Positions 1 through 32,000 of a DNA stretch of 32,000 nt are shown in pieces. This stretch comes from Acaryochloris marina S15 (GTDB lineage Bacteria > Cyanobacteriota > Cyanobacteriia > Thermosynechococcales > Thermosynechococcaceae): positions 3,360,001 through 3,392,000 of the forward strand of contig NZ_CP064923.1 of NCBI RefSeq assembly GCF_018336915.1, written 5' to 3'. Numbering within the stretch: position 1 is the first letter of the stretch; the number at the start of each line of letters is the position of its first letter. Under the pieces are notes generated by a model, which ran no database searches, was not told the DNA's origin, and saw only the letters and a program-made list of their open reading frames with translations. The translations under genes were made by a program, and so were the position numbers.

Positions 1-191
1 CTAGGACATACATTTCTCGACTGCAAAAGCCAAGATATCGGCCAATAGTCTTTTTAACCACTGCCTCGCTTAGTAAAGGCAGTGGTTGTTATGCTGAACA
101 ACACACTTTTTTGAGCAACGGTGTTAGAAATTTGTTGTTCTTCGTTTGCTTGTTCGTAGTATGATTCACCAGCGATCAATTGTAGAATTAG

Positions 192-1232
<1,041 letters not shown>

Positions 1233-1285
1233 TTAACCCTTAGTTTGAGGTTAGCTGACAGTCTTACTCTTGTAGACTAGCGATT

Positions 1286-1305
1286 AATCTCAGCTGAGGT
1301 TTTTT
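1286..1305 (+). terminator. Weak intrinsic-terminator-like hairpin after ilvC
   Basis: AATCTC-AGCT-GAGGTT forms a 6-bp stem including one G-U pair. TTTT follows directly, ~55 nt after the ilvC stop. Confidence 0.3.
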
Positions 1306-1386
1306 AGTAGCTTGGCTGAATAGTGTTTGCTCCCTTCCAATTTTCAATTTCTGTAGGAAGAAACCAGGGTTTAAAACCTCAAGTTT

Positions 1387-1884
1387 TTAATATGCCCAAC
1401 TTGGGGTTTGGACTCTAGTGCACCAGCTTTGGAGTGCATTTTGTTGAAAGGTTGAGGTTTGAATTTTTTGCTGTCGCTGATAGAGGCTTGCAATTAGGTC
1501 GGCTTTACTTTCCGAATGCTTTTGTAACGCAGCTTGTAATTTAGATTGATGCAAAACCAAACACTGGCTGGCTTGAATTGTAGTGACAGTTGCAGAGGCT
1601 GGCTGGCTATCAAATAGGTTGATATCCCCAAAATGGGCTCCTCGTGAAAGCTCAGCCATCTTGATGTCATCTACGTGAATTTTGACTTTCCCTTCAACGA
1701 TGAAGAAAATCAGTCTTTCTCGATCCCCTTTATGGAGGATGGCTTGATTTTCCTCAAAAGTTTGCTCTTCCATTTCTGCCGCTAAACATTCTAAGAAAGC
1801 CTCATTCTCAATATTTTGTAGGAAATCGGTTGTCCTGAGAAATGCTAAGTGATTCACCACTGTTGGGCTAGTTTTGGAAAACAT
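1387..1884 (-). CDS. Cyclic-nucleotide-binding (cNMP/Crp-type) domain protein
   Basis: 165-aa ORF with a typical cNMP-binding beta-barrel pattern (ILHKGDRERLIFFIVEGKVKI ... LSRGAHFGDINLF ... ATVTT). No DNA-binding domain follows it. Confidence 0.75.
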   Translation of the reverse strand: MFSKTSPTVVNHLAFLRTTDFLQNIENEAFLECLAAEMEEQTFEENQAILHKGDRERLIFFIVEGKVKIHVDDIKMAELSRGAHFGDINLFDSQPASATVTTIQASQCLVLHQSKLQAALQKHSESKADLIASLYQRQQKIQTSTFQQNALQSWCTRVQTPSWAY

Positions 1885-2354
1885 ACTTAAGAAAGTGATA
1901 CTTGAAAAGTTTCTATGCTCCCTAGTATCTTCTTTCTGATGAGGAGCATCGACCGTATAACCACTGATTCTTGTGTTTTTTATTCTTTAACCAGTAGTTA
2001 AATTGAAGATACAAGTAAAGCAGAGTGTAACGGAAAGGTAGATACGGCAAGCACTAGCGCATATTTAGGATGAGTGGTGCCGAGCTGCTCAAAATGACTA
2101 GATAATGGTGATGTTTCATCTCATCAACTAACCCTATGACCGTAAAATTACTGAGTATTGGAACAATAATTGCATCAGCACCGATGCAAAATTCATTACA
2201 GTCCATCTTCTTGCGGAATCAAGAGGTTGAGCCGAAAAGCTATGAACTTAATTTTGTTCATCTGCTGATCAATAGGACTTAAGAAGCCTTTTTGAGATCG
2301 ATCCAATACAATAGCTGTAAGTCTAACGATAACCTGGGGATACTCAGTTCCTAT

Positions 2355-2564
2355 ATGGCACCAAGACGACGAGCTAAGCGTAAACGGCTCTTTCAGCAAT
2401 CTCGACTAACACGCTCCAATAAACCCCGATGTGTGGTTTGTGAGGAAGAATTTGATTCCCCAACCCTTAGTGTTCAGCTTGGTAAAGGACGGGCTCATCT
2501 TCTCTGTGCAGGACTCGCTAGGATAGGATTAAAAGGCCTAGCCCGCTCTTCTGGGCGCTGGTAA
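2355..2564 (+). CDS. Hypothetical small protein with Arg/Lys-rich N-terminus and CxxC...C
   Basis: Internal ATG of track ORF 2292..2564 gives 69 aa (MAPRRRAKRKRLFQQ...CVVCEEEF...HLLC). There is no convincing SD and no recognisable family, so it may not be expressed. Confidence 0.2.
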   Translation: MAPRRRAKRKRLFQQSRLTRSNKPRCVVCEEEFDSPTLSVQLGKGRAHLLCAGLARIGLKGLARSSGRW

Positions 2565-2784
2565 GGCTGCTCCTAGCGTCCTGATCCTGGGTTTATGAAT
2601 TTTTTAGAGGATGTGATGGTTTCTAGCTCTTTCTGTCCATCCTAATGACAATTGCTGTGGGGTTAAAAATCTTCAAATCAATAGCACTTTAGCTGTTCAG
2701 TGAGTTTCCACTTTCTTGCTTTGGCAAAGATGGCAGGTTCCTTTGAACGCTTGACCTCGGTAACCATTCTTTCTTCTTCGGTAT

Positions 2785-4158
2785 ATGAATCAATTATTCA
2801 AGCTCCGTTCGATGACTCGTAGCCATGGAATTTGGAAAAGTGTTGTTTTAGTTCCTGCAACAGCCATCACCTTTTTTCAACCTTGTTTAACGAGTGAAGC
2901 CCAAGCCACCCTTGAAGATAGTCCGAAGGTCGTCTTGGATGAAGCTTGGCAGTTGGTCAACCGCTACTATGTTGACGGTACGTTTAATCAGAAGGATTGG
3001 CAGGCAACACGTCAGACTTTGTTAAGTGATCAGTATGCCTCTAAGCAGCATGCCTATTCTGCGCTCCGTAAAGCCTTAGCAGTATTGGATGATCCCTATA
3101 CACGGTTCATGTCTCCCCAAGAGTTTAAGGCGCTAACAACACAGACTTCAGGTCAGTTGTCTGGCATTGGTATTCGGTTAGAGCAGAATGAGACTACAAA
3201 TGCAATTACAATCATTAAGCTTTTGCCTAACGCCCCTGCATTAAAGGCTGGCTTAAAGGTTGGAGATCGTATTGTTGCTATTGATGGCAACAATACTGAT
3301 GTCATGGATCTCAAAGATGCTTCCAGCTTAATTCGAGGAGAGATTGATACTGCGGTCAAGCTACGGATTAGTAGAGCTGGGCAAGATCCCTTTGACATGG
3401 ATATTACCCGAGATGTGATTGAACTCCCTACGGTACATACCAAAGTCAAACAGGAAGGGAATAATCGCGTTGGCTACATTCGTTTGCTGGAGTTTAGTGC
3501 ACATGCCTCCGAGCAAATGAAAACGGCGATCGAAGAACTTGAGGCTCAAAAGGTCGATGGCTTTGTGCTCGACTTAAGGGGGAATCCGGGAGGACTACTT
3601 AATGCCAGTATCGAGATTGCTGAAATGTGGCTCAATCGAGGATTTATTGTTCACACCATTGATCGGAAGGGCAAGCAAGATGATATTCGGGCACATCCCA
3701 CTGCGCTGACAAAGCGCCCCTTGGTAGTTTTGGTTGATGGAGATTCTGCCAGTTCTAGCGAAATTTTAACAGGCGCTTTACAAGATAACCATCGAGCAAA
3801 AGTGATTGGAACGTCAACGTTTGGGAAGGCTTTAGTTCAATCTGTCCACAAACTATCAGATGGCTCAGGAATCGCGATTACGGTGTCGCAGTATTTCACC
3901 CCAAATGGGACTGATATTAGCCATACAGGTATTACTCCCGATATTCCTGTGAAGCTCACTCCGGAACAATTGCAAACTCTTTACTCAGATCCAAGTCAAC
4001 TGGCTACTTTTAATGATCCTCAATATATGCAGGCGATCCGAAGTCTGCAGCAATCCATTCATTCACATAATGGGCAGAATCAAAATTCTGTAGCAGTGCC
4101 CAAGCAGAACATAAAAACTGAATCGGTTAATCATGCTCAGGCAGATCCTACGAAGTGA
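2785..4158 (+). CDS. Carboxyl-terminal processing protease (S41 family, CtpA/B/C type) with PDZ domain
   Basis: 457-aa ORF with an N-terminal hydrophobic signal/anchor. It has a PDZ segment (GIGIRL...LPNAPALKAGLKVGDRIVAIDG) and S41 catalytic-region motifs (LDLRGNPGGLL, DGDSASSSEIL, GTSTFGKALVQ). I cannot assign the paralogue (A/B/C). An alternative start is the ATG at 2812. Confidence 0.92.
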   Translation: MNQLFKLRSMTRSHGIWKSVVLVPATAITFFQPCLTSEAQATLEDSPKVVLDEAWQLVNRYYVDGTFNQKDWQATRQTLLSDQYASKQHAYSALRKALAVLDDPYTRFMSPQEFKALTTQTSGQLSGIGIRLEQNETTNAITIIKLLPNAPALKAGLKVGDRIVAIDGNNTDVMDLKDASSLIRGEIDTAVKLRISRAGQDPFDMDITRDVIELPTVHTKVKQEGNNRVGYIRLLEFSAHASEQMKTAIEELEAQKVDGFVLDLRGNPGGLLNASIEIAEMWLNRGFIVHTIDRKGKQDDIRAHPTALTKRPLVVLVDGDSASSSEILTGALQDNHRAKVIGTSTFGKALVQSVHKLSDGSGIAITVSQYFTPNGTDISHTGITPDIPVKLTPEQLQTLYSDPSQLATFNDPQYMQAIRSLQQSIHSHNGQNQNSVAVPKQNIKTESVNHAQADPTK

Positions 4159-4224
4159 ATTAGCTAGGACTGTTCTGCAATTTTAGTATTAGGCAATCCA
4201 GAAATGGGTAGAAAATCCCAACAG

Positions 4225-4272
4225 TCGCTGTGCAAAGGCCTATTCGAATGTATATATTCTGTTGCACAGCGA
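4225..4272. terminator. 11-bp inverted repeat between convergent genes (possible bidirectional terminator)
   Basis: TCGCTGTGCAA (4225-4235) pairs with TTGCACAGCGA (4262-4272) around a 26-nt loop. It sits between the ctp and psb28 stop codons. No clear U-tract is present. Confidence 0.3.
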
Positions 4273-4315
4273 AGTGACTTGACGGAAAGGTGATTCGTTG
4301 AGTAATAACTGCTAC

Positions 4316-4651
4316 CTAAGCTTTTGAAAACCCTAGACCGTGGGATTCTGCATAACGATTCATAAATCTCATGAATCGGTTCCATTCTTCCTCAGATCTC
4401 ATATCGTAGTTGGCTTCAATCGCGTGAGGTTTACCATTTACGAATTTTGCGTTCACGTCTATAGTGGATAACTCTCCTTCCTCATCTAGCAAATACATAC
4501 CCATGACATCCAATTTCCCTTCTTGGATCAGATTTGGGTTTTCGAAGTAAAAAATAGCTCGGCCTGAAGTACCATCTTTAGCTCGCGTTAACCGTACGTC
4601 AGGGATGACCTCTTCATCAACGCCCCGGATAAACTGAATTGCTGCTGACAT
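4316..4651 (-). CDS. psb28: Photosystem II assembly protein Psb28
   Basis: 111-aa [39 protein letters not shown]... matches the conserved Psb28 (Psb13/Ycf79) N-terminus and length. Confidence 0.93.
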
Positions 4652-4887
4652 AATGTGAGTTGAATATTTTAAGAACAGTTAAGTTGTCTTTAACTATACT
4701 CACATACTCGACCTTAATGTTCCATAGAAGCCACCAATAAGCATGCAAGTCTTTGCCAATATTGGCCTGTTAGAAATTAGGCCATAGAGGGTAATCATAG
4801 ACAAACTTTTTCGCCCCAATTTGAGCTTCTGTCGGCCTAGAGGGCCTTCCCAATAGTGTTACGGGTATCGCTAAATTTTTAGGTGAG

Positions 4888-5715
4888 TTACAGGATTTTC
4901 TCCAAGCCGTAAATCAGAGTTTGTAACTGGGTAACTTTGCGAATGGAGAGCAAAACACCGGGCATATAGCAAGCACGATCGCTTGTGTCATGCCGCAGGG
5001 TATAGAGTTGACCCGGGGCACCAAATAGGACTTCCTGATGAGCTATTAATCCAGGCAGCCGAATACTATGAATTCGAATATTCTCGCTACCTAAACTGCC
5101 CCTAGCTCCTGCTAAATGCTCTTGTTCTTCGACGAGGGCGGGGTTATAGGTTTTACCCAAGTCACCGAGTAGCTGAGCAGTTTTAACGGCGGTTCCACTG
5201 GGTGCATCTGCTTTTTGATTGTGGTGGAGTTCAATAATTTCAACATGGTCAAAATATTGAGAAGCTTGAACGGCTGCCTGTTGTAACAGCACCATGCCAA
5301 TGGAGAAGTTGGGAATAACCAAACAGCCCATACTGGCTTTTTCAGTAAATTCGATCAGATCGTTCATCTGCTTATCACTGAGTCCGGTGGTGCCGATCAC
5401 GGGAAATACACCATATGCGATCGCAGATCTAATATTGCGGTAAACAGAGCTGGGATGGGTAAAGTCCACCATGACACAGGGCTGTTTTTCTTGAGCTGCT
5501 GCCGCCAAAACCGGTTCGAGTTCGTTGGTCAGTTCAATATTTAAAGTTTCAAGGCCAACCAGTTCTCCCGCATCTAAACTAAACACTTCAGGATTGTGGT
5601 CAACGGCAGCGTAGAGTCTCAAATCATCCGCCTGAACCACGGCTTTGATCACTTCCCGCCCCATTTTGCCAGCGGCTCCAGTGACGATAACGGGAGTTGG
5701 CGTTGCATTTGTCAT
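4888..5715 (-). CDS. dapB: 4-hydroxy-tetrahydrodipicolinate reductase
   Basis: 275-aa ORF with the NAD(P)-binding motif [14 protein letters not shown], plus FSIGMVLL and [15 protein letters not shown], all typical DapB motifs. Confidence 0.95.
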
Positions 5716-5858
5716 GGTTGAACTGCTCGATTGACCTACTGATTTGACTTTATCAATATAGAGGCCATTCTGAATTGAGAGGCATAAAAAATATGACGGC
5801 TGATCTCTGACTCGAGTTGTCCCTCGTTATAGTAGATTTGAACGGTTAACATTGAAGT

Positions 5859-8516
5859 TTGAGATTGCCTGTGCCTGTAGCTGTTGAATCGCTAATTACG
5901 CCTGACATTATGAAGCCCGCTCGTTACCTAGGTAACGAGTTAGGCGCTGTGCATAAGGCTTGGGATACGGCTGCCGTGCGGTGGGTATTGACCTACCCCG
6001 AAGTGTACGAAGTCGGGGCATCTAACCTTGGGCATATTATTCTCTACAACATTTTGAACGCCCAGCCGCGACAATTGTGCGATCGCGCCTATCTCCCGGC
6101 TGCGGATTTAGCCGCCAAATTGCGAGAGACCGAAACGCCACTCTTTGCCGTTGAGACCAAGCGCTCCCTGGCTGACTATGACATTTTGGGCTTTAGCCTC
6201 AGCTATGAACTCGGTGCTACCAATATTCTAGAGATGCTGGATCTTGCTGAAATCCCCTTAACTTGGCAAGAACGCAATGAAGCAGATTGGGGTAAGGCAA
6301 ACATTGCCACCTATCCACTGATTTTTGCTGGGGGGCAGACCGCCACATCTAATCCCGAGCCCTATGCAGATTTCTTCGATTTCGTGGCCTTGGGGGATGG
6401 CGAAGAGCTACTCCCTGAAATCGGCTTGATTTTAGAAGAAGGCAAAGCCCAAGGGTTAAGCCGTCAAGCCGTTTTGTTAGACTTAGCCCAAATCCCTGGC
6501 GTTTATGTGCCTCAGTTTTACGATATGGCTGACGATGGGGCAGTCCATCCTAACCGCCCTGATGTGCCTAAACGAGTCTTACGGCGGGTGGCTGATCCTA
6601 TGCCTGCCTACTCCATTGGCTTGGTCCCCTACGTTCAGACTGTCCATGATCGTCTGACGATTGAAGTGCGGCGGGGCTGTACCCGTGGTTGTCGTTTTTG
6701 CCAGCCAGGCATGCTGACCCGCCCCGCTCGGGATGTTGAACCGGAACAGGTGGTGGATGCCATTGAGACGGGAATGCGAGAGACGGGGTATAACGAGTTT
6801 TCGCTCTTGTCCCTGAGCTGTTCAGACTATTTAGCACTCCCCTCTGTAGGGATGGAAATCAAGAATCGACTAAAAGATGAAAATGTCTCCCTGTCTTTGC
6901 CGAGTCAGCGGGTGGATCGGTTTGATGAAGATATTGCCAATATTATTGGTGGAACTCGCAAGACGGGCTTGACCTTTGCCCCCGAGGCCGGCACTCAGCG
7001 GATGCGGGACATCATCAATAAGGGCCTCACCAATGAGGAGCTGTTGCGGGGGATTAAAACTGCCCATGAACAGGGCTGGAGCAAGGTCAAACTCTATTTC
7101 ATGATTGGCTTACCCGGCGAGACGGATGTCGATGTCTTAGGCATCGCTGAAACGATTCGGTGGCTGCGCCGAGAATGCCAAGGTCAAGGCAAGCGACGTC
7201 TTAACTTCAACATCACCATTTCTAACTTCACCCCTAAACCCCATACCCCGTTTCAGTGGCATTCCGTGTCTACCCAGGAATTCCAGCGTAAGCAAGATCT
7301 CCTGCGGGCTGAGTTTAGGCGCTTAAAAGGGGTGAAGGTAAACTTCACGGATGTGCGGATTTCGGCAATGGAAGATTTTGTCGGCCGAGGCGATCGCCGC
7401 TTGGCTCCGGTGGTTAAACGAGCCTGGGAACTCGGGGCTGGCATGGATTCCTGGTGGGAGAATTTAGGTCAGGCATTTGAGGCATGGACCGATGCGATCG
7501 CAGAAGCGAATCTCACCTGGAAATATCGCCAAGTCGAACAAGGAGAATGGAATCTATTTGATCTTTCATCTCTGAACAACGAAGCCTCTTCACAGAATAT
7601 TCCTCAACCTCTCCAGAATTTAGACACGTCCTTACCTTGGGACCATCTGGATACAGGCATCGATAAACAATGGTTGCAAGACGATCTTAAGCGAGCCTTA
7701 GAAGCAGCGACTGTCCCTGATTGTTCCTTCGAGGGTTGCTCTCACTGCGGGGTCTGTAGCGTTGATTTTGGTCATAACGTCGTTATTCCACCTCAACCGA
7801 TTCCTGCTTTTGACGGCAACTTCGTTCCCAACCAAGATCGTGTTCAACGCATTCGGGTCTGGTTCGGTAAGCAAGGAGATATGGCATTGGTTAGCCATCT
7901 TGATTTACTGCGACTATTGGACCGTATTGTGCGGCGAGCTCAAATTCCTATCGCTTACACGGGAGGATTTCATCCCAGTCCTCGAATTGCCCCAGCTAAC
8001 GCCTTGATGTTAGGGGCCACCAGTTCAGGTGAGATCGTCGATTTTGAGCTAACGGAATGCGTCAATATTGAGACCTTTCGACAAACGCTAGATACGTTTT
8101 TGCCTACTGACATCCCTATCTATAAAGCTGAAGTCATTGATCTCAAAGCGTCCTCTGCCACTCAATCGGTAGGGCAAGCTGAATATTTGCTAACCGTCAC
8201 AGCCAGCGATGACTCATCCATCGATGCTGAGCAATGGCAAATCTGGCTCGATCAAATCTGGGAGGCAAAAGAAATTTTGTTTGAGCAAACGACCAAATCT
8301 GGGAAAAAGAAAGTGGTCAATTTGCGTGATCGCCTTTTCTCCTTGAATTTGGGTTCAGTTAATCCAACTCAAATAAACTATATTGGCAGTTGCCGTAATG
8401 ATGGGACTATCCTGCGCCCAGAGCATCTTATGTTTATGTTGGAGCAGATCAGCGAACAACAGATAGTATTGGCACAAATTCATCGCTGCCAGTTAATTCT
8501 GTCAAATATGTCATAA
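5859..8516 (+). CDS. Fused radical SAM protein (TIGR03960-like N-terminal part plus TIGR03936/DUF2344-like C-terminal part)
   Basis: 885-aa ORF. KPARYLGNE...YPEVYEVGASNLGHIILYNILN is the family N-terminus. The CxxxCxxC radical-SAM cluster motif is CTRGCRFC. The C-terminal ~230 aa (RIRVWFGKQGDMALVSHLDLLRLLDRIVRRAQIPIAYTGGFHP) matches the DUF2344 module. The track start is TTG at 5859. The first in-frame ATG (17 codons later, MKPARY) is an alternative. Confidence 0.85.
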   Translation: MRLPVPVAVESLITPDIMKPARYLGNELGAVHKAWDTAAVRWVLTYPEVYEVGASNLGHIILYNILNAQPRQLCDRAYLPAADLAAKLRETETPLFAVETKRSLADYDILGFSLSYELGATNILEMLDLAEIPLTWQERNEADWGKANIATYPLIFAGGQTATSNPEPYADFFDFVALGDGEELLPEIGLILEEGKAQGLSRQAVLLDLAQIPGVYVPQFYDMADDGAVHPNRPDVPKRVLRRVADPMPAYSIGLVPYVQTVHDRLTIEVRRGCTRGCRFCQPGMLTRPARDVEPEQVVDAIETGMRETGYNEFSLLSLSCSDYLALPSVGMEIKNRLKDENVSLSLPSQRVDRFDEDIANIIGGTRKTGLTFAPEAGTQRMRDIINKGLTNEELLRGIKTAHEQGWSKVKLYFMIGLPGETDVDVLGIAETIRWLRRECQGQGKRRLNFNITISNFTPKPHTPFQWHSVSTQEFQRKQDLLRAEFRRLKGVKVNFTDVRISAMEDFVGRGDRRLAPVVKRAWELGAGMDSWWENLGQAFEAWTDAIAEANLTWKYRQVEQGEWNLFDLSSLNNEASSQNIPQPLQNLDTSLPWDHLDTGIDKQWLQDDLKRALEAATVPDCSFEGCSHCGVCSVDFGHNVVIPPQPIPAFDGNFVPNQDRVQRIRVWFGKQGDMALVSHLDLLRLLDRIVRRAQIPIAYTGGFHPSPRIAPANALMLGATSSGEIVDFELTECVNIETFRQTLDTFLPTDIPIYKAEVIDLKASSATQSVGQAEYLLTVTASDDSSIDAEQWQIWLDQIWEAKEILFEQTTKSGKKKVVNLRDRLFSLNLGSVNPTQINYIGSCRNDGTILRPEHLMFMLEQISEQQIVLAQIHRCQLILSNMS

Positions 8517-8672
8517 CTCAAACTTGACAATATCCATTCTGCATTTGGGGGTAATCTGAAAAAGTAAGAGCCATGATTGAAATGTATGAATAATACGAAG
8601 CCCAAATAAACCTCATATACGCCTTACTAGTTGATGTCTTGAGTTTGGAACTGCTCTACCCCCATACCTGAA

Positions 8673-9809
8673 ATGAAAAATCTTCGTATTGCTTGGCTTT
8701 TAACTTCAGCAGCTGACTACTGGCATCCGATGCTCAAAAGCCTCTCAGATATAAACCCTGATACTCAGGCATTTGTGGCAAATTGGAGAGGATTTGCACC
8801 CGGATATGAAAATGCCTTCAAAGTTGACATTGTCGGTGAACGAAAGGTTGTTGCCTTACGAAAATCAACGGCTAGTTACGGCGACAATTTCACGGTCATG
8901 CCCCTAAATATTGTCAATCGCTTACTAAAATTTAAGCCTGACGTTATCTTCTGCAACTCCTTTGGCGTTTGGACTATCCTGGCACTCTTGTCTAAACCCA
9001 TCGGCAAATGGCGGGTCGTGATTGCCTATGAAGGCAGTTCACCAGGCGTTGATTATCGTAATTCGAGCCTTCGATTATCTATTCGCAAAGCGATGGTCCA
9101 GGCAGCGGATGCCTGTATTACCAATAGTCATGCTGGCAAGAAATATTTAGAAGAATTCCTCGCAGCGTCTGCTGAGCTCGTTCATTTACATCCTTATGAG
9201 GTGCCGTCCGGCAATGCCCTCCAAGCCTCTTCGGCAGGGGAAGATTTAAGTCATCTTGAGTTTAAACGACCCATTTTTATATTTGTTGGAAGTGTCAGTG
9301 TTCGCAAAGGGATTTCTTTACTCCTCAAAGCTTGTGACGCTTTAGTCCAAGCCGGGTGTCAGCCTTTTACAGTGATGATTGTGGGAGATGGCGATCAGCG
9401 GCAAGAATTGGAGGAATATTGCCACACTCATAGCTTAGAAGACTACATCCAATGGATAGGAAAAGTCGATTATCAGAAATTAGGGGCTTATTTTGATTAT
9501 GCAGATATATTCGTATTACCGACTTTGGAAGACACATGGGGGATGGTTGTCTTAGAATCCATGGCTGTAGGTAAGGCCATTCTTTGCTCCCAGTTCGCTG
9601 GAGCCTCGGAGCTGGTAGCAAATGATGATAATGGCTATATATTCGATCCCAATGATACAAATGCGTTTGCATCTGTAATGAAGAAGTTTGTAGATGATCC
9701 ATCCTTAAGTCAGCGTATGGGAGAACGATCATCACAAATCATGGCTCAATATACTCCTGAAGCCGCAGCAGAATTCCTTGCTAGCGTTGCTAAAGGCACA
9801 TTGCAATAA
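8673..9809 (+). CDS. Glycosyltransferase, GT4 (GT-B fold) family
   Basis: 378-aa ORF. The C-terminal half has the GT4 signature (FIFVGSVSVRKGI...VMIVGDGDQR...ADIFVLPTLEDTWGMVVLESMAVGKAILCS). Confidence 0.85.
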   Translation: MKNLRIAWLLTSAADYWHPMLKSLSDINPDTQAFVANWRGFAPGYENAFKVDIVGERKVVALRKSTASYGDNFTVMPLNIVNRLLKFKPDVIFCNSFGVWTILALLSKPIGKWRVVIAYEGSSPGVDYRNSSLRLSIRKAMVQAADACITNSHAGKKYLEEFLAASAELVHLHPYEVPSGNALQASSAGEDLSHLEFKRPIFIFVGSVSVRKGISLLLKACDALVQAGCQPFTVMIVGDGDQRQELEEYCHTHSLEDYIQWIGKVDYQKLGAYFDYADIFVLPTLEDTWGMVVLESMAVGKAILCSQFAGASELVANDDNGYIFDPNDTNAFASVMKKFVDDPSLSQRMGERSSQIMAQYTPEAAAEFLASVAKGTLQ

Positions 9810-9824
9810 AGGTGATTTCTGCTA

Positions 9825-11069
9825 ATGTCTCAACGCTTGAATGTGTTGATTTCTGCTTATGCCTGCCGACCCCATGAAGGATCTGAGCCTGGAGTGGGTT
9901 GGAATTTGGTGCTTGAATTATCCAAGTACCATCGTATTTGGGTATTAACTCGAGGAAATAATCAAGTCCCTATAGACACTGAACTCAGTCAACATCCTGT
10001 TGCAGATCTCAACTTTATCTATTGTGAACCATCGCAAGTTCTAGCCAAGCTGAATCAAAACCTCAGAATTGTTCACCTACACTATTATCTCTGGCAGTTA
10101 AAAGCCTACTGGGTAGCCAAAAAATTACATGAAGAAGTCAATTTCGATATTGTCCACCATGTGACTTATGTTCGATATTCAACCCCAAGCTTTCTGTCTT
10201 TCTTACCCCCTCCTTTCATTTGGGGGCCGGTAGGTGGCGGAGAAACCACGCCTGATAAGTTTTGGCAAAGTTTCAGCCTTCGGGGAAAGATCTATGAAAT
10301 CCTTCGTGATTCTGCCCGTCGACTAGGAGAAGTAGATCCTTTTGTCCATCAGACAGCTGTAAGAAGTTCCCTTGCCCGAGGTACCACCCAAGATACCGTG
10401 GATCGGCTAAAGGCTCTCGGTGCTTCTGAAGTAGAGGTTTATTCGCAATTAGGATTGTCTACAAGCGAAATTGCCACATTAAACCTCAAATCGAATAATC
10501 ATAAGCGGACAACGCGATTTGTCAGTATTGGGCGTTTACTACATTGGAAAGGGTTTCACTTGGGGTTGCAGGCCTTTGCACAAGCTAATTTACCTGAAGA
10601 TACCGAATATTGGATTATTGGTGATGGCCCTGAACGTCAACATTTACAACAACTAGCAACAACACTTCAAATTGATCACCAAGTTAAATTCTGGTCTCAA
10701 CTCTCTCGAGAAGAAACTCTTAATAAGTTAGGGGAATGCTTGGCATTGATCCACCCGAGTTTGCATGAGTCTGGTGGTCTTGTATGTCTGGAAGCAATGG
10801 CTGCAGGGTGCCCAGTCATATGTCTGAACATAGGAGGTCCAGCCATTCATGTAACGGAAGAAACGGGTTTCAAAATTTCTGTACAAACTCCACAACAGGT
10901 CATTGATGATTTAGCAGCTGCCATGGTACAAATTTCTGGAGATTCAGATCTTTGGCAACGCTGTAGTCAGGCGGGTCAAGAGCGTGCTCAGACCCAGTTT
11001 AGCTGGGAAAGTAAAGGGTTGGCTCAAGCTCAGCTTTACCAAGAACTCTTGGAAGCCGCTTACCCATAA
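9825..11069 (+). CDS. Glycosyltransferase, GT4 family
   Basis: 414-aa ORF starting 15 nt after the previous stop. Motifs are GSEPGVGWN at the N-terminus and FVSIGRLLHWKGFHL...IIGDGPER...IHPSLHESGGLVCLEAMAAGCPVIC (E-x7-E type). Confidence 0.85.
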   Translation: MSQRLNVLISAYACRPHEGSEPGVGWNLVLELSKYHRIWVLTRGNNQVPIDTELSQHPVADLNFIYCEPSQVLAKLNQNLRIVHLHYYLWQLKAYWVAKKLHEEVNFDIVHHVTYVRYSTPSFLSFLPPPFIWGPVGGGETTPDKFWQSFSLRGKIYEILRDSARRLGEVDPFVHQTAVRSSLARGTTQDTVDRLKALGASEVEVYSQLGLSTSEIATLNLKSNNHKRTTRFVSIGRLLHWKGFHLGLQAFAQANLPEDTEYWIIGDGPERQHLQQLATTLQIDHQVKFWSQLSREETLNKLGECLALIHPSLHESGGLVCLEAMAAGCPVICLNIGGPAIHVTEETGFKISVQTPQQVIDDLAAAMVQISGDSDLWQRCSQAGQERAQTQFSWESKGLAQAQLYQELLEAAYP

Positions 11070-11134
11070 CCTAATGATTTCCCTCACAGATTGATGCATT
11101 TTGCCCTCCAGCAGGTAGAGAGTCGCTTTTTCTG

Positions 11135-12265
11135 ATGAATATCATTATTTTTAATAGTTTATTATTACCTCCATCTCAAACTTTCATCCGAGATCCAGCA
11201 GAAAAACTAGAGCGGTTTACGGCCTATTACGTAGGGTCTCGCAGAGTTGAAGGACTGGAATTACCGTTAGAGAGGACATTGGTTGTTAATCAAGGTAATC
11301 TTCTCGGCAAGATTGAAGAACAGGTATTTAAACTAACCGGTTTTGCTCCCCAACTTTATCAGCAGATCAAGGCATTGAAACCAGCACTGATCCATGCTCA
11401 ATTTGGTTTAAGTGGTGTACTCATGCTTCCTTGGGTCAAAGCTCTGGATATTCCTCTGATTGTTCACTATAGAGGAGCAGATGCCACTATATCTGAAGCA
11501 GATTCGAAGTACACTTCATTGAATCATTGGCTGTACTTTCAGAAAAAAGAGACCCTCAAGAACAAAGCGCAACTATTCCTCACCGTCTCTCAGTTTATAC
11601 GCCAGAAACTCATAGCTCAGGGATTTCCTGAAGACAAGATTCTCAACCATTATCATGGTGTTGATATCCAGAAGTTTTGGGCAGATCCAAACATTGCTCG
11701 TGGACCCATTGTCTTGTTCGTGGGACGTCTTACCGAGAAGAAAGGATGTAAGTATCTGCTTGAGGCCATGTCTATGGTCCAGAGAGAATGCTCTGATGTT
11801 GAGTTAGTCATCATTGGCGATGGGCCCCTCAGATCTGAGTTAGAAACAATAGCTCAAAAGAGTCTTAAAAGATATCAATTCCTGGGGGTTCAGCCACCAG
11901 AAGTAGTGAAATCCTGGATGAATCGAGCACGCCTATTAGCAGCACCTAGCGTTACGTCGTCAAAAGGAGATGCAGAAGGATTACCGAATGTTGTTCTGGA
12001 AGCACAAGCGATGTCATTACCGGTTGTGAGTACAGTGCATGCTGGAATCCCTGAAGCCGTTGTTGATGGTGTAACTGGCTATTTATCCCCAGAGGCTGAT
12101 TCCCAAGGCCTAGCTAATTCTATGGTGCGTCTATTTCAAGATCACACCCTATGGCAAACCATGAGTTATAAAGGGCGTGAACATGTTGAAACCCAATTTG
12201 ATCGAGCAAAACAAACTAAGGTATTAGAAGGAATCTATGAATCTGTTTTGAGTGGCGAAATCTAG
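11135..12265 (+). CDS. Glycosyltransferase, GT4 family
   Basis: 376-aa ORF. Motifs: LFVGRLTEKKGCKYL...VIIGDGPLR...AEGLPNVVLEAQAMSLPVVST. Confidence 0.85.
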   Translation: MNIIIFNSLLLPPSQTFIRDPAEKLERFTAYYVGSRRVEGLELPLERTLVVNQGNLLGKIEEQVFKLTGFAPQLYQQIKALKPALIHAQFGLSGVLMLPWVKALDIPLIVHYRGADATISEADSKYTSLNHWLYFQKKETLKNKAQLFLTVSQFIRQKLIAQGFPEDKILNHYHGVDIQKFWADPNIARGPIVLFVGRLTEKKGCKYLLEAMSMVQRECSDVELVIIGDGPLRSELETIAQKSLKRYQFLGVQPPEVVKSWMNRARLLAAPSVTSSKGDAEGLPNVVLEAQAMSLPVVSTVHAGIPEAVVDGVTGYLSPEADSQGLANSMVRLFQDHTLWQTMSYKGREHVETQFDRAKQTKVLEGIYESVLSGEI

Positions 12266-12442
12266 AGCTTTTTGACCATCCCTGCAACTCTCTCTGATAA
12301 ATCTGGGTCAACGAATAGGTCGTAATAGTAGAAGGTTGTTTTTCCGCAATTCAGTCACCGCATAAGGGTGAGACCATCGATCTTGACTTTAATATCTATC
12401 GGCTTGCATTAATTTTTCTTGGATTTTGAAATAGGCCACTGT

Positions 12443-13606
12443 ATGCGTATTCTTAGTGTTCACAACTATTACAAAATTCGAGGAGGTGAAGACGAATCTT
12501 GTAAATCTGAGAAATCTCTATTGAGAGAGATGGGACATCTCGTCGATGAATATGAGAAAGACAACATTTCGATCCCTTCATATCGGAGTTTACAACTCGC
12601 TGCCCAAACAATTTGGTCTCAAGAGTCCTACCGAGCGGTGAGGAAGAAACTACAACAACACTCTTATGATGTTATTCATGTCCAAAACTCTTTCCCTTTA
12701 ATTTCACCTTCTGTCTATTATGCCGCACAAGCAGAAGGGGTCCCTGTCATCCAAACAATCCGAAATTATCGATTGTTATGTCCCAATGCTCTATTTTTTC
12801 GCCAAGGGAATGTCTGTGAAGACTGTCTCAATAAGGCTATCCCGTTGCCTGGAGTAATCCATGGCTGCTATCGAAATAATCGCTTAGCGAGTGGCATTAC
12901 CGCAGGCATGATCAGCATCCACCGTTTGCTGAAAACATGGGATCGAAAGGTAGATAAGTACATTGCACTGACTCACTTTGCTAGGAATAAATTAATCCAA
13001 GGTGGTTTGCCAGCCAATAAGATTATCGTCAAACCAAATTTTGTTAACCCAGATCCTGGTGTCGGCTCCGGCAAAGGCGAATTTGCTTTATATGTGGGTC
13101 GGCTATCCGTTGAGAAAGGTCTAGACACGCTATTGTCTGCCTGGGATAAGTTACATTCCCCTTTTCCCCTTCGCATTGTTGGCGATGGACCTTTATCCGA
13201 ATTAGTTCTTGACAAGATAAAAGAGTCTCCCCATATTTCCTGGTTAGGCCGTAAATCAATTGATGAGGTTCACCAACTAATGGGTGAAGCCTCCTTTTTG
13301 ATTTTCCCCTCTAAATGGTATGAAACCTTTGGTAGGGTGGCGATAGAAGCCTTTGCAAAGGGAACTCCAGTGATTGCTTCCCAGATTGGTGCAATTGCAG
13401 AATTAGTAGAACATAAGAGAACTGGCTTACAGTTTCAGCCTGGTGATTCTCTAGATTTAGCAGAGCAAGTTGAATGGGCTCTTTCTCATCCTGATGAACT
13501 GCAACAAATGCGAATAGAAGTCCGAAAAGAGTTTGAAGCGAAATATACAGCAGGGGCTAATTACAAACAACTCATTGAAATTTATCAAATGGCTGCCAGT
13601 AATTAA
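12443..13606 (+). CDS. Glycosyltransferase, GT4 family
   Basis: 387 aa from the ATG at 12443 (MRILSVHNYYKIRGGED is a typical GT4 N-terminus). The track's TTG start at 12419 adds 8 unlikely residues. C-terminal motifs: LYVGRLSVEKG...IVGDGPL...FPSKWYETFGRVAIEAFAKGTPVIAS. Confidence 0.85.
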   Translation: MRILSVHNYYKIRGGEDESCKSEKSLLREMGHLVDEYEKDNISIPSYRSLQLAAQTIWSQESYRAVRKKLQQHSYDVIHVQNSFPLISPSVYYAAQAEGVPVIQTIRNYRLLCPNALFFRQGNVCEDCLNKAIPLPGVIHGCYRNNRLASGITAGMISIHRLLKTWDRKVDKYIALTHFARNKLIQGGLPANKIIVKPNFVNPDPGVGSGKGEFALYVGRLSVEKGLDTLLSAWDKLHSPFPLRIVGDGPLSELVLDKIKESPHISWLGRKSIDEVHQLMGEASFLIFPSKWYETFGRVAIEAFAKGTPVIASQIGAIAELVEHKRTGLQFQPGDSLDLAEQVEWALSHPDELQQMRIEVRKEFEAKYTAGANYKQLIEIYQMAASN

Positions 13607-13633
13607 TGCCTTCTAAATTTACAAATTAAAAAA

Positions 13634-15010
13634 ATGAGTATTAATCAATTTACGAATATTAAACGCCAAAATTATTATAGAACTTCTACACTTATCCTGG
13701 TAGCTTTTGCGACAGCATTTTTGCCTCGTATTATTACCACTGTGGGTGCTCCAAAACCACTAAATTTTCTTCATTTCATTGCTGTTCCATTTGCTTGTAT
13801 TCTAGCAATTTCGCAAAGTAAATCTAAAGATGCCAAACAAATTAATATTGCTTGGCTAGTTATTGCTGGGTTATTAGTCTACCTAACAATCATGACTGCT
13901 AGCGCTCTGATCAATCAGGCTGGAATTATTAATTTGGTGGTAGATTACTTGCTTAAAGTAGAGCCTTTCCTCTTGCTTTTAGCTATAACAAGTATTCCTC
14001 TATCTATCCAGAGTTATGAGTTTATTCGGAAATGGTTGATCCGATTTTGCTTCTCTCATATCTTTTTGATATATGGCCAATACTTTTTATTTATTGTGCT
14101 CGGACGTCATCCTAAAGCAGGCAATCCAGATTATGTACAAGGAATATTTTATGAATCTGGATCAGGACATGTTGTTGGTGCTTCGGTTGGATTGACCTTT
14201 GGGTTATATTATTTTTTCTTTGCGAAGGCGGCACCCATTTGGATCAGAATATCGGTGCTATTTGCAACCTTTTGGGGAATGCTCCTGGCAGATGCAAAGC
14301 AGGTATTATTCACTTTTATAATTGCGGGTGGGATTTTATTTCTTTCGAAGACTAAAGATATTGTTGAAACCCTTAAATACCTGATTCCTGGTCTTATTTT
14401 CACGGTTGTTTTTTTGTGGTGTGTCCAGAACGTACCTGCTTTTGGAGCCTTTAACACTTGGATGAGACCAGACATATATGGTTCTGATGGTGAAGCAACG
14501 TTATTAAAAACAGCTTCTTTACGAATCATTCCTACTTTCTATGAGACTCCATTGAATATGTTTCTGGGTTTAGGCCCAGGACATTCTGTCGGTAGGCTAG
14601 GGGGCTGGATGTTGCGAGAGTATGAAGATTTGCTAGCCCCTCTAGGCTCTAGCATTCATCCGGCAAGTGGTGCCGTTTGGGGCGCTGTAAGTGATAGTTG
14701 GCTAGGAGATCAGTCCAGTATGTTCTCACCCTTATTCGGTTGGGCAGGGATCTGGGGAGATACAGGATTGTTTGGCTTAGGTGCTTATTTATTTCTGTAT
14801 ATTTTGGTTTTTATTTACTTATGCCAGGATGACTTCTCCAAATTCTGCTGGCTAACTGTTTTAGCCCATGGCTTAATTTTTTCACAAATGGAGGAGCCAG
14901 GTTTTATGCTGTTTATCGTCATGATTATCGGTTTGCAGTGGCAGTACAAACGAATTAAGGAGCTTCATCTCAAAGAGCTACGGTATTCTGCCTATTCCCA
15001 AAACTATTAG
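13634..15010 (+). CDS. Polytopic membrane protein, probable O-antigen polymerase/ligase (Wzy-like)
   Basis: 458-aa ORF that is strongly hydrophobic with roughly 10 or more predicted TM segments. A large loop precedes GLGPGHSVG and a following amphipathic/hydrophobic block, as in Wzy_C/O-antigen-ligase proteins. It lies 27 nt downstream of four GT genes on the same strand. The assignment rests on context and topology only. Confidence 0.5.
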   Translation: MSINQFTNIKRQNYYRTSTLILVAFATAFLPRIITTVGAPKPLNFLHFIAVPFACILAISQSKSKDAKQINIAWLVIAGLLVYLTIMTASALINQAGIINLVVDYLLKVEPFLLLLAITSIPLSIQSYEFIRKWLIRFCFSHIFLIYGQYFLFIVLGRHPKAGNPDYVQGIFYESGSGHVVGASVGLTFGLYYFFFAKAAPIWIRISVLFATFWGMLLADAKQVLFTFIIAGGILFLSKTKDIVETLKYLIPGLIFTVVFLWCVQNVPAFGAFNTWMRPDIYGSDGEATLLKTASLRIIPTFYETPLNMFLGLGPGHSVGRLGGWMLREYEDLLAPLGSSIHPASGAVWGAVSDSWLGDQSSMFSPLFGWAGIWGDTGLFGLGAYLFLYILVFIYLCQDDFSKFCWLTVLAHGLIFSQMEEPGFMLFIVMIIGLQWQYKRIKELHLKELRYSAYSQNY

Positions 15011-15015
15011 ATTCT

Positions 15016-15062
15016 GGCCCATACTTTTTCTTGACCTCCTCAAACTATGGGCCTGTCTTTTT
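15016..15062 (+). terminator. Terminator-like hairpin after the glycosyltransferase/Wzy cluster
   Basis: GGCCCATA (15016-15023) pairs with TATGGGCC (15046-15053) around a 22-nt loop. TGTCTTTTT follows. It sits in the convergent gap before the TPR gene. Confidence 0.35.
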
Positions 15063-15100
15063 ATCAGAATGGGTTGTTCAAGAAATGTAGAGTTTATGTC

Positions 15101-16954
15101 CTAAGCTAAGGATTGCCGATATTCTGCTAACAGTTTTGGTAAATAATCATAACCATCAACGCCAATAATCATCAGCAATTGCTTTCGAAGATGACTTAGG
15201 TATTCCTGAAAAGCCTCGGGACCTAGCTGTCCATAAAGGATGCTGAGTAAGCCAGCGGGTTGACGCCAGGTTGATGATTCGATTTGAAACATTAAGTACA
15301 TGGCTAAGCTACCGGTGTAAATAGCATTTTCAATATTTCCGAGTTCACGATAGGCTTCTGCTAAGTAGCAATAATTGAGGCTGACCAGCCATTGATCGCC
15401 AATAATTTCGGCGATACGTGTTCCTTGCTCAAGGATTGTAATGGCTGCTTGATATTTACCCATGATGACTAGCACGATGCCCAAGCTGTTAGTACACAAC
15501 GCCTGACTGGGACGATCTCCCAGTTGCTCAGAGAGTTGTAGACCTTGCTCTAAATAAGGAAGGACGTTTTCATATCGCTGAGTATCTAATGGGTCTTCGG
15601 CCTGAATATGGAGAACTTCGCTATAACCAAAGTTGGCGAGAGCATTAGCTTCTCCCAATCGATCTCCACCTTGACGGGCAAGAATTAAGGCTCTCTGGCT
15701 GCTGGTGATCGCTGCAGAATACTCATGTTGTGAGAGATAGGTTCGACTTAAGTGGTTATAACTAGCAACCTCACAACGGAGATCTTGGGCCACACGAGCA
15801 ATTTCCAGCGATTGCTCATGAAAACTGAGGGCTAGGTCATCGTGGCCAAGAGCTTGTTGTGTATACCCCAAAAGGATGAGAATACGAGCTTTTATGCCTG
15901 TGTTAGGGGTTTGTTTCAAGGGACTATCCAGATAGTCTAGGAGGGTTTGTAGCGATTCACCTGAAAGGGCTGTAAACAATCCACCGTATAGGGGGAAGTA
16001 GGATTGTTGAGCAAAGTGGACTAACCCTTGCAATGCCATTTGAAAACAGGCTTCGGTCAGAATGGGTTGTCCTAATTGTTGAGACCGTTGTGAAAGCTGC
16101 CCCCAGACAATGGTGAAGGTTAAGTAGGTAGCGATGGAAAGACGTTTGCCTGCTTTGGAGTCATAGGGTTGCTGATCAAACCAGCGGACAAGGTTAGTTT
16201 GCAGTTTTTGCAAAACTAGAGCTAATTCTAGCCAATCGCTAATCTGAACAGGTTGTCCGATTCCGGCTTTTGTAATTTCCTGATGTTGGGCCAAGTCCAT
16301 AAAGACTTGCTGGAGGAATTGACTATCGACCGTCTTGGCCCAATGGCTCCAGGGACCCTGTTGTTCAGTAATATTCCCAAATCCAAGGGAGCTTTGGCTC
16401 TGGCTGTAGATCCAGTTCACCACTTGGGTCTCAATTTGTTGCCACGAGTCCAACCCTTGTTGGAGTCCTCTTGCTATCCCAATTAGAGCAGTTGATTCAG
16501 ACGGTTCCAGATTATTAGGGGAGTGACTCTCTTGCTCAAGTGACTGTTTTAGCTGGCGAAGTTGGTCTAAAGTTAAAATTTCTTTCTGATTCGGATCGAG
16601 CACCATTAATAGATGCTGTAATCTCTGTTCATCAGGCGCTACCAATAAAGCCTGAACTAGATTGGTCAATACGGTATTACCCTGGTTTTGCTTTTGCCAT
16701 CGTTCCCATTCACTTTGGATGGTCTTGAGGGCTCTTTGCTTACGAATGGCTTTGGCTTGCTTGAGTTCATCGTCAGCTTCTAGCAGTCCTTTAAGTGCAT
16801 CTATACGCGTTTGTAAGCATCTTTCAAAGAGTTCTCCAGTCCCAGCGCTAATTTCTGCTTCTAAGATGTGGTAAATCTGCTCTTTGGAGCGAATATTGCC
16901 TTTCAACGTATCTGCAACAATCTGATCTAGGAGTTCAAGGTAGTGATCGCGCAT
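15101..16954 (-). CDS. Tetratricopeptide-repeat (TPR) protein
   Basis: 617-aa ORF. The C-terminal ~270 aa contain repeated TPR-like units (A..Y..LG..Y...G.Y..A). The N-terminal ~330 aa are helical with no domain I recognise. Confidence 0.7.
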   Translation of the reverse strand: MRDHYLELLDQIVADTLKGNIRSKEQIYHILEAEISAGTGELFERCLQTRIDALKGLLEADDELKQAKAIRKQRALKTIQSEWERWQKQNQGNTVLTNLVQALLVAPDEQRLQHLLMVLDPNQKEILTLDQLRQLKQSLEQESHSPNNLEPSESTALIGIARGLQQGLDSWQQIETQVVNWIYSQSQSSLGFGNITEQQGPWSHWAKTVDSQFLQQVFMDLAQHQEITKAGIGQPVQISDWLELALVLQKLQTNLVRWFDQQPYDSKAGKRLSIATYLTFTIVWGQLSQRSQQLGQPILTEACFQMALQGLVHFAQQSYFPLYGGLFTALSGESLQTLLDYLDSPLKQTPNTGIKARILILLGYTQQALGHDDLALSFHEQSLEIARVAQDLRCEVASYNHLSRTYLSQHEYSAAITSSQRALILARQGGDRLGEANALANFGYSEVLHIQAEDPLDTQRYENVLPYLEQGLQLSEQLGDRPSQALCTNSLGIVLVIMGKYQAAITILEQGTRIAEIIGDQWLVSLNYCYLAEAYRELGNIENAIYTGSLAMYLMFQIESSTWRQPAGLLSILYGQLGPEAFQEYLSHLRKQLLMIIGVDGYDYLPKLLAEYRQSLA

Positions 16955-17087
16955 GGGTTCATGGGTTTGAATTGGTCTTAGCCTAGCAAATACCGTTGAC
17001 TAGAGAGTAGTGGCTCATTTGTTGGGGTATAACAAGGATCGGGGAAAATAGACTAAACAGTAAATCAGGTATAAGGATAGTCGGGTT

Positions 17088-18032
17088 TTGCAAATTACCT
17101 TTCTAGGTACAAGTTCAGGAGTGCCTACGAGATCACGCAATGTCTCTAGTGTTGCCCTTCGATTGCCTCAAAGGGCAGAGATATGGTTGTTTGACTGTGG
17201 TGAAGGAACTCAACATCAACTGTTGAGGAGTGAGTTGAAGAGCAGCCAACTCAGACGCATATTTATCACCCATATGCATGGGGACCATATTTTTGGCTTG
17301 ATGGGATTGTTAGCGAGCTGTGGTTTGGCTGGTAATACGGAACGGATTGATATCTATGGTCCTGCAGGTTTAGAGGAATATTTGCAAGCTTGTCGACGCT
17401 ATTCTCAAACGCATTTCTCTTATCCGATACAAGTTCATACGGTTCAACCAGGAGAAGTTTTTTCGGATCAAGATTATTCAGTTGTCTGTGCTCCGCTGAA
17501 ACATCGGGTTCCGGCTTTTGGGTATCGGATACAAGAATGCGATCGCTCCGGCCGTTTCGATACTAATAAAGCCATCAGCATGGGAATACCTGCAGGACCA
17601 CTATATGGGCGCTTAAAGCGGGGAGAACGCATTACTTTGCCCGATGGGCGCACTTTTTTAGGCCAAGATTTTTGTGGACCTCAAGAGGTTGGACGAAAAA
17701 TTTCCTACTGCACCGACACAATCTATTGTCCAGAAGCGGTTGAGTTGTCAAGGGATGCCGATGTTGTAATTCATGAATCCACCTTTTCCCATCAAGAAGC
17801 CGAATTAGCCTATCAACGCCTGCATTCGACCTCTACAATGGCGGCACAAGTTGCCCAGACTGCAGGGGCTAAAAAACTCTTCCTAACGCACTTTAGCCCT
17901 CGATATGCCCCTAATGGTGCAACTGGGTTACAAGAACTTTTGGCGGAAGCAAGTGCCATCTTTCCCCATACCGAGTTAGCTTATGATTTCCTGAACTATC
18001 AAGTGCCTCGTCGCACACTTGCAACCGTGTAG
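17088..18032 (+). CDS. rnz: Ribonuclease Z (tRNA 3' endonuclease)
   Basis: 314-aa ORF with the canonical N-terminus (M)QITFLGTSSGVPTRSRNVSS and the metallo-beta-lactamase motif THMHGDHIFGL. It has a TTG start with AAGGA 11 nt upstream and no in-frame ATG nearby. Confidence 0.93.
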   Translation: MQITFLGTSSGVPTRSRNVSSVALRLPQRAEIWLFDCGEGTQHQLLRSELKSSQLRRIFITHMHGDHIFGLMGLLASCGLAGNTERIDIYGPAGLEEYLQACRRYSQTHFSYPIQVHTVQPGEVFSDQDYSVVCAPLKHRVPAFGYRIQECDRSGRFDTNKAISMGIPAGPLYGRLKRGERITLPDGRTFLGQDFCGPQEVGRKISYCTDTIYCPEAVELSRDADVVIHESTFSHQEAELAYQRLHSTSTMAAQVAQTAGAKKLFLTHFSPRYAPNGATGLQELLAEASAIFPHTELAYDFLNYQVPRRTLATV

Positions 18033-18057
18033 AGGGGTTTCTGTCAACGGTTGTATC

Positions 18058-18083
18058 GGGCGTATTTAGCGGATCGGGGATGC
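18058..18083. repeat. IS left terminal inverted repeat
   Basis: GGGCGTATTTAGCGGATCGGGGATGC. The reverse complement of 19518-19543 is GGGCGTAAGCAAAGGATCGGGGATGC. The outer 7 and inner 12 positions are identical. Confidence 0.75.
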
Positions 18084-19457
18084 CTTAGTTTTCGGAATGG
18101 TCACCTCTGGGAATAAGGAGTCAAACCGTTCATTGACCCAGGCAATTCTCAAGATCAGTAAATGGTTGAAACCATCCTCACTCCAGCGCATGCCAACTCC
18201 CTTAAAGCGCTGCTGAATCAACCACTTGCATGCACTTTCAACCATTCCTGACCCGAGAGGAATCTGTTGCTGTTCAAAGTGCCGATAACGGATGTGGTTA
18301 TGATGGCGTTGGAAATAAGCCTGCACCTGGAGCAACGTTGAAAAAGACTTTCCCGTTAACAGTTGTGAGTGAATCAATATCGTCAAGGACCGTAATACAA
18401 GTAGGTGTTGCCCGTGTCGCAATTGGTGTCGCCAGTGCCGGAACCAGGCTTGGGCTTGAGCAGAGCGGGCATCTCCAAACATCGCTTTAGTTGCTCGTGC
18501 CAGATGGCCTGCTGAATGAAAAAAGTCGAGGACTGCCACAGCACAATGAGAGAACAAGGTGCGATAGACTCGCCAGAAGCCTCGTCCCCCATCACTGAGC
18601 CAGATGACTTTTGGAGCAGATTCAAAGTCTTGTTTGTGAGCTTCGAGTTGAAGTAAAGGGATGAACTGGTCGATATCGCCCAATACTGCCACCAGTCTTC
18701 GACGCAGTAATTGGGGGACCTCCTTTTTAGCTCGGGTAACCCGTGTTCCCAGGCGAGCTAAGATGGCGACTTTGACTTCTCGCCACTGGATTTTTCCCTT
18801 GGGTGAGTTCGGGGTGGGGCGAAAGGGGACCATCACACCATCGGCGGCAATGGCCAAAGGTAGAGCAGATAACATCTCTGAAATCGCTTCACAAGGGGCC
18901 TGAGTCCCTGATGATTGAGCGTTGAGTTGAGCTTCTAATTCCTGCTGAGCTTTGTTACCCACGGATTGCACCCAGTTCCACAAACTGGATGGACTCACGG
19001 ATAGACCACTCCACTGACCCAGCATCCAACTGGCCAGTTCATAGGGCATGAACAGACTCAACAAGCAGCCCAGACGCACCAGTTCTTCGCTGCTGTGCTG
19101 ATAGGGGGCAATCCCAATGGCTTGATCCAGGGGAGTCAACAGACTGCCTGGACATCCTTTGGGACAACGGCCCACCCGTCGCTTTCAAGAGATAGTGCCT
19201 ACCAGTGTCTGCATCTGACGAGATTCCCATCCCTTCGAATGTAAGCGGGTTCCGCAGGTAGTACATACAGGCCATACAAATACTGCTTTCGCGCGCCTTG
19301 AGAGTTCATCCTCCAGAAGACAGCGAGCTAGAAACAAGCCCATTTGCAGAACGATATAAACCATCTGACTCAGGCTGGTTGATACTTTGAGTGCTTCAGT
19401 TTGTTCTAGAAATTCGTCATGGGCTAGCACGGTTAGCAATTGCGATGGTAGGGTCAT
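18066..19457 (-). pseudogene. Transposase interrupted by an in-frame TGA
   Basis: Track ORFs 19185..19457 (90 aa) and 18066..19175 (369 aa) share one frame. They are separated only by TGA (19185-19187) and three sense codons: ...LVGTIS*KRRVGRCPKGCPG... Joined, the frame would give ~463 aa. Confidence 0.75.
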
Positions 19458-19517
19458 GATAGTTTTTTGGTTCGGGTACAGGATCTATTGTCCTTGACCC
19501 GTTTTTCTTTGAGCCAT

Positions 19518-19543
19518 GCATCCCCGATCCTTTGCTTACGCCC
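19518..19543. repeat. IS right terminal inverted repeat
   Basis: GCATCCCCGATCCTTTGCTTACGCCC, partner of 18058-18083. It lies 60 nt upstream of the transposase ATG. Confidence 0.75.
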
Positions 19544-19704
19544 GGTTGTATCGGGAAAACATAGGTTAACAAGTCTAGTTAAAAATGAGTTTTTGAGAAG
19601 AAAGTACATCTATTTCCCAATTTCTTCACACTTTAAATTTATCCTCAGTATCTGAAAGAGTTCTAAAAAAGCTCTGTTTTATTACTTTGGTGGAGGTATT
19701 TGAA

Positions 19705-19998
19705 GTGAAACTTAAACTCATCCCAGCATTACTAACTTTAGGACTAGCCACATTCCTTGGCGCTTGTGAAACAGTTAGCGAAAATGCTCCAACTCAACCT
19801 GGGAGCGAAGCAGACGTCCCTCAGGGTGGTGCAGAATTAGAAGATACAGAAAGTCCCAAGTATCCCCCTGTACCTGATGCAGTTCCTGGTGATAGCCCTG
19901 ACGAAACTTCTGGGATTCCCGCTGTACCTGATGCTGAAGCCCCTGCAATTCCAGATGCACCTGATGCAACAGACTCGACTGCCCCTCAAGCTCCTTAA
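19705..19998 (+). CDS. Small Pro/Asp/Ala-rich lipoprotein
   Basis: GTG at 19705 has GGAGG 8 nt upstream and gives 97 aa. VKLKLIPALLTLGLATFLGAC is a signal peptide with an L-G-A-C lipobox. The mature part is acidic and low-complexity with repeated (A/P)VPDA / IPDAPDA units. The track ORF starts 6 codons earlier at a TTG. Confidence 0.65.
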   Translation: MKLKLIPALLTLGLATFLGACETVSENAPTQPGSEADVPQGGAELEDTESPKYPPVPDAVPGDSPDETSGIPAVPDAEAPAIPDAPDATDSTAPQAP

Positions 19999-20021
19999 GT
20001 TTTAGAAGCAAAATTTCCCCA

Positions 20022-20055
20022 TTCAACTGTTTCTTTGTGAAGAAACAGTTGAATC
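20022..20055 (+). terminator. Strong hairpin downstream of the lipoprotein gene
   Basis: ATTCAACTGTTTCTT-TGTG-AAGAAACAGTTGAAT is a perfect 15-bp stem with a 4-nt loop, 24 nt after the stop. No classic U-run follows (CCCTTCTTG). Confidence 0.55.
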
Positions 20056-20151
20056 CCTTCTTGACTTGGAAAACTTAATTTTTGGCACAAGTCGCAAATG
20101 CTGTTTTGGTTCGTCCACAGTCGTGTGCATCCAAATCTCTCTGAATAGAGC

Positions 20152-20168
20152 AATTGTCAAGTTGACAA
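20152..20168. promoter_or_regulatory. Perfect palindrome ATTGTCAA-G-TTGACAAT (candidate operator overlapping a TTGACA -35-like hexamer)
   Basis: 8-bp arms with a 1-nt spacer, ~110 nt upstream of the 20277 start codon. It contains the consensus -35 hexamer TTGACA (20161-20166). No good -10 lies at 17 nt. Confidence 0.3.
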
Positions 20169-20276
20169 TAGTTGAATGAATAGCCTTATTCAGAACAAAA
20201 GCATTTACAACATTAATGAGCTGAGTTTTACAGATCACTCCAGACCATTCGTTACCTATTTTCATTAGGAGTACCT

Positions 20277-21647
20277 ATGAATACTCAAAAGTATGTATCA
20301 ACTTTGAAAATCTTCCCTACGCTGCTCGGTCTAGCAAGCATGAGTGTTTTGACCAGCTTACCTAGCGTTGCCAGCCAATCTTCCCTTCTCTCTAACTCAT
20401 CCACACAACTGATAGCTGAAGCTGAAGCCCCTAAAGAGCTTTCTCCTGCTGCCTTGAAAGTTCTATGCAAGAACTTCCCTCTGAACTCTCGTTGCACTGG
20501 AGCAGCAACCGAAACTAGCGAAGATGCTTCAGCAACGGATAGTGCTCCTGCTGATACTACAGTATCTGCAGAAGAAGAATCGGCTGATTCCCCCGCCATG
20601 AGCGATGCTCCAGGTGGTGAAGTAGATGCTGCGGCTGAGCCGACAGATACTGCAGAGGGTGGCGCAGAACAACCCACCGAAACACCGACTGCCAGTGACG
20701 CTCCTGCTGACGATGCAATGGGAGCTACTGATGAAACGGATGCCGCTGCAGAAGGTGGTGCAGAACAACCTACTGACGATCCATCTGTCAGTGATGCCCC
20801 TGCTGACGATGCAATGGGAGCTACTGATGAAACGGACGCCGCTGCGGAAGGTGGTGCAGAACAACCTACTGACGATCCATCTGCCAGTGATGCCCCTGCT
20901 GATGATGCAGTGAATGCTACCGACGAGACGGACGCCACTGCAGAAGGTGGTGCAGAACAACCTGCTGACGATCCATCTGCTGGTGATGCCACTACACCGG
21001 ATGCCACTGCTCCGACAATGACAGCTCCCACTGTCGCTCCTCCCACTGTTACTCCCCCAACCGTAACTCCCCCTGTTTCAGGTCCTGAAGGCGGTGAAGG
21101 TGGTGCTGCACAACCCGCTGATGATACCGGTGCCACTCCTACAGCTCCTATAGAGGAAACGAGCCCTGAAGGAGCAATGCCTTCAGAAACTGAACAACCC
21201 TCCAGCAGTACCCCTGAAACCACTCCAAGTGCTGATGCTTTAAAGCCAGAAGCTGATTCTGCATCAGGAGAACAATCCTCCATCTCTGAGGGTGAGCTTA
21301 AGCAATTTGCAACCGCCATACCTCAATTAAGTTCACTTGAGAAAACAACCAAAGGGGAAATTTCCCAAGTGATTGGTCAGTCAGGACTGACCCAAGATAA
21401 GTTCAATTCTCTATACAATGGGCAGCAAGCCAGTAGCCCAGCAGTAGATGCCACTGATGCAGAAAAACAGTCCTTTGAACAAGCAATGACCAAAATTCAG
21501 GCCATTGAAAAAAAGGGGCAAGCAGAGCAAGAAAAAGTGATTCGTTCCCAAGGACTAGAACCTCAGAGATTTAGTCAGATCTTAGCGGCTGTTCGCCAAG
21601 ACCAATCCTTGCGAACCAAAGTTCAGCAGATGTTACAAACAAACTAG
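20277..21647 (+). CDS. Secreted polyanionic repeat protein with DUF4168-like C-terminal domain
   Basis: 456-aa ORF with AGGAG 5 nt upstream and an N-terminal signal peptide (LLGLASMSVLTSLPSVASQ). About 270 aa are D/E/A/T/P-rich, including 32-aa tandem repeats and PTVxPP repeats. The C-terminal ~130 aa contain two helical half-repeats (ELKQFATAIPQL...GLTQDKFNSL and KQSFEQAMTKIQAI...GLEPQRFSQILAAVRQDQSLRTKVQQML) resembling DUF4168 as I recall it. Confidence 0.8.
   Translation: MNTQKYVSTLKIFPTLLGLASMSVLTSLPSVASQSSLLSNSSTQLIAEAEAPKELSPAALKVLCKNFPLNSRCTGAATETSEDASATDSAPADTTVSAEEESADSPAMSDAPGGEVDAAAEPTDTAEGGAEQPTETPTASDAPADDAMGATDETDAAAEGGAEQPTDDPSVSDAPADDAMGATDETDAAAEGGAEQPTDDPSASDAPADDAVNATDETDATAEGGAEQPADDPSAGDATTPDATAPTMTAPTVAPPTVTPPTVTPPVSGPEGGEGGAAQPADDTGATPTAPIEETSPEGAMPSETEQPSSSTPETTPSADALKPEADSASGEQSSISEGELKQFATAIPQLSSLEKTTKGEISQVIGQSGLTQDKFNSLYNGQQASSPAVDATDAEKQSFEQAMTKIQAIEKKGQAEQEKVIRSQGLEPQRFSQILAAVRQDQSLRTKVQQMLQTN
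20625..20990 (+). repeat. 96-bp in-frame tandem repeat (3 full units plus a degenerate leading unit)
   Basis: Units at 20697-20792, 20793-20888 and 20889-20984 are >90% identical. Each encodes DAPADDAMGATDETDAAAEGGAEQPTDDPS(V/A)S. A 72-nt degenerate copy occupies 20625-20696. Confidence 0.9.
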
Positions 21648-21685
21648 AGCAGTTCACTAAATTAGTGAAACTACTGTTTTGATAA

Positions 21686-21724
21686 GAAAACATTACGGCA
21701 CAACCAGTTTGCCGTAATGTTTTC
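21686..21724 (+). terminator. Strong terminator-like hairpin after the repeat-protein gene
   Basis: GAAAACATTACGGCA pairs with TGCCGTAATGTTTTC in a perfect 15-bp stem with a 9-nt loop. The stem ends in TTTTC and lies 39 nt after the stop codon. Confidence 0.65.
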
Positions 21725-21793
21725 TGTATAGGACATTTGGTGAGTGGCTGGATCTTCTCCAGTTAGTATTGAGACAAAGAGAGAAAAAGCGGC

Positions 21794-22471
21794 ATGAAGC
21801 TTCTACTAGTAGAAGATGACGAGCGAATTGCAGAAGCATTGGCAGAAGATCTGACGGATCAGCACTATGCAGTAGATATAGCCCATGATGGAGAAATGGG
21901 CTGGGAACTACTGGAGGCATTTACCTATGATTTGGTTTTGCTAGATGTTATGTTGCCCAAGATGGATGGTTTGGCTTTCTGTCGGCAGATGAGAGACCAA
22001 GGTTTGGATATTCCCGTACTGATGCTGACAGCTCGAGATACTACAGCAAATAAAGTCGATGGGCTAGACGCAGGTGCCGATGATTATGTTGTCAAACCTT
22101 GTGAGTTAGAGGAAATATCGGCCAGAATTCGGGCCCTTTTGCGTCGGAGTCCCATGACTTCGCCACCAATCCTGGAATGGGAGGATCTGAAGCTAAATCC
22201 CAATACCTGCGAGGTCTTCTTTCAAGAAGGGCTGATTGCTTTGACTCCCAAAGAATATAGCCTGTTGGAGCTTTTTTTAAGAAACAAACGTCGAGTATTC
22301 AGTCGAGCCCAAATCCTGGAGCATCTTTGGGCTTATGAAGTTTTACCAGAAGAAGATACGGTAAAAGCCCATATCAAAGGGTTACGGCATAAGTTGAAAG
22401 GGGCAGGAGCCCCCAATGATTTAATTCAAACGGTCTATGGTTTTGGCTATCGTCTTAAACAGGTTTCGTAA
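21794..22471 (+). CDS. OmpR/PhoB-family response regulator
   Basis: 225-aa ORF. The receiver domain reads MKLLLVEDDERIAEAL...YDLVLLDVMLPKMDG...MLTARD...DAGADDYVVKP. The winged-helix output reads LTPKEYSLLELFLRN...VYGFGYRL. Confidence 0.93.
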   Translation: MKLLLVEDDERIAEALAEDLTDQHYAVDIAHDGEMGWELLEAFTYDLVLLDVMLPKMDGLAFCRQMRDQGLDIPVLMLTARDTTANKVDGLDAGADDYVVKPCELEEISARIRALLRRSPMTSPPILEWEDLKLNPNTCEVFFQEGLIALTPKEYSLLELFLRNKRRVFSRAQILEHLWAYEVLPEEDTVKAHIKGLRHKLKGAGAPNDLIQTVYGFGYRLKQVS

Positions 22472-23840
22472 TCCTCTCTTTCAAGGATTGCGGTGGCGTT
22501 TATTGCTGTCTTACTTATTGGTTATGGCAGCAATCTTGGCCGTTTTTAGCGTACAAGTCTATGTCTTTGTAAGTCGACGACTCTACGCCCAAATTGATGC
22601 AGAGCTACAAACTTTAGCTCAATCTGCAGCCCTTTCTCTCTCAGATATTAAACAGGAAGGCAAGCCCTATCTCGATAAAGTAGATAAAGTTCCATGGCGC
22701 GATATCTTTAATCGAGACCGACATAGTTTGGAATGGTTCACAGCAGATGGTCGGTTGTTGGCTCGGAAAGGGGCGATTACACTTCACTTGCCACCCAAAC
22801 TGAGAGAACAAAATATTGTTGTCCGAGTCATACGAGAAGAGAAGTCTTTTCAGGTTCGTGCATTTACTATTTCTGTTCATAGCGATGCCGATGCGCTAAA
22901 GCGCCCCTTACTAGAAGGATATATTCGGGCTAGTCAGTCCATTACTCCTGTAGAAAAAGCTCAGCTGAGGCTGCTTTGGGGACTAGGAGTAGGAGGAACG
23001 ATTGCACTAGGTTTAGTCGGAATAGGAGGGTTGTGGCTAACGGAATATTCACTAAAACCAGTTGAGCAAAGTTTTTTGAGGCTAAAGCAGTTTACTGCGG
23101 ACGCTTCCCATGAGTTACGAACTCCCCTAACAGTGATCAAAACATCTGTTGAGGTGATGATGAATCATCCAGAAAGAGTCCACCCCAAAGATGCAAAAAA
23201 ACTGGCGGCTATTTCTAGTGCAACTGCACAAATGAACCGATTAGTTGAAGATCTACTCTTTTTGGCGAGAACAGATACATCTGTACCAACTGCCCGACGA
23301 GAATGGACTAGAGTGGCTTTAGATGAAGTCCTGAAGGACTTAGTCGACTTTTTAGATCCTTCTGCTCAAACTCAAGGGGTTGAATTAGTGACCCAAGGCA
23401 TTGTTCCAATGACATTAGTTGGAGATGCCATGCAATTGGCTCGATTATTCTCAAATCTATTAAGGAATGCTGTGGCTTACACCCCTTCTGGGGGAAAAGT
23501 GACTCTATCTGTAGCGCGGACTAACCAGGTCACCATTATTAGTGTGGAGGATACTGGAATAGGCATCTCTAAAGAACAAATTCCCTATATCTTTAACCGC
23601 TTTTATCGTGTAGATAAGCACCGAGCTCGAAGGCAAGGAGGCTTAGGCCTTGGGTTGGCTATAGCTCAATCCATTGCTCAACTTCATAAAGGCAAAATTA
23701 CTATTCAGAGTCAAGTTGGGGTAGGGAGTTGTTTCCGAGTTCATTTACCAACGGTACAAATGGGTGTCATTGAAGTATCTAATAACTCTATTCAGTTAGC
23801 TTCTAGGAGTACTCCACTAGTATCTCCAAAAGTTAAATAA
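22437..23840 (+). CDS. Sensor histidine kinase (HisKA plus HATPase_c, two-TM periplasmic-sensing type)
   Basis: 467-aa ORF with TM1 LRWRLLLSYLLVMAAILAVF, a ~140-aa periplasmic segment and TM2 LLWGLGVGGTIALGLVGIGGLWL. Kinase boxes: H-box FTADASHELRTPLT, N-box LFSNLLRNAVAYT, G1 VEDTGIGI, G2 GGLGLGLAIA. The ATG at 22437 overlaps the regulator gene by 35 nt. The in-frame TTG at 22488 is an alternative start. Confidence 0.9.
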   Translation: MVLAIVLNRFRNPLFQGLRWRLLLSYLLVMAAILAVFSVQVYVFVSRRLYAQIDAELQTLAQSAALSLSDIKQEGKPYLDKVDKVPWRDIFNRDRHSLEWFTADGRLLARKGAITLHLPPKLREQNIVVRVIREEKSFQVRAFTISVHSDADALKRPLLEGYIRASQSITPVEKAQLRLLWGLGVGGTIALGLVGIGGLWLTEYSLKPVEQSFLRLKQFTADASHELRTPLTVIKTSVEVMMNHPERVHPKDAKKLAAISSATAQMNRLVEDLLFLARTDTSVPTARREWTRVALDEVLKDLVDFLDPSAQTQGVELVTQGIVPMTLVGDAMQLARLFSNLLRNAVAYTPSGGKVTLSVARTNQVTIISVEDTGIGISKEQIPYIFNRFYRVDKHRARRQGGLGLGLAIAQSIAQLHKGKITIQSQVGVGSCFRVHLPTVQMGVIEVSNNSIQLASRSTPLVSPKVK

Positions 23841-24055
23841 AGGGTAGTGCCCCAACAGTAAGAATCGCTTAAACTTAGTATCATCAGTACTTTCACCAAA
23901 CTCACCCAAGTGTCTTAACCTTAAGTCTCTGAACAAATCAAAGGCTAGGAAGCTAACCTACCATCAGCTTCTTAAATACATTGAGGTAAAGGCATACGGA
24001 GATGCAACGGGTTCGTCACTAGTTGGAAGACCCGACTGACAGATACAGAGCATGA

Positions 24056-24280
24056 TTAATAATCGCAAAAAAGTTCAGATTGCTTGATCAACTGCTGTAG
24101 TTCATCACATTCCATACCTTGAATCGCCATTGCAAGGCCAGTATGAACAAGCGCCAGTCTCTGTCGCGCTTCTGGGCTCAAATCTTCGGCAGCTTCTTCT
24201 GCACAATCTAGGATTGTAGCTGTCATGGTCAAGTTATCAAAGGTAACTGCTAATGCTTCGGCTAACAGGCTGGTTAACAT
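24056..24280 (-). CDS. Hypothetical small acidic helical protein (74 aa)
   Basis: ORF with GGGGAG 5 nt upstream of the ATG. It is acidic with 3 Cys and belongs to no family I recognise. Confidence 0.4.
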   Translation of the reverse strand: MLTSLLAEALAVTFDNLTMTATILDCAEEAAEDLSPEARQRLALVHTGLAMAIQGMECDELQQLIKQSELFCDY

Positions 24281-24380
24281 GATCTCCCCGCTTTTTTCCT
24301 GAGTTCTCTTTTATCATCTGCCAAAGTAATTGAGAGCGAAACAGAGTTATCACGGATTTGTTCTGCGAGATGGCCCAAAA

Positions 24381-24457
24381 CTCTAGTGGTTTACCCGGAT
24401 AGAGATCCTACGTAGTCCGAGTTCGAATCACTGATAGGCTCTAGTGGTTTACCCGGA
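24381..24457. repeat. Two perfect 19-bp direct repeats CTCTAGTGGTTTACCCGGA (24381-24399, 24439-24457)
   Basis: Exact copies lie 58 bp apart (start to start), 100-180 nt upstream of the 24280 start codon on the minus strand. The spacer contains the palindrome CTACGTAG. Confidence 0.85.
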
Positions 24458-24630
24458 GGAGAATAAAAAATAAGACTCTGGAACTAGAACATTTCTGTCT
24501 GGTTACATATGATGCTCCATGGTGAATATCTATGGACCAGAGGAGGAATTCAATACTGTACTCAAGGCACTAAATCACACTTCCTATAGGTTTGCAGAGT
24601 AAGAAGATCTATTAACTACTCCAATAACCA

Positions 24631-24661
24631 GAATTCCCAACCTGCGTTTGGTTGGGAATTC
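24631..24661 (-). terminator. Terminator-like hairpin after the Spy-like gene
   Basis: GAATTCCCAACC-TGCGTTT-GGTTGGGAATTC is a perfect 12-bp stem with a 7-nt loop, 18 nt beyond the stop codon at 24679. On the minus strand it is followed by TGGTTATTGG. Confidence 0.6.
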
Positions 24662-24678
24662 GGTGTAAGTTTGTGGCG

Positions 24679-25200
24679 TTATTTCGCTTGAGAGTTTTCT
24701 GGCCCGTGATGTCGGCGGCCATGTCGGCGGCCCCAACGGCCTCTCCTTTGCTTCTTTAGCTCTGCCATTTTAGTTCGTTGCTCAGGAGTGAGGACTTGTC
24801 GAATCTTTAGTTTAGTTTCAAATCGGGCCTCACCCATGTCACGGCGCAAATCTTGTAAAATTCGATGTTGCGCTCTCAATTCATCATCAGATGCATCGCT
24901 AGCCATCAAGGCTTGCATTTTGTCTTTAGCCGCTCGCAAAGCTTCTCGTTTTGCTTGCTTATCCTGTTTATTCTGCTCCCGAATTTGATCGATTTCTGAG
25001 ACTTGATCCGGGCTAAGATTCAGTTGCTGGCGGAACTGCTCTCGTCGACGTTTTCTAAATTCTTCCTTATTCGGTTTTTCAGTCGTTTCTTGTGCAATTG
25101 CGTAACTAGGAAACAAAGATTCGGTCGCAACAGTCAAACCATTACCTATTGGGAGTAATAGCGGTAGGGCAGCCAGTAAATAAACAGCACGGAATTTCAT
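24679..25200 (-). CDS. Periplasmic Spy/CpxP/ZraP-family (LTxxQ) protein with Arg/His-rich C-terminal tail
   Basis: 173 aa from the ATG at 25198-25200, with AAGAGG 9 nt upstream. Signal peptide: MKFRAVYLLAALPLLLPIGNG...AIAQE. Two LTxxQ-type motifs (LNLSPDQ and VLTPEQR) sit in a charged helical protein. The tail is RRGRWGRRHGRRHHGPENSQAK. The 50-codon upstream extension in the track (to 25350) looks non-coding. Confidence 0.8.
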   Translation of the reverse strand: MKFRAVYLLAALPLLLPIGNGLTVATESLFPSYAIAQETTEKPNKEEFRKRRREQFRQQLNLSPDQVSEIDQIREQNKQDKQAKREALRAAKDKMQALMASDASDDELRAQHRILQDLRRDMGEARFETKLKIRQVLTPEQRTKMAELKKQRRGRWGRRHGRRHHGPENSQAK

Positions 25201-25490
25201 ACTAAAAAACCTCTTGTTTGGAGATGTTGGGTGATGTATGTGCATAAGTGCTCCCAACGCTCTAATCATAAGAAAAGCACTACTATGACCGAAAGGATCA
25301 CATTTCCCAAATTGGTATGGATCTAAAGAACCGGATTGGAGTAGTACCAAAGTTCTAGATCTCAGGACAAAAAACGAAGATGGATAAACTTCACTTTAGT
25401 CCGATTCAGACAATTATGAGTTCCAGGTGTACCTAACAAAGACTTTGACATAAGCATTCTTTTGGTGATTAAAAACTATTTTCAGGCATA

Positions 25491-25630
25491 GTTTCAACAC
25501 TCTTGATATATTTTCACTAAAAAATCATTTCTCTCCAAGATTGTTTATTCACCTCATTCAAACCTTGATATCATTCAATTCCTAAAAACAAGGCATACAA
25601 CTCTTGAATTAATTAAATCCTAAAAGAATA
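25491..25630. promoter_or_regulatory. Three copies of a loose ~30-nt motif CAAC..CTTGA(T/A)AT-N8-11-CTAAAA in an AT-rich spacer
   Basis: CTTGA cores are at 25502, 25564 and 25603, each followed 15-18 nt later by CTAAAA. The motif lies in the ~850-bp gap between the divergent Spy-like gene and the mini-gene at 26055. Confidence 0.3.
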
Positions 25631-26054
25631 CCCCATCCTCAATAAATATGCTGCCTACAAGATTCACGAAATATCTAATAATTTATTCATAGTCTGATTT
25701 AAGAATAGGGACAATAGTCTTAACGGAAGAATTAAATCTAGAGATCTTGCAGATCAAACTTACTAGCATATAGCTCAATACCTCTCTGAGATTAAACTAT
25801 GACGATAGATCCAGAACTAAAAACTCAGTAAGATCACGCTGACAAGCAGAAAGTATCACGTTGTTCATGTGATCCAAATCGGATGATTCATTGGCCTTTA
25901 CCGATAAGTTAGGAAAAGAGAGATAAACAGATTAGAAGCAAGTTCATTGCTCTTCTATTAATAAGAAATAGAGACTCTAGCATCACTTCATCTAATATAT
26001 CTCTGACAAATCAGTCAACGTTCTTATTCTATTTTTCTGTTGGAAGAATCTATC

Positions 26055-26192
26055 ATGCTAAAGCCAATTAAAGTTACGCTGCTAGGTCTAATGGCAGCAA
26101 CCACAACCACACTTGCTATCCCCCAAGCTAATGCTTACTCTTCATCGTCGGTTGGGCAACAATCAGAAGCTGCAGAACAAACTCAAAATTAG
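26055..26192 (+). CDS. Mini-ORF encoding a signal peptide plus an 18-residue Ser/Gln/Glu-rich tail (45 aa)
   Basis: It is below the track's size cutoff. ATG at 26055 has GGAAG 9 nt upstream. MLKPIKVTLLGLMAATTTTLAIPQANA|YSSSSVGQQSEAAEQTQN has n-, h- and c-regions with an A-x-A cleavage site. It stops at TAG 26190-26192, directly after an A4 run. Confidence 0.55.
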   Translation: MLKPIKVTLLGLMAATTTTLAIPQANAYSSSSVGQQSEAAEQTQN

Positions 26193-26227
26193 TAGTATCT
26201 CATCATCGCTGGCGAGGAAGACGCAAA

Positions 26228-26371
26228 TTGCGTCGAGTACGCTGGCGCAAAAAGTGGGTATGCTTCAAGCGCCCTGTCGTTTTCTATCGCCATGGACGTA
26301 AAATCGTGAAATTCAAGCGCCACTGCCACTGGAAAAAGTTCCGGGTACATCATGGGGGACATCATTTCTAA
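26228..26371 (+). CDS. Arg/Lys/His/Trp-rich peptide frame (47 aa from a TTG start, or continuation of 26055 ORF by a -1 shift)
   Basis: The -1 frame relative to 26055 is open from 26132 to TAA 26369-26371 (79 codons, no ATG). It encodes ...HHRWRGRRKLRRVRWRKKWVCFKRPVVFYRHGRKIVKFKRHCHWKKFRVHHGGHHF. TTG at 26228 has GAGGAAG ~10 nt upstream. The composition is far from random, but the start is unresolved. Confidence 0.35.
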   Translation: MRRVRWRKKWVCFKRPVVFYRHGRKIVKFKRHCHWKKFRVHHGGHHF

Positions 26372-26435
26372 AATTGATGCAAGTTGATTTCAACCTCAGG
26401 CCTGAGATTCATCAATAATGTCATCGATTCAATAT

Positions 26436-26481
26436 AATTAAGCGGCTCTAGAAAACTTCAATCCCATAAAGCCGCTTAATT
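26436..26481. terminator. 12-bp perfect inverted repeat between convergent genes
   Basis: AATTAAGCGGCT (26436-26447) pairs with AGCCGCTTAATT (26470-26481) around a 22-nt loop. It lies between the 26371 stop (+) and the 26510 stop (-). Confidence 0.4.
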
Positions 26482-26509
26482 GAGAAACTACAAAGTCTGG
26501 CGCAGTCTT

Positions 26510-27367
26510 TTAAAGGGCCTTCAGAAATTCAAGTACAGTCTCGACAAGGGCAGGATCGCCCTGGCGATAACCCATAGGTGTGAGATGTTCACCTTCCAGC
26601 TCTCTCATTTTGGTAGGTTTATTGGGTAAATTAGCTTTCAGCCAGTCAACGGTATCTTTAGCAATTTTATCTTTTGTAAAAGAGATTAACCCCATAAGAC
26701 CGAATAATTGACTTTCTTTTATGAGGCAATAGGTCTCTTCTACGCTGGGTTGAACATCTAAGCCCAGACGTTTAACAAAATCAGCAACTGCTTTTACTGG
26801 TATCGCACTTTCAATGCCCGTAATAGCTGGAGCCATCAGTATAGAAGGCTGATTCAATAGAGAAATATCTTTGAAATCCACCCCATTTAATCGATCTTCA
26901 AGTTCCTGGTACTGATCCCGTCCAACACAGCCTCCTAAGATCTCTTTTTCTGACTTGGTTTCTAGATCCGTCAATAGCTCGAGTAAAGCTATATATTTAT
27001 TCCCTAAGCTATGTCCCAACCAAAAATAATTCTTAGCTGCTGACTTGGGATCCTCTTCATAAATTTTGTAATCATAGTCTCGACGTTTCGCCTCATCTAG
27101 AATGGCTTGACGGAGAGCTCTTTGCTCACGCACTAATCCGATTGCAACAGACCAATGGCGAAATGTGAATCGATAAGGCAATGCAATGATTGTATATCCT
27201 TGGTCATAGATCTTTTGTAACAGAAATCGGTAAAAGATGGTGGGGAATGACCCAAAAAAAGCACCACCAATAAATTGAACAACCCCCACAGGCTTGGGAT
27301 GGATTGCAACCCAACTAAATTGCAATGGTAAAAACTTAAATTTTGATTGCATAAAAACCCTCATCAA
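26510..27367 (-). CDS. DUF1350-family protein (alpha/beta-hydrolase-like, cyanobacteria/plant lineage)
   Basis: 285-aa ORF. PKPVGVVQFIGGAFFGSFPTIFYRFLLQKIYDQGYTIIALPYRF and WLGHSLGNKY match my recollection of the DUF1350 pattern (FxGGAFxGxxPxxxY...Gy.v.A.PY). The start could also be M2 or M6. Confidence 0.6.
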   Translation of the reverse strand: MMRVFMQSKFKFLPLQFSWVAIHPKPVGVVQFIGGAFFGSFPTIFYRFLLQKIYDQGYTIIALPYRFTFRHWSVAIGLVREQRALRQAILDEAKRRDYDYKIYEEDPKSAAKNYFWLGHSLGNKYIALLELLTDLETKSEKEILGGCVGRDQYQELEDRLNGVDFKDISLLNQPSILMAPAITGIESAIPVKAVADFVKRLGLDVQPSVEETYCLIKESQLFGLMGLISFTKDKIAKDTVDWLKANLPNKPTKMRELEGEHLTPMGYRQGDPALVETVLEFLKAL

Positions 27368-27967
27368 TAATAAAATTTAGAACAATCGAATAATGAGCAA
27401 TTTCATTAGTTAAAAATGCCACCATTCACCTAATCCAGAAAGAAGAAAAAACTGCCTATTATTGAGATTTAAATTCATCCTGTACCTATGAGATGAATGC
27501 CAATAGTAAAAATAAAGCTATTATCTCGACCTAGGTATGAATCAGAGAAACTAGAGGCCCCATAAGCTATATCAGCGATATCTTACTTTTTTATGCAAGT
27601 ATGTCTGTTAAAGACAAAGCTTGGGAATATTTTCTACTATCAAATCTTGCTGCATCCATAAATTCAATTACATATTGCTAAGAGAATAGTTATTGCAACG
27701 ATACATAGTTAACATTGGAGAAGTTGTCGTGTCTTGACACTAATCACTACAGCAATATCCAGTCCCTAGACCCATGACAAAAAGGAAGTCTTTTCAATAA
27801 CGTGCATACAGATGCTGGGCGTAGAAAGTCGGTCTTTTCAGAATCCTGACAATTGTTTATAGAATTTAGCTGAGCTTAAGCCTATTTCCAGAAAGAGTGA
27901 TCTATCATCTGACAGGAAAATCTTCCGAATTGATCGAAATCCTCACTATTGCAAGGATTAAGCCTTT

Positions 27968-29452
27968 ATGATTGCAACTGCACCATCGCCTGATTCTCAT
28001 CAAGATGATCTTCAGTCTCTGTTACCCAATCTCACAGGTCGGGAATCAGAACTAGCAGCTCTGGCGAACCACTCTGAACCGATTTATTTACCCACTACTG
28101 ATCTACGGCTAGAGAACATTCACTCCAGTTTTGCTTGTGCCCTTCATATGCACCAGCCCACCATTCCAGCCGGCTCTGAGGGAGCATTGATCAGCAACCT
28201 GCAGCATATGTTTGAGAATCCTGGCGATGGTGATAACCATAACGCTGAAGTTTTTGCCTGGTGTTACAGCCGAATGGGAGATTTTATCCCTGAATTGGTA
28301 AGCGCTGGCTGCTCTCCAAGAATTATGCTGGATTACTCCGGCAACCTTCTGTGGGGACTCCATCAGATGGGTCGGAACGATATTCTGGATAATCTGAAGA
28401 AGCTGACTTGTAATCCTCAATATCAACCCTATGTTGAGTGGTTGGGCACCATGTGGAGTCATGCTGTTGCACCTTCCACACCCATCCCCGATTTAAAATT
28501 ACAAATTCAGGCATGGCAGCAGTATTTTGCCAGCCTGTTTGGGGATGAAGCACTGAAACGGGTCAAAGGGTTTTCTCCCCCTGAAATGCATCTGCCTAAC
28601 CATCCCGATACCCTCTTTGAATACATCAAAGCTCTGAAAGAATGTGGTTATCGTTGGCTGATGGTACAAGAACATTCTGTTGAGCGCCTAGATGGATCAG
28701 ACTTATGGCATGACGATAAGTACATTCCTAATCAGCTCGTAGCCCGCAACTCACAAGGCGAGACCATCAGCATCACCGCTTTGATCAAAACTCAAGGTTC
28801 TGATACGAAGCTTGTTGCTCAAATGCAGCCTTACCACGAGGCCAAAGGTCGACAACGCCAAGAAATTGGAGGTATCTCAGTCCCCTCTTGTGTGACCCAA
28901 ATCGCCGATGGTGAAAATGGGGGCGTAATGATGAATGAATTCGCTCGTGACTACCAGCCCGTTTGGCATGAGCTGAAAAATCAAGGATCTGGTGTCACGG
29001 GTATCCATGGTACGGAGTATTTAGAGCTATTGGATGCTGCGGGCGTAAGTCCAGACGATTATCCCACTTGCCAAGCGGTGGGCCAATATAAGATCTGGAA
29101 CAAGATTGGGACTGACACGGTTAGCCCGAAAAAGGTTGAAACCGCGATTCAAGAGCTACAAGCTACCGATCATCAGTTCCATATGGATGGGGCCTCTTGG
29201 ACGGACGACTTGAGCTGGGTGAAGGGGTATGAGAATGTTCTCGAACCCATGAACCAGTTGAGCGCTATGTTTCATCAGAAATATGATCTATTAGTCCAAG
29301 CTGATTCAACCACTACTCAACAGGCTGATTACCAGGAAGCTTTACTCTATGTTCTCTTAGTAGAAACGAGCTGTTTCCGGTATTGGGGCCAGGGGACTTG
29401 GACTGACTATGCTCGTGAACTATTTCGACGGGGGGAAAGTCTACTGAAGTAG
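27968..29452 (+). CDS. Glycoside hydrolase family 57-like protein
   Basis: 494-aa ORF with GH57 region-I-like CALHMHQP, region-IV-like IADGENGGVMMNEF and region-V-like ETSCFRYWGQG. Substrate specificity is unknown. Confidence 0.65.
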   Translation: MIATAPSPDSHQDDLQSLLPNLTGRESELAALANHSEPIYLPTTDLRLENIHSSFACALHMHQPTIPAGSEGALISNLQHMFENPGDGDNHNAEVFAWCYSRMGDFIPELVSAGCSPRIMLDYSGNLLWGLHQMGRNDILDNLKKLTCNPQYQPYVEWLGTMWSHAVAPSTPIPDLKLQIQAWQQYFASLFGDEALKRVKGFSPPEMHLPNHPDTLFEYIKALKECGYRWLMVQEHSVERLDGSDLWHDDKYIPNQLVARNSQGETISITALIKTQGSDTKLVAQMQPYHEAKGRQRQEIGGISVPSCVTQIADGENGGVMMNEFARDYQPVWHELKNQGSGVTGIHGTEYLELLDAAGVSPDDYPTCQAVGQYKIWNKIGTDTVSPKKVETAIQELQATDHQFHMDGASWTDDLSWVKGYENVLEPMNQLSAMFHQKYDLLVQADSTTTQQADYQEALLYVLLVETSCFRYWGQGTWTDYARELFRRGESLLK

Positions 29453-29539
29453 TCATTTCTCTACTTTTTAAGGTTAAAGCCGGACTTGCTCTTTTAAGCA
29501 AAAGTTTGGTTTTAATCTTCATGGTTGGGAATAAGCGAC

Positions 29540-29920
29540 TTAATACATGTTGTCAATCAATGCGCTGGAAAGAGTATTTGCGCCTCGTCCATAACCGCTT
29601 ACCATCACAGTGATACGCTTATTGGCACGACGTCGTTTCGCAAATTGAGAACAATCGATAATGGCAGAATAGTCTGCATTATCAGCGAATATAAACGGGG
29701 TATTGTTGATATTCACATCTGGCTTCCGCACCTTAAGGCCTTCCCGTCTGAGGGAAACTGTGGCTCTGCGCATACAGTCCCATTGATTTAATCGGACCGT
29801 ACCGTAGCGATAAAAGAGGGCAGGCCCCGCAAATGCGCCAAAGGTACTGACGGCTTGAACGCCTACGGCTACAGATGCCATCACTAGTGCTTTTGTAGAA
29901 ATCTTATTGAACTTAGACAT
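29540..29920 (-). CDS. Hypothetical secreted basic protein (126 aa, two Cys)
   Basis: ATG at 29918-29920 has AGGAGA 8 nt upstream. Signal peptide: MSKFNKISTKALVMASVAVGVQAVSTFGAFA|GP. The mature part belongs to no family I recognise. The track ORF's 9 extra N-terminal codons are unlikely. Confidence 0.55.
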   Translation of the reverse strand: MSKFNKISTKALVMASVAVGVQAVSTFGAFAGPALFYRYGTVRLNQWDCMRRATVSLRREGLKVRKPDVNINNTPFIFADNADYSAIIDCSQFAKRRRANKRITVMVSGYGRGANTLSSALIDNMY

Positions 29921-30140
29921 GATGTATTTCTCCTTTCTGTGACTCAAGCAGAAAGCGTAAATCCTCTATATAGGTGCTGTTTGACCTGCTTTGGCATAAG
30001 TCCTTGGTTATCTACAATTTAGGCTCTATAGATGGGACTGAACGTGACAGTTATCACGGGTTTTCATTGTTCTATGTCATGCTGCTGCCGTACATCGAAA
30101 AAATTCGGCATTATAAAGAGGCAGTCACCTCTTCGCCCTA

Positions 30141-32000
30141 ATGACAGCTTTTGACCTCCATGCTCCATTTGTCCCTAAAGGTGATCAACCCCAAGCCATT
30201 GAGAAACTGACCGCTCTCCTTCAATCTGGCCATTCTAGGCAAACTTTGCTGGGCGCTACGGGTACGGGTAAGACCTTCACGATGGCTAAGGTGATTGAAG
30301 AGATTGGTAAACCCACGCTAATCCTGGCCCATAACAAAACGCTAGCTGCGCAGCTCTGTAACGAAATCCGTTCCTTTTTTCCCAACAATGCAGTTGAGTA
30401 TTTCATCAGCTATTACGACTATTACCAGCCTGAAGCCTATATTCCGGTCACAGATACCTTTATTGAAAAGACAGCTGCCATCAATGAAGAAATTGATATG
30501 CTGCGGCATTCCGCGACACGATCGCTATTTGAACGTCAGGATGTCATTGTGGTGGCATCAATCAGCTGTATTTACGGTTTGGGTATCCCTGCTGAGTATC
30601 TCAAGGCCTCAATCCCCCTCAAAGTTGGAGCTGAAGTTGATCAGCGGCAATTGCTGAGAAGTCTGGCAGCCGTGCAATATACCCGCAATGATGTGGACTT
30701 AGGGCGGGGGCGATTTCGAGTCAAAGGAGATGTTCTGGAGATTGGTCCAGCCTATGAAGACCGGATTATTCGGGTGGAGTTTTTTGGGGATGAGATCGAT
30801 GCCATTCGCTATGTCGATCCCGTTACTGGAGCAACATTACAGAGTTTGGAAGGACTGAATGTTTATCCTGCCCGCCACTTTGTAACGCCAACAGAACGAT
30901 TGGAAATGGCAGTTGAAGCCATTGATGAGGAGAGAAAAGCACAGGTCGAACATTTAGAAACGACCGGGAAACTTTTGGAAGCTCAGCGCCTCAACCAACG
31001 GGCTCGCTACGATCTAGAGATGCTGAGAGAAGTTGGGTATTGCAATGGAGTAGAAAACTATTCTCGTCATCTGGCTGGACGGGAAGCAGGGGCTCCACCT
31101 GAGTGTTTGGTGGATTATTTTCCTCAGGATTGGTTGTTAATCGTAGATGAGTCTCATGTATCGGTCCCCCAAATTCGGGCCATGTATAACGGCGATCAGG
31201 CTCGCAAGAAAGTTCTGATTGATCATGGTTTTCGTCTACCCAGTGCGGCAGACAATCGCCCCCTTAAGTCCGAAGAATTTTGGCAAAAAGTTAACCAGTG
31301 TGTGTTTGTGTCCGCTACTCCAGGGCAGTGGGAAATAGAGTTATCAGAAAATCGGGTAGTGGAGCAAGTTATTCGACCGACGGGGGTAATCGATCCAGAA
31401 ATTTTTGTCCGTCCGACAACTGGCCAAGTGGATGATTTACTAGCTGAGATTCATGAGCGAGTCAGTCGCCAAGAACGGACTTTGATCACCACCTTAACCA
31501 AACGGATGGCAGAGGACCTGACGGAATACTTTGAAGAGCGAGGCGTGCGAGTCCGATATCTGCATTCGGAGATTAATGCCATTCAACGTATCGAAATTCT
31601 TCGGGATTTACGCCAGGGAGTATTTGATGTCTTAGTTGGGGTCAATTTATTGCGAGAGGGGTTGGATTTACCTGAAGTTTCTCTTGTAGCCATCTTAGAT
31701 GCTGATAAAGAAGGGTTCCTGAGAGCTGAGCGTTCTCTGATTCAAACCATTGGTCGAGCCGCTCGCCATGTCCGAGGTCAAGCCATTCTCTATGCTGACA
31801 ATCTGACGAATAGCATGGAAAGGGCTATTTCCGAAACTGAGCGGCGTCGGACCATTCAGCTTGCCTATAATGAAAAGCATGGCATCACTCCACAACCGGT
31901 CAAAAAAGGATCTGATAATGCGATTTTGGCCTTTTTGGAGGTCTCCCGCCGCCTCAATACCCAAGAACTTGAGGATGCCTATGAACAGGCAGATGATCTA
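30141..32000 (+). CDS. uvrB: Excinuclease ABC subunit B (3' partial, continues beyond the window)
   Basis: The frame is open from ATG 30141 to the window end (620 codons), so it is absent from the ORF track. Translation: [23 protein letters not shown]...[14 protein letters not shown] (Walker A)...[17 protein letters not shown]...DESHV...[25 protein letters not shown], all canonical UvrB motifs. Confidence 0.96.

What the first reader, a model, noticed from the sequence alone, without database searches (positions are those of the whole stretch)
26055..26371. Unannotated mini-gene: a signal-peptide ORF stops at an A4-TAG junction and the -1 frame continues as a start-less Arg/Lys/His/Trp-rich peptide
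ATG 26055 opens a textbook Sec signal peptide (MLKPIKVTLLGLMAATTTTLAIPQANA|Y...), but the ORF ends at TAG 26190-26192 after only 18 mature residues. The -1 frame is open for 79 codons (26132-26371) and has no ATG. From 26192 it reads VVSHHRWRGRRKLRRVRWRKKWVCFKRPVVFYRHGRKIVKFKRHCHWKKFRVHHGGHHF, which has 22 of 59 residues Arg/Lys, 9 His, 4 Trp, 2 Cys, an H-C-H motif and an HHGGHH C-terminus. The junction is ACT CAA AAT TAG, with the A4 run at 26185-26188 directly before the stop. Either a -1 slip of the AAU-decoding tRNA onto AAA or one extra A in the true genome would join the signal peptide to the basic His-rich module, giving a secreted protein of ~105 aa. The alternative is an independent 47-aa peptide from TTG 26228 with GAGGAAG upstream. 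Three readings remain possible: a recoded gene, a homopolymer assembly error, or a two-peptide operon. No automatic annotation would capture any of them. The His/Cys/Trp content suggests metal binding or membrane activity.
Basis: partly seen in the sequence, partly recalled or inferred. Interest (0 to 1): 0.7.

Follow-up and report, generated by a model that had tools for sequence, protein, structure and literature searches.

The report
Frameshifted small secreted cationic protein gene
The two pieces are halves of one small, conserved Acaryochloris gene for a secreted, very basic beta-hairpin protein; in this strain a 4-base deletion split it, so this is an ordinary broken gene and not programmed recoding.

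Summary
ATG 26055 opens a 45-codon signal-peptide ORF that stops at TAG 26190-26192. The -1 frame then runs without a Met to 26371 as an Arg/Lys/His/Trp-rich peptide.

The conceptual fusion is a real gene. Thirteen database clusters, all from Acaryochloris where a source names them, encode it as one ORF of 92-109 aa. dN/dS in the fused frame is 0.08-0.24.

Fourteen independent samples from close relatives (96-99.4% DNA identity) carry an intact 321-bp ORF at the same syntenic locus. They read ...CAAAGTACATTAGTAG... where the window reads ...CAAA----ATTAGTAG....

The window therefore lacks exactly GTAC. That deletion creates the A4 run and moves a pre-existing out-of-frame TAG into frame. No relative has a slippery site, so programmed frameshifting and the two-peptide operon are rejected. 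A 1-base homopolymer error is also not what happened.

Most likely this is a very recent strain-specific inactivating deletion. An assembly error is not excluded. The syntenic copy in A. marina MBIC11017 is an older pseudogene with three lesions, and that genome keeps three intact paralogues elsewhere.

The family is a lineage-restricted orphan. It has a Sec signal peptide, a polar linker and a +22 cationic region, which is predicted to form a long Cys-Cys-stapled beta-hairpin. Its function is unknown.

The parts
25854..25874 (.). Conserved palindrome TATCAC-N9-GTGATC, about 180-200 bp upstream of the ATG. Candidate operator of the gene family.
   Evidence: It occurs exactly once in every fetched locus that carries an intact family member, including the non-syntenic MBIC11017 paralogues. 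The only family locus without a match is the decayed MBIC11017 pseudogene (L017). Its function is inferred, not tested.
26003..26030 (+). Promoter-like site CTGACA-16-TATTCT overlapping the conserved block ATCAGTCAACGTTC.
   Evidence: Consensus scan, 9 of 12 matches, and no more sites in the region than shuffles give. Block conservation is seen. This is weak evidence.
26042..26048 (+). Shine-Dalgarno-like GGAAGAA. The family consensus is GGAGGAA.
   Evidence: Alignment of the upstream regions of 7 family members.
26055..26135 (+). Sec-type signal peptide, residues 1-27 (MLKPIKVTLLGLMAATTTTLAIPQANA), with A-x-A at -3/-1.
   Evidence: Translation. AIPQANA is invariant across 14 sequences. Pooled pN/pS is 0.09. 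Assessed by the n/h/c-region rule only; SignalP was not available.
26136..26192 (+). Remnant of the polar or acidic linker (YSSSSVGQQSEAAEQTQN) followed by the premature stop TAG 26190-26192.
26187..26188 (+). Deletion scar: GTAC is missing between these two bases. Relatives read CAAAGTACATTAG. The loss creates the A4 run 26185-26188 and brings the TAG of TTAGTAG into frame.
   Evidence: DNA alignments with 14 independent samples.
26189..26371 (+). Ancestral reading frame after the scar (residues 47-106 of the intact protein, LVVSHHRWRG...HHGGHHF, plus the stop). It has no start codon of its own and is identical in sequence to the intact alleles.
   Evidence: 0 mismatches to the Moss Beach-type allele. 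dN/dS is 0.05-0.18 for this part among family members.
26240..26347 (+). Region coding for the predicted long beta-hairpin (residues 64-99, net charge +15), with Cys71 (26261-26263) and Cys92 as cross-strand partners.
   Evidence: AlphaFold2 on a 13-sequence alignment gives strands 64-80 and 83-99; the 10-residue blocks 71-90 average pLDDT 94 and those on either side 81 and 87. The register is 71+92 = 80+83. Both Cys are invariant. Pooled pN/pS is 0.17.
26435..26484 (.). Stem of about 13 bp (AATTAAGCGGCT...AGCCGCTTAATT) between the convergent mini-gene and the DUF1350 gene. Probably a bidirectional terminator hairpin.
   Evidence: RNA fold of 26365-26500 gives -30.4 kcal/mol, z = -3.4. No T-run, so the terminator scan did not list it.

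Best explanation
The region is one gene, not two. It belongs to an Acaryochloris-restricted family of proteins of about 100 aa. Each has a Sec signal peptide (cleavage after AIPQANA), a polar or acidic linker of about 23 residues, and a C-terminal part of about 56 residues that is extremely basic (+22) and rich in Arg, Lys, Trp and His. The core of that part is predicted to be a 17+17-residue beta-hairpin stapled by an invariant Cys pair.

In the window's strain a 4-bp deletion (GTAC, between 26187 and 26188) shifted the frame inside the poorly conserved linker. Translation now ends at a formerly out-of-frame TAG after 18 mature residues, and the whole cationic module is left without a start codon.

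This is a very recent loss-of-function allele, a nascent pseudogene. It is not programmed recoding.

Shown: the single-ORF ancestry, the derived and unique deletion, purifying selection on the fused frame, and recurrent decay of the same locus in MBIC11017.

Inferred: (1) the deletion is real rather than an assembly error; (2) the intact protein is exported and acts outside the cytoplasm as a disulfide-stapled polycationic hairpin that binds polyanionic targets such as membranes, LPS or other envelope or extracellular polyanions, much as animal beta-hairpin antimicrobial peptides do; (3) paralogues elsewhere in the genome make the loss tolerable. At most a small unprogrammed fraction of ribosomes could slip from AAU to AAA at the stop and restore the frame.
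For: 1. The fusion matches 13 single-ORF proteins of 92-109 aa at up to 100% coverage, E = 4e-62 to 2e-28.
2. Intact 321-bp ORFs sit at the syntenic locus (LTXXQ | gene | DUF1350 | 494-aa | 126-aa | UvrB) in 14 independent samples at 96-99.4% DNA identity. One is the complete genome of Acaryochloris sp. 'Moss Beach' (HRE53_01850). The window alone lacks GTAC and otherwise has 0 mismatches in the gene.
3. dN/dS in the fused frame is 0.08-0.24 with synonymous sites near saturation; pooled pN/pS is 0.17 for the hairpin.
4. The syntenic copy in A. marina MBIC11017 has ATG>TTT, a frameshift with a TGA after the signal peptide, and TGG>TGA. Three intact paralogues lie elsewhere, on the chromosome at 6.25 Mb and 2.41 Mb and on plasmid pREB8.
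5. The window shows no 1-bp indel against the Logan assemblies of its closest relatives (20.8-30.3 kb; two indels in all, a polymorphic 5-bp one and the GTAC loss). Its few 1-bp differences from the more distant Moss Beach genome lie in non-coding spacers. An independent Logan contig (SRR12447961) is 100% identical to window 27731-29680. This argues for a clean assembly.
6. AlphaFold2 predicts the hairpin at 64-80/83-99 (block-mean pLDDT 94 over residues 71-90, 81-87 on either side), with Cys71 and Cys92 in register.
Against: No read-level data or second assembly of the same strain across 26150-26220 could be retrieved (searches found nothing), so an assembly or sequencing artefact is not excluded. 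The allele carries no second lesion, so decay cannot be shown. There is no expression or proteomic data. The function of the intact protein rests only on composition and a predicted fold. Foldseek found nothing significant, and there are no Pfam, NCBIfam, PHROGs or PDB matches. No adjacent immunity or export gene supports a bacteriocin-like role.
Confidence: 0.74

Rival explanations
1. Assembly or sequencing artefact: the true genome of this strain carries GTAC and an intact 106-aa ORF, and the 4-bp gap arose during assembly or polishing.
For: The allele has no mismatch to intact alleles apart from the deletion. The deletion is seen in only one sequence, the window. No independent contig of the same strain over the site could be found.
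Against: A clean 4-bp loss is not a typical homopolymer or short-read error. The window has no 1-bp indel against its closest relatives, and its few 1-bp differences from the Moss Beach genome lie in non-coding spacers. An independent Logan contig is 100% identical to the window over 1950 bp nearby. The same locus has demonstrably decayed in MBIC11017, so loss is biologically plausible.
Confidence: 0.2
2. Programmed -1 ribosomal frameshifting at A-AAU-UAG (tRNA-Asn slipping onto AAA at a hungry stop) is the normal way this strain makes the full-length protein.
For: Shift-prone geometry: a run of four A followed by a stop codon. A slip would restore the full C-terminal module with only one residue lost.
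Against: The site does not exist in any of 14 close-relative samples or in any paralogue; it is created by the deletion. It is not an X XXY YYZ heptamer, because a P-site Gln codon CAA would have to re-pair on UCA. No conserved stimulatory element is present, and the sequence downstream is ordinary coding sequence identical to the intact alleles. Rfam found nothing.
Confidence: 0.03
3. Two-peptide operon: a 45-aa secreted acidic mini-peptide plus an independent 47-aa basic peptide initiated at TTG 26228 behind GAGGAAG.
For: Both ORFs exist and a purine-rich stretch precedes the TTG.
Against: In every relative these are internal codons of one ORF. The Leu codon and the R-G-R-R stretch are not conserved in other members, which have RIRRV, RVRRV or KFRRV. 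A 47-aa product would lack the signal peptide that is invariant in the family. Neither short product is on record as a called gene anywhere.
Confidence: 0.03

Closest known systems
Frameshift pseudogenes or strain-specific loss-of-function alleles of accessory genes
   Same: Intact collinear orthologues exist in close relatives. There is a derived, unique small indel and a premature stop shortly after it. The same locus decayed independently in another lineage, MBIC11017.
   Different: There is only one lesion and no further decay, so the event is very recent or, less likely, an artefact.
Programmed -1 frameshift genes (dnaX, IS3-family transposases)
   Same: An upstream ORF ends just after an A-run and the -1 frame continues as a start-less ORF.
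   Different: There is no canonical heptamer, no stimulator and no conservation. The A-run itself is absent from every orthologue.
Disulfide-stapled cationic beta-hairpin antimicrobial peptides of animals (tachyplesin, protegrin, arenicin, thanatin); comparison from general knowledge
   Same: A precursor made of a signal peptide, a polar or anionic pro-region and a very cationic Arg/Trp/aromatic-rich module. That module is predicted to be a two-stranded antiparallel hairpin with a cross-strand disulfide.
   Different: The origin is bacterial (cyanobacterial). The hairpin is about twice as long (36 residues) and has a single disulfide. Extra Arg-rich N-terminal and His-rich C-terminal extensions are present. 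There is no sequence or Foldseek similarity and no activity data.
Sec-dependent class II bacteriocins (e.g. enterocin P, lactococcin 972); comparison from general knowledge
   Same: A small cationic ribosomal peptide with an ordinary Sec signal peptide and a Cys pair. The family is multi-copy, one copy is plasmid-borne and one is flanked by IS elements, and it shows presence/absence and pseudogene variation.
   Different: No adjacent immunity gene is conserved across copies. The host is Gram-negative, so crossing the outer membrane is unexplained. There is no homology.
Spy/CpxP/ZraP (LTXXQ) periplasmic stress proteins next to two-component systems: the neighbour, not the gene itself
   Same: The syntenic copy lies divergent from an LTXXQ gene (PF07813, E = 1.3e-7). 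That gene sits beside an OmpR-type response regulator and a histidine kinase, a layout like cpxP-cpxRA. The LTXXQ protein ends in an RRGRWGRRHGRRHHG tail of similar composition.
   Different: The mini-protein has no LTXXQ similarity. Paralogues at other loci lack this neighbourhood. LTXXQ stays intact in MBIC11017 where the mini-gene is dead. No functional link is shown.

Membership tests
Programmed -1 ribosomal frameshift site | Slippery heptamer X XXY YYZ allowing tandem re-pairing | tested here: not met
   The zero-frame codons are CAA AAT and the -1 codons are TCA AAA. The P-site codon cannot re-pair, so only a single-tRNA slip from AAU to AAA is conceivable.
Programmed -1 ribosomal frameshift site | Frameshift site and two-ORF arrangement conserved in orthologues | tested here: not met
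   All 14 close-relative samples and all paralogues encode a single ORF. The A4 run and in-frame TAG are absent from them.
Programmed -1 ribosomal frameshift site | Measured frameshift efficiency or a trans-frame product | not testable with these tools
   This needs a reporter assay or proteomics.
Frameshift pseudogene or null allele | Intact collinear orthologue in close relatives, with the lesion derived | tested here: met
   The same flanking genes are present. The gene has 0 mismatches to the Moss Beach-type allele apart from the GTAC loss. More distant members are also in frame.
Frameshift pseudogene or null allele | Lesion present in the organism's DNA and not an artefact | tested here: inconclusive
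   Indirect support only. The window has no 1-bp indel against its closest relatives, and its few against the Moss Beach genome are in non-coding spacers. A 1950-bp independent contig nearby is 100% identical. No reads or contig across the site were obtained.
Frameshift pseudogene or null allele | Ancestral gene under purifying selection, i.e. a real gene | tested here: met
   dN/dS is 0.08-0.24 over 20 of the 21 pairwise comparisons (0.62 for the near-identical pair, which differs at only 3 sites), with dS of about 1 or more.
Sec-exported protein | N-terminal signal peptide with n-, h- and c-regions and A-x-A at -3/-1 | tested here: met
   MLKPIK / VTLLGLMAATTTTLAI / PQANA|Y. The cleavage motif is invariant in 14 sequences. 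This is a rule-based reading; no predictor was run and no experiment done.
Disulfide-stapled cationic beta-hairpin peptides (AMP-like) | Two-stranded antiparallel hairpin with cross-strand Cys and high net positive charge | tested here: met
   AlphaFold2 gives block-mean pLDDT 94 for residues 71-90 (81 and 87 for the blocks on either side). Cys71 and Cys92 are in register, and the hairpin has net charge +15. This is a prediction only.
Disulfide-stapled cationic beta-hairpin peptides (AMP-like) | Homology to a known AMP family | tested here: not met
   No Pfam, NCBIfam or PDB sequence hit and no Foldseek hit below E = 0.9.
Disulfide-stapled cationic beta-hairpin peptides (AMP-like) | Antimicrobial or membrane-permeabilising activity | not testable with these tools
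   This needs purified peptide and MIC or leakage assays.
Sec-dependent bacteriocin locus | Conserved adjacent immunity or accessory gene | tested here: not met
   Neighbours differ between the syntenic locus, pREB8/chromosome 6.25 Mb and chromosome 2.41 Mb.

The most novel reading that the evidence does not exclude
The family (HRE53_01850 / AM1_6190 type) could be a previously unrecognised class of Sec-exported, disulfide-stapled, hyper-cationic beta-hairpin peptides made by chlorophyll-d cyanobacteria. Such peptides could act on competitors or on anionic envelope or matrix polymers. Every copy would be controlled through the conserved TATCAC-N9-GTGATC palindrome. The window's strain and MBIC11017 would then be natural knock-outs of the syntenic copy.
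Probability: 0.25. Interest if true: 0.55.

Novelty: new member of a known kind. Interest (0 to 1): 0.27.

Why it matters
For the scan, this shows that a tempting 'recoding' signal is simply the scar of a 4-bp deletion. An ORF that stops at an A-run, followed by a start-less ORF in the -1 frame, looked programmed here, and comparison with close relatives settled it in a few steps.

Biologically, the only point of some interest is the gene family itself. It is an orphan, restricted to Acaryochloris, with only 2 hits among 1.84 billion representative proteins. It is multi-copy, with one copy plasmid-borne and one flanked by IS elements, and it is strongly conserved. It encodes a secreted protein with a net charge of about +20 and a confidently predicted long disulfide-stapled beta-hairpin.

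If that protein proves to be an antimicrobial or polyanion-binding effector, it would be an unusual ribosomal peptide class for cyanobacteria. Natural null alleles such as this one would then be useful for testing its role.

Tried and rejected
- **Same-strain contig across the site.** Exact-product look-ups of the 45-aa ORF, the 47-aa ORF and the window's 456-aa neighbour found nothing. Look-ups of DUF1350, LTXXQ and the kinase returned only other strains. The only same-strain contig (SRR12447961, L009) stops 1.3 kb short of the gene.
- **Window as an early version of the 'Moss Beach' genome.** Rejected: CP071717.1 is only 98.3% identical to the window.
- **Link between the lost palindrome GTAC and restriction-modification avoidance.** Rejected: GTAC has O/E 0.79, which is unremarkable among 4-bp palindromes.
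- **Known RNA element or riboswitch.** Rfam found nothing in the whole window.
- **Known protein family.** Pfam, NCBIfam, PHROGs and a PDB sequence profile gave nothing. Foldseek against the PDB returned only generic long hairpins at E >= 0.9.
- **Literature.** There was no hit for AM1_6190. Papers on strain Moss Beach do not treat this gene (titles and abstracts only; papers not read), and a five-term search for cationic beta-hairpin antimicrobial peptides with a signal peptide in cyanobacteria returned only general AMP and toxin papers.
- **Antisense 58-aa ORF (26189-26365) and 62-aa +1-frame ORF (26113-26301).** Treated as by-products of the Arg-codon-rich coding strand. All homology and selection signal lies in the fused frame.
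- **Functional coupling to the LTXXQ / two-component neighbours.** Not supported: paralogues lack them, and LTXXQ survives where the mini-gene is dead.

Full report
**1. Observation**

- ATG 26055 opens MLKPIKVTLLGLMAATTTTLAIPQANAYSSSSVGQQSEAAEQTQN and stops at TAG 26190-26192.
- The -1 frame is open from 26132 to 26368 with TAA at 26369-26371, and has no Met.
- From 26192 it reads VVSHHRWRGRRKLRRVRWRKKWVCFKRPVVFYRHGRKIVKFKRHCHWKKFRVHHGGHHF.
- The residue counts (22 Arg/Lys, 9 His, 4 Trp, 2 Cys) are right.
- The A4 run is at 26185-26188, and TTG 26228 lies behind GAGGAAG.
- GC content rises to 0.48-0.49 across 26100-26400, against about 0.29-0.36 in the flanking spacer, as expected for coding DNA.

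**2. The two pieces are one gene**

I searched the conceptual fusion against 5.8 billion proteins. It returned 13 clusters, all single ORFs of 92-109 aa. They cover up to 100% of the fusion at E = 4e-62 to 2e-28. Every member that carries a name comes from Acaryochloris: sp. 'Moss Beach' HRE53_01850 and HRE53_09635, A. marina NIES-2412, CCMEE 5410, MBIC11017 AM1_6190 and the IP29b bins. All are annotated 'hypothetical protein'.

Nei-Gojobori analysis of seven distinct members in the fused frame gives dN/dS of 0.08-0.24, with dS of about 1 or more. Pooled pN/pS is 0.09 for the signal peptide, 0.47 for the linker and 0.17 for the hairpin region. The fused ORF is therefore the unit under selection. 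The window's '-1 frame' is the true frame of the C-terminal part.

**3. What happened in the window**

Look-ups of neighbouring proteins brought in the syntenic locus from 14 independent samples.
- These are Logan assemblies of SRR12447962/63/65/66/70/71/73 and SRR17348478/79/80/81/83, ENA ERZ6864376, and the complete genome CP071717.1 of strain Moss Beach.
- They are 96-99.4% identical to the window.
- All share the gene order: OmpR-type response regulator, histidine kinase, 74-aa gene, LTXXQ (minus strand), mini-gene (plus), DUF1350 (minus), 494-aa gene, 126-aa gene, UvrB.

All 14 have an intact 321-bp ORF. The nearest alleles read GAA CAA ACT CAA AGT ACA TTA GTA GTA (EQTQSTLVV). The window reads GAA CAA ACT CAA A----A TTA GTA GTA.

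The window therefore lacks exactly GTAC between 26187 and 26188. No other placement of a 4-bp gap reproduces the sequence. Apart from this the window has 0 mismatches to the Moss Beach-type allele across the gene.

The deletion fuses AAA to A, which makes the A4 run. It also shifts the frame so that the TAG hidden in TTAGTAG becomes a stop. The 'A4-TAG junction' is a mutational scar and not an evolved slippery site.

**4. Rejecting the three proposed mechanisms**

- **Programmed frameshifting.** The site is absent from every orthologue and paralogue. It is not an X XXY YYZ heptamer. There is no stimulatory element beyond ordinary coding sequence identical to the intact alleles. Rfam finds nothing.
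- **Homopolymer error of one A.** The lesion is 4 bp. Against the Logan assemblies of its closest relatives (20.8-30.3 kb) the window shows no 1-bp indel. It has only two indels there: this one and a 5-bp GGGAC length polymorphism at about 25712, whose short form some other strains share. Against the more distant Moss Beach genome a few 1-bp indels appear, all in non-coding spacers.
- **Two-peptide operon.** TTG 26228 and GAGGAAG are internal codons (R-G-R-R-K-L). They are not conserved in other family members, which have RIRRV, RVRRV or KFRRV. A product starting there would lack the invariant signal peptide.

**5. Real mutation or artefact?**

This could not be settled directly. I could not retrieve a contig of the same strain across the site.

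Indirect evidence favours a real deletion.
- The assembly is otherwise clean: no 1-bp indel against the closest relatives, and only spacer indels against Moss Beach.
- An independent Logan contig from SRR12447961 is 100% identical to window 27731-29680, whereas all other strains differ there.
- Loss of this particular copy has precedent. The syntenic copy in A. marina MBIC11017 (chromosome about 5.58 Mb, flanked by the same LTXXQ, DUF1350 and 494-aa genes) has lost its ATG (TTT). It also has a frameshift with a TGA just after the signal peptide, and TGG>TGA at Trp94.
- That genome keeps three intact paralogues: chromosome 6.25 Mb (AM1_6190), an identical copy on plasmid pREB8, and one at chromosome 2.41 Mb amid IS elements.

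I put a real deletion at about 0.74, an artefact at about 0.2, and the recoding and two-peptide readings at about 0.03 each.

**6. The gene product**

The family is an orphan.
- A profile search of 1.84 billion representative proteins found only two hits. One is the family's own representative. The other is a 120-aa Logan protein (P0014) with the same layout but an Arg/Tyr-rich basic part.
- There is no Pfam, NCBIfam, PHROGs or PDB match.
- The papers searched say nothing on this gene.

The intact protein (P0015 numbering) has three parts.
- Residues 1-27 are a classical signal peptide with invariant AIPQANA.
- Residues 28-50 are a polar, slightly acidic linker, the least constrained part and the place where the deletion fell.
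- Residues 51-106 have 22 Arg/Lys, no acidic residue, 9 His and 4 Trp, with pI 12 and net charge about +22.

AlphaFold2 on the 13-sequence alignment predicts one element, a beta-hairpin with strands 64-80 and 83-99. The 10-residue blocks 71-90 average pLDDT 94, and those on either side 81 and 87. Everything else is disordered. The invariant Cys71 and Cys92 are exact cross-strand partners (71+92 = 80+83), so a stapling disulfide is likely in an extracytoplasmic compartment. The HHGGHHF tail is not conserved (RHF or HRH in many members), which weakens the metal-binding idea. His91 in the R-H-C motif is invariant.

**7. How the intact protein most likely works (inference)**

It is exported by Sec, its signal peptide is cleaved after ANA, and its two Cys are oxidised to a disulfide. 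It then acts as a rigid polycationic, aromatic-rich hairpin that binds polyanionic surfaces.

Those surfaces could be membranes or LPS of other cells, as with AMPs, or anionic envelope or matrix polymers. The precursor layout and the predicted fold resemble animal beta-hairpin antimicrobial peptides. There is no homology to them, the hairpin is about twice as long, and no immunity or export partner is conserved beside the copies. I hold this functional reading at roughly 0.25-0.35.

In the window's strain the product would be only a signal peptide plus an 18-residue acidic fragment. At best a small unprogrammed fraction of ribosomes could slip at AAU-UAG and restore the frame.

**8. Regulation (noticed)**

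Every intact copy of the family, including the non-syntenic paralogues, carries the palindrome TATCAC-N9-GTGATC exactly once, about 180-200 bp upstream of the ATG (window 25854-25874). The only family locus without a match is the decayed MBIC11017 pseudogene. Further conserved blocks and a GGAGGAA ribosome-binding site are also present; the window clade has GGAAGAA. This suggests a shared operator that travels with the gene when it duplicates. It is untested.

**9. Verdict**

The exciting readings are not. This is an ordinary, very recent frameshift allele of a catalogued but uncharacterised lineage-specific gene, or less likely an assembly gap. Interest is low to moderate and rests on the orphan family, not on the junction.

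Noticed in passing
window 25854-25874 (also L011 3824-3843, L013 3802-3821, L014 1496-1515, L015 3806-3825, L016 3802-3821): A perfect palindrome TATCAC-N9-GTGATC lies about 180-200 bp upstream of every intact family member, once per locus, including the non-syntenic paralogues. The only family locus without a match is the decayed MBIC11017 pseudogene (L017). It is a candidate operator that travels with the gene. The conserved blocks CCGATAAGTTA and ATCAGTCAACGTTC follow it.
   Followed up: partly
window 24679-25200 (-): The divergent neighbour is an LTXXQ (Spy/CpxP/ZraP-like) periplasmic protein. Its C-terminus, KKQRRGRWGRRHGRRHHG, has the same Arg/Trp/His flavour as the mini-protein. It lies next to an OmpR-type response regulator (21794-22471) and a histidine kinase (22437-23840), a layout like cpxP-cpxRA.
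   Followed up: partly
L017 3998-4310 (A. marina MBIC11017 chromosome, about 5.58 Mb): The syntenic copy of the gene in the reference strain is an unannotated decayed pseudogene with a lost ATG, a frameshift and TGG>TGA. Three intact paralogues sit elsewhere in that genome, one of them on plasmid pREB8.
   Followed up: yes
window 20277-21647 (+), repeats at 20650-20990: A 456-aa ORF (DUF4168 in the Moss Beach homologue) contains 3.6 copies of a 96-bp tandem repeat and varies between strains. The window's exact protein is not on record anywhere. A long antisense ORF (20285-21319) overlaps it, probably as a by-product of the repeat.
   Followed up: no
window about 25707-25712: A 5-bp GGGAC copy-number polymorphism in the LTXXQ/mini-gene spacer. 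The window and two other strains (L007/SRR17348481, L032/SRR12447965) have one copy fewer than most relatives.
   Followed up: partly
window 26435-26484: A stem of about 13 bp (AATTAAGCGGCT...AGCCGCTTAATT) lies between the convergent mini-gene and DUF1350. The fold has z = -3.4. There is no T-run, so it was missed by the terminator scan. It is probably a bidirectional terminator.
   Followed up: partly
P0017 (Logan, 111 aa) and P0014 (Logan, 120 aa): P0017 is a family member whose C-terminus changes to HHGGYGVHTSRI, apparently another frame-changing variant. P0014 is the only distant relative found, with the same layout but an Arg/Tyr-rich basic region and a C...C hairpin motif.
   Followed up: no
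window 26006: A window-specific SNP (G in all relatives, A here) turns CTGGCA into CTGACA. This improves the match to a -35 hexamer in the only promoter-like site upstream of the broken gene.
   Followed up: no
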